Shown piece by piece: positions 1-64,000 of a stretch of DNA of 64,000 nucleotides (position 1 is its first letter; each line of letters starts with the position of its first letter). This DNA is from Trichodelitschia bisporula (lineage: Eukaryota). A program made the position numbers and the translations under genes. The notes beneath the pieces were generated by a model, which was given only the letters and a program-made list of their open reading frames with translations, made no database searches and was not told where the DNA came from. Location of the stretch: positions 183,923 through 247,922 of the forward strand of contig ML996698.1 of assembly GCA_010356995.1 (NCBI GenBank), in the 5' to 3' direction.

Positions 1-3000
1 TTTTCTGATGGCTCTTTGACATGAAGCAGCGTTCTGGAAAAAGCTGGAAAAGCGTCCCCTTTTCTTGGTCAACCGGCCTTTTAGAAAGACCGGATTCACT
101 ACTGACTACTACTCGTAGAAAAGGCAGCGGCGGGCCTCGAGGGAGTGAAAAGTGAAAAGTCAGCCAGTGCGCAGAAGGATGACGATGTTTGCGATACTTT
201 TCCGGCTTCCGAGATGTGTGGCATTATCAAAGTCGTCCCCTCCTGCGCCCACGATGTCGGGAGACCGCCAGCAGTTGTCGAATCCTAGGCCAACCCTCAT
301 GCCATGAGTATATGGTTGCCGTCTCATTGTTAGGCGGCTCTGTTTAGGCCATGGAGGGGGGGCCTCGTTGCCTGAGGACCGCGTGGAGGAAAACTATGGT
401 TGGTCCAAGCCCAACGAGGGCCACTGTGGCTGCTAAAGCGGCCACGAATCCACAAGCCATCCTCAAGTCCTGCTATATTCGTGTTGAGCTCCTGTGTTCC
501 GACCAGCATCTCCCCAGGCAAGGGTCACAGATGCATTAGCGTTGACATGATAGATGCAGCGGTTCTCAAGATGTTAGTCAATCTTGCGAAGGTCTGGGTG
601 ATAACAAAACGTACGGGCTGTCTAGCACCTGTTCGAAGGCACTGCTAACCAGTAACGCAAGATAGGAAATAAACCTATCGGGAAAGAGCGGACGCTAATT
701 TCCTGTTGAATCCAAGTTCGATCGCACAGCTGTGTTGTGAAGTATGCGACACAAAAGCAAGTGTCAAGTTGCAAGCCACTTTGAAGGGTCAAGAGCTTTA
801 TCCGGGGTGTATCACACTTGAAGTCCACTGGCGGTCCGAATCCTGAAAGTTGCTCCCGAAACCCGTAGCACCGAACAAAACCAACATCGGGCATCACAAG
901 TTCTTAAGCGCCGCGCTGGAACATTTAAGCCCATCAGGCTTAGGCACGAAAGGAGCACGGCCGTTGAGTCCACTCAATAAGGGCGAAAGCCTTGCATCTT
1001 CGTGCGAAATCCCGCTCCACTTGCCACAAAGTATGAGTGTGATTGACTTTTCTGCCTTGTTAACGACAAAATTGTACATGTTAGAGTGGCAGATCCAGTT
1101 CGAGCCACAGAGAATCTCGAAAGCTTGTCTGTGCTGCATCGATGAATTAGCCCAAGCAATTACGGTGCCTCAGAGACCACGCATAGGTTAGGTCCGAAAT
1201 CCAGAAGGGGACGGCAAAGACCGAGCCTCACACCGCCCTTAATGACAGATTCCTTGGTTCTTTTTGATGCGGAACATCATGGCATTGGTACACCTTAACA
1301 TTCGATGGAATCATGGCGTCAGAGAGGATCATGGCGTCACAGGTCATACCGGCGCTCGGACCCAATGCCCGATTTGGCCAGCGATGGGTATTTGGATCTA
1401 GGGCCACCTGAGGGGTCGTGATCCACCGTGTTGGTTGATTTTGCGGGGTTGGAGTTCGCGACTTGCGCGAGTAGCCCTTGACATTCCTCCTTTCGTCCTG
1501 AGTTCGGGTCATTGGGATCGCTAGAATCGGCATGCATCGGTTGGATCTCCGCGGTCTCGAGGCCCCCATACTCAGGATATCCAGAGTAGGCTGTGCTCCA
1601 GTCAGGTCCTTCGGTCTCGTGGCTCGGAGCTCATTCTTCACTAGGGTTGCAGGTTTGAGTGCTTTGCCCTGAAAGTCGGCCTGCATTCCGGTTTCGTATG
1701 TAAGCGCTGGATTTCGTCGGAGCAAGCGCCGATATCTGGTGGCGATTGAGACGATATTGCCTCTGAAGTTGATTCGAGGAAAAAGCGGTTGTCGATGGAC
1801 GGAAGTCAACGCGAGTGGAGTCACATGACCCTCCCATCCCTTTGGAGCCTCAAAACCTCAACACCTGTGCCTGCGAATTCCAAGTCTCTCCAAGCCAACT
1901 CCGAGACGACGCAACATGCAAAGACCAGCCTACCCTGCCCAGTGCAATGCGAAATCGAAATCTCGTTCCGCAGATTTCCAACTCGGTCCAGACTGAAGCG
2001 CGATCGAAGGACACGGTGCGCAACTCCACCCGCCACCTGGTAAAACTTGAGCGCCCAGCAACGCAATTAAGCATATCGGAGGCAAATGACATGCCCAGGA
2101 GCTACAGTCTTCCAGAATCTCCTTGCTATTCTAGCTTCCGTTTCGGACACGGCCGTTTTGAAACTCCGCTTCGCTTTCGTTCCACCCTGCTACCACCCGA
2201 CCCAACCGATCGCCATGTTTTGTTTACTTCAGAATGACCCCACAAGTAGTCGATCGTCACTCGGCCGTCGCTTGACGATGAATCCAAACATCACAAGCCC
2301 TCTGACATGTCCTCAGGTTAGCCGGAATAAATCCGGAGAACTGTCACCTTCAAACAGGCACCACATCTCTAACCTTCGACCCTTCCCAGCCGCTCTCCCT
2401 ATGCGTCGTGGGAGGCCGGTGGCGGCTCGCAAGGAAGGCAGCTGAGCGTTGGGATCCAGTAGGGAAGAGATTGCGAAGGCCTCATATATTCGGAGGTGTC
2501 GCGCCGGATCACGCCCCCGCTTCGATCGCCCGCCCGCCATAGGGCTTCGGGTTCTGTTCCAAAACGACCCTACTGCACCAAGAGGTCTGGAGAAAAGAGT
2601 CTCCTTGGTCTCAACAGGTAACGACAGGAAGCAAGTAACCATTCTCTCAGTGCCTTCGTTGTTTTGGCGGGAATCTGGTAACAGCTTTGCAAACAAAGGT
2701 GACAACAGCGCTGCGAGCAGCGTCGTCATTCTGCTGTCCCGGCCGTTGGGAGCGGCAGTTGAGCAGCCCAACCACATGCCTAGATCGGCCACGCACTATG
2801 CCATCGAAGATTAGCGAAGCGTCGAAGCAGCTCGATATACGAAGACTTGGCCAGATACAGCGTGCCCCCGTCTTTAGCTCCGCCGACTCTCCGCTCAAAA
2901 TGAATGCTCGCGAGCATCCACCGCCGAGGCGAGGGGCGATGAGTGGGGTTACTCGCAGGGCTCCGCGCACGAGACCATGCAATGCGGGGTGATATTCATT

Positions 3001-3258
3001 TATACGCCCCTGTGGGCACCAGACACACTGGATGCCGACGAGCGATGGAGCAGCCTCGTGTGTTTCATGAATATGCCGTGCAATATCCAGCGCACTCTCC
3101 GCCGGTGCTTAGCCCTCCCCATGCCCGCACCACGCGGCAAGCAAGCATTGCGAACTCCACCGACGTGCTGGTGAGATAAATATGAAATTGGCCCTATAGC
3201 CCGACTTCCTGCTCCTCGAATTCCTTCCTCACTCAACCCATTCACTCTTTTCAGCAGG

Positions 3259-4528
3259 ATGAAGTATTCCAGCTTCCTTTTCGCGGCTTCGGCCGCCGCC
3301 GCGGCCCTCGACATGCAGCAGGGCGCGTGCAAGCTGCCTTCTCCAGGTAGCCCTCAGATTCGCGCTACGGCCCAGCGCAAGTTCTACTCCGTTGGCAGTA
3401 GGTTTCCGTCTTCACCGCATGTATGCCCATCGCTGACGACTGACAACAGCCTACACCCTTAAGGGCAACCCCAACGGCGCAGCAGCCGCAGCGGGCGGCA
3501 GTCACTCGCACGGTGGCAGTGGCGGCGGTATGGGTGGCATGATGGGCGAGGGTGACGCGCAGTCCTTCGCGGCGTCGCCTTCGGGCTCGACCTTCTGCGG
3601 CACCTGCACGGTGCTGGCCGGCCAGATCAAGATCTTCTACCCGGATGGCTCGCCCGCCAACGTGTCGAACGGCATCTACGTCCACCACATCCTTACCAAC
3701 GGCATCGGGTCGCAGCCCGCCTTCGTCCGGTCCGGCCTTGGTGGCTTGTCGGGCGCCATGGGTGCTGGCTTCGTTGGTGCCGGTGATGATAACGGCAACC
3801 GGCCGTGGGTCTATGCGCCCAAGGACGGTTCATTTGAATCCGGCTTCCAGATCGCGCCAACGACGCGCTTCAGCGCTCAGATCGTGCTTGTGAACTAGTT
3901 TGTCTCTCTCCCGCTTTTCTGCCCAGAAACTTACATCCTCCAGCAACAAGGTCCCCAAGACCGTCTGTGTGGCGTACGACCTTGAATTCATACCCGGCCA
4001 CGTCGGCAAGAAGGTCAAGAGCTCGCTCATCTCGGCTGCGGGTATGACGGGCCCGAAGGTGGACCGCGGCCGCGCTGTCAACACCACCAGCTCGCCGATG
4101 GCCTTCTCGGAGCCCGGCTACATCATCCTGGCCAAGGGCCATCTGCGTACGTCTATCCTTCAACTTACTACCTGACATAGCTAATCCCCCTAGACGACGG
4201 CGGCAGCGCCATGTACATGCGCATCTCGGGCAAGAACAGCTACTCGTGCGTCAGCCGCGCGACCTACGGGCACACCGTCGGTGGCGAGGGTGGCCAGGCC
4301 ACCATCTCGGACATGAGCGACTGCAACAGCAAGCCGTGGCGCATCGAATCTGGCGACAGCATGACCATGACGGCCGAGTACGATCTCAAGTCACACCCGC
4401 TGTACGTACTTGCTCTCCTTTCTTGGACCAGAATGCTAACATGACCTAGGCGTGGCACGGCAAGCGGCGGCGAGGCTGGCGTGATGGGCATGTTCCGCAT
4501 CATCTTCGCGCCGGATAAGGCTTGGTAA
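3259..4528 (+). CDS. Secreted protein, SURNod19/PHM-like copper type II monooxygenase-like (5 exons)
   Basis: Signal peptide MKYSSFLFAASAAAAA. GT-AG introns 3398-3449, 3898-3943, 4147-4193 and 4402-4449 join in frame to give ...GIYVHHIL...KGHLHDGG...EAGVMGMFRIIFAPDKAW*. Confidence 0.8.
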
Positions 4529-6112
4529 GCGTGCGTAGTAGGCCGCGCTTGTAATAGTTAGGCATTCGTTTGGATAGCATTTTACCTCTTTGGAGCCGTT
4601 CTCGTTCCCATGTACTCGTGCACGTCCGCCCAACACTCACTCTGCAGACCAAATGACCGAGCCGCAAACCAGGGTCAAATATCTGCAGCCCGTGCCCAAT
4701 AAACCGCCGGCGATTCCGAGCAAAAATTTCCGTGTCATGCGGGCCCTACCCGGCCCGTCCCAGCTAAATGGCCCACTCTGTCATCTGCCTCCGTGCTCTC
4801 GGCCCGACTCGGCCTAACAGATTTTTCTCGGAGTTGTTCCTCGGAGTTGTTCCTCGGAGTTCGTCCCGAGGCGCTGTCGACTGACATCATCGGCGGGCCG
4901 CGCCGGCTCGGCAAGCGCCCCTCGATCGGAGCTTGGCATATCCCCACCATGGCATTACCAAAGCGCTCTATCTCAAATCTGGTTCCAGCGATGGCGTATC
5001 CCGGCCACCCACCCCGCAATCGGTTCAACAGCGTCCCATACCCTGCGTACCACCTAAGATGCAGAATCGATGCGGAACGGTTCGAGCGGCTTCGTTACAG
5101 GACGTCATGCCGGAGTCGCGTCCAATGCGATGCAATGGTTTCGATGGTTGTTGGGAAACGCTAGACAAGTGGCTTTGCCCCGCCTGACCCCCCGATCTTT
5201 TGCGCTCGGTGCCTGTGAAAGGGTCTGCCACAAACCCCTGGTTCCTGGACCCTCTGACGTCATATCATACGACGTAACCAGTCACGTGGAGTGCGGGAAG
5301 CCTGCCGCACGTGAAGGGGGGTTCTGGGCCCTTCCGGTAGGGTGGGACTGGGGTGCCAGGGGAAGTGAGGCGTGCAAGGCTCGGGGGCGAAAAGTGCATT
5401 GAAGCCTTGAGGAGTCATGGCATTTAGAATGGGCTCGGCCTGTGGCGGTGCTACGGTAGAGGTGGCTATTGGATTCAGTTGGGAATCGTTCATGCGCTAG
5501 TTGGATGGAGGGGTTGTGGAGATACGTTGGTACGTTGTATAAACGGGTGGGTATTCGTAACCCCATGAGGGCGAATATCGCCACTGGATGTTCTCCGGTT
5601 CTGAATGTGAGGTGTGAGGAGGCTTTGTCGATCCATTGCGAGTTTCCGAACCTGCCAGGCGTGCTTACTTGCTCGTCGTTGCCGTGCTGGGCCTTGTGCT
5701 AGCAAGTTGTTCGTGGTGTGCCGTATTCCGCTTCCTGTTGAGTTCATCCGCTGCGGTAGCTGGGGATGAATGCCAACAAACGGGTCAGTCCAGCGAGACC
5801 ACGCACATATGATATCGGGCACGCCGGCAGTGTTGATGCACAAGCGCGACCAGCATGCACAGCCACCAGGTCAAACTGAGGAATTTGCCCCCGACCGAAC
5901 GGGCCCCCTGGCCAACCTCCAACGTGGATTGCCCTTTTTGACTTGGCGAAATCCCATTATCCGTCGCTGGTTCGTTGATGAAATCCCATTCCCGGTTTCC
6001 CATCTCCAGGATTACGAGAAAATCGACTTTTGGCCCACTTCCTGGTCTCTCTCATTCGCCCCATCCCCCTTCGCATCCTCCCACAAGGCTCGCTTCTTCC
6101 CTCCAACCCGCC

Positions 6113-7567
6113 ATGCACGAAAAGCCCTTCGAAGTTCCCACAGTAATCGCATCAGCGACTACTGTCAATACCGCCTCCGAACCCCCCAAAACCATATTCC
6201 GGAACTCCCTCCACAACTTGCCAGACGAGCTCGTCCTGATCATCGCAGCCCAGGTTCCAGATCAGCCAACGCTCCTCCAGCTAGCTCGCTCATCGATCCG
6301 GCTCTACCGTCTCGTAACCCCCTTCCTCTACCGTCACTTTGAGCACCACCTTTTCTCTGCCCCGCAGCGGCTCCACCTTTTCCTCCGCACGCTCGTTCAC
6401 CACCCCTCTATCCTGACGCACGTCTCATCCCTCGCACTCCGCGATCCCCGCCCCGGCGCCGCCTTCCATGATCTCGAATCTTGGTCTGCCTGGGCAACCG
6501 GCAACTACAACCCGGCATTGCCCTCTCGCGACCATGCATCGTTCATCCGGGCCGCAGCGCCACTGCTGGAGACGCAGCAGCACAGAGCACGCACGAAAAC
6601 CGCCTTGCTAACGCAAGAAGAAGCTCAGGCAGCGCTCCTCCTGACCCTGACGACACACCTCACGGACCTCACGCTCGAAAACCCCGTCGCCGCGACGGAG
6701 CGCCCGCGCTTCGTGCTGGACCACCTCGTGCTGACGCTGCTGCATCCCGTCATCAAGGCAGGCCGGGCGCTGCAGGCCCTGCGGCGGCTGAAGGCTGTGT
6801 CGACACGGATGGAGGGTGGACAGGGAGGATTCCGGCTCAGCAGCATCGCGCCGTTTTTCCACCTCCCACGGTTGGAGTATGTCACGGGGCATGTGTGCTT
6901 TGAGCCAGAGGACGGGCACTTTGTCGACTTCGATTGTCCAGCAGGAACATCTTCGGTGTCTCATATTGTGTTTCAGCGAAGCAGCGTGTGTCCACGGGGT
7001 ATGGGGCAGATGGTGCGGGCGTGTCGGGGCCTGCGAACCTTTGACTGTGACTGGGCGGGTGAGAGCGTGGGGTGGGTCGAGATCAACTTCGGGGACTTGA
7101 AAGCCGCGTTAGAACAGCATAAACACACCCTGGAAAGGCTGAGGCTGGATACTCGGAAGCATTTCGATTCGTGGCCTGAGCGGGATGACGGTCTTGTGTT
7201 GCCCTTGGGGAGGTTGGATGAGTTTGAGGAGCTGAAAGTCCTTGAGGTACCAGCCAGTGCTCTTATTGGATGGGATGAACATGGCGTCGGTGGCTTCCCT
7301 CCGCTGGTAGATGTGCTGCCGCCGCGTATCGAAGAGCTGCGGCTCAATGAGGGTGCACCGGGGGCGCAAGAGGCGGTGGTTCAACTGGCGAGCAGATGCC
7401 TGGAGTACCCGTCGCTACGGACCGTTGTGATCTGTTTGAGTGCAGGGTGGGAGGAAGGTGCGGAGGAGATGAGAGGAAGGCTCGGATGGGGCAACCACGG
7501 CTTGGAGATATGGTTTGAAGACGGAAGCGAAGTGGATCACTTTTCGTCGGGAGGGAGTGATGGGTGA
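6113..7567 (+). CDS. F-box domain / leucine-rich-repeat-like protein
   Basis: Long intronless ORF. The track opens it at a TTG at 5975; the likely ATG is 6113 in CCGCCATG context. F-box-like LHNLPDELVLIIAAQV followed by LxxLxL repeats (LERLRLD, LKVLEVP, IEELRL). Confidence 0.8.
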   Translation: MHEKPFEVPTVIASATTVNTASEPPKTIFRNSLHNLPDELVLIIAAQVPDQPTLLQLARSSIRLYRLVTPFLYRHFEHHLFSAPQRLHLFLRTLVHHPSILTHVSSLALRDPRPGAAFHDLESWSAWATGNYNPALPSRDHASFIRAAAPLLETQQHRARTKTALLTQEEAQAALLLTLTTHLTDLTLENPVAATERPRFVLDHLVLTLLHPVIKAGRALQALRRLKAVSTRMEGGQGGFRLSSIAPFFHLPRLEYVTGHVCFEPEDGHFVDFDCPAGTSSVSHIVFQRSSVCPRGMGQMVRACRGLRTFDCDWAGESVGWVEINFGDLKAALEQHKHTLERLRLDTRKHFDSWPERDDGLVLPLGRLDEFEELKVLEVPASALIGWDEHGVGGFPPLVDVLPPRIEELRLNEGAPGAQEAVVQLASRCLEYPSLRTVVICLSAGWEEGAEEMRGRLGWGNHGLEIWFEDGSEVDHFSSGGSDG

Positions 7568-8667
7568 CCATTGTACGGGGGCGTCCGGCGCAGCATGTGT
7601 TGTACGGCGTTTGGGTCTTGCGTGTCTGCACAGCGTGTCTGCTCGGCCGGAGCGTGCTCCTGGGCAGACCTTTGGTGCGGAAGTCAGCGAGCGCATCGAG
7701 TATCAAGCGTATATGCTCCACACTACAAGGTGGCGGGTGCACCTTGGTATGCTGCGCCGCGTTTGGTTGTCAGGTAACGCATTCTGCGTGTCGTGCTTTC
7801 CTCCCTTTGCGAATCTTCGACCACAAGTAACATATGGTATGGGACGGACACGGGTGTTGACAGTCGACAATAGCGATAGAGATGATGCGAGGCTCGATGG
7901 ATCTATCTGCCCGGTGTTAGTTGATACTGATGACGATGGGTGTAATGGGGTAGTGGTTAGGCGTGAGTACCGAGTCTTCGCGGCCCCTTTCCTGGCGATT
8001 GGCCACACGGATGCACCCAGAGCCTTCTTCCAGTGGTATATTCGTCTCCAAATCTCAAGACAGGTCGTCAGAAGGGTTCACCGGATGCAGCCCTCCCAAA
8101 CTAGAAGAAATCTTAACGGGATGCCGTCGCAACCCTCGTAGAGATGCGGTGGTATCTCCGTATGCACGTGCGCGGGTAGGGCTGAAGTGTGGCGTGGCAC
8201 CAGGCCGGGGTGCGACGAGTGGAGAGTTGGTGACGTCACTTTTTGTGCTGGATGAAATTGCGACGAGAATAGTATGGTGAGTGGGAGCTAGTAGTGGGAG
8301 GAAGTAGAGCGAGGGTGGGAGAGCGAGGGCGGGAGAGTCGGGATTCATATTCCTATGGTGGGGTGATGGGACAGCATCGATCGCAGTCGATGACCACCGC
8401 GGAACAGATCTCCGGGAAGTATGAAAAAACGACGATTATTGCCGGATTGGGGACGTGGTCCTAAGAACTTATTTACATTTGGTAACCCTGAAAGCTCTTT
8501 TCCGCCAACTCTTTGCTAACCTATAAAAACACGGTCTAGCAATGCATCAAAAGCACAAAATTTATGTACACCGATATCTCGCAAAACCGAAGCAAAGCTT
8601 AGCCGAACGCACGCTCTCTTGTCCTCGTATATCCCTCACATTTCAGGCCTTCATTTGATAACCTTGC

Positions 8668-9444
8668 TCACTTCACCATCTTCTGTTCCGGCGGGCCAAA
8701 CGCCAACGGCCTCGGCTCGCCATATGTAGTACAGGGCAAGAAACGCCATGCTTTTGCCCAACGGCGCTCATACCAAAAGTGCACAAGCGGAGGCAAGAAG
8801 ACGGGAAATGGCAATGCAGGGCCCAACCCGCCCTCATATGTACGGTCCGAGCAGCCCATCAGGATGGGGGTCTGCACGGTCCGGTCGCAGGTCCTGAGCA
8901 CCCAGGCGGAGGTATCAGTCCAGGCCTTTTGCAGCTCATCATTGGGGTAGGGCGCGAGGCTGAGCAGCGTGGTGATTTCGTCGCTGAGGTGCGTTTGAAG
9001 GATTTCACCAAAGCTGTCAATGATGGCCTGGAGCTTGGACCCATCATATGTCTCCGGCGTGGTGGTCTTGACGTAGGCTTCCAGTGCAGCGAGTCCGGGC
9101 TCGAACGCTTCATGTTGTTCCACATTGCCGCTCATGACGCCGGTGTTGCCGGTGATCTCCTCAACGCGCGGGAAGAACATATCTTCTTCCGTGGTGTGAT
9201 GGTGGTGAAGTTCATACAGCCAGTGCGCGATGAGCTGCAGGAGGTCCCTGATGTCAGTCGGGGTTGAGACATAGGGCGCTTGGTTGTAGATGGCGTTGAG
9301 ACAGCGCAGGACGGCGTTGTGGATGTACACCATCTCTTGGGCCATGCGTACGCTGAAATGTTGCTTGCCGGATTTGTCGGTCGACGTAGGGCGCGGAGTA
9401 GGGATGAGAGGAAAGGGGGTATCGGCCCAGGGTCGAGGAGACAT
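8668..9444 (-). CDS. Hemerythrin HHE cation-binding domain protein
   Basis: 258-aa ORF with EMVYIHN, LHHHHTTEEDMFFP, VEQHEAF and HLSDEI, the HHE di-iron ligand pattern of fungal hemerythrin-like proteins. Confidence 0.9.
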   Translation of the reverse strand: MSPRPWADTPFPLIPTPRPTSTDKSGKQHFSVRMAQEMVYIHNAVLRCLNAIYNQAPYVSTPTDIRDLLQLIAHWLYELHHHHTTEEDMFFPRVEEITGNTGVMSGNVEQHEAFEPGLAALEAYVKTTTPETYDGSKLQAIIDSFGEILQTHLSDEITTLLSLAPYPNDELQKAWTDTSAWVLRTCDRTVQTPILMGCSDRTYEGGLGPALPFPVFLPPLVHFWYERRWAKAWRFLPCTTYGEPRPLAFGPPEQKMVK

Positions 9445-9604
9445 GGTGAACGGTTGGGGTTGAGATTTGTAAAAGAGGTAAGTTCAAAGAACCGCTTTTT
9501 GAGCAAGCCGAGCTTTGAACGTAAACAGAGGTCGAAGTAAGTATATTGTAGGATAGCGGATGAGGAACCTGGTGAACAAACGTCGACCACGACCGGCAAC
9601 TTGC

Positions 9605-9612
9605 TTTATATA
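9605..9612 (-). promoter_or_regulatory. TATA box (TATATAAA) upstream of hemerythrin gene
   Basis: Consensus TATATAAA on the minus strand about 160 nt upstream of ATG 9444. Confidence 0.5.
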
Positions 9613-12600
9613 CGCACATCCTCTCGACTCCAAAAATATCATCACCAGAGCTGTCTGCTGGGCTTCAACCTCCATCACAACAGCATGCACGAGAGAATGC
9701 CCTCGCGACCCAACCTCCACACCACATACGGCGTATAGACACAGGAGTACGAGGCTCGGCAGAAGCCTCACGGCGTTGCCGACGACTTCCAAGAGCCACG
9801 TTCCCCGGCTTCTAGAAGCCTACAGGGGGAGAAGTGGTGATGCAAAGTGTGGAGGTGAGCCAGCCTGATGGTAACAGGGATGCGCGTGGGGGAAGAATGA
9901 AAAAAGATAACCAGTACGAGTAGACCGCAATGCATGATGAATAGAAATTCCACGACACCATTAGGCATTCGTATGCACTGCGGCTGATTCCCATGCTCCC
10001 GGGGTTATTTTTGGGATGACATATTGGGGCTAGGCTGCGTTTGGAAGGGACAGCCTGCGGCTGAGTGTGGCGCCCTTGCGGTGGAGTGTCGCTGCATCTG
10101 AGGGAAATGCACGATATCGGGACGGTGCGCGTGGTTGAGCATAATTTGGTCCCTCAGCACGCATGCAGCGAACGCGTGGGCTTCGAGGTCCGTAAGAGGA
10201 CGCCGTAATACGAAGCACAAGATCAACCGGCACTTCTTGTTGCTCTCCCACGAACGTGACTGGTGCTCTGACCGAATTAACATTGGTGCCGGATTCCCGC
10301 GCATCGCGATGGAAAACCTTAAGGTCGACGAAAAGAATGTAGCGTCCATCCCACAACCCCCCATCACCGCACAGGCGAGGAATTGAAAAAGGTACAGACG
10401 AGCGCAATCGCTCTACAAGGCAGGGAACGGAAGCCCATCCACAACCCACACGCCTATCCTCCACCCACCAACACACTCCATCCCTCAAGCCTTAGCCGCG
10501 TTTGGCGACGCGACCAGCTCTCAGAACTAGCGGAACAGTGGTGAATGGAAAGACAAAAGCCGTGGGAGAATGGCCCTCAACTAGTCCGCCGAAGCGGAGC
10601 CTTGATGAAGATTAATTCTTCTACTGATGTTGTTTGGAGGAGGGTCGAGGGAAGCCCACGCTTAAGTACTGGAGAATTTTTCGAGTCATGTGACTACTAG
10701 CCTTGGCGAAACGGAAAAGTTGTGGTCCGTTTGTCCGCGACTTCCACGCTTTGTACAGGCTCTGACTTCTCCGCGCTGTGCTTGGACCAAGGGGTCGCGT
10801 TCGCGGCGCGCGAACGGAGGCCTTGGCGGAATAAAGTCATTGCTGTCCAAGTGGGGCGCGACATCGGTTATGACGGACATGATTTTGTTGACGATATTTG
10901 AACATGTCTGTCACGATAGCGACTAGAAATATATGTTGTAGTTTGTGAGAATTTAAGGCCGATGATGGCGGCTGGCCCTTTCAACTGTAGGAAGGTCAAC
11001 CGCCATGCAGAAAAGGGCGCCTTCAAAGATCCACACACTTAGCAAGATACTCTAACATATGCCTCAACAGGTTGTGCATTACCTATCAGAATCGATGCAG
11101 GCCATGGCGAGAGCCAGAGTAAATGACATTGCAAGGCTGCACCTCAGGAGGGTCACTTGCATGCTGGTGAAGTTCAAGAGAAATTTCTGAGGCTAAGTGC
11201 CTTCTCACAAAAGAGAGCATAGCAGTACCATTGCAGAGTCTGGCAGCGAGGGCTTTCAGAGCAATATTGATTTACTCCATGTCGGCCAAGATAGCCCGAG
11301 CACATCTCTAAACAAGTACTTGAGCAAGAGCCTCAACCGCGTAAGGGACAAGTTGCGGAGGGAGAAGTAACCCCGTCAATAACGAAGCGCCGTGCAGATC
11401 TCTACAGTCAGTTTAGGATTTTCCCGGCACCGGCATATTTGAGCTGTGCATACCACAGTACGCGCGCATTCGGAAGAGCCGGCAGGTTCCCAGATAGATA
11501 TACAAGCAGCGAAGGTACCTGACGCATATCCCATGAGTATATGCAAGTGACGGGCTTTAGCTGGTGATGTCCGGCTCGTCCCATTTTGAGTTCGTGGTAG
11601 GTCTGCCAGTTGTGCAGGCGAGATGACCTGAAGGTATTAAAGATGGCGCTGGTTCTCCGCTGCGAAAACAACGAAATTGACTGAAGGGGATGGGCGGAGA
11701 TAGTCAGCCGCACAGCCGTGTTGATTGTGTCCGCGAAGATTCATTACTGCTAGCCTTCTGGGGGAAGATTGGGCTCAATAATGAGATCAACGTGAGCGAC
11801 AGCTGGACGTATCATGCAAACCATTGCCAAAACAGCTGATATGCTCGACCGCAGTCTCTCCTTTGGATTTGTAGGAGGTGAACTTATCGATCCGCACTAA
11901 CTTCGGCAAAAACGGCAGCTAGAGATTAGTATCAGCCCTCCGAGGGACCGGAAAATTGACCTATGCTCAGAAGCTGAAGAGAGGGATCCAAGCCATAAAG
12001 TTGTGTTACTACTAAATGAGTACCCGGTTTCAGGCCTGAGCGTGCCATTGAACGGTGGGGCCAATGAATGCGTCCGCGGGGGCGACAGTGTATCAGTCCA
12101 AAGTCCACACGAGAGGAGTATACCCACCCTATCCGAATGACGAGCAAAGCGAAGCGAGCAAAAAAAATCTAGGCTATCACGGCCTTGCTTGTCCCTTCGC
12201 GGGCGTGATCAGAACGGCCGAAATCAAGCAAGCATTGAGGCTATCTTGCACCAAGAAGCTTGAGGCTGGGGACACGCAACCCATTGCAGATCTGAAATAC
12301 GGACTCCTGGGCGTTTTTGTCTCAACAGGCCGCCTTGCCCAGAGAACGCGCAGCTCGTTTTCAGATCTTGCAATGTTGTATCCGTATCCGGAAGGCGCTT
12401 CGGAGGCTCAGCGTTAGCCCGTCCGTCCGGAACGTCGTAGTGTACAGAGGCCAAGCGGATATTCGACGCTGGCGCGCTCTTGGAAGGCGATCGTGTGGTT
12501 TTAGTGGCTTCTAGGTACAGCGGGTTAGGTATTGCCATCGTCGTTACTCGTGCTGTGGATATGTGCGCCGTATCGGATGGATGACCACTGCACATCGTGA

Positions 12601-13830
12601 ATCCTCTCGTCAAGACGTCAAGTCCTCGGATGTCGTTGGCGGAATCGCAAGCGCCAGACGCGTGGGCGGTGGCGAGGGCTGGTGCGCACCGGACCAAAGC
12701 CGCAACGAGCTTGCTGCCCTGGAGCACCCGGTATGACCCCGCGACAAGGGTATACGCACGCTGATGGAAAAGGCAGAGAGAATAGATTTAGATGGCAATT
12801 TGGAGGAGCGCCATGTGCGGACGTGCTGTGGATGGGATTCCAGCGAGGAGTCTGAGCTCGCTACATTGTCATTCGTGCCCGGGTTCGTAAAGGTGTTCCG
12901 GCGACTTTGTGGGGAAGGGACACGGGGTCAGATGCAACGGAACATCATCCACAAGGGACCCTAAATAGAGTATGGTATGTATCATCGCCACCATGAGGTC
13001 GAAAGAAGAGTGGTGATCGGGCCCGTTAGGCTTGTCGGGCGCTGGCTCGATCTGACAAGCGGAAGGCTTGCATCCGCCGGCATCACGACCCGTGTGCTTA
13101 CCGCGCTTGGCATCCACTGCTTAAATCGCCCAAGGCTCCAAGGCCTATCAAGTCTTGGCCGACTAGAAACTCAATCTTCAAGTCCAAGAGACCAGCTCGT
13201 TCAAAGCCTCACCACCAATGTCTGTCAGCCATGATCATCGTGCCTCGAAACACTCCTTCGGCGCCCCGTCAGGGTTCTTCCCAGACTCAACCTCTTTATG
13301 ACTCCCGCGTGATTGGTGCTCAGCTACCCCACGCTCGTCAAACCTCGGTCGGTGCCCTTATCACGCCCTCATATAGGTTGCGCTGATATCTGTACAACGT
13401 CGCCTTTTGATTACTGTTCGCCCCAATCCTCGACTTCTGCAACTCCAGCACGCGTACCCATCGCTATACAAGCGGACGCCTGGGCCTCTTTCGCACGGAC
13501 GGATGCCGAACTTTAGAATCAGCCGCGTAATCTTCAAAGTGCCTCTGCCTTGGCTCCCTTGCTACGTCTGGTGGCCCGATGATGCCGTTGAATCTGGCGG
13601 CGACTTGGAGCAATATCGACCGTCGTCCGTTCTGCGGGGGGAGTCTAGCAGCTAGGGACGATCCACTCGTGTGATGATGTGGCAAGCCCAGTTTGCGTTT
13701 CGCATCCATATTGTTGCGCTTGTTGTCGTCGTGATGAATGACTTTAAAGTACCGCTTTAGCTCTCGTGGTTTTTGTAGTCGTTGTGCCAATCGTTTCGCT
13801 CCATGCCAATCGTTTTTCACCTTCCCAGCC

Positions 13831-16460
13831 ATGGCCAGCAAAGACGGAATAACGTACCGCGGGGAGAAGGATGTCTCGGCGGAGCACGTCGAGTACATCG
13901 ATGCAAAGAAGCCGATTGTTGCCGTGGAAGAGGAGAGCGTTGACCACGATGACGACAAACGTTACAACAAGCCGCCCAAGACTGCGCGAGAGCTTGTCAC
14001 AGAAATCCTCTTGGTCGAAGATGACCCAACCGTCAACCCGTGGACGTTCCGTATGTGGTTCATTGGCATCGGGATGTCTGTCTTTGCAGGGTAAGTACAG
14101 ATGTACCTCAAGAAATGGCGCTTACCCTCAAGAACCGTAACGACCATTAATACTTTTAAACCCCAATCCATCCATATTCATCTCGTCTTCGTTGCAGTCA
14201 TTACCTACATCATGGGAATGGGCTTAGCCGCCATACTGCCGTCGAAAGGCCGCCTCGGACGGATCCTAAATCCCGGACCGGTAAGCTTCTTCTTCGTTGG
14301 CTGTCACTGGCTCATAGTTGCAGTTCAACAAAAAGGAGCACGCGGCCATTTGTATCATGTGTGCTGCATCAGCGGCTACTCCAGAGGCCATGACAGTCCT
14401 CGCAGTACAGAAGCTCTATTACAATATCCAGCCCAACCCTGCAGTTGGCGTGTTCCTCATCCTGTCCACGCAAATGCTCGGCTATGGTGTCGCCGGCATG
14501 CTTCGCCGGACCCTCGTATACCCCAGCAATATGTTGTACCCGACGAACCTGCCAACAGCCTCGCTTCTGGAGAGCCTTCACCGTGACCGCAAGAAGAGCG
14601 GCAAGCGAATGAAGGTGTTCTACATCGCCTTTGCTGTCCTTTTCTGTTGGCAGGCTTTCCCACAGTACATTGGTAAGTCGAACGAAGCCGTATCGCAGCC
14701 TCACTGACCATTAGCGCCCATCATGGCCGGTGTGTCCGTCTTCTGCCTCAGCATGCGGCACAACCTCTTCGTCACCAACATGTTCGGCGGGTCCATGGCA
14801 AACGAAGGCTTAGGCACACTATCGCTGTCATTTGACTGGACCATGATCTGTACGTATCCTCGTCGTCTAGGCCATTGTTACCATAGCTCACTCGTCCAGC
14901 GGCACATGGAAATCCGCTCTGGGTGCCCTTTCAGACGATCATGAACTCGCTCTTGGGCTACTTACTTGCCATCGGTTGCTTCATGGGGCTCTACTACAGC
15001 AACATCTGGAATGCGCGGAAATACCCCTTTCTGTCGCCCAATCTTTTCTCGGACAAGTCAACAGCAAAGAAATATGTGACGTACAACCAGACAGCTATCC
15101 TCAACTCGCAGTGGACCGTCGATAAGGCACGCTTGGAGAAGGTCGGCCTCCCATGGCTCTCATCATCGCACGCTCTTGGTATGACCACCCAGAATATTGC
15201 CATTATGGCGACGGTCACCCACATGATCGTGTGGCACTGGGATGATATTAAGACCGCCTTCGAGGTCGTCCACATCAGCAAGCTGAAGAAGCTCCTGAGG
15301 CCGAAAGAGTGGGACCTGAAGTTCTGGAAGCACAAGGAGACCAAAATCAGCGACGAGGAAGCCGAACGGATCGATCCCCACTACCGCCTTATGCAAGCCT
15401 ACAGGGACGTTCCGTCCTGGTGGTTTGCCGGCCTGTGGGTAGCTTCGGCGACCGTCGGCTTGATTACTAGCCGGCTCGCAGGATCAACTCTCGATTGGTG
15501 GGCATTTTTCGTTGCCATCTTCATCTCTACCGTCTCACTGGTGTTTTTCGCCCCGCTCCAGGCTATGTTCGGGTTCAACCTCAACGTACAGCCACTGATC
15601 CAGATGATTGGCGCCTTCATGCTGCCAGGGAGGCCACTGGCGAACATGTACTTCGCGACCTTTGGTTACAACTCGCTGTACCAAGCGAAGAATCTGCTCA
15701 AAGATCTTAAGCTCGGCCAATATGCGCATCTGGCACCGCGCTGCACCTTCAGCGTGCAGGTTGTGGGAACATCGATCGGCTGCCTAATGTCGTACACAAT
15801 GATGCAACAAATCACTACCGACAAGCGAGAAATCCTGCTCGCCATCCAGGGGACAAATGTCTGGTCCGGCCAAACGATCCAGCGGGAAAATTCAGCCGTA
15901 AGTCAGCCCTACTCGTTTGCTTAAGTTGCTCATTCTCATAGGCGGTTACATGGGGTGGACTTGCCAAATACCTGTATGGCGTCGGCGGCCGGTACCAATT
16001 CGTGTCGCTCGGTTTCCTCATTGGTCTTGCGGTCCCATTGCCGACCTGGTTCCTGCACAAGAAGTTCCCAAAGCTGCGGCTCGACTATCTAAATACAGCC
16101 ATTGTCTGCGGCACGATGAATATTTTGTCCCACGGCACCCACAGTGCGCTGCTCCTGCACTACGTGACGGGATTCATCTCGCAGTACTGGCTGCGCAAAT
16201 ACCGCACGAACTGGTTCATCAAGTACAACTACATCCTCAGTGCCGGCATGGACGGCGGAGGTGAGTGACGCCCCTCTAATCCAGCTGAAATATGCTAACG
16301 GCGTCAAGCGCAAGTAATAGCTTTCTTACTCACCTTTACAGTGTTCGGTGCAGGAGGAAAACCGGTCCCTTTCCCGCCGTACTGGGGTAATAACCACCAG
16401 AAAGGGAATTACGATTACTGTATGCGGGATCCGGGTTTGGGAAAGAAGAAAGCGCACTAG
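13831..16460 (+). CDS. OPT-family oligopeptide transporter (multi-exon)
   Basis: EDDPTVNPWTFRMW, NPGP|FNKKEH, DPHYRLMQAYRDVPSWWF, DLKLGQYAHLAPR, KYNYILSAGMDGG and terminal FPPYWGNN motifs across exons. Several GT-AG introns, the first at 14091-14132. Confidence 0.95.
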
Positions 16461-17269
16461 ATACCCTCGTTGCGTCAAGAAATGGGTTTGTTTCGTTAGA
16501 GCTTGAATTGTGAATTTATGGGATGCCGCTCATTAGCTTCGGCCGCAAGTTCCCGAAAAGCTCAAGTCCTGTCGGTGCCTGGATCGGGGACTGGCTGACG
16601 GGGCGACCATGGCCAGTCCGATGAAATGCCCCGCGGAAGAAGCCAACGGCCAAACGTCCTGTTGCGGAACGCCGACTGTGAGATTCATGAATCCACTCCA
16701 TCGGCCGTCCCGGAGCGCATACCATCATGGTAAACAGGGTACGCGTTCGTTTCCGCCCGCCATATCCAAGGCGGCCAAGGCTGCGCGTACGAGGGAGTGG
16801 AGAGCGGGGATAAATTGAAGTTAAACATGAGCAGAGTTCCGAAGTATGGCGACGGTATTCTCAGCCGCATGCCACTTGATTACCTGCTGATTAGCTGGGG
16901 TGAGCCTTACTCTCTTCCGCCGTACGTTTTATCATAAATCCAGTCAACCACTACGCTTGTGCCGCCGACTGCAGGAAAGAGAGAAACCTGGGATTCTGGT
17001 CCATCCGTTATAGAACACGGAGCAAGCCATGCAAGCTTCCCGGCATCTTTCCAGCGCCGTTTAGCCTATGGCACACCAAGACTTCTGAGGGGTTAACATT
17101 GGGCTGGGAGGCATTCACCAGCCTGGTTAGGATGGTTCGCCCCGCCACGTATCTGAGAACCGAATCATCTCATACTGGTAATCAATCTCTAAAACGTCCG
17201 AAAGCTGAAGAAATTTGTACAGTGGAGAAATTGTAGCCTCAAAGAAAAGCCTTTCCACCCAATCGCCGC

Positions 17270-17815
17270 TCATGATCTCTTGAACTCGTTGATAGCTGTC
17301 TCAATAAGCATCTTGGCCCGTGTTCCATAGAGCTGCGCAGTCGACTTCGCAAGTGCGGGCATCTTCGCTACCATGGCGTCCGAAAACTCTGCCGCAGCAG
17401 CCAGGTGGTCGTTTAGGATGTTGAGCGTCACCGTCTTGCCTCCTGAGCCGATGATGATACGCTTACTAGCGGACCAGCTCTGAGTGGTCTGCTGCGTCTG
17501 GGTGATCATGTCATTGACCGGCTGGGTGAGGAATAAAGCCTCGTTGACGTTAAGGTCCGGCCCTCTCCGGACCTGGTACGCGCCCTCCCGCATGATGGAC
17601 GTCAACCCATTGCCGTTCCTCATGATCTGACTTGATAAGGAAACGACATCGGCGTTCCGCGCAGTGAGGGCGTTGAGGCTGTTGGAAAGGGTCTTCAGCC
17701 CACGCGTAGTCTGTTGTATGGCGGTTTCGGTCGGGTTGGCGTTTGGTTGTTGCTCGATGGGGAGGGAGAAGGCGAGCGAGGAGAAAGTGAGGAGTGATGT
17801 AACGGAGAAACGCAT
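17270..17815 (-). CDS. Secreted hydrophobic surface binding protein A (HsbA) / cell-wall mannoprotein-like
   Basis: 181-aa ORF with signal peptide MRFSVTSLLTFSSLAFS and an amphipathic helical body with family-like FSDAMVAKMP...IETAINEF ending. Confidence 0.75.
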   Translation of the reverse strand: MRFSVTSLLTFSSLAFSLPIEQQPNANPTETAIQQTTRGLKTLSNSLNALTARNADVVSLSSQIMRNGNGLTSIMREGAYQVRRGPDLNVNEALFLTQPVNDMITQTQQTTQSWSASKRIIIGSGGKTVTLNILNDHLAAAAEFSDAMVAKMPALAKSTAQLYGTRAKMLIETAINEFKRS

Positions 17816-20767
17816 CTTGATGTGAAAGGAGGCTCTGTTGTAGGAGGTCGGACTGAGAGGACGTCTGTCTGAAAAGGTACTGATGCTCGTTGGAGATGAC
17901 TTTGCTGGTGTGGAAGAGGAGTGAGTGTGATAGTGAGTGACGGAGAAAGAGGGATTCTCGTTGACTGATATACACGCCCCTCCAGATCCCTACCAAATCA
18001 CCCGCCCGAGCGACCCGAACTCAGTCGACGTACGCAGACTGGCCCGAGCCGACGATTACACTTACGCGTCAAGTTGGCCTGCAAAGTAGAGAAGGAGGAG
18101 AGTGCGCGGTCGGTTGCAATCTCCAGGGGACCGCGGGTGCTCATCCATGGGATCTACACCGCCACCATCTGGCCCTGATTATTTCCCTATCAAATTTATT
18201 TTTGGCGTCGCCGATTGCCCAAATTTCTGGAAGGGACTTGCGCGTTGTGGTGTGAACCGTGCTCATTGCGGTCATGTCAATGTCCGACGTTGATTAGACG
18301 TAAGGCTTAACGACTAGATGCACAGTTGCTCGACGAATCTAGTATCTCATTCCTCTGCCCTTCCGGAAGTTCAAATCTCTGATGTTGACAGATACCAGAG
18401 TGCAATGAGAACAGAAGATGCTTTCGTTCCAGATATTCAACGGTTCGTCCAGTAAGGCTGCGAGTCACTCCATGGGCAGTTCGCAAGCCCTGCGCTAGTT
18501 CCAGCCTTGCGGTCGTCGGCCGTATCTATAACCCCTCTCACACGCTACTTGCCGAACCGTTGTTCCTGGCCCTCCCGAAGGCACACACCAATCTCGTTAC
18601 AGTCTCGAATACCACCATCCATGAGCCAAGGGCCAGGTCGCGCCAGGGTTGTAGATTGCACACTTCCGATATGGAGAGCCACATCGCGGCCGATCTCCCG
18701 GACATGCTCTGAGAGCATTGATAGCTCTAGTTGCTGCCAAATGGTGATTAGTGGTGAGTCTACCGAGGTGCATCCAAATGCAGAATGTTGACTTTTTTTA
18801 CCTGGTTTGTTAAAGTTTTGGGCGCTACTATCGAGACTAGCTTCCGATGGCGAGCCCACCAGGTCCTGAGGAGTGGAAACACATCAGATCACTCGAGATG
18901 ACTCCATTGAGATTGAAGGCTCGAAGCTCGAATCGAGAGCCGAATCACCTCAGGCTCCTTAATGTCTACCAGACTATGCGGTGTATCTTCATGCTTCTCC
19001 CTGGCTAGATGCTGCTCTTCATCCTCAGCGAACAGGTTTCGTTCCTCAGGTGCGGATAATCTGACAACCGCGGTATATTACCCGCTAAAACCCTGGTCTG
19101 GCAAGTCACAAATAGCCCGTGCCAAACCCGTCATCTCCGCGTCAACCCAGTAGTTGCCGGAGTGGCTCGTCTAGTCGGAGATTTCCCGATTCTGACGGTG
19201 TCTGAGGCCAACGGCCCTGCAGTGTCAGCTCTGATGAGATCGTTGCAAACAAATTTTGCGCCTCGATTGCCCGTTCTGGATAAGCTTCGACCAAACTGTA
19301 GCTCTTACTGATGAGGCCTTGTTCTACAAGATCCTGATTCTTACCGACTAGATTGCGGATCCATTAAGCATCAGCCTAGTACGAAAACACACCTTCAATT
19401 TCGATATCTCCTCACCGACGTCTTGTTGACCACCCGCTTTCGGTCACATTCCGGCACCTTCGGTACCCAGGTTAAGAACTCCGAAGTCGAGAAGGTGTGC
19501 AATATAGCCGCGATGCCCTGTATCAAGTCTCCAAGCCTCCAAGCCTATAGGCTCTTTCCAAAATAGAACCACCAGCGGCGTCGATATAAACTCACCATCC
19601 AATTCTGCACTAATCTTGCCAGGATCACGTCGCTCGCCCGGCCTCAAACATGCGATGTGCACCGCATCCCTATCATTAACCTCCTTGGGAACACCAGCCC
19701 CAGCGGGAAGCAACGGGCGCGAGACCCTAGGAGCAAGGCCTTCCAACGCTGTGATTCCAGGCAGGCTCATGCCACGGACTTTTGTGGGACCAAGCAAGCT
19801 GACTAGCTGCATGATCGCGGTTCTGGCCGGCACGAGCCTGATATTGCGATTCCTTATGATGATCAGGCGATCGTGACGGTCTTGACCGATGCAGGAACAG
19901 TAAACTCAGGCGCACGGCGCGCGGTGCACACAATTGATCTGCGCTATCACAACAAGGCGCGACATATTTCCACTTTGGGCATCTGCTCGCCTTTCACTGT
20001 AGGGCAGCGCAGCGAGACCCTCCGTCCGACAGCCTCGCACACCGAAGTGACCAGCACCCGGACAGTTGAAGCAATATCGAGCCGAGCACCAGACGTCTGT
20101 CGCCAAAATAGCGCCCAAGTACCATACATCTATTCATAGCTTCCGCGATCTCAACCGTCGTTACTACTACCCCTCTTTCCCTTTCCCCTTCCCCTCCCGT
20201 TACATCTTGGCCCATCTCCGGTACCACTGCCGCCACCTCAGCCAAACCCTTAACCGCGGCCCGGCCTCGTCACGCACGGCCCGCCGCCCGGGTCCAGGGC
20301 CCCTCGCGTGGCACTTCCGGGCTCATAGGGAAAAGCCCTGCCAAGCCGTCAACGACCGGAGATGTTGCCGAACACATAATTTAGGCATGGTTGTGGCACG
20401 GAAGCCTCGGGCGGGGCATCTGTGGCTGAAGATTAAGGTTTTCGGATGGAGAATTGGGGTCCGGGTCGGTTGGTGGAGGGACGACGTGGGCGGGCTTGGC
20501 ACTTTTAAGGTGACGGACGCGCGGCCTTGAATGAGGCCCCTGAAGGCGAGGGCACGGAGGCGGTTCTTGGGTTCGGACGTGAGTGTAGAGTCACGCCGGA
20601 TTTTGCTTTCTGCTTCTCTAAGGCGGATGGAGGCGAGGTCTTGCTTGACGCATATGGCTTACCAGCAGAGGGTTTAACCGCCCACATGTCTTGTTGTCTC
20701 CACATCCAAGACAGACGCAAGAAAATAAAGAGGGAGATATTTGGACCACAGTCGTATAGGTAGCGGC

Positions 20768-22260
20768 TCAAACCGCACCACCAAATCGACCCGTGCGCGC
20801 CAAGGACATCAGCCACTTCATCAAGTCTTCAGCTAATCCATCCGCCAGTTCCTCAGAGATGATACCCTCCTGCCAACACAGTGTGATGGCCAGATCGCTT
20901 CCTCTCACCCCAGCCGCACTGACCGAGACAGCTGCGCCAGCGACATGGCCGGACTGCGAAAATACAAGCCTGTCAACCGTCCACGGGCCTTTCTTTCAAA
21001 GTCTGTGGCCCCGACATTGCTGACTTCCCAGGTATTCTCGCGGCTCGTGCCAATCAGCTTCCTCCACCGCTCGTTCCAGTCGGACACATAGCTCATTAGC
21101 CCGACGTCGTCATTTGGTAGCGAGGCGACCTTGCGCTTGATCTCTTTGCACAAGGAGGAAGCGAGCTCCCAGATGAGGTCTTCCGCCGCACTTTGGCCCC
21201 CTGCTGGCGTACGGATCCGACGAATCGTTTGTGGCGCGAATCGGTGCGACTGGCCCACCAGAACGACGCCCATGTTCTCGTCCTGGTTGAAGCCCTTCAA
21301 GCCGTCGGGGGAGAGAAGCCGGCGCAGGGAGATCGGGCTCACGCTGGTGAAGCCGCCATCGTAATTTTCGGTGACAGGGAGGCGTTTAGCCAGCGAGTAC
21401 AGGACGAGGATGTGGAGGAGGGGCGTCAGAGTCGTGCAGTGCTCTCTACAGCGCTGCAACATGTCTGAGAGGATATGCGCGGAGAAGGAAAGCAGGCGGA
21501 TGCGGGTGTTGTCTGGATGGGGGGTGATTGGTTTACCTGTCAACGCTGGCGCCAGCAGGGCTAGTTTGAGAAACGAGGGTGCGAACTCGGTCCAGAGAGC
21601 CTTGATGAAGTACAGCCAGGAGATTCTAAAATTAATGAGTGCTTCCTGGGGGGATGGAAGCGGGGACCGAGTGCTGATTGTCAGGACGTGGGATGACGGA
21701 TCGAAAGACGGGACAGAGCCTGGGCTGTTCAGAGCACGGAGGAGAGTCCGGTGCAGTATTGTGCCGCTGGGGCCGTCGCCGTAGCCATGATGGTATGCGA
21801 AGACGATGTCCACGGTGAGGGTTTCCGTGGGCAGGGCAGTGCCCACATCGGGACAAAGGACGATGAAGTGGTACCCCGGCCGGCGAGAAATGTCTGGCCA
21901 CGAAGTCGAGTGGCGGGTCTCAAGCACGCGCTGGAGAACTGAGTCACGGTCGGCCGGGGTCTCTAGCTGGAAGTGCTCCCAGCTCAGGAGCTGCGACAAG
22001 TTGATCGCTGGCAGATAGACAAAGTGCGGAGTGCGTGTCTCTTCGCCAACGATGCCAACTTGCAGGATGGAATGAGCAAGAATGGTCTGCGCGATGGCAT
22101 GCTCGACAGCGGATTCGAGGCTCGTGTCCTTCAGCGATGTGCGCCGGACGGTGTATCGAGCTGTCTGTCCTACGTAACGGTAGAAGCCAAGGTTGTGCCG
22201 GCTGGTAGAATACGATTCGCTGAGATATCGTGAGCTTCGCAATCTTGCAGAACTCTGCAT
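20768..22260 (-). pseudogene. Alcohol acetyltransferase (ATF/SLI1-like), frameshifted near the C-terminus (pseudogene or sequence error)
   Basis: HHGYGDG (HxxxDG) and WEVSNVG motifs. The family-like C-terminus (WTVDRLVFSQSG...AITLCWQEG...) continues in another frame after ~20990 and stops at 20768. Confidence 0.75.
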
Positions 22261-22890
22261 CTTGCAGTTCTCCTGCGCAAGGAAAGAGTCATCTTCAATA
22301 TGTACTCACATCTGACCGACCGGTCTTGCAATCAATGGCTTAGCGGTTGTGGCACCAAGAGACATCTGGATTTGAAGATGGGAAGTACTTGCTTCGTGTC
22401 CGCTGACATTTAGGACGGGAAAGAGTTTGCGTCGGCGAATTCATTTCCCTCGCGAACTCAAAGCATCTACGCAGTAGGTTAAAGATGTTGTGAAAGACTA
22501 CAACTGCAGAGATGACTCTCTATACGATGATAACCAGACGGCCTGTGCGCACCCCTGGAACGGGACAACGGTTCGGCCGCCGGCAAACCGGCATCATGTA
22601 ACCCACTCTCATCTCTACCTTCGAAGTATGCACACTGATCAAGATCTCACACTCTCCCAGCTCCTGCTGACAATTTCCTACCCTGCATTGTGATGCTTGG
22701 GTTGCTAGACTTGAAGGAAGAGCATTATTGACCCAGGATATCTCGGAAATTACTCGCACTCATCCCAGCAAGGACAACGATTACTTACTCAGAGAATCAG
22801 CGACAACCCCTGGATGACAACATCACCATGCTGGTTCCAGTCTCGAAAGCCAGATTTGTGCTCCGAGGCAAAATCCTATTTGAATAACCC

Positions 22891-23626
22891 TTACTCCGCA
22901 TCCTTCTTCCCCAAGTCCATTCGCATAAACATACCCGCCCACCCCTCAGACACAAACCCATCTACCTTTTGAAAGCCCTGTGCCTTGTAGAACCTGTCTC
23001 CCGGTCAGCATCTCGCCTCACGTAAATTTCTCCCTTTCAACCCCTAGGGTTCTGGGTCACTCCAGGAAAATAACATACTTAACCAACTTCCCTTCGTTCC
23101 CTGCCCAGCAGTCGAGGTAAATCACACCCATCTTCAACTCCGTCCTCACCCACTCCCGCGTATACTTCACCAGCGCGGCCCCGGCACCCTTGCGATACTC
23201 TCTGGTCGCCTGGCTGAAATCTGTGACGAGAGTCTCCAAAAACATAAACTCACCCTCTTCCCCAGCCAACGCCCTGCTGGTTACGTCCTGCAAGTGCTTC
23301 TGGTCCAGCACATACTGGGATATGTATCCCCCACGCAGGGTCGCTGCGCCTACAGGGAGGTACTCCCCGCTCGGCAGGGGCGCCTCGGCAATCAGGACGC
23401 GCACGGGGGGGCCAGAACGGGTGAGACGGTATCTCTCGGCGTCGGCGACGGCGGAGATGTAGCGGTCGACGAGGTTGGGGCGGGCCGAAGACAGCGAGTC
23501 GGTTCCCCATTGGCTGGCGCTGCCGATGGCGGCCAGGTGCGGGATGCATGAGTCGAAGGCAGATGTGATGAACTTGGCATCGGTGTTTGAGGCGTCAGGG
23601 ACGGCGTCGCGGATACGGAACGGCAT
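22891..23626 (-). CDS. GNAT-family N-acetyltransferase (2 exons)
   Basis: Acetyl-CoA motif EYRKGAGAAL and YLDCWAGNEGKLVK|FYKAQGF. Intron 23078-22994. Confidence 0.85.
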
Positions 23627-25688
23627 GGTTGCTGGTTTGGCGGCTTGTGAGATCTTGGATGGGGGTTGATGTGAAATGATAGAGGTGCAAGGTGCGCACA
23701 CACATCATACGGCTGCCCTAAACGCGCGTTTGCAACCTCGTGGAGTGGCAGAATCAACGTTGGCCTGCACTTAGAGACGTAGCAATGCCCGGTTTTGGCA
23801 ATTGTTAGACCTGTGCCTTACGCAGGCGTCCGGACTGGGTAAAATAAGCCGAGATACTTTAGCTTAGAGATCGCAATGCCAGAAGTAGTATGGTCGTATC
23901 CTGGGGCAGCCATAGCACAGTCACATGACCAAGTGATTCCTCAGCATGAGCCCAAGTTATGCCGCCTTGTTTTCGGCGTGGCCAGCGAGTGCCCCGCGCT
24001 GATGCACAAACTGATGCCCAGCGCTGTTGCGCAAGCCTTTGAGATGAGACAGAATGAAAAAAAGGACGGAACCAGGCGTGCATATTAAGTGGTGAAGGGC
24101 AGAAACAAAGGCAGTCTTGCTCCATTAGAGCTTGCAAGAATACAAGGGACGGGACTGCATAGCTTGGGCAGGACTGTGGTATGCTCAAAAAATGTCACCC
24201 TCACCACAGTACCTGTCCTCTGATAAGGTCCGGCGACTGGCCAACAAGGCTCAAAGGCCATCCAAGGCGTCTTCGCCATGCCTTGTCCTCTGTGAACACA
24301 CACAATGAAGTGTGCAGGAAATCGCCCAATCCGCCTGCGTTGTCTCCAAACACTGAAGTTGAGATACTGAGCCCACCCCCTTGGTATCGTCCCAGAATTC
24401 GTGTTATCCTAGTAGATGGGATGCGCGTTTTCCCTCTGTTATCTGCTTTCGCAGGGCTGATTCAGGCTGCGGTGGGGAGTATGGGATTCGCTGCGAAGGC
24501 CGAGCAGGACTCAGACTATCATGTCCGTACCCGTACTCTCAGCCGCAAAGAAGTACCACATCGTAGACAGCAAAGTCGAGCACCCAGGTTGCCGGTTTCT
24601 CCAGCCTCTAGACCTAACATAAAAGAGTACGGAGTACGCTGCATGGAATCGTTGATGCCGAAGCACCGCTTGACCTATCAAGAGACCAAGGCAACCGAGC
24701 GGGGGCCGCTGACTTCAGGTGCCTTGACAGCGCAGTTGGGATTCTCGCAACACACGCGCGCACGAAGACGTGTCCGTAAGGCGCGCACTAGTGGGGTTCG
24801 ACAAGAGATGGCGTGGAGGTGGGGAAACCGCTTCTGTTTGCCCGATGCTGATAGTTATGAGTCGGGGAGACGTTTCTCCGAACCCAGGTGACGCGCCGCG
24901 ACTCAAGAGATTACCCCCGCCTACACCGTACTCAGTTGCCATCCAGTTCATCATCCACACTCGGAAGAAGCATTCTGCATGGAATGTGCATCATGCTCGT
25001 GTATGATGAGGCAGCACACATTATAGGTGCATGCAAGACCACGCAGAAGTCGGATTCGCGTCAACGTACCGCGCTGCGATGTTAGCCTCGTTTTGGGCCG
25101 CGCCGCAGCAATCCTTTGGGCACAATCATTTCCGATAGGCTGCGCTGGGGAAAGAGTAGCGTAGAGCCGGCTTCAGATGCCAGCGCGTAGACATTACAAC
25201 TTAGGGCGCATCCCGCATCCCGCATCAATCTACAGGTCACGCCCATGATAGCATTACACTGTGGGCTAATGGTAGCGTAGGAAAATTGAAATTTGCCGCT
25301 TAATGTCCATTCCTACGAGTCTGTCATACTTCGTCGTACAGGGCTCTCCAGCCTTGACGAGCCCAAACCCGTGCGTGCAGCATGTGTGCAATGTGGCTCC
25401 TCAGCATTGGTGAATCCGAATGGTATGCCGGGCGGGTTCCCCCCAAAGGCAACACAGCTGCCAGCTAACGGTCGTTCACGTTGATGAGGTACTACGGTAC
25501 GTTTTTGAGCCGCATTTACAGCGAAACTAATGCTTTTGTAGGGTTGAGCCGTAGTATGCTCTTTAAGTGAACTTCAATCAGGCCCATTTCTTCCTTCGGC
25601 GCCAGGCGAAGTCAATTTCTACTCATACTTCCCCGTCGCGCATTGCTTCTGATATCTTCCCTGGAATCACCTATCACTTCTTCCGTCC

Positions 25689-28600
25689 ATGTCGCAACAG
25701 TCGCCCGTCATAGATCGCGACTCTGTAGTGCGTGAAGCATACTCCGATGCCTCTTCTTCTTTGGAATTGTCTGTCCCTTTGCCCATTCCGGTCGCAGTAG
25801 CCTCCAAATCGCCTGTCATGGATGGCGGCCCTGTGTGTGATGGATGCTGCGATGCCTCCTCTTCCCCCGTATCGTACTGTTCAGCTTGTGGGGTTCACCT
25901 ATGTGAGAAATGCTGGGAAGGAGGTGCGATTTTGCACAGAAAGGAGAATGCCACACGCCCGGCGGCGGTGATACATCAAAAGACAGACCCCCACAAAGTC
26001 AGACTGTTGGATACTATCCTTCGTCCTTCAAACTATCAAGGACCGGAAGTCAACCAGCATGCCGCCAATAAGCACACTAAGTGGTTTGGTATGTGTCATG
26101 GGGAAATCCTCATCCATGCCAGCTCTCCTCTAACGTTGTTTCAGGTTGCTCGACGGATGAAGATCGCAATCCCGTACTTGAAGAGTTCGATGCCTACCCA
26201 AATATCATATCTCGGAGCGTGAGGTACGATGAGACGCCAAAGTGTCCGCAGTTGGTGTCGTTCGTCGGGGGAACAGGTGAGCTCTCTAAACCCCAGCTCA
26301 ACATCATCTCACGATTTTAGGGGCCGGCAAAAGCACAGTAGTGGGGTTGCTCATCAAGGCTCTCCCGCCAACCCCACCGACCATACTGAAGCACCAGGAC
26401 TTCGAATTCACCGCACCTGTGGTCGGCACGCATGCCAACGGCAATGTTCCGACATCGGCTGACGTACATCTCTACGCGGATCCGACTACTTACTATGACG
26501 GAACAACACCTGTTCTTTATGCAGATTGCGAAGGGCTTGATGCTGGCGATATTGCTCCCATGGAAAACGCCGCCCCCATCCGGAATGAGGTCGCCAAGTC
26601 GGACAGGAACGTCGCCACCCACCACATCCCTCGACAAATGAATAGTCGAGTCCGAAGGCTGGAATGGGCCGGTACCGATACACCGCCGCCTCATGAACTG
26701 CCTGCGGGTGTTCAGACAAGTGACCGGGCATTCATCGTGGAGAACTTGTACCCGAGGCTTCTGTATACGTTCTCAGATGTTGTCGTATTCGTGAGTGAAA
26801 ACTCAAGGTGACTACTCCGTACTTTTGCAACCCCTCTCTAATGCCACCCTAGGACCTTTCAGCATGCTCTGTGGCGTTTGATTGCCTGGGGTGCAAAGTC
26901 TCTTGAGCATTCAGTTAATCAACCCGCTCTTCCGCACGTCATTCTTCTGCTCAACCGGACATCTAGGGATGTGCCTGTTACTGAATGGGATGTCGACAGT
27001 GCTACGCAAAACTTGTTGATCCAAGCAAACACTATCCCTTCGAAAAAGGTCAAGGACCTTATGGCCAGCCTCGGATTGGACGTGAATGAACACATTCCGA
27101 CCGTCGAAGGACTCATCAAGCGCTATTACTCGACGTTTTCCGTGATGCGGTTCCCCCAAGGTGACCAGCACAACCTGCTATGGGAACAAATACAAAATCT
27201 GCGGACACGGATTCACGATCTTTGCAAAAGGTCTCATAAAGCCAAGCTGTCTACTAACATGCTGCTTCAATCTGACACCTTCAACATATACCTGAGATAT
27301 GCGCTTGACCATTTTGCCGCAACTCTGGATTCGCCTTTCAATTTCGTTAAAGTGTCTCTGAAACTGCATCCGACACCGGGAAATTTTGGCGACCATGTGG
27401 TTCGACTTGCTGCCAACATGTGCGACAGCAACGGCAATCTGGACCGGCGTCTTTTCTATGAGAGCTGGAGCAAAATGGTTGCCTCCAGTATCGTTCTTGA
27501 CCATATGCGGAAAACAAAGCAAGGTGGGAACTCCTTTCCAAATTATCACTCTGCTGCTAACATACGCTGGCAGGATGGGCGTCCGGAGACGACTATTTCA
27601 GTCATTATCAAGGTTCCTTGAACCAGGCCTTCAAGGCCTTTTGCACTAAGTTCTGGCCCTGCGCTTTCAGCAAAGGTGACGAGAAATGTGTCAACGTCAA
27701 GGCCTCACATGATTCCAAAGGACACCAAAATGCCGACGGAAAGGTCATTCAAGCCGGCAGTTATATACCTGACCGGCACTTCGATACCGATTTGGTTGAA
27801 AAATGGGGTTCCTTCCTCAGAAGTGCCGTCACAAGATTTGAGGAATGTTTGCGGGAAACGCCAACCTATGAGACTGGAATGCCACGACGTCAGTGGATAG
27901 CGCACTTGGAAATAGTCAACGACTTTCTCAGATATTTCGCCCCCGAAGGCTTCCGCAGTCAAAAAACTTGTTTTGGCTGCCTCATGGCCGTGCCAGAACA
28001 TCACCTGGCATGTGGCCATGTGCTTTGCACCCGCTGCGTGAAGGAAATTGGGGAGCAGCTTCCCACTTGGCAGGCCATCAAGATGACGGAATGCCCTCTC
28101 CACACAGTCCCGGAAGCCTTCCCCTCTGCACAAATTATCCGATTCAACCCACCGCTTGCAGGTGTACGTCTGTTGTCTCTTGATAGGTATGTCGCAACTT
28201 TTGCCAAACAGGACTGGGGAACTCAACTGACCGGGTTTGCAGTACTAACGTCTGTGGCATTGTGCAGCTGAAAGTGCTTCAAGCACTTGAAGGGCTTCTC
28301 CCCAATATCCCCCTGCAAGCATTTTTCGACTTGATTGTCGGCACGAGGTATACCTCCACCCTCTCTTGTTATCTTGCCCGCTGACACTACCAGCGGCGGC
28401 GGCACTATTGCTCTTGGCCTTGGTGCCAGTGAGCTGGCGCTGAAGGATTGTACCTCTGGCTTTACCGACTTATGCCGGAATGGGTTTGCGCACCGCAAGA
28501 TTCATTACATTCCCATAGTAGGAAAACTCATCACGAGGCATCGTGGGCACAAGTTTAAAACCAGGCGCTATCATTCGGCTCTGAAAGACTTCCTGCAGGA

Positions 28601-30633
28601 CTCGCCGCTTTTCGGATACAAAAGTAGGGAGCATCTGACTCTCTCCAGCGATGTCAAAGTTGCCTTGGCGGCCGCCAACGAGACGGGCCAGAAGGCCATC
28701 GTCTTGGCAACGTATAACCGCGCCGAAATGGACACAGCCTACGTTTTTGATCATCCAGAAAATCATAAGGACGAACTGAACGTATGGGAAGCGGCTGCTG
28801 CTTCTTCTGCGACTCCCGGCCTGTTCAAACCCTTCTTGCACGAGAAGACAAACCGAGCATATCTTGGTGGCGCATTGTTCCACAGCAATCCCATCAACAT
28901 TGCTATCTCAGAAAGCAAATGCCTTTGGCCCGACTCTGCCCTGGCGGGCCCAGATGTCGTGCTATCAGTTGGCGCAGGACGGTCGCAGAAACGCTCTGAG
29001 CCTGATAGTCGCATAAGTACTTATTCGGATTCGTTCGGATCTACTAATATGCCAAAGGGCCACCGCACCTCTCCTCGTGACCCAGACATGATCTGGAAGA
29101 CCTTCATGGATGGTAGGAACGCATCTGAGACGTCGGATCGCTATATCCGCATTAATCCTTTGCTGCCAGAGGTCCCCGAAGCCGGTGATAGTGGCAGGAT
29201 GAGGGATCTTCAGGCTCTGCCCGCAAAATACCTACTATGCGAAAAGGAGCTCGCGGGGCTCCGGAAGGTGGCTTTGCACCTTGTCGCTAGCCTATTCTAC
29301 CTTGACTCTCCGTATCCAGCAATTTTCACAAAGGACTCGGTATATCGTCGGCGAGGTAAGTATTCAACTTTCATCTCCTTTCCAAGGCTAACCCTTACCT
29401 TGAAAGGCAATATCAAGTGCAGATTTTCTGAGATCGAGGAGCATACCCCACACATTGTTGCTCTAGGGGCATTTCTCCAATCAAAATGCAACGGCGGCGG
29501 GCGAGTATGGTTCGAGGTGACGGAGCAAGGCGAGGAGTCACTCCCGCACCAGGTAATATTCCATCTTTTTTCTTAACCCGCCTCAGCTCTCATCCCTTGT
29601 TATAATCATTCAGTTTGCCTATATATCGGATTTTCACTCAATTTTCAGATCGATCTCTCTGAATCCGTCCTCCGGCACATGACGTCAACCGCGGCGTTTG
29701 ACCTTGGGTCACTATCAGTCACGACATCTCATCGGCTTAACGCAGTTGATATCACCTTGAACTTTGGTGATGATCAGGGCTTCTCCATCAGCGGGTTTCC
29801 GCGGCAAATCATGTGCGACCCGGATCCACCGAGGCCTGGTATGTTTGGAGTGCCCGTCATCAAGCATTGTCGTGCTCACTCCAGCAGCTACAGCTCCTCC
29901 TTCTACCCCATCAGCTCTAAGTTCAATTCAGAAAGAGGCGCTTGACAACTCATCACCATTGCCCCAGCCTCGTGGTCGCCAGCCAGCATCGCTCCCTCCT
30001 GAACCACGAGAATCTCAAGTTTCCCCTCCTACTCCAGTTCAACGTCCTCCGGTCCCCCTGAAACGCAGGTTTTGGATATTCCGACGGCCGCAACCTATCG
30101 CCAATGACCGAAATACCAGCTCCGATGCTCCTCAGCAACCCACCTCAGGCGACTCTGTTGCATCGGACGATGATCCCGCAGTTTCTAGCGAAAGTTCGTG
30201 GCCAACAAGCTTCGATCTCCGTGGCATGGGCGGCGCCTTTGCTCATGTGCCGTCTGAGGGCTCCATACCGGCTTCATTGCAGGTTCCCTCCGAACTGGGC
30301 GAACGAAGCCGCCCTCTCGAGAGCCAGGGACATGCTGGAGACATGCACCCACGACTATTGAATCGCATCTACCATGACCCGCGCCATCCAGACGCTGCAC
30401 ATGAGCTCCGCTCCGCTGAACCAAGGCAACGTTCCTCGGATGAAAATCCAAACTACCAGCTGACACAGTCGGCCGAGAGCAGCACGAGAGGTAATGGCTC
30501 TACGCCACGCATTGTCGATTCCCGGAGCAACTCAGTATTTCCCCGAACTAGTCGAACCGGAGTTGGTAGATCGGGCGTTAGCTTGCGAGGTGAACCAGGT
30601 CAAACCCAGCAGGCAGCAGAGCATTCACAGTGA
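25689..30633 (+). CDS. ~1484-aa multidomain protein: B-box-like Zn finger, GB1/atlastin-like P-loop GTPase, RING finger, degenerate patatin-like phospholipase (10 exons)
   Basis: Introns 26089-26144, 26277-26320, 26808-26852, 27524-27573, 28187-28242, 28348-28393, 29356-29406, 29553-29648 and 29839-29884 give one 4455-nt frame. Motifs: CSACGVHLCEKCW, GGTGAGKST, DCEG, CFGC...CGHVLCTRC...CPLH, FDLIVGTSGGG. Confidence 0.85.
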
Positions 30634-33272
30634 AGGCATTGACGTTGTCAAACAGAGACGGCGCTTTTAGCATTGAGTTGATTTTTTCCATGTCTTCAGT
30701 ATGGTTTGGATCGGATCTAGTCGCTGAATGTTCAAGCATGTCAACATCATCCTGTTTCCGTACGTATAGTGTTTTTCGCAATCAATGGATAGCAGACATA
30801 ATCCTTTGCAAAGATTTATTTTCCATTGCTTACCGCTCTCGTGAAAGACTGTTTACGACTCATGTGAGGATCTGACGAGATAGTAGGCATACCGGATAAC
30901 CCGTCAGTTAGCAGAGGGTTATTTCCCGCCACGATCGCCTCTAGAGCGGCCCTTTAACGTCAAAGAGCTAATCGAAACAGCTATGTGGCCGCCACTCTCT
31001 GAATTTTGCTGAGGACAAAATACGCGGAGACTACCGGCAGGGGGCCACATGACATTTTCTGTTAACCCTAGATCCCTGGCCAGCCTTCCTTGCATCCTTG
31101 GCCGTGTAACCCGTCCACGCACATCAGGCGCAGACGGCAGCTGGCACAATGCGGGGCGAGCCGTGAGCCTCATGACTAGCACCAATCGGCACGCTCTTAA
31201 CCAGGGCAAGTGCCGGTAGTTTCGCTGGTACCGGTATCGCTGGTACCGGTATCGCTTAAGGATCTTTATTGTATATCAACGTTGAGGTATTCAGTGTTCT
31301 AATTGAAACAAGCATAGGCTACAGCCAACACATCCCAAACACCGCAAACATTTATCCTGCGCTACGGGGTAAGAAGCAATAGCAGAGACCGTGGCTGACT
31401 TTTCGGCCAGCTAATGTATTGGTCCCAGGTCAAATCTCGAAATCCAGCACACATGATAGTACCGTACCATTCGGTCTCTTTCCGGTATGTGGTCACTGAC
31501 TCGTGGGAATTCAACACCAGCCAAGACGAAGTAACCTGTATGGGTACCATATGCAGTTTTGGTCCAGCATCAGATGCGGGTTCATGCAGCCCGACAAAAT
31601 ATTTATGAGGCATAAAGGCGTCTGACTTGACAGAACGGGCCCTCACGCCTTGAAAGATAGTATGCAGCACCACAAGATCTGCCTAGTTTACCGCCACCCT
31701 TGTGATAGCCTGCGCTTTGCCAGCGCACCGGCAGGCTATCTCTTCATATATAAAAAGAACTCAAGGGCATCAGCTCGTCTAGCCCCCCAAACTCTACCTT
31801 CTGAGCCCGTATAACTTCTCTGTGCCATGTCCCACCTGCCGTTCAACGTCTGAGACCTTAATAAAAAGCTTTCGTGCATCGACTGTTTCCCAGTCATCCC
31901 GTTTCTTCCATCTTGTCTTAGAACTAATAGTCATAAAAGCATTCCCGGACGGGTTAGCTTGGAACATTGGGATACCCCAGCTCCGCTAAGTCTGTCAAAA
32001 TCAAACCACCTCTACCTGGGGGGTAGCGATTATATATATATATGGCTAACCAAGCGCCGCAGGCGCTCACCTGGGAAAGCGTCTCCATATCCCAAAGATT
32101 CAAAATGTCGAAAGCTCCGTCACCACCCCCTGTCCACCATGCCATGGACTGATATGAACGGTATCATACTTGTAGGACTCTCGGACCTCAGATCTATACT
32201 TCAGCTCGCTGGCTAGCCGCGCAGCTCCAACTCCCGCGGAGCGATTGCGGTCAAGTGTGTTTGCTCAACCAATCCGCACTAGCTACACCCTTTGCGCAAA
32301 ATACACTCGAGTATTCGGCGACATCAAGGTCCGTATGCGCACATTCAAAGGCGAGGCATTAACAACAACCCGGGGCCTCTTCCCCGTACGAAGAAATGCC
32401 ACAGTACGCCTTGCCCCCCTGGCAGAACAAATACATCGTCTCCGACAACATATTCTTCCCGCAACGGGAAACCACTAGCTCGGCCCTTAATTGTTGACAA
32501 ATATAGTGCAAGGTATGTCCTGGACATACGTGAACGGCTCTCGGGACGTCAGCCCAACAGCAAATCAGTTCGGCGCCTATAAAACTCACCCCGTTTAAGT
32601 CATTTATGAACTCGCCGTCGCTTCGCTAATCATTTATAGCCTCATGCTCTACTCTCCCTTGCTTTTCTCGTCACTCATTCCCCCAAGTTCCTATCCATCT
32701 GGTACTTCATCCTCTCGCAGAATCTATCGTATCTGGCCGGACTCTCTCCGATTCGAATCACAACGCACTCAGGGCTCAACACCCATTATTTTTGCTGCTC
32801 CTCACGGCCCATGTCCTGTTACTGCATGGCTAGTATAAGGACTACTCCCTGGGTCTCTCTTCGGTTCTGTTCAGCATCACTCCCAGTTCAGGCGCAACGT
32901 TTTCTTGGCGACACCCTCAGCGAAGTCCCTGATTCATGGCGTCTCAAAGTATTCTTCATGCATGTATATCATCAATGCCTCAATATATTTGCGCACTTGC
33001 ATTATCAACCGGTATGCACCGATACATGAGGAACACAACAGACGTACAAGAGGTCCGAAGAACAGCTAACCTGGTCTATGCATGGGCCGCAATTCTCCTT
33101 CATCCTGTGTAAAAGACCCTTGCACACAGTCCGATGTGGACATGGGAAGATGCCACGTAGCATATCACTCGTACTTTCATACTAAAATCCTGTTTTACCT
33201 CCGTGAGCCCTCTGATCGCTTTCAGATCTTCTGCTCTACCAATTTTCCCATTGAGGTCTGCACTGCTGCTAC

Positions 33273-34502
33273 ATGACCCATCATGCTGCAGATGACGACA
33301 TTCTCTACCCTTGGAACTCTCTTGTCAAAAACGTGGAGGACATTTCGAGGTCGGCCACGAGTTCAGGTTTTGGACAGAGTCCAGCAGCCTTCTCGGACCT
33401 CAACGCATTATCGCCGGAAATCAACCACTTTCGCAACAATCCTATATTTGCTGAAAAGCTCCTATCTGCATTCGTGTGGCAATTCCTATCTCAACGCATT
33501 TTCGGAAACGAGGAGCTCGATTCCGGCAATTTTTGGCTGGAGGTGCCAGCTGATCAAAAAGCACCTTTACGGCTGAGGTATGTGGCCTATCTCCAAGTCC
33601 TCGTAGAAAAGGTCATCGCCCCTCCTTTAGGGTAGCCCTTGCTCCGTTCGTTAAGCAGTGTCTAACTTTTTTACAAAAGTGATATCGAGCAAGCCCAACA
33701 TCAGCGTGCTTTTATTGCTAGGCAGTTTCAGCTAGATCCAGAAGTGTGCCATCATCGGCTCGCATATCTCGGCGACGCCTTGGTCGGTCGTCTACGACAG
33801 TATCTGCAGAGTTCATCCGCCCTGGAGGACCGCCTGCGGGAAGTTGTGGAGCAAGCAGTGTCCCTCGATGCCGATATGCAGAAGCAATCAGCCCATTATT
33901 TCGTCCGCTTTTACCCCTTGGTACTTGCTACAAGCACGTCATTTACTCCCATTTCTCAACGCTTCGATAAATACTTCATGCGCGAAGATGGCGAATCCTC
34001 CGATCCTTCCGCTGAAAACCGGCCAGGCACTTCTTCTGGCAGGCACCCACGGAGCTCAAGTCGAGGGCCAACTTCTAGCAACAGGCCGGGCACGTCTTCC
34101 GGTGAACGCCCACGCAGTAGAAGTCGGCCGAGAACTTCTGGTAACAGACCGGGGACGTCGAGCAACAGACCAGGGACGTCCAGCGGGCGTCCTAAATCAT
34201 CACACAATCGCCCGGGGACCTCGAATGGCCCGGCTCGTCCCGCCACGGCCTTCACTGGAAATCGAGTGGCACTCGTTGTTACGCCGGCGTTGCTCCGAGC
34301 TGGACACATGACCGGCCACAGCTTTGGTTCGCAATATGTGCTCTCCAGGGCATCAGTTATCACGACCCGGCAGCTCGAACGACAAATCCCTGGATTTTCC
34401 ATTGATAACGTGCCTTCCACTTCGTCTCGACGACCATCGAGCTCGGCTGGCCCAGCCCCCGCACCTGAGAAAGAGGCTGGATGTTGCTGTATCGTTATGT
34501 GA
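33273..34502 (+). CDS. Uncharacterised fungal protein with RPGTS repeats and C-terminal CaaX box (5' exons unresolved)
   Basis: Intron 33632-33679 joins the two ORFs in frame. Helical region LSAFVWQFLSQRIF...LREVVEQAVSLDADM, motif VALVVTPALLRAG...VLSRASV, ending GCCCIVM*. The true start probably lies upstream (candidate ATG 32139; strong donor at 32513). Confidence 0.65.
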
Positions 34503-37469
34503 GCTGTATCGTTGTCGCTTTTTTCATGTGTCGTGGAGGCCGCCATGGTAAACTGCTTGTTCCCTTACCGACGGCGCTGGCGATGGGCGCTCCACGTGGC
34601 TTGGGTGGTTCTAGTCTGATTCTTCGAAAGTTAATGACCGCAGTACGGAAACACCGTTGAAAGGCGAGGAGCATTATAACATTTCGACCTAGACCAGCTA
34701 ACTGGCGAGCAAGGTACTTGGCTTGGTGGAACGAGATGACAAGTGGAGTGGAGAAGTCCCATATTGTTAGTTATCTACTTTTAACTTTGGAACTCTTTCC
34801 TAACCGATTGAGAGTAGCAAGGCCTTGTTCCACGAGGGATTGCTGCGGTGGCAAAACGAAAACCACGACCTGCTCCGCCCATCACATGTCATCCCGGGGG
34901 TAGGTCCATGATTCTTTTTTTGGGTGGCTCTTGGATGTACAGCGTATGCAAAACGAGAATGTTCGTCCCCGATCAGCGTTCTTCACCACTCATCTAACCG
35001 CCATATGGAGCGATATCCTGTTGAAGAGACGACCCCACCTGCCTGCCGAATAATCGCTGGATTCATTCCGAGATGAGTCTTGGGTTTAAGTCCGAAACAT
35101 AACCACCCGCAGTAGGCTTCTTTATTCCCATCCCGGATTCTTCACACCTGATGCGACCCGAGTATGCATCTTGTGGGCAACCGCCTGGCCTACTAGAGAG
35201 TGACTGTTCTTAAGCAGTCGCATACTGGTAACTGAAGACGCAGCTGGGCGAGGATGGTGCATTTCTGTCGGAACCGCTGGCCACGCTGAGTATGCAGTCT
35301 GGCTTGAGTTGACTCATCATGCACAGACTTAAGAAGAATCATGTGGCTAGTTTACCAGGTTTGAAGGCTGATGCGAAGCGTTCGCATGAGCTTCCACACC
35401 GAAGGCTCCACGACGACAAGGCAACTGTTCTATTAGCCACGGAGTGGGGAGTGTAACAACTAACAGCCGGGGAATGGACCATGAATCTATGGTTACTATT
35501 TTGATATTTGGCTGAGGAGCAACTACCCAGAGTCCCTCGTTACACATCTCAACCTTTGGCAGACAAACCGGGAACAGCAATGAGGTAACGGGCATGAGAA
35601 GAAACCACGAATATCGCGCCTAGGCCCTCAACGAAGAGAGCGCTATGGCAAGAGCAAAGAATGGGATAGGCTAATATGCAAAAGGATGCTTACTATAGGC
35701 CTGGTGATAACCCCTCTTTGCTGCGAGTTTAATGCCCGGAGGCCGCCCGCATCTGCAAAGACGTACAGACAACATGCAGCCCATTTCCCACGATGTGACA
35801 ACATATAGCACAATAGCGAAGTATTGTGGTAGCACGGGTGCTCCATGCAATTGGAGGGACTTCCTGAGAGAAATTATTGCAGCTGACCCTTTTGACGCGG
35901 CGCTATCCAATCACACAGTTGCTTTTGCCTGTTAGTTGCCAATAGTTCGCGTTCGGAATATAAAAATGGCAGATCTCGGCTCCAATTGGTGGAAGTGATG
36001 CTACTAGTCTTGCCAGCGCTGCTCTTCACGCTGGACAATCAAGGGGTGAACATTGCCCGATAGTTTGTTGTCTAAAGGTCATTGATGCTTCAATCTCAAA
36101 GGGCGTAGTACGCCAGGAGCATTCAGGAGCTCAGTGGACAGTTCGACCGAAGTCAATGAGCCGGTTGCAGATGATGAGTCATTTGGCAAAACTACGCCCG
36201 CGTGAGAACAACGTCAGCCATATTCGCGAACCTGGGGAGAGCTTCAGAAAGCTGGAGGTGACACTGACATCAAATTAGAAAGAGACGGCTCGCTGCTGCC
36301 TTCCTAGAGCACGATGGTTTTCGTTCTGACCTGACGTGACCACTAGAACTAGTTCTAGCGAGTCAGCGTCGCTTCCCGATGGACTGCGTTCGTCCTGTGA
36401 ACGAGCATGTGAGCACAGACAGCCAGTATTTAGAAGACCCAAGACTCCCCTGACATCGTCGACGAGTATTGAACGAAGTCGTGTCGCGGTCGTGTAAGGT
36501 GGAAGTCAGAAAGAGTTGGAGGGAAAGACTGGGTTGGCCTATTGCGATAGACGGTGCGGGTTTGCCCATCCTACGTTAGGCGACATGGAGATACCTACAA
36601 GCTTGGAGAGCTTGTAGCACCCACGCTGAACCTAGTTTCAATGGTCTAATGGCTCAATGCATGTTGTCGCAAGGAATTGTCGCTTTGATCCGCGTAGGAT
36701 GAGGTGGCTTTCGAAGAATTGGACGCGAGACGCGTTTCTCGGCTGTACTGAGTTAGTGAAAGAAGACAACAGCAGGAAACATATGGTCTCTTTACCGTTG
36801 ACATACCAAGGTGTTGTAGAAGCAACGTGGATGACTCCATCATGCTGCATAGTGCGGATTTCCCCAACAGAGCAGCATCTTGTCGGCATGAGTGCAGTGC
36901 GTCCTTGAAGGCGTGTCGGGGGTAATCGTCGCAAAATAGCGCATTACACTAACGCGAGATTCACGTATTGTGGGGAGGGAGTGTCAACAAAAACATATTT
37001 AGGTTGAGGACAGGCGATGTGGAAGGGGTCGGTCTCGACATTGGAATAAGCTCCTCTACCAAGTGGTACAAGCCCGACCTGGCGCTCGCGGTCCTTGCCG
37101 CACAGCCTTGTCTGGGCGACATGGGGTACCGGACGTCAAGTGCGCGAACATGAAAAGCCTTGGAGATGCAAGGATATTGAAAATTTTGATGCGGTACGAT
37201 GTGATGAAAGTTCAAGACTTTGGGGTGGACCGACTTGCTTTGGGAGGGAGTCCGGGAAGTAAGCACATGTACTGTACGACAGCCTTACTCGGCCTCGCGA
37301 AAGCGCTGATACGGCGGTCGCGCCAGTTGCCGATATTGTGAGGCAACTGAAGGACATGAAGAGCACATATTTATCACAAGCAGATGTCATACAGATACAT
37401 CATAAAATTACAAAGACGCTAAAATTACAACACCACTAAAAATATATCCCTACCCCCTCCACTCCTCCA

Positions 37470-37517
37470 CTCCTCCTCCTCCTCCTCCTCCTCCTCCTCC
37501 TCCTCCTCCTCCTCCTC
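37470..37517. repeat. (CTC)16 microsatellite
   Basis: Perfect trinucleotide run directly visible. Confidence 0.95.
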
Positions 37518-38907
37518 ACCACTCCAGCCGCATCGGATCATACCCCCAGTCATCAATGCCCATGGGGTCATCGACCCAGACCGGCGCCGCCACCGAAGCA
37601 ACCGGCGCTCCTAACGCCCTGGGGGGAAGCGATGGAGGCTGCGCTCAGCGATGACGACGCGCTCGAGATGGAGGCCTATGAGTTGTTGGCACTGGAGGTG
37701 TGGAGGGAGGGGGTAAACTTACGCTCATACATGGCGCGCCGGAGCTGGGAGAGACCAACCCAGCAAATGGCGAGGGCGCAAGCGCGGCGGGAGCGGCAAG
37801 GGCACCAAACGGCGAGGGCGCGAGCGCGGCAGAGCCGGGAGAGACAGACCCAGTGAAGGGCGATAGCGCGAATCCGGCGGGACCGGCAGCGGTAGGCGCA
37901 GGGGCAGCGGCAGGCGCAGCAAATGGCGACGGCGCGATGGGACCAGCAGCGACAGACCCAGCAAACGGCGAGGGCGCAGGCACGGCGGCACCAGCGCCAG
38001 CGTCGACAGACGCAGCGAAGCGCGCGGGCCCGACTGGACCAACAGAGACACGAGGAGGGAAGGAGATTGGCGCGGACGGGGCGGCACCAGCAGACACATG
38101 CGCATCGGAGCGCACGGGCGCGCGCGCGACGAGACCGGCAGCGTTGGAGGCGGCAAAAGGCAGGGGCGCGCCGATGCTGGCCAGAACAGAGCCGATGAAG
38201 GTTGTGGCGGCGGGCGCGGCGGCACTGGCAGAGACAGACACGGTGGGAGCGGCGGAGACGGGCGCAGCGGAAGCCGATGGCGCGGACGTGGCGGGACAGG
38301 CAGAGATAGGCACGGCGGGAGCGGCGGAGGTAGGCGCAGTGGGATCGGCAGGACCAGGCGCAGTGGCAGGCGATGGCTCGCGCGCGGCGGCAGACGATGG
38401 CGCGGACGCGGCGACCCAAGCGGGAACACGCGCAGCGTAGCCCCAGGGCGCGGGCGCGGCGGCACCAACAGGAACACGCCTAGAGGTGCGGTAGCGCGCG
38501 CGCGAGGCGGCAGCAGCACGACCAAGGGCAGCGGAGCGGCGGACGGGCGCGGAACGCTCGGGAGAGGGCGAGGGCGAGGACCGCTTCGGCCCGCATGCGC
38601 GTTTGCGAGGCAGGGTGTTGGGGGAGGCGGGTGGCTGCTCGACGCTCAGGCTGGCCAACGTGTTGGTGATGTCTGTGAGGGCGGTGGCGGGTGGGGAGGC
38701 GCGGCGCTTCTTGGGAACACCAGGGGGGTCGGCGGACTGGCCGTTGTCATCGTTGTAGATGACGAGGCCCAGGTGCGCCGCGGACTTCTTGCCGCCTGGA
38801 TACCGGAGCTGGGGATGTTAGCGGAGTAAGGGTAGGGGAGTGGTGGTTTTACCGGAGCCCTGGAGATGTTAGCGAGGCTTGAGGTAGACTGAGGATTGGA
38901 CTTACAT
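37516..38907 (-). CDS. Ala/Pro-rich low-complexity protein with APSPF repeats and NLS-like motifs; split ATG and 7-nt micro-exon (3' end uncertain)
   Basis: AT|intron 38905-38860|GGCTCCG|intron 38852-38809|CTCCGG... gives MAPLRYPGGKKS...PKKRR and continues into the 337-aa ORF. A probable last intron leads to ...DDPMGIDDWGYDPMRLEW* at 37516. Confidence 0.55.
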
Positions 38908-41004
38908 TTTCTGATTGATCAAATGGTCTTGGAGATGTGGGTAGAGGTTTGAAACTGAGGTTAGAAACAGGTTGGGGGTGCGATGTGGGGTTTGTAGAAA
39001 CTGATGAAGAGAAAAGGAAGAGGAAGAGGAAGAGAAAAAGGTTCAGAGTTAGGGGGTGGACAGACTCGGCCATCGTGAACCTGGCGCACAGACCGCGTGG
39101 TGTTGACTTGGCCAAGCCATTGTCGGAGCCATTGTCGACGGCTGAAGCGGCGTAGGACCGGCAAAACGGAGGCCGGAGGCCAAGAAGTGAGATGTCTGCT
39201 GTCGTTAACGGAGGAAGGAGCCCGCAACGACTTGAGGACTTACTAAGATTCATTCAGCCGACTTGATATCAGACAGGAGATCTCTATGCCGTATGTAACT
39301 GCCAGCCTCAAGCCACACAAGTGATACGCCTCGTTTGCTCAAAGCCGTGATAGACGCCAAGCTCTTCATGGCTGGTGATATATAAGGTCGGACAAGGGCC
39401 AATCGCTGCATACCGAGCTGTCATTGTATCGATCCAAATGAGCGTATTTACCGCGCCCATTATACCGATGTTTGTAGGCGTCAAAGTAGACTCGCTTTGA
39501 TATAAACCGCAGAGAAGATGCAGTCGAAGAATGACATGCTCCCAAGAGTCAGCATATCTTCTAGCATTCGGGTATCGCATACTTGAATTGCTTGAAAGCG
39601 TGCCTCAGTCATGAATCATCTCTCACCAGCACTTGTGAATGTCGAATATCAACGACCCCTTTTTGGAATTGAAGCGTACCGGCAAACGTCAAGTCGGCAG
39701 TGTCATCAGTAGCCAACCCCCCCGCACTCAACAACATCACCACTAGAACCCCATAATACTCAGCAGAGATCGACAAATGCTGGTCTAGGATACAGACGAA
39801 CATACCCGAAAGCGACGTGGCATATCGTCCATATCTTTCTTCCCCGTCGACATATCGAGGCTGGTGCAGTCGATATGGACGATCTGCGACCGGAGTCAGC
39901 TCTTGAAGATGTGTCACCAGAGCACCAAACGACCCAGCCCATCCCCGACACTGATCCGCCTCTCGTCCCTTTATAAAGTATGAAGTGACGTCGGCGATGC
40001 CTGTGGCGATCATCACGTGCCGCCTTTGCCCGCAGCGGCCCCCGTATCGAAGCCTCCCAGCCAGAATCGCCAAAAGCCCGATACCAGCCAGTCCACATCT
40101 CAGAAATGCAATATAAACTCCGTCCCGGGCACCAGGAGCAACGCCTACAGTCCAAACTCCGCTAGACGTGCCGTTTTCCCTCTCGTTTGCCGCTTCCGCG
40201 CGCTAGTCGTTTGTCACACGACACACAGCGACATGAGTGCTCGCCCTAAGCGTCGACATGATTAAGGGCCGAATCAAGCCGTCACTGGCGTTCATGACGC
40301 AAGCAGGGCAAGTTGGTCTAGATGCTCGCTCTCATGACGAAAGTCGGTGCAGATGCTAGCTCGTAAGGTGCTCGCTTCCAGAAGGTGCTCGCTCCCTGAA
40401 GTCCCATCAGCATACGTCGCCCGCAGAGCAGTCAAAATACCCTACTCCCCCTACCCATTATCCCCATCCCCACACCCCAGACCGCAACGAGATCCAAACC
40501 GGCGCCATCCATCCGGTTTCGGTCCCGCTCGGGGCCAAACTCTAATCCCACGATCTCACCACGGATAAACCCTCCCCCGCTCCGTCCCGCAGGCCTAAAA
40601 CGTTCCTGAGGTTGCTGGTGCGGCAAAATGCCCAAACACCAGCGACTCCAATGCACAAACTCTCCACCCCAATCACCCCGATCACTACAAGCTGCCAACA
40701 CTGGAAATGCCCTCTCAATCGTCATTATTAACTAATTCCGTATGTAGTACAGTATCTTGCAACCCACGCACCCAACAGCCGCCTTCGTCCCGCGCCCACG
40801 CGCCGCAGCTAGACAAAACCCCACCACCAAGCCGTTTCAGCCCACACCAATCGCGAGGGCAGCTCACACACCTCGGTCCCCCGCGACAGGTTCGAAACCG
40901 CAAACAGCACCGCAGGCAGCACGGGCGCATGGTGAGAAACAGGCTTCGTGCACGCACGCATAACGGCCATGCAGCCCCGTCGTAGGAACAATACAAATGG
41001 TCTT

Positions 41005-41128
41005 ACTTCGCTGGCACTTCGCTGGCACTTCGCTGTATGGGCGTGACGTGATTGTCGATTGCTGTGCTTCACCATTGAGAGGACACTGGACTGTTGAAAA
41101 GGACACTGGACCATTGAGAGGACACTGA
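41005..41128. repeat. Two short tandem repeats: 11-bp ACTTCGCTGGC x2.8 and 19-bp ACCATTGAGAGGACACTGG x3 (imperfect)
   Basis: Visible at 41005-41035 and 41071-41128, just upstream of ATG 41169. Confidence 0.85.
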
Positions 41129-41168
41129 ATGTCGAGACCTGTGCCGCCTTTTGCGCCGTCACACCGCG

Positions 41169-42199
41169 ATGCTGTGCCTCAGCCTGCTCCACCGCCTCTT
41201 CCTCGTCCCCGGCGCCTTCGCCCTGGCCATTGCGCTCAATTTCACGGCGAGCCGTGCTGGCATCGCACCTGCAGATATCGGAACCCCGCGCACCGACGCC
41301 GTTGGAATCACTCAACCGCGGATCTTGCTCTCTGCGCTCGACGCCTTAGACAGCCTTCTCGGCGACGCAAAGATGCTCGTGCTGGACGACTTACAAACAT
41401 TCAGTAGCGCGCTGGGGGGGATCAAGGCGCCGGCCATTAAGATGAGTGGTGATAAAGGGAGGCCGTTTATGGTCATGCAGGATACTTTTGTGGGTCTCTT
41501 CGAGGGTGGCCCATTGGGTGAGGGAGGCTAATGGTTACAGCCGGATTTCCAAACTGCGGGGAGTCGCTCGTGCGATGTGCAGTACACTATGTGTTCTGAT
41601 GTGAGAGCCTTGCCGGTGCGCGTTTTCTATGGCTGATGATGGGTAGGCTGCGAACGGGAATGGTGACAGTGGGAGTGGAAGCAACAACAACGATAACAAG
41701 AACGGGAATCCGAACAGCGGGAACAACAACAACAATAAGAATGGCAACAGCAACACCAGCAAAGATAACAACGGCGACAGCAGCCCAAAAGGCCGCAACG
41801 GGCCCAAAGCCACCGGTTCAAAGCAGAACAGTAACCCAAAGCCGAGCAACACCTCAAACAGCAATACCTCAAACAGCAACACCAATAACAATCCCAAGTC
41901 CAACGACAACCCGAAGAGCAACAGCGACAACAATAACAGCAGTCCCAAGAATGGCGGCAATGGCAGCGGCAACAGCAACAACCCCAAGTCCAGCGGCCCT
42001 AAAAAGCGCGCAACCTTCTCAGCGCAAGACTGCACAATGCAAAAGAGTACACTCCCATGTCCCTCCGCGATGAACACAGCTAATACCACCAGCCCAATGC
42101 ACCACCACCCAGAAGAATGCCGCTATTCAATCCTTCCAGCTCGTGAACATAGGGCCTGACCCGCAGGATCCGGGGTTCGATTTGCTCTGCTCGCCTTGA
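41169..42199 (+). CDS. Secreted Cys-containing protein with long Asn-rich insert (4 exons)
   Basis: Hydrophobic N-terminus. LQTFSSALGGIKAPAI.MSGDKGRPF.V.QDTF|PDFQTAGSRSCDVQYTMCSD|AAN...QDCTMQK|TQC matches a recurrent fungal secreted-protein motif as I recall it. Introns 41490-41540, 41601-41646, 42047-42092. Exons 2-4 are absent from the ORF track. Confidence 0.75.
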
Positions 42200-42819
42200 G
42201 GGTGCTAGGGGGCATACTGTTATACGGTTAAGATGGATAGGGACGAGCAGAGCTCGGAGGGGCGGCTGGGCAAGAATGGGATATGGCCGCCGATATGCGG
42301 AAGCTCCTGTCTAGGGATGGTTGAACACGCTCGGTCGCTCCGCTGGATGGAGGTCCAACACGCGGCTGCTGGGGAGGCGAAGGCAAGACTTGGTCTGGGG
42401 CCGGGATAGGACCGGAGGGACGAGAAGCACGGCAAATCGACGATAGACGTTGGTGACAAGCAGCGTTTGATGTAGACATGTAAGGAGCATTGTTATGTCG
42501 GGAAGGAGCATACTGAGGGACATGATGTCATGAGCGCATGAGAGAAGGAAGGAGCAAAGGAGGACACTTGGCATCACGCATTAAAGTCTCGAGAGTCTCT
42601 GACTCTCTTCCTCCCTGTCTTTACTTCAATCTTGAGTTTTACTGTTGCCTGCGCACGTCATGAGCCCTTGCTCCCATTAGCGTCTCAGCAAAGAGGCAGT
42701 CAAAGTATCGCATTCAGTGCTCAATCAGCATCACTGCATACCCGCATCCAAAAAGCAGTCAATCAAACCCCATTTTGCAACTTATATACAAGAAAGCCGA
42801 ACGCTCACACCCTCCCGAC

Positions 42820-44240
42820 TTAAAACCGGCTCTCAACCTTCGTCTCCACATCCTGCAGCGCCCACTCACTCCTTGCCTTCTTACTCCGCACCGCATCCGC
42901 CTGTTGCTTCGTGAAGCCCTTCGCCTGCACAGCGGGATTATACCCAAGCCCCGTCTTCGCCGCAACCTCCGCGTCGCTCAATTTCCGCGCCGCAGACCCA
43001 TCCGCGCGCTTGTACACCGAGCACACAACCGCGCCGCCGAGACCCAGGTTGTGCTGCAGTGCCGCCTTGGTGCCCTCAACAGCACGGTTATTCGCCCACC
43101 CGCGCAAGTGCCACACCAGTTCCGCGCACTGCGCGATGCCGCTCGCGCCGAGCGGGTGGCCCTTGGAGATGAGGCCGCCGGACGGGTTGACGACGTACTT
43201 GCCGCCATACGTGATATCACCGTTACGAACCAACTCGTGGGCCTTGCCGGGGGGGCAGAGACCGAGCGCATCCAGCGTCACGAGCTCATTGGCGGAGAAG
43301 CAATCGTGCAGTTCCACGACCTTGACGTCGTCGACGGTGGCCTTAGCCTCGGCCAGCGCCTGCGCGGCAGCGTGCTTGCTCATGCTGAACCCGACAAGCT
43401 CGATCGCGGACTTATTGAACAGATTCGGAGAATCAGTGGCCATGCACTGGCCCGCGATGAGGATGGCTTGGTCCTTGAGGTGCGGGCGTGCGTCGAGGAA
43501 GGACTGCGAGACGAGGACGGCAGCGGCGCCGCCGTCGGAGGTGGGGCAGCATTGCAGCTTGGTCAGGGGGCTGTGGATCATTTTGCTGTCTTGGACTTGT
43601 TCGAGGGTGTACACGTCTTGGAATTGCGAGTAGGGGTTGTTGACGCTGTGGGCGTGGTTGACGCGGGCGATTTCGGCGAAGTCCTTGAGGTCGGCGCCGT
43701 ACCTGGATATGTTAGAGGAGTTGGGTTGGGGGAAGGGGAGGTGTACTTCTCCATGTATTCGCGGCCGGCGTTGCCGAAGAGCTGTGCCGCGCCGGGCGCA
43801 TTGGTGATGCCGCGGGTCTCCTTCATAACGAGGTTAGTCGTCGCCGTCGGGTTGGTGCGGTCCTGGAAGAACGTCTGCAGGGAGCCGGGAAACATCTTCT
43901 CGAAGCCGACGACAAGGACGCAGTCCGCCTGGCCATGCTGGATGAAGTTGCGCGCCATGAAGAGGCCCGTGGAGCCGGTAGAGCAGTTGTTGTTCACATT
44001 GTAGATGGGAATCTGGGTCATGCCGAACTGGTAGAAGACGCGCTGGCCGCAGGTCGAGTCGCCGTAGCAGTAGCACGCAACACCCTGCTCGACGTCGTCG
44101 TAGTTGATGTGCGCGTCCAGCATGGCCTTGACGCCGGCTTCGAAGCCCAGCTCCGTGTAGTCGACTTTGCCGCGCGGCTTGATGAACTTGGTCATGCCGA
44201 CGCCGAGGACGTAGACATTCTCCTTGGTGCCCTTGACCAT
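42820..44240 (-). CDS. Sterol carrier protein-x type thiolase (non-specific lipid-transfer protein)
   Basis: VLGVGMTKF, NVNNNCSTGSTG, VELHDCF, NPSGGLISKGHPLGASG and QHNLGLGG. Intron 43746-43703. C-terminal SRF resembles a PTS1 variant. Confidence 0.95.
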
Positions 44241-44970
44241 GGTGGCGGTGGTGAGGGGGTTGCGTGGGTAAGTAGTGATAGATTCGACGACGATAAGAAG
44301 TGGTAGACGAAGGCGTTGGTGGTATATGAGAGAGAGAGAGAGAGTCGACAGTAATAAGCAGACGAGGTTCGGATCCACGGGCCCTTTTCTACATATATAA
44401 TGCAGCAAGCGCTAGTGTCGCCCCAGCCATGTCGCTGGCTATCGCCGCCTCGTGAGGCAACGTTCAGACCGAGGTCCTAGCCGGACGCCGCGCATTTTGC
44501 GGGGTGGATATGCTTTGCCGCGACATGTGCAGCACCCCCGGTCACTTCAACCCCACACGCGCTAGTTTCGCCACTGATGCCGCTGCATCGGGAACTTGTG
44601 CGGTAGAGGATACATGGGCGAATATTCATCCATTGATGCTCACTATTCGTTCGTTTTCTGCAGCTTATAGTTAGGCATGCGGTGCAAGCATCGGCCCGTC
44701 GGCCTGGGAGTGGCGCAGTGCTGCTGTACGCGGCTGTTTCGCGACAACAATCCGCAGTTCGCCTCGGCTGTTACGAAGGACAAGCCTCAGAAGGACCGCA
44801 GCTTACGAGCGATGAAGTCGAGATCTGCGGGACCATCACTAACCCGCGGAGCACCATGAAGCAGAAACCCAATCGCAACAGCAACAAGCGGAAGCAGGGC
44901 TAGATTAAGCTATCCCCCAATGCTAAGCCGAACTCCCGAAGAAAAAGCATCCTCCCCGCAAACAGCGCGT

Positions 44971-45671
44971 CTAGAACGCAACCATGACGCCCGCCACAGC
45001 AAGGCAGAGCGCTGCCGCCGACCCCACCTGTGTCCGGAGACCCGCAGCACCTGTAAACTTAGCACTGTTCGGGGAGCCATAGGCCGAAGGAAAGGAGGGA
45101 TTGGACATGTTGGACATGTTGGCCGGAGCGGAAGAAATATTTGAAGGAGTGTAGGAAAAATTGGAAGGAATGTAGGAAATATTGGCGCTCGTACCGTTCG
45201 CGCCAGATGCGCCCGTCGCTTTGGCTCCGCTGCCCGTACCACTCGCCGTGGCCGAAGCTCCCGAGGTCTTGGCCGTGCCGGAGGCCTTGCCGGTGGCACT
45301 CGCCGTGGAAGCCGCTGTCATCGTTAGCCAAGTGTGAGAGAGAGTGTAGAGCAGACGTACTGGTAGTGACCACGACGTTGAGGTTCTCCTTGCAGGTGTT
45401 GGCCCAGGACGCGACGGCAGCCTTGCTGTCATCGCCGCAGATGCTCTCGATCTGCTTCTGAAAGTCCTTCGCCTTGTCACCGCAGATGCTCTTCAGGTCG
45501 GTCGGGTCCCAATCCTTCTTGCTGCGCGTGTCAGCGACGGTACGGTGAGAGGGGGTGGTGTAAAACGCACGCGAGCGCGCCCAAGAGACACGGAGGCGGA
45601 GCAGAGGTGCTGTCAGCAGCGACACTGCCAATGGCAAGTGCGGCGAGAGCGAGAATGGTCTTGAACTGCAT
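44971..45671 (-). CDS. GPI-anchored Ser/Thr-rich cell-wall protein with CFEM-like Cys domain (3 exons)
   Basis: Signal peptide MQFKTILALAALAIGSVAA, PPCLLGAL..DPTDLKSIC..C..C domain, S/T/G-rich stalk, hydrophobic tail FTGAAG...ALCLAVAGVMVAF*. Confidence 0.85.
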
Positions 45672-46502
45672 TGTGAAGATGGTGAAGCTTGATGGGTATT
45701 CGCTGAGCTGGAGGTTGGTGTAGATTTTGGATGTGGTGAAAAGAAGAATCAAAGAAGTACAATGGTCAAGGAGTGACTAGAAAAACACAACGGAATAAAG
45801 AGCGGCAACACGGAGAGGTTGTTGGGTTGGCTGTTTGGGGACGCAAAGCGGCAAAGGAGGCTCAAGATGTCCCTTGAAACGCCAAGACTCACTATCTATC
45901 CCCTTTAGATGGCGCTGTTGGATCCTGACTTCTCAGGTGTCACTGGCAACTACGCGACAACACCATCTTCTCTGGAGTTTATTTTCAGTCGCTATCGACT
46001 TTCACATTCTACACTGATACCTGCCAGCATGCCTGGGAGTTTTCTCAGCTTCGATTTGGGACGCGACGTGGAGAAAAGATGTTCAACCAGAAAGCGGTAA
46101 CCCACTTTCACGGAGATGAGGGTATCACGACCCTGTGGGACATGTGTCCCTACGTCTTTTTACCGGATGGCAAATTTTTCAGCCGACAACTACGAGGTGG
46201 AAGATAGCACTTGGTAGCGAAGCTTCCCGTGACAGAGACCAGAAGAGAAGTGTCCATAGCTCATGACTGAATAGGTTATCACTCAGCCGACATGCAGCAG
46301 GAGATTGAATCCATTTCGTGGTTCGGAGTACCGCACACCATCACTCATAATTACTTTAAAAGACATCTCCGTAAAGATCGTCAGTGCAGCGCACACAGGA
46401 TATCAATGCAAGAAAACCGCGCCAGCGACCGTCCGCAATGCCCTCCCAAACGCCACCCACCCCATTCCCCGAAAAAAAAGCCCTCCCCCAAAACAACCAC
46501 AT

Positions 46503-47484
46503 CTAAAACACATTCCCCTTCTGACTGGGATGCATATGGCTATCCGGCCGCACCAAATGCGCAAACTGCGGATTAACATTCAGCGGTGCGCTTATCTCCA
46601 TCGGCGCCGTAACGGGCACAGCTTCTTCCTTCTTCCCCGCCTTCGTCGGACTCCGCACTGGGCTAGACGGGAACGCAGCGGCGGGGGGGCTCCGCGGGTA
46701 CGGTGGCACTTGGGAGCGGTAGCTGGGCAGCAGGCTGTCGCGCGCGTTGCGCATGAAGGCCTTGACGGGCGACTTGCGCGGCGACGGCGCGGAGTAGTTG
46801 CTGCTGGCGGCGTAGCTGGGGAACGAGGTCACTATGCTCGTGGGCTTGCTGATGGAGGATTCGAGCGCGGCTTCGCCGGCAGAGATGGCGACGGCGCCCT
46901 TTGAGCGGACTTGCCGTGCTGTGACTCGCAGGGCTGTGTCGCGGAAGACGTAGGTCTGGGATGGTTAGGAGGGGTTATTGAAGGGAATTGGAGGGGGGGA
47001 CGTACGGCGATGATGTTCACGAACCCCAGGGTGAAGACGATGATGCCGGACCCGATTACGATGCGCCAGAAGGCCATACCGAGCGATTTTTGGCTCGTGG
47101 CTTCTTTGTTTAGGTTGCCGAGGATGTTGTTTCCGAGGATCACCATGGCGAGGCCTAGGAAGTTGAACCCGTGGGCTGGGCTGAGGAGTGGCCAGTTGCG
47201 GGCGAAGTACTGTTTGAAGATGGAGCACTCGGACACCACAAGGAACACTAGCCGGATATCAGCCTCGCCCCCAGGCAGGAAAGGAGAGACATACTGCTCG
47301 ACAACGCCGTGATGATGTGAGTCGCGCCGTCGAAGAAATAGAATTTAGAGACGGTGAATGTCTTGACGACCATGATGACACTGGCCGTGATGACGGCGCA
47401 TAGCCCGATGATATTCATCGCCCGGATCACGTTAAGGATGATGAAGCCTGGGCCGGCCAGACTCTTGCTGTTGAACGACACCAT
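46503..47484 (-). CDS. Conserved fungal four-transmembrane protein (3 exons)
   Basis: SLAGPGFIILNVIRAMNIIGL..., YFARNWPLLSPAHGF and four hydrophobic segments, then a Ser/Pro-rich tail ending ISAPLNVNPQFAHL...HPS. Confidence 0.85.
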
Positions 47485-48791
47485 GGCTTTGCCGGAGCGT
47501 CGCAAGCTGAGGAATTTAACTGCGCTTGTGAGCATATCGCATATCAACCCAACGGGGCACACATACGCATAAAAGAGGGCTCGTGGGAAGGCTGTCCGGC
47601 AGCAAGAGATCTACAGAGTATGGTACAAGCACGTCGCAGATTCGCTCAGTGTCCAGCACACGCAAAAGAAAGAGTAGAAGGAGATGGAAAAGCACGAAGG
47701 AAACTCTACAGCCAAATCTAGTTGAACTCAAGAAAAACTCCAAAATGGGAGATCAACAGCGGGGCGAAGGCTAGAGATATCTTCATCCCCCCCCGCGCTA
47801 CCAAAAAATCAACCCTTCATTGACGCTCATCACGCGTCGCGAAACCGCCTTCCCCTCCCCAAATCTACTGGCCAGAATCGTCCCGCCCGCCGTCGCGCCT
47901 CTGAAACACTCCACCCGCCGTACCAGAAATATGTCAAGCGGCAGCTCTAGAGCGGGTGAGGCAGTCGAGCCACGACGCGCCGCTGTCTGTCTGCGCAACG
48001 ATTGGTCTCCCCGCCCTGCCCCGGCCCAACGCCTGCGTTTCATACCACAGCGCGCCGAAACGGGCGAACCGCTGTCTCTGGACGCCCGCGGGCTGCACGA
48101 TGAAAGTTTCCAGGTCTGGGTACGATGGGGGAGAGCGGACACCTGTCGCGCGGCGTGCATGAGGTCTTGATAGACTGATCGGCGAGGGAGAAGGTTTGGA
48201 GGGGGTTTGGGCAGGCACGGGGATGGCGAGATGGATATCTGGGTGTTCGTTTCTCCGGCAGTGGGATGGTTGCAGATGAGAAGCCCGAGGTCGCCACGTC
48301 ACTTATGTCTCGCGGGAATGCTACTGCCATGATAGTGATGCAGAAAGTGTTGGACTCGAAGCTGTGAAGCTCGACCTGTGAAGTTCGACACACTGCAAAA
48401 GCCTCGAACTGACCCCGCAGTCCCTCATGCTCACGCTCCCAGTGGACTCTGTAAGCCTCATTGTTCCCTACAAAGTGAAAGTCGTCCGCAAACGCCCACC
48501 AACAACCTCGAATCCTCTTATCATCCACAAGGAACAAATCGGAGCGTCGTGCAAACCGCCCGAGTAAACCGCGATCTGAGCACCGTTGTCTCCCAAAAAG
48601 GCCAAGCGTGCCCTCCGCCATAACACACCAGCGCCGAGCCGCCCGGCCCAGCGCTATTTTTACAAGCGCCTCCCCAACCCACCGCTCTCGAACATTCCCA
48701 TCGCAAGTCCCTCCGCACCAACACCTACTTTAGCACACAGCGTCCTTACAACCGCCCATACCTCCGTCCTACTTTCCCCACCGGACCAACC

Positions 48792-49078
48792 ATGTCTCGT
48801 GGCAACCAGCGCGACAAGGACCGCGAAAAGGCTCAGAAGAAAGCTGCGGGCGTGAGTACGGGCCTTCATCTCCGCTGCCGCTAGCTAATGGGCCCGCAGA
48901 CGAAGAAGAATACCGACTCCGGCGCTGAGTTCCAGCGCAAGAAGGAGGATGCCGCGGCTATCATGCGCGCGAAGCAAGCCGCCGGTACGTTGTGCATCCC
49001 CATACTCGATCTGTATCTTACTGACCGCTCCCAGCGGATGCGAAACGCTCGGGTGAAGCCGCCGCGAAGAAGAAGTAA
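48792..49078 (+). CDS. Small EDRK-rich factor (SERF/4F5 family), 3 exons
   Basis: MSRGNQRDKDREKAQKK signature. Introns 48852-48899 and 48985-49034 give ...QRKKEDAAAIMRAKQAAADAKR...KKK*. Confidence 0.9.
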
Positions 49079-49280
49079 CCTAGCGATCCCGTGGAAACTT
49101 GGATTCGAAGTTGAATAGAGCGGGAGTCAATGGCGCAGGATATTTGCGGATACGTCTGTTATGGCTCATGAACAATAGGTCAATGCAGAGGTTTTACGAA
49201 TGATGTCTGTTAACCCGCTGTGCGGTGGATATTATGTCTACGCCGCCTATGATGCATTACTTTCTCCCTTATTCGTCCCA

Positions 49281-50296
49281 CTATCGTCGCGCTGGCGCCC
49301 CTCCGACCGCACTGCTCGTCGCGCTTCCCCCCATCGAAGCCGTGGTACTCAGATTCCCCGCGGGCGCCGGAGCGGGCGGCGCCGCCATGGGCGCGGGCTC
49401 AGGCATAGCACCTGTATCGTCAGTCTCTCCTCTCCCAGCACTAACGGAAGGACATACCTAAGAACCCACCAAACGCACCCTGCCCTGCATTCCCCGGGAA
49501 GGCACCTGCACCGCAAAGACACATGCACGAGCACGCCTGACCATTGCCGGTAGACCCCTGGCCCGCAACGACAGAAGGCACAGCGCCGGCCGCCCCCGTC
49601 GCACCCGTCGCCGCTGCGTTCTGGTTCCCGACGTTGATGCTAATGGTGCTAGCGACCTGTGCGACTGCGGAGGGGGCCTGAATGGCGGCGAGGGCGAGGT
49701 TATTCCCACCGACTTTGATGGCGGCCTGCTTGAAGAGGTTGTGCGACTGGCCCTTGCCTTCGGCTGGCGGGTTGATCGTGAATACCATGCCCTTACCGCA
49801 GTGGGTGACTTGGAGGCAGGACATATCTGCTTTGTCAGCCCTTCGACCCTCTCATAGACCGAGACACAACGGGAATCCTACATAGCGGCCCAGCATCCTT
49901 AACGGTGAAGTCCTTGGTTGGTCCAGGGATGGTATTCGCCTCGTTCGCGATAAACCCGCTATTGAACCCGCCTTGCGCGGGCGTGCACGGGCTATCGAAG
50001 CTCGTCTGCACGACGCTGTGGTTGTTGGCCAGGAACTCGAAGCGGATCGTTTGGCCCGGCTGTGCAGTCACGCTTTCGGGGAAGAACTGGAAAGACGGGA
50101 CGGGCTTGCCGGTTGCGCCGGCTGCTTGTGGTCCGCCGGGTAATCCGCCCACGGTCACGGTGAGTGTTTTTGAGGCGTCTGGAGCGGCGGCTTTGGCGGC
50201 CATAACAATCGCTTTCGCAACGACGGGGGCGGGGTGCGTTGCAGCGGCGAGGCCGGCGATTTCGAGCAGATATATAGCGCGCATGGTGAAGCGCAT
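49281..50296 (-). CDS. Secreted cupredoxin-domain protein (3 exons)
   Basis: Signal peptide. FFPESVTAQPGQTIRFEF..NHSVVQTSFDSPC and, after intron 49881-49827, CLQVTHCGKGMVFTINP supply the type-1 Cu ligands H, C, H, M. Confidence 0.85.
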
Positions 50297-50941
50297 TGTA
50301 ATTACAGCCCGCGCAGCGGGGATAAATGAACGAAAGAAAGAAAAAGAGACCTGCTCACGTCACGTTCACGAAGGGAATGGAGTGCTAAGGCTTGGAGGGT
50401 GGGCGGGGGGGTCGCATCGCTTTTGTGGGCGCGATGGGGAGCATCTGAGGCCGTGTGGCGCGGGCGAAACGTGGGCTTCGTTCGGGAGGGGGATTTCCGC
50501 GCGGGTTGGGGGTCATGATGTTTATTGCGGTGGGTGATGGGGGCGGGAATTGGGGCCTCGAGCGTGCGGCGTGTGGAAGGCGTCTCATATCGTTCCAGGT
50601 GTGTTGCAGGCTGGGTCACGTGACCATGATAGGGGAGGTTTTTTGCTGGGACTTTTGCTGCTGCGGCGGGGAGGATTGAAGTCACGAGTAGCTGGGACGC
50701 GGGGGTTCAAGATTATGAGGGCCGTGGAGTGTTTGGTGTTTGCTGCTGCTGCGATCGGGGTCGCGATGCTTGGCTGGTGAAACGGAACGGGCAACGGCTC
50801 GTCAGCTATGGCTTGATTGACAGATGACAATGCTCACATTATCTCGGCCGTAGAAGCTTGTTTAGCCCCAAATCGGTGCTGATGCCCTCAGACTCTCATC
50901 TTAAGTCTGTGCCCGTCGATAAAAAATTCTCCTTTGCATCA

Positions 50942-51896
50942 TCACTTCTTCCCTTGCTGCTGCCCGGCGTAGAGCCCCGAGTAGTACCCAGCGTGGTACC
51001 ACGCCATCATGAGGCCCTTCTGAGCTGGATCTTGCACTGCTTTAATCAGCGAATCTTCCTAATCAAACAAGGCATTGAAAACTCACCAGTCCCAAGTAGC
51101 TCCTGCGGAATCTCGGCCCCGCCCAGCTGACTTTGCGGCCGCGGCTCCGTGGTCGCCGATGATTGTTGCTGCCCATCGTGGAGCCCCGAGTAGTACCCAG
51201 CGTAGTACCATGACATAACAAGGTTCTTCAGCGTGGGGTCTTGCACTGCGCCCATCAGCGGATCTCCTAGATTAAATGGGCATCGGAAACTTACCCGCCT
51301 GTGGAATTCCAGCCCCGCCCGACTGGTTCTGCGGCTGCGGCTCTGTCGCTGATGGCTGCTGCTGTGTCATCGTGGACTGCGCGGTCTGAGGGAGATCGGG
51401 CCCTATGGCTGGCTGCGGGAGGTCGTCATCGGAGTCACCATCGAGCGCCATGGCCTCAGATGCGCCGTCATCGAGCTCGCCTTCTTCGGCCTCCTCTAAG
51501 GAAGACTCGAAATTGCCCTCCGTCGATGCATCAGGTTCGCGTCCGTTGGTGCTGCGGCCGCCGGTGCGGACAAACTCTCGCTGCCTGAACTGGTCAGCGA
51601 TATCTCACGCATGCAAAGACGAGATATTCGGACAATATAAAAAAAAGGATATAATGGCGCCCTGCTTACGCTTGTAACTGCTCAAGCTCCTCGGCGGTCA
51701 AAACATCTTCTAGGCTCTGACCTTTGGCGTGGATGCTATGGTATTTCTATCAGAGTCAGCATCCGTGATATATCGATATAAGGATGTAAGGGTACAAGCG
51801 CCATACCTTGTACTCAGCTAGCGCTGAATCCCACGACTCGATGAGCGCTGAGTCGTCCCAAGCACGCCGATCACCCATATCTATGGAGAAAGCCAT
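50942..51896 (-). CDS. smn1: Survival motor neuron (SMN) homolog with two YG boxes (5 exons)
   Basis: N-terminal Gemin2-binding motif WDDSALIESWDSALAEYK|KYHSIH. C-terminal MSWYYAGYYSG and a second MAWYHAGYYSG. Last two introns 51294-51246 and 51086-51037. Confidence 0.9.
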
Positions 51897-52204
51897 ATTG
51901 AGTGAGAAGTTGTCAAGTAGAGAATTCGAACCCGAGAAGTTGTGCAGTTGAGAACTTGTGAAGTTGAAATAAACACAAGCTCGCGGCCTAAGAAATAGCG
52001 ATGCGCCCGACACCACAAGCAGGAGTCGCGCTAGTGGAGTAAACTCTTGGCCGCAGCCGGGTGACGGCAAAACCACGGGACGCCCGTGACGCCCAGCCAC
52101 GCCAGCCTTCGGCCAGGGTCCGGCAAAAAAAGTTCGAAGTTCGAACCACAAGTCGCGATTTCACCACCCAACACCCCAACCCCACATCTCCACCGCACGC
52201 AACC

Positions 52205-53946
52205 ATGGCTGCGGATTTAAAGAAAAATAAGCGCAAAGGTATGTAGTCTTGAAATTGTGTATATCGAAGCTAATCGTGTCTAGGCGCAGACAAATCTGCC
52301 CCGGCGGCGAAGAAGCTCAAGCCCGCGCCCCAGGCTGAGCTGAAGAAAGATGCGAAGCCCGTGAAGCCCGTTCCTGCGTCCGAAGCGAAGTCCCCGGCTA
52401 AGTCACCTGCCGCTAAGGCTGCGAAGTCAGAGAAGGCTCTGAAGGATACTGGTGCGGTGTCGCCGGCTTCCAAGGCGGGACGCAAGCGTGCTGCGGACTT
52501 TTTCGAGGCTGATGGGACGCCTGTTGAGAAGGCCCCGCCGGCTAAGGTCAAGAAGGTGGTCAAGGGTGATAAGCAGGTTGGAAATATAGTCGAGCAAGTG
52601 CAGAAGGTCAAGGAAGGACTCAAGAAGGCTCAGGCTGCCGAGAAGGAGATGGAGCAGGCGCTCAAGAAGGTTGAGGAGTTCAAAAAGGCTGACGCCACGG
52701 AGAAGACTGGCAAGAAGGCTAAGAAGGCTGGGAAGCAGGCTCAACCGGAGCCTGAGCTCGCTACGGAGGTCGAGCAGGAAGCCACAGAGGCGGACAAGCC
52801 CAAGGAGTCTAAGAAGAGCAAAAAGAACAAGAAGGCTAGCAAGGCCGAGCCGGAGTCTGTACAGGAGGAGTCAACCAAGGCCACAGCCGACGAGGAGCCC
52901 ATGCCGACATCCATCTCCCGCCCCAAGAAGTCGAAGAAGTCGAAACAGTCGGAGTCTAAGCCAGCACCGGAACCCGCGAACGATGACTTCGCTGGCTTCG
53001 AAAGCGAAGATGATGGCAGTGAAGACGAGGGCAACGACGCTGCGGACCACACTGCCGCGCTGTTGGCTGGCTTTGAGAGCGAGGATGAAGAGTCAGGCGC
53101 AGAGACTGGTATGGATGTCGAGAAGCTGCCCGCTGCGCCGATCAGCGCGAAGGCTCGCAAGCAGCTGAGTAAGGCAAACAGCGCAGACAAGCCGGGCACC
53201 ATCTACGTCGGGTATATTCTTTCCCCTCCCCCCAAACTCCTCCTGCTAATCCCCACAGCCGCATCCCCCACGGCTTTTACGAGCCGCAGATGCAAGCCTA
53301 CTTCTCACAGTTTGGCAACGTGACACGGCTCCGCCTGTCTCGTAACAAACTCACCGGTCGCAGCAAGCACTACGCGTTCATCGAGTTCGATTCTGCGGCC
53401 GTCGCCGACGTTGTCGTCAAGACCATGGACAACTACCTGCTCTACCAACATATCCTGAAGGTGCGCCGTGTGCCCGACGACCAGGTACACCCAGACCTGT
53501 GGAAGGGCGCCAACCACCGCTTCAAGGCCATCCCGCGTGCGCGCATCGAGGCCCGCCGCCTCGAGCGCCCGGCTGACCGCGAGGTCTGGGAGAAGCGCGT
53601 CGACCGTGAGGTCAAGCGGCGCCGTGCCCGGGAGCAGAAACTCAAGGCCAGTGGGCTTGATTACACATTTGAGGCGCCACGGGTTAAGCTTGTGGCGGAT
53701 GTCGCGCGCAAGGAACCTGCTGCGGTTGCCGAGACGGAGCCCGAGAGCCCTGCTGATGCCCCCGAGGTCAAGATGCTGGATGCACCGAAAGAGGTGCAGA
53801 CGGTTGAGGCCCTGTTGACGAAGGCTAAGGGTCTGGTTGAGGTTGGCGATGGCGTTGACGAGGTGGAGATGAAGGTCACGGTCAAGAGCAAGAAGGAAAA
53901 GAAGGAGAAGCCCAAGGCAAAATACTTCAAGAAGCCGAAGGCTTGA
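52205..53946 (+). CDS. NOP15: Nucleolar RRM protein Nop15/NIFK (60S biogenesis), 3 exons
   Basis: Lys/Glu-rich N-terminus, then GTIYVG|RIPHGFYEPQMQAYFSQFG..RLRLSRNKLTGRSKHYAFIEF...TMDNYLL. Introns 52239-52283 and 53212-53258. Confidence 0.92.
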
Positions 53947-54601
53947 GCGGGAGCCGGTCTGGCAACTGGTCGCATCGGGTCAGTCACAGTTGCGAAGAGT
54001 GCAATTGTAGGCTAGAGCGTGTATAGGTTACTCGGATTGTGGCAGTATGGTGTAGGCGTTGTGCTTGGTCGATGTATGTCTGTTGCTCGTTGCAATGGGA
54101 AGTACTCTAGAGCATGGGCTAGCGACGCTATTCAGGATGGGCCACAGGATAACCTCCCGATATTATGTACCTGAATTGAGGAGCAAGCCATATGTATCTA
54201 TGCTGGCTGTCATCTCTGCCAACAAATTCTAGAGAAGGTGTCATCAGACTTGACACGATGAGGTGCTCCCGTAGTCAGAGCATTGGCTACATATCTGTTA
54301 CAGCCAGCTGATGGGCTGGGGGTACTTCAGGCCCAGGGCTACCCCAAAAAGTCAGGTCCTACCCTCACCAAAATTTGGCAGAGGGTCATGTCGCCGGGGT
54401 GGTCAAGACTTCTTTTTCTATGAGCCCTTGAGCCTTACCAACACACAAATTTTGATTGGCATCAGCAGACATCGAAATCTTGGCAAGCCACCCGACATCG
54501 CTCACGACAACTCCACAGCCTTTTCTCTCCGCCTTTCCTCCGCCTCACCTCCGCTCTCCAGCCCCACAACCCACCTCACCCATCCCGTACCCTATACTAC
54601 C

Positions 54602-57145
54602 ATGCGGGCACACACCTTGAGAGTGGGCGCTGTACCAGCCCTCTCAGTATATTTGCCCTCAATCCCTCGCATATCGCAGTCACTGATCAGCCCCGCAGCG
54701 CCGCTCCCCCCGCCTCCGCCGCACCCTCGCAACCGCAACCAATGTCTACCCCTCGCAGCGCGACGTCGCCGCCCGCACACCGCCGTACAGCAAGCTTCTG
54801 CGCAACCTTGCGCGGGTGCGCGAGGTACTCGGCCCGGCGCGGGCACTCACGCTGGCGGAAAAGATCCTGTACTCGCATCTCGAGAACGCGGAGGAGTCGC
54901 TGCTGAGCGGGACGGATAACGGGGCAAGGATACGCGGGAATGCGAATTTGAAGCTTAAGCCGGATCGCGTGGCGATGCAGGATGCGTCGGCGCAGATGGC
55001 GCTGTTGCAGTTCATGTCGTGTGGCTTGCCGGCGACGGCGGTGCCGGCGAGCATTCATTGCGATCATATGATTGTGGGGGAGAAGGGGGCGGATGTGGAT
55101 CTGCCGGAGGGGATTAAGGGGAATAAGGAGGTGTTTGACTTTTTGGAGAGTGCGGCGAAGAAGTATGGGATTGAGTTTTGGCCCCCGGGTGCGGGTATCA
55201 TTCATCAGACTGTGCTGGAGAATTACTCGGCGCCTGGGCTGATGATGCTGGGGACGGATAGCCATACGCCTAATGCAGGCGGACTGGGAGCTATTGCTAT
55301 TGGTGTTGGAGGTGCGGATGCTGTTGACGCGCTCGTGGATGCGCCGTGGGAGCTGAAGGCGCCGAAGGTGCTGGGTGTCCGGTTAGAAGGCGAATTGAGC
55401 GGGTGGGCCTCGCCCAAGGACGTCATCCTGGCTCTTGCCGGGAGACTGACCGTCCGGGTATGTAAATCAGTCCCTGTCAATGCGTTCCCTAATCCTCCTC
55501 GCAGGGCGGCACGGGCAAGATCATCGAGTACTTCGGCCCGGGCGTCGACACGCTCAGCTGCACCGGCATGGCAACGATTTGCAACATGGGCGCCGAAGTC
55601 GGCGCCACAACATCCATCTTCCCCTTCTCCCCCGGCCACGTCCCGTATCTGCACGCCACGCACCGCGGCTCCATCGCCGACGAGGTAACCAAGCTGTCAG
55701 GCATGCCGGAGGCGCAGAATCTGCTCCGCCCCGACTCCAAGGCTGAGTACGATGATGTCGTCACCATCAACCTGTCCACCCTCGAGCCGCACATCAACGG
55801 CCCCTTCACCCCGGATCTCAGCACCCCGCTATCCCAATTCGCCGCCGCCGTCGAGGCGAATAACTGGCCGGCCGAGCTGTCCTCAGGCCTCATCGGCAGC
55901 TGCACCAACAGCTCCTACGCCGACATGACCCGCGCCGAGGACCTGGTCAAGCAAGCCGCGGCCGCGGGCCTAGAGCCCAAGTCTAAATTCTTCATCACGC
56001 CGGGCAGTGAGCAAATCCGTGCCACGCTGGAAGCGGACAACACGCTGCAGACCTTCGAATCCGCGGGCGGCGTCGTGCTGGCCAATGCCTGTGGCCCATG
56101 CATCGGGATGTGGAAGCGCACCGATGGCGTGGTCAAGGGCACACCCAACGCCATCTTCACAAGCTACAACCGCAACTTCCCCGCGCGCAACGACGGCGAC
56201 CGCGCGACACACAATTTCCTCGCATCCCCGGAGCTGGTTACCGCGATGGCGTATGCGGGCACCACGACGTTTAACCCGCTGACGGACGAGCTTCCGACTC
56301 CCAGCGGGAAGCCGTTCAAGTTCCACCCCCCTGAGGGCCGGACTCTTCCTGACTCTGGCTTTGCGCAGGGAAATCCTGAGTTCTTGCCTACGCCTGGCGT
56401 GCCGGATCCCAGCGTCGAGATCAAGATTGATCCTAACAGCACGCGTCTCGCCGTCCTGGACCCGTTTCCCCCTTTCCCACCCACGGACTTCAAGGCCCTC
56501 CGCGTGCTCTACAAGGTCAAGGGGCAATGCACGACGGACACCATCAGCGCCGCAGGCCCGTGGCTCAAATTCAAAGGGCACCTGCCCAACATTTCTGAAA
56601 ACACGCTTATCGGCGCCGTGAACGCCGAGACCGGCGAAACGAACACAGCATACGACGTCGATGGCTCGGCCCGGACGATCCCGGAGCTCGCGAAGAGGTG
56701 GCGGGACAACGGGACCGAGTGGCTGGTGGTCGCAGAGCATAACTACGGCGAGGGCAGCGCGCGCGAGCACGCGGCGCTGCAGCCGCGGTATTTAGGCGGG
56801 AGAGTCATATTAGCGAAGAGCTTTGCGCGGATCCACGAGACGAATTTGAAGAAGCAGGGGGTTGTGCCGCTGACGTTTGCTGACGAGGCGGATTATGATC
56901 TCATCCGGTCGTGCGATGAGGTTGAGACGGTGGGGTTGAGGGAGGTTTTGGAGAAGGGGGGGGAGGGGGAGGTTAGGCTGCTGGTGAGGAGGGGGGGGGA
57001 GGTCGTTGCTGAGGTAAGGACGAAGCATACGCTTAGTGCGGATCAGTGTGGGTTTATTATTGCGGGGAGTGCGTTGAATTTATTGGCTAGGAGGGGGAGG
57101 GAGGGGAGGGAGGAGGTGGTGAGGGAGGTGGAGTTGTCGGATTAG
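54602..57145 (+). CDS. ACO2: Mitochondrial aconitase-family homocitrate dehydratase (Aco2/AcoB type), 3 exons
   Basis: Arg-rich presequence [26 protein letters not shown]...[50 protein letters not shown] and [10 protein letters not shown]. Introns 54623-54698 and 55458-55504. Confidence 0.92.
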
Positions 57146-57636
57146 GTGTGTGGTGGATATATGCCTCTGGGACTGGGTTTTGAGTGCACTTTGTAGGGTT
57201 TGAAAAGGGGGGGAAGAGTCATTCGTACTGAAAAGAGCAAGATGTCGTCATACAGTCGTTCCGCGATCCAAAAGCCAAAGAACCCATCGCTGATACTCCA
57301 CGCCTCGTCTTCCAACCGCGTTTCTCAACCGGTACTTGACAAGTCCAACAACCGATACACGCCGATTCGCATCCCAGTCCACCATCAGTGATACCCCTCA
57401 CAGGAACTCAAGCCCAACCAAGTGCCGCAGCAGCCGTCAGGAAGTAGCCCATCCCGATTTGCATCCGCGGCGCTGAAGATGTCGACGTCGAGTTCCTGTG
57501 CTGGGCGGACCCGATTGCTGCACGCTCACGTGGTTCCGTGCTGGCCAGCTGGGTGCCGTGTTGGCGGTGTTGGTTCTGCTTTGGAGGCTTAGCTTGACAC
57601 ACTTCTTTGTGGTTTTGACGTACCCGGTTCCGCGCC

Positions 57637-59829
57637 TTAGATTATTTTGATGGTCGAATACTCTCTCGGAAAGTTACAGTCCGGTATCATATCATCCGAG
57701 GAGGGGATATTTACTTCAGAACTGAAGGCACAGAAAACTCCCACTCGCGTGAAGGTGGCTTTGGCAGATGCGGGCTCCAGAATGAGGTAGTAGCATTTCC
57801 TAGTGGCACGCTCGCCCGGCTCAGCCGCGGCGCAGCCTTGAGCCATGAGCAATATGGCGTCAATGGTGGATTCCCGCCATTTAAATGGAATAATGTCAGG
57901 ATAAAGCCCCCATCCATTAAGACTGGAATAGGGAACTTTGCGCATCGGCCCCCGAAGTACCATGTACCCGTTGGCATCTGCGACTTGCCCGTTGCTTTTC
58001 TGATGTACGTTGACTTCCAGCACCTCGGTATACCAAGTCTCTAAGTTGACGTGTGCCTGACGGTGGTAAACATGCCGAACAAAGCCGCGCTGAGTTGGCA
58101 TCCATGGATCAAGACTAACTGACGCCCAGGACCATGAGGGTGCGACATCGACTTGACGGATTGTGCGGAATCCCCTCGGCTGTTCGTGACTGTCCACGCA
58201 CCAAAGAAGGTCAGATGGAAAGAGCCTCCCGTCCAGCATGCCAGCTACGGCTTTTAGACCGCTGACTTCGACGATAGCCCCTATTGCAACCAGTCTGTCG
58301 GTTGGTTCGGTCAGTCGCAGTTCAGAGTATCTAGCCCGTAGCAGCCGCCACTCACTCAGGACTGTGAACTCCTCATCCAGCAATTGGGAATGCTGAGGGG
58401 TTTTCAGGTTAGCCATTTCGGAAACGTGTCCGGTTAAGTTTCGCAACTTTAACTTCGATTGTTGAAACCGCAGTCCAGCACAAAACTCGTTCTCGTTCGC
58501 GCGATTACAGCTCCAAGAAACATGGTCCAAGCCAAAGGAAAGGGACCGTGATGCAAGCAGCCTTTCCTGGAGAACCCATCCACGGGTATCGAGTGGATTA
58601 CAATCGTCGGATAGAGAATAGCAGGCCGCAATAACCCGGTCTTCACCGAGCCTGTTCTTGTATAAGCACCGGTAAAGCGGCAAGGGGTTCCTTTGGACAA
58701 ATAATCCCATCGTTGGATTTCGACCCCACGCCGCGGCGATATTGAGGACGGCATTGGAGTACACACTGGCCATTACCGCGGATTCTGTTATCCAGTCTGC
58801 GTCCGGCACCTGTCCCTTGTTGGCTTGGATAATGCAAAGGGAGTCGATCCAAAGATAACGATACCCGAGCTGGCGCGTAACAGTGAAAGCATCGGCGAAA
58901 GTAGCTGGAAGCCGATCTTCGGGAATCTTGTTGAGAAACTCATCCAAATTCTGCCGCGTAAGACTGAGAAACTCTGCACCTCCCCAGCAGTGGCTCAGTG
59001 TGAAGTACGGTGGTAACGGATCCATGTTTTCTGTTTTGCACAACCGAGCCGAACCTGGCCGAATGCCAACATCCAACAAGCGCGTCGGCCGGCCGTTGGG
59101 TTTCAACAATGGATTTCGGCATTCAGGATGATCAGAAGAGCAGGTGTGAAGCCAGCGCTTCATTTTGTCTAAGCATGCACGAGACCCAGTCCAGATGGGA
59201 AGGATATCGTCACTGTAGACGTTCTCTCCAGGCTTGAAGTTGATAAATTTTTGAGAGCTTAAATGGCGGCCCTGTGCGTTTGGCATTTCCAACGTCGACT
59301 TTTCGCAGTCCTCAGCACTGTCAAGACCGCATGATACATGGGTCGAGGGAACGATGAACCTCATATTGAAACATGATGGGCTGCTCGGACTTGTCACATA
59401 AATACTGTTATCGCGTTGCTCGCAAAATCTTTCAGTCGACGATCGGGTTTGACTGCAAGAGGTTCCAGGGGTTCCCGACATGCACGGGAAGTTTGATAAC
59501 TCGAATGATCCGAGCTCCTTGAGCAATGTGTAGTACCGTATTGAACAGAGGTGACAGCCCGCGTTGGCCGAGAGCGCTACCTCGCGCAGACATTTGTGCC
59601 GAAGACCCTCATAGGTTGCCTCCAGCCCACTATCGGAGGCGAATGGGTTCAGAAGTCTGGAAAAATCGGAGGCTGATAGGTTCAGAAGTTTGGAACCTTT
59701 AAGGGTGGCCCGACACTCGTCACAGAGCTGGTTCGGCGTCACACAAGCCTCGCCGTCCTGCCCAAAAATTCCACGGGATGGATCAGGAAGCGCCTTGGCC
59801 AGGCTCAGGGGAGGTTGATAGTCCGACAT
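57637..59829 (-). CDS. HET-domain (heterokaryon incompatibility) protein
   Basis: 730-aa intronless ORF with PTRLLDV, YFTLSHCWG, LPATFADA, YLWIDSLCIIQ, MASVYSNAVLNIAA, PLDTRGWVLQERLLA and APSWSWAS. Confidence 0.95.
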   Translation of the reverse strand: MSDYQPPLSLAKALPDPSRGIFGQDGEACVTPNQLCDECRATLKGSKLLNLSASDFSRLLNPFASDSGLEATYEGLRHKCLREVALSANAGCHLCSIRYYTLLKELGSFELSNFPCMSGTPGTSCSQTRSSTERFCEQRDNSIYVTSPSSPSCFNMRFIVPSTHVSCGLDSAEDCEKSTLEMPNAQGRHLSSQKFINFKPGENVYSDDILPIWTGSRACLDKMKRWLHTCSSDHPECRNPLLKPNGRPTRLLDVGIRPGSARLCKTENMDPLPPYFTLSHCWGGAEFLSLTRQNLDEFLNKIPEDRLPATFADAFTVTRQLGYRYLWIDSLCIIQANKGQVPDADWITESAVMASVYSNAVLNIAAAWGRNPTMGLFVQRNPLPLYRCLYKNRLGEDRVIAACYSLSDDCNPLDTRGWVLQERLLASRSLSFGLDHVSWSCNRANENEFCAGLRFQQSKLKLRNLTGHVSEMANLKTPQHSQLLDEEFTVLSEWRLLRARYSELRLTEPTDRLVAIGAIVEVSGLKAVAGMLDGRLFPSDLLWCVDSHEQPRGFRTIRQVDVAPSWSWASVSLDPWMPTQRGFVRHVYHRQAHVNLETWYTEVLEVNVHQKSNGQVADANGYMVLRGPMRKVPYSSLNGWGLYPDIIPFKWRESTIDAILLMAQGCAAAEPGERATRKCYYLILEPASAKATFTRVGVFCAFSSEVNIPSSDDMIPDCNFPREYSTIKII

Positions 59830-60927
59830 CTTTCCAGCACGGTGGATGAAGTAGAAGAGTCAGGATGGCAGGCGATCGACGGAGACAAGGCTGAGAACTG
59901 TTAGGAGGGGTCTTTCTCGTCATGAGCGGGAAACGAACTGAAAGTGCAATATTCCGAGTAGCGCCAGGTCGACGGATTATCCTGGATTTTGATTGATGCC
60001 AGAGATGAGAGCGCTGTGCGTGTGGATGGAAGTTGGGAGTTTGAAGGAAGGCTGCGGAGAGTCAGGCTGGCAGCTTGATCTATGCCCGCCCGCAAAATGC
60101 GCCTCGCCTCGCTCCAGGCCATTTCCCTCCAGTAATACGTCTCCACAGCGAAGCACGTTTGTCACTGGGCGAAGGCGCAGCACGAGCTGAACCCTGAGTA
60201 CCGGTAGTTGAGAGCTGTACGTGGTTACACTTGAGATGTGCCCACTGTAAGTATCGGCCTTTTGGTGCGTCAAACGCGCGGTTGACCGTACGAGATGGGG
60301 TTACAATGGTGCGCCTGCCGCCGCTGCTTATCGTGACGTCAAGAAAGAAAAAGCAAGATACTTGAATTCTGAGCTGAGATGAAGAGAGAAAGCAAAGTCA
60401 CAACTGTTGTCTGCCTTGGTTCCGGCCGATGCTAAGACGCTAGCACTCTGCTCCTTCCGTAGTATCCATGCCACCGGCGATGTAACTGCACACGATGGTG
60501 CCTGCGCATCATCTTCGCTAGGATCAAGGATGCTTTTACAGCACTCGAAGAGGACATAGTAAGCTATATCAACGTAGTCACAAACGCGTATACTACTGGG
60601 ATTGCGGCGCATCAGGGCAATCAAGAGAAAGTCCCAGCACGCTTCAAGACTCCGTGTATCCAGCGGAGGCATCTCCACCATCCAAGGCAGAATCCACGCC
60701 CTACCGGCAACCGCATCCGTCTTGTCGGCGCCCAAATCCGTCACAATACATTATACCCGTACCCGAATACCAATGCAAGGCCAAACAGCCTATACCATAT
60801 ATTGATCATCGCTCATGAGGTATCCATGCCCCGCAACGCCACGAACCGCATCCACACCCACGAACCACTCAACACCCAGCAGTCCAACACAGCGCAAAAC
60901 GCCGGATATACCCGCCTCCCCAACAAC

Positions 60928-62686
60928 CTACATACTCCCACCGCCCTCAATAGGACTCACCGGACTCGCACTGGCACTTGCACTCCCCACCGGCTTCCTT
61001 CGCACTGGACTGGCAACAACAGGGCTGACCGGGCCGCTCATACTCGGGCGCACAACCGCATCACCAACGACGACGCGAGGCGCGAGCGGAGTCTGAGAAT
61101 TGCGAGGTGGCAGCGGGGGAGGGATGTTCGCTTCCTTCTCCTTGCCACTGCCCTTCCCGTCAACTAACACAATGCCCTCCTGCTGGCGATCGCCTCCCTG
61201 GTCGACGTTGGAAGAGACCGAGATCATTGCCTTTTCAAGCGGATCTTCATATTCCGCCATATCGGTCGGGGGGGCGATGTCTCGCAAGAAGTCATCAGCG
61301 TGAAGGCCGCAGGCTTCGCGCAGTCCAGTCCCCTGCCCGTCCTTGTCGTCCCAGGCCGTAATCCCCTGTGTTAACAACCCTGCAACCAGCGCCGACATTT
61401 TCACATCTGCCATTTGGTCTGGTCCACGCACCATTGCGGGCGCGAAGCACGTCGCTAAGTTGACGGGAGTCATTTTGTTGTCAGCAGAATGACGCGCGAC
61501 GGCGTGAAGGAGAGGGAGAAGGTGGCGGACGAGTATGGTGCGGCTGATTACAGGTAGCGGAGACCATGTTGAAGCCGGGTTAAAGAGATCTGCCAGCGCC
61601 TGAACGGATGGCGGGTTCGGTAGGCCGCTTACTAAGCGCTGCAGGTCGCTGTATGAGCCCGGAGGCACGATTGGCGTCCGTAGGTCTGCGTACCAAGCCT
61701 TGATCAGTCCAGCGGCGATGTGAACCCCGTAGGCCGATGTTTGATCCGTCTGGCGGATCGTAGCTTCCAGATCTACAGCACCGGGGTACGGGGGGAGGGG
61801 CAAGGCCACGTCGCGTTCCTTCCAAATGATGAACTTTTGGCCCCGGTCGTAGGCCTCGCGAAGTATGTCCTTGAGGCGCATGTGAGCGGGAATACGGAAG
61901 AGGCCTTCTGTATGCAGGTTGTCGGCGAGCATGAGAAAGGAGGTTGTTTCGCGGAGGACGCGGGGGAGACGGCGCCCAGATCTGCCGGTGGGAAATGGCT
62001 GGCGGGTTTGGAAGGCGCGAGGGCCTGAGGCATAAGGAGAGAAGATGGTAGGGGTCCAGCGGCGGTCTTGGAGGTAGGCGGAGGGAGGAATGAGGAGGTT
62101 CTCGATGGGAATGTGGAGAGCGAGGGCTGAGAGGGAGGATGCTAGCTACCGTATTAGCATGCGATCACTCTTTCATACCGATACAAGGCCTACCGTGCAC
62201 AATCTTCCGCCGAAATTTGGGGCTCACAACTGTCGAGAACATCTCCGCCAGTACGCGCACCCACGTGCGTTCATGGACAATATACAGCTTCTGTATGCGC
62301 TTGCGCATCGCCCGCGACAGAACATGGTATGCCTGAATAAACCAACCCCAGCCTGGGCGGCTCTTCTTTGTTGAAGTGGCACCCTCAGCAGCCCCGCCAG
62401 CGAAGAAGATGATCTCATATGCTGTCCCGCCAACTAAATCATCCTCGTCCGGCAGACGCGCAAGCACATACGGTAGCAGCGAGTCGTAGTCGACTTCGGA
62501 GGTATCGGGTAGCGCGGCCGAGTCGAGGATGTAGACTTGGTGTCCGCTAGGCGACGGCAGCGGCGAACGGTACAGGATGCTCTCGGCCGCTTTCGCCATG
62601 TCGGTCGAGTAGTCGGACGAGTGGGCCGGTGGAGGCACCGCGCTTATGTTTGAAGCTTGAGCGCGGTGGAGGAGGTGTGCACGCAT
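60928..62686 (-). CDS. ECM25: BCH/CRAL-TRIO plus RhoGAP protein (Ecm25-like), 2 coding exons
   Basis: DYDSLLPYVLARLP, RAMRKRIQKLYIVHE and SPKFRRKIVH (BCH domain). Intron 62193-62142. EGLFRIP arginine finger and NKMTPVNLATCFAP (RhoGAP). Confidence 0.88.
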
Positions 62687-64000
62687 GCCGGGTCTACGGA
62701 GGTTAGCTTTGCGGGAGGCTGAAGCGAACATCGAGTGCAAACAAAGAACGGGATGATGAGCGCTAACGTCAAAAGAGATTGATGGGGAAACAGTAAGAAA
62801 GAGAGTAAGAGAAAAGAGATGCTGACATACTTTGGAAGAATACTTGGTTAGGTGTTACACGGGGCGTGGCACGGTGTTGCTGGCAGACTGAGAGGCGCGG
62901 AGTGGGGAGAGTTGAGCTGGCCGCGCTTCGTGATGCGGCCCGTGCGTCAGGTAAAGACACCGGCCGGGATTATGTCAGGCCGGGGGCGGGGCGCAAGGCT
63001 TAAACCCAATTCTAACTGCAGCTGCATAAATACCGTGCATTGAGCATTGTTGCAAGTATGGATGGTGAGTGAGCAGGTCCATTTAAAGCTATGTGCATCG
63101 GGTCCTCCAACACCCTAAAGCTCGAGAACGGTGCAAGGCTGACAAGGTTTGGCATCCAAATCAGGTCCTGAGTTGAAGTATCCAAGGCTTGCAACGCGCC
63201 CCAAATCCATCGTCACCTGCTCCGTTTCCTCCACAATCCATCCCATCCCACCTTTCCTGACGTCAGCTTCTGTAGCTAGATGTAAATATAAGCTGTAGTA
63301 TCATGCTAACTTTCCATAGCCGGCATCGATCTTGAGGTATCAGGATGTACATTTCTCACTGATCAACTGAAGCAAGCCAGGATCGCCCATGGGAACCCCT
63401 TGGGCATTATCATCCGCAATTAGGTGGAACAATGGGACACCATCGAGGATCCTTCCAAGATTTGCACGCAAACTCCAGCGCCATGAAGCCGGCACTCTTC
63501 AGCCTTCTCAAGTCCAACGCTTTTAGTATCATTGTGCAGCGCGTCATAGCCACAAGCAATCCAACCCCGTCAAGCCACATTTGAAGTCAAAACATCACAG
63601 CGTGCTTTTTGTTTGAGACGAGGTTTCGAACTCATCCTTCTTATTGGCTGCAGGCTTTATCCCTAGACCGTGCCCTGGCCGCCAGCTCAAATTGGGATGC
63701 GGTTGATATCGTTGATATCGGGGAACAAGCAACGACAGCTGCATGGAACTGCAGGAACAAATAAGACATGAGGTGTGCTCCGTTCAAGCGCCCGTCGTCA
63801 GGTCTTGGGAAAGAAATAACGGTGCTCTCGCTTTGCAGAGCGAATCAAGTTTATCCTTTAACCCCAGCCCACCAGCCCCGCCTCCCCTGTAGCTTGGCGA
63901 GGGGTTAGGAGGAGGTCCGTAGTGGCGCTGGCGGTGGCACAGGTCTCCTTCACTCTCTCTCGTCCCCATCCCTCATGACAAACACCTCCGCCGCACTCCT

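Follow-up and report, generated by a model that had tools for sequence, protein, structure and literature searches.

The SMN gene of Trichodelitschia bisporula and its surroundings

The window (the whole 64,000-nt stretch of Trichodelitschia bisporula DNA analyzed here, whose positions are used throughout) carries on its minus strand, from 51896 down to 50942, the sole SMN gene detected in the genome, with five coding exons and a 236-aa product. Coding exon 1 (51807..51896), present in a spliced contig, encodes the Gemin2-binding domain (Pfam SMN_G2-BD; PF20636 at 30.2 bits against a cut-off of 22.2), and is followed by intron 1 (51747..51806; 60 nt, phase 0), coding exon 2 (51670..51746) and intron 2 (51585..51669; 85 nt, phase 2), all three placed by the gene model and a spliced contig. 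Coding exon 3 (51295..51584; contig and model) encodes an acidic linker of low model confidence that is predicted to be disordered. Intron 3 (51246..51294; 49 nt) and its sister intron 4 (51037..51086; 50 nt), both supported by alignment and contigs, enclose coding exon 4 (51087..51245; contigs and Pfam), which reads YG box 1 (51163..51245, residues 153-180) and then a second copy of the linker. The coding part of exon 5 (50942..51036) holds YG box 2 (residues 206-233) and the stop codon. As the initial annotation had it, introns 3 and 4 are both in phase 1 and the exon between them measures 159 nt (phase 1-1), on the minus strand. The Pfam profile SMN_YG-box matched in exon 4 (18.1 bits, below the cut-off of 21.3) and in exon 5 (22.5 bits), and the whole protein scored 32.7 bits against PF20635.

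The closest PDB sequences were 7BB3 (E 1.3e-13) and 4RG5, both S. pombe Smn1. The product is identical to the public T. bisporula gene model KAF2399045.1 (EJ06DRAFT_583029; 236 aa, both boxes), which is annotated as a hypothetical or Gemin2-binding-domain protein with the repeat unnamed, and which is the sole member of its own 90% cluster. Genome-wide, one locus matched the gene DNA and one site matched PF20636, both counts being lower bounds. A second SMN paralogue was considered and rejected, since the genome search, whose counts are again lower bounds, returned no second full YG locus: two weak PF20635 matches elsewhere covered only profile positions 2-39 (the N-terminal part) and stayed below the cut-off. 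Gemin2 is encoded in the genome (PF04938, 76 bits); profile searches for Gemin6, Gemin7 and Gemin8 gave no match above the cut-off, which does not imply absence, as the fungal orthologues are weakly conserved. Thus the gene has the N-terminal Gemin2-binding domain, the YG box, the single copy and the Gemin2 partner in the genome that characterize a fungal-type SMN, and departs from the rule of exactly one YG box per chain, which leaves its orthology unaffected.

The divergent neighbor (52206-53946, plus strand) encodes a Lys/Ala/Glu-rich protein with an RRM domain, presumably resembling a nucleolar Nop15/NIFK-type protein, and is followed by an aconitase-family gene (54687-57145, plus strand; Pfam Aconitase and Aconitase_C). 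Downstream of SMN, at about 49400-50300 on the minus strand, lies a gene for a probable secreted protein, whose 5' edge is covered by deep contigs; the piece scanned gave no Pfam match, and the protein may be cupredoxin-like. Elsewhere in the genome, 15 U1-like loci (L008-L022) were found among the 41 candidates scored, nine with a canonical 5' end and six (L017-L022) with an altered one, and a Sm-site-like motif was kept in 14 of the 15. U2 gave 11 matches (10 above the cut-off) and U5 one, spread over several contigs; for comparison, the available text of PMC2441463 lists 14 snRNA genes in all for the Podospora genome. A link between the SMN variant and the U1 variants was not supported, U2 being multicopy as well (11 loci).

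An internal duplication of exon end, intron and exon start

The two YG boxes belong to two tandem repeat units defined by gapped alignment: unit 1 (51163..51355, minus strand, 193 nt) comprises the linker end, intron 3 and YG box 1, and unit 2 (50954..51162, minus strand, 209 nt) comprises the inter-box linker, intron 4 and YG box 2. The initial annotation had rightly seen two tandem units, but had given both a length of ~209 bp; likewise it had described the duplicated piece as an intron plus a YG-box exon, of which the doubling of intron and YG box holds, but the unit also takes in the 3' end of the preceding exon. The duplicated unit is thus an exon 3' end (in unit 1, the final 61 nt of exon 3), an intron and the start of the last exon, and because it spans all three, exon 4 is chimaeric. 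Compared with unit 2, unit 1 is shorter by two coding indels of 12 nt and 3 nt, both multiples of three, and by a single nucleotide in the intron. A repeat finder returned an offset of 196 nt for the part upstream of the indels and of 209 nt for the part downstream, and TRF reported no array across the duplication.

The proposed homology of the sister introns was borne out: introns 3 and 4 are identical at 34 of 50 aligned positions, and their pair score was 48, against -1 to 17 for the other five intron pairs of the gene. With the splice signals removed, the intron interiors scored 23 (shuffle mean -0.6), a value reached by none of 5000 shuffles.

CAG tracts bound the duplication on the minus strand: an upstream Gln-codon tract (51356..51364), a tract at the unit junction (51163..51171) and a downstream tract at the end of unit 2 (50954..50962), all three located by alignment. 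The outer two have eight identical bases, and this 8-nt microhomology makes the upstream tract a likely breakpoint; the duplication likely arose when two Gln-codon tracts slipped or recombined unequally. Differences along the whole length of the copies, together with spliced contigs in which exons 3, 4 and 5 are joined, led us to reject an assembly artefact or an unspliced pseudo-exon.

Transcription of both boxes

Two runs (X1 and X2) of one sample were used, whose RNA nature was at first guessed and is shown by their spliced joints. X1 yielded one contig in which all four coding introns are removed at the predicted ends; X2 yielded one contig that covers exon 3 and the sequence after it and is spliced at introns 3 and 4. 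The predicted double-YG-box SMN is therefore transcribed: the contigs of both runs (2/2, one sample) join exons 3, 4 and 5 and include both boxes, the second as well as the first. Since both introns are normally spliced, the main product would therefore be a protein with one Gemin2-binding helix and two YG helices.

The contigs also cover untranslated sequence. In both, a joint marks a 46-nt intron in the 3' UTR (50792..50837, minus strand), 104 nt past the stop codon. It has a GT donor and a branch-like site but closes with TG, which is non-canonical; possibly it is a genuine intron of this kind, with an effect on mRNA stability that is likewise possible. In the 5' UTR (X1 contig), three imperfect direct repeats of 16-21 nt lie just before the SMN start codon (51904-51970).

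The double YG box among SMN homologs

The homolog set comprised 96 proteins, the best 150 of 600 representatives and five more rows (232 distinct proteins in total), mostly, where named, from filamentous ascomycetes and represented by gene models, which can miss a last exon. A homolog HMM was built from 226 of the 232; P0091, without a box, was left out. Among the 232 proteins listed (the best 150 of 600 included), the T. bisporula protein alone had two boxes by this HMM, and all 230 other listed homologs with a box had exactly one, so that among these proteins the double box is not, as the initial annotation had cautioned it might be in this lineage, already common. The single-box matches include Verruconis, Tothia and Microthyrium, which a 30-row tree placed together with the T. 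bisporula protein in one well-supported, internally unresolved clade; a close two-box relative would have ranked high among the matches listed. Word searches were insensitive (1/8 candidates for exon 4, 5/42 for the YG region).

No relevant paper came up when the literature was searched for double or tandem YG boxes, within a reach outside which most subscription papers lay, and the organism name was absent among the matches listed; in its available part, the text of the PMC8287954 supplement mentions neither the duplication nor T. bisporula. The two-box SMN is real and transcribed; the evidence for it comes so far from a single species and a single RNA sample.

Unequal divergence of the two boxes

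Residues are given in human numbering taken from the text of published papers, with positions Y268, G271, G261 and I265 presumed or set by offset. Both copies have the YxxGYxxG core that had been noted from the sequence and keep the motif positions for Y, G and small residues: W267, Y268, a small residue each at 266, 270 and 274, G271, Y272, a Tyr at 273, G275 and G279. According to the available text of PMC8287954 and PMC8287938, the motif positions kept in both boxes matter for dimer, oligomer and Gemin8 binding.

Outside this core the copies are unequal, which the initial annotation had not mentioned: box 2 carries a substitution where the SMA mutation L260S lies, and a conserved upstream element is missing from box 1. 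On the homolog HMM, box 1 is typical (64.5 bits, with a median of 65.0 for the listed homologs and 104/229 of them lower) and box 2 is not (47.4 bits, 10/229 lower, hence in the lowest 5%). Of the listed homologs, 197/229 are closer to box 1 than to box 2, and the tip branch of box 2 is 0.089 against 0.021 for box 1, in tips that share the N-terminal part by construction. Box 2 has a Gln at L260 and a His at M269, each found in none of the 230 listed homologs (L, M, Y, V, I or T at the former position; always Y, W or F at the latter), and a Gly at S262, found in one. It keeps a Tyr at 277 (163/230 listed homologs) and, upstream, the Pro-Gln-x-Leu-Leu-Gly element that 167/230 have in a looser form. 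In box 1, a His replaces human Y277 (39/230), a Val stands at 264 (2/230), and the 12-nt deletion removes the upstream conserved hydrophobic element. In the available text of PMC8287954, human L260S weakens the dimer, yet mixed oligomers with wild type form, and a large hydrophobic residue at 277 is the main determinant of higher-order assembly.

Age of the duplication and selection on the second box

The comparison of dN and dS between the copies that had been proposed was carried out over 47 aligned codons. The copies differ at 15 of 35 synonymous and 16 of 106 non-synonymous sites (dS 0.64, dN 0.17, ratio 0.27; Fisher p 0.001), indicating constraint, and the linker copy gave a similar picture (dN/dS 0.21). 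The intron interiors differ at 10 of 29 sites (distance 0.46). With dS at about 0.5-0.6, the duplication is old.

The ratio of 0.27 pools both copies; therefore a neutral copy 2 was simulated, conditional on the divergence actually seen at third positions and in the introns. Among the 11 codons that at least 90% of the aligned homologs conserve, the copies show one change, which has a P of about 0.03 if copy 2 is neutral; at most one such change jointly with no stop has a P of 0.012, and a binomial version of the conserved-codon test gave 0.003-0.02. The 14 amino-acid differences over all 47 codons were not significant (P 0.08-0.18). A neutral box 2 is thus disfavoured, with simulated P values of about 0.01-0.03. 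The signal of selection could also come from gene conversion, since third positions agree more often in the zipper core than outside it (13/15 against 15/26, p 0.055); a longest-run test for conversion was not significant (p 0.18). Judged from these comparisons, selection on box 2 appears favoured, but modestly, with gene conversion possible.

Structure models and linker geometry

For the full protein, AlphaFold2 predicted helices at residues 16-37, 156-183 and 209-221 with a pTM of 0.32; over box 2 the block pLDDT was 55-59, from a 98-row alignment with all homologs on box 1, which is uninformative on pairing. A Foldseek search with this model returned nothing at E 0.001. The ESM Atlas gave two YG-box clusters (scores 0.80 and 0.77, to be read as leads only) and no meaningful structural match. 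The linker between the two YG helices is ~27 residues long, for which a polymer estimate put the local concentration in cis at 0.25-1.75 mM for a parallel and 12-42 mM for an antiparallel arrangement. Because a simple chain model gives such millimolar concentrations, contact in cis would be feasible in either polarity, and on this model the linker length does not decide between parallel and antiparallel pairing.

What the second box may do

We lean towards a constitutive two-helix SMN in which box 2 takes part in the same YG oligomer as box 1. An old tandem duplication within the gene gave the single detected SMN locus a second copy of its last intron and YG box, and the product would have two YG helices tied by about 27 flexible residues, both most likely entering one oligomer. 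Box 1 would be the stronger, typical zipper helix; box 2 would be a weakened helix that its tether keeps in the stack, through a zipper with box 1 in cis or by stacking on box 1 through the small-residue face. With such a tether, selection on the flanking residues would be relaxed, in keeping with copies that are worn in partly complementary ways. This reading is supported by the inclusion of both boxes in 2/2 runs, the single detected locus, the dN/dS of 0.27, the kept motif positions and conserved codons, the coding indels in multiples of three, the estimated cis concentrations and the mixed oligomers of human L260S; the low score of box 2, its unique substitutions, the closeness of most listed homologs to box 1, a possible gene conversion and a total amino-acid divergence not clearly below the neutral one stand against it. 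One Gemin2 site per two YG helices need not be lethal, because S. pombe is viable with its Gemin2 domain separated from the YG part (available text of PMC13249430).

Within the two-helix reading, trans zippers combined with cis stacking are a tentative option, and a cis zipper, in which the boxes of one chain zip together into a natural single-chain YG pseudo-dimer, is a doubtful one. If the cis zipper were true, a single polypeptide, with two helices for its one Gemin2 arm, would form the basic unit, and the small-residue face would be the only route to higher oligomers. The wear of the copies would then be a division of faces, with the N-terminal hydrophobic core in box 1 and the upstream element and Tyr277 in box 2. 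Furthermore, such a protein would be a ready-made tethered construct for the question of parallel or antiparallel tetramers, and would make heterozygous SMA-type mutations testable inside one dimer.

The main alternative, which has a fair minority of the probability, is that box 2 is a tolerated, slowly decaying C-terminal tail, with all the work left to box 1, and that box 2 still resembles a YG box owing to incomplete decay, to gene conversion from box 1 or to weak selection against a dominant-negative helix. The substitutions of box 2 absent from the listed homologs (one at the SMA position), its longer tip branch (again, in tips with a shared N-terminal part), a whole-unit amino-acid divergence compatible with a neutral copy and the possible conversion signal all point this way. 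Moreover, some homologs (P0076, P0079 and P0084) have long C-terminal tails past the box, and same-gene intron duplications are present in 11 of 24 surveyed fungi (available text of PMC3609843). Several lines of evidence argue against decay: i) the open frame and conserved codons of box 2 were kept beyond neutral expectation (the joint test above); ii) the dN/dS of the linker copy is low as well; iii) the upstream element and Tyr277 survive in box 2 and not in box 1, position 277 being the one named in PMC8287954, as far as its available text goes, as the main determinant of higher-order assembly; iv) both introns are still exactly spliced. On the sequence evidence, a function of the second box is likely.

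Splice tuning, in which skipping of exon 4 (box 2 only) or retention of intron 4 (box 1 only) yields isoforms with different oligomer behavior under some conditions, seems unlikely. The three in-frame products foreseen in the initial annotation do exist on paper: 236 aa with both boxes, 183 aa after the exon skip and 218 aa with intron 4 retained (stop near 51046), exon 4 being 159 nt long and in phase 1 on both sides; the skip would take out a 258-nt intron. The phase symmetry, however, is an automatic consequence of tandem duplication. The inclusion form alone was seen, with no skip or retention joint in 2/2 runs (one contig each, from one sample, in contigs that drop rare forms). In introns 3 and 4, all four splice sites and the branch points follow the ordinary consensus. 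The suggestion of a splice-tunable SMN is thus left without support.

It is very improbable that box 2 has changed its job and, no longer zipping, serves as an additional helix on which Gemin8, say, or a partner specific to the lineage would dock, or as an oligomer cap limiting growth: its changes at the flanking hydrophobic positions L260 and M269 and its kept residue 273 would suit such a role, but box 2 retains every glycine and tyrosine of the zipper, residues for which a helix that no longer zips would have no need, and no Gemin6, Gemin7 or Gemin8 was identified in the genome by searches that are themselves uninformative.

SMN oligomerization via the YG box is essential, and the box is a hotspot of spinal muscular atrophy mutations. 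How its dimers stack is disputed: in the available texts, zipper dimers stack antiparallel via a serine motif in PMC8287938, whereas cross-linking favours parallel tetramers in PMC8287954. If the two-helix reading holds, an SMN with two boxes that is tolerated in nature would demonstrate that even an essential complex can vary in how many YG helices it has for each Gemin2 arm, and would give a natural tethered pair in which each helix is separately mutable. If box 2 merely decays, the locus is still a clear intragenic duplication with intron gain, of modest importance.

Comparison with known systems

Like S. pombe Smn1 (7BB3, 4RG5), the T. bisporula protein has a Gemin2-binding helix, a flexible linker and a YG box, and no Tudor domain. 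In the available text of PMC8287954, fungal SMN consists of the Gemin2 and YG domains alone and Smn is essential in fission yeast. Unlike fungal SMN so described, the T. bisporula chain has two YG boxes, and hence one Gemin2 site per two YG helices. Gemin8 binding requires the stacked platform and residue 273 (human) in the available text of PMC8287938, and ICln is released by the YG box and Gemin6-8 in that of PMC10470402.

At the DNA level, the closest parallel is found in same-gene duplication (SGD) introns, reported in 11 of the 24 fungi surveyed in the available text of PMC3609843, where half of 82 SGD introns arose by segmental duplication; the available part of PMC3443670 likewise shows same-gene intron duplication by segmental duplication to be already known. 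As in these SGD introns, an intron of T. bisporula was copied inside its own gene with exon sequence on either side. The SGD introns of PMC3609843 are, in its available text, near-identical by BlastN, whereas those of T. bisporula are identical at 34/50 positions, and the T. bisporula duplication would therefore be older than those cases. Unlike them also, as far as that text goes, the copied coding piece is here the oligomerization helix of a normally essential single-copy gene. The DNA event is thus of a known kind, and its outcome, an SMN with two YG boxes, is apparently undescribed.

At the protein level, internal duplication can turn a homodimer into a single-chain pseudo-dimer. The T. 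bisporula SMN resembles such proteins in its duplicated interface element, in the asymmetric divergence of its copies and in a tether long enough for pairing in cis, and differs from them in that the YG helix has two interfaces, so that several topologies would be possible, of which pairing in cis is a hypothetical one.
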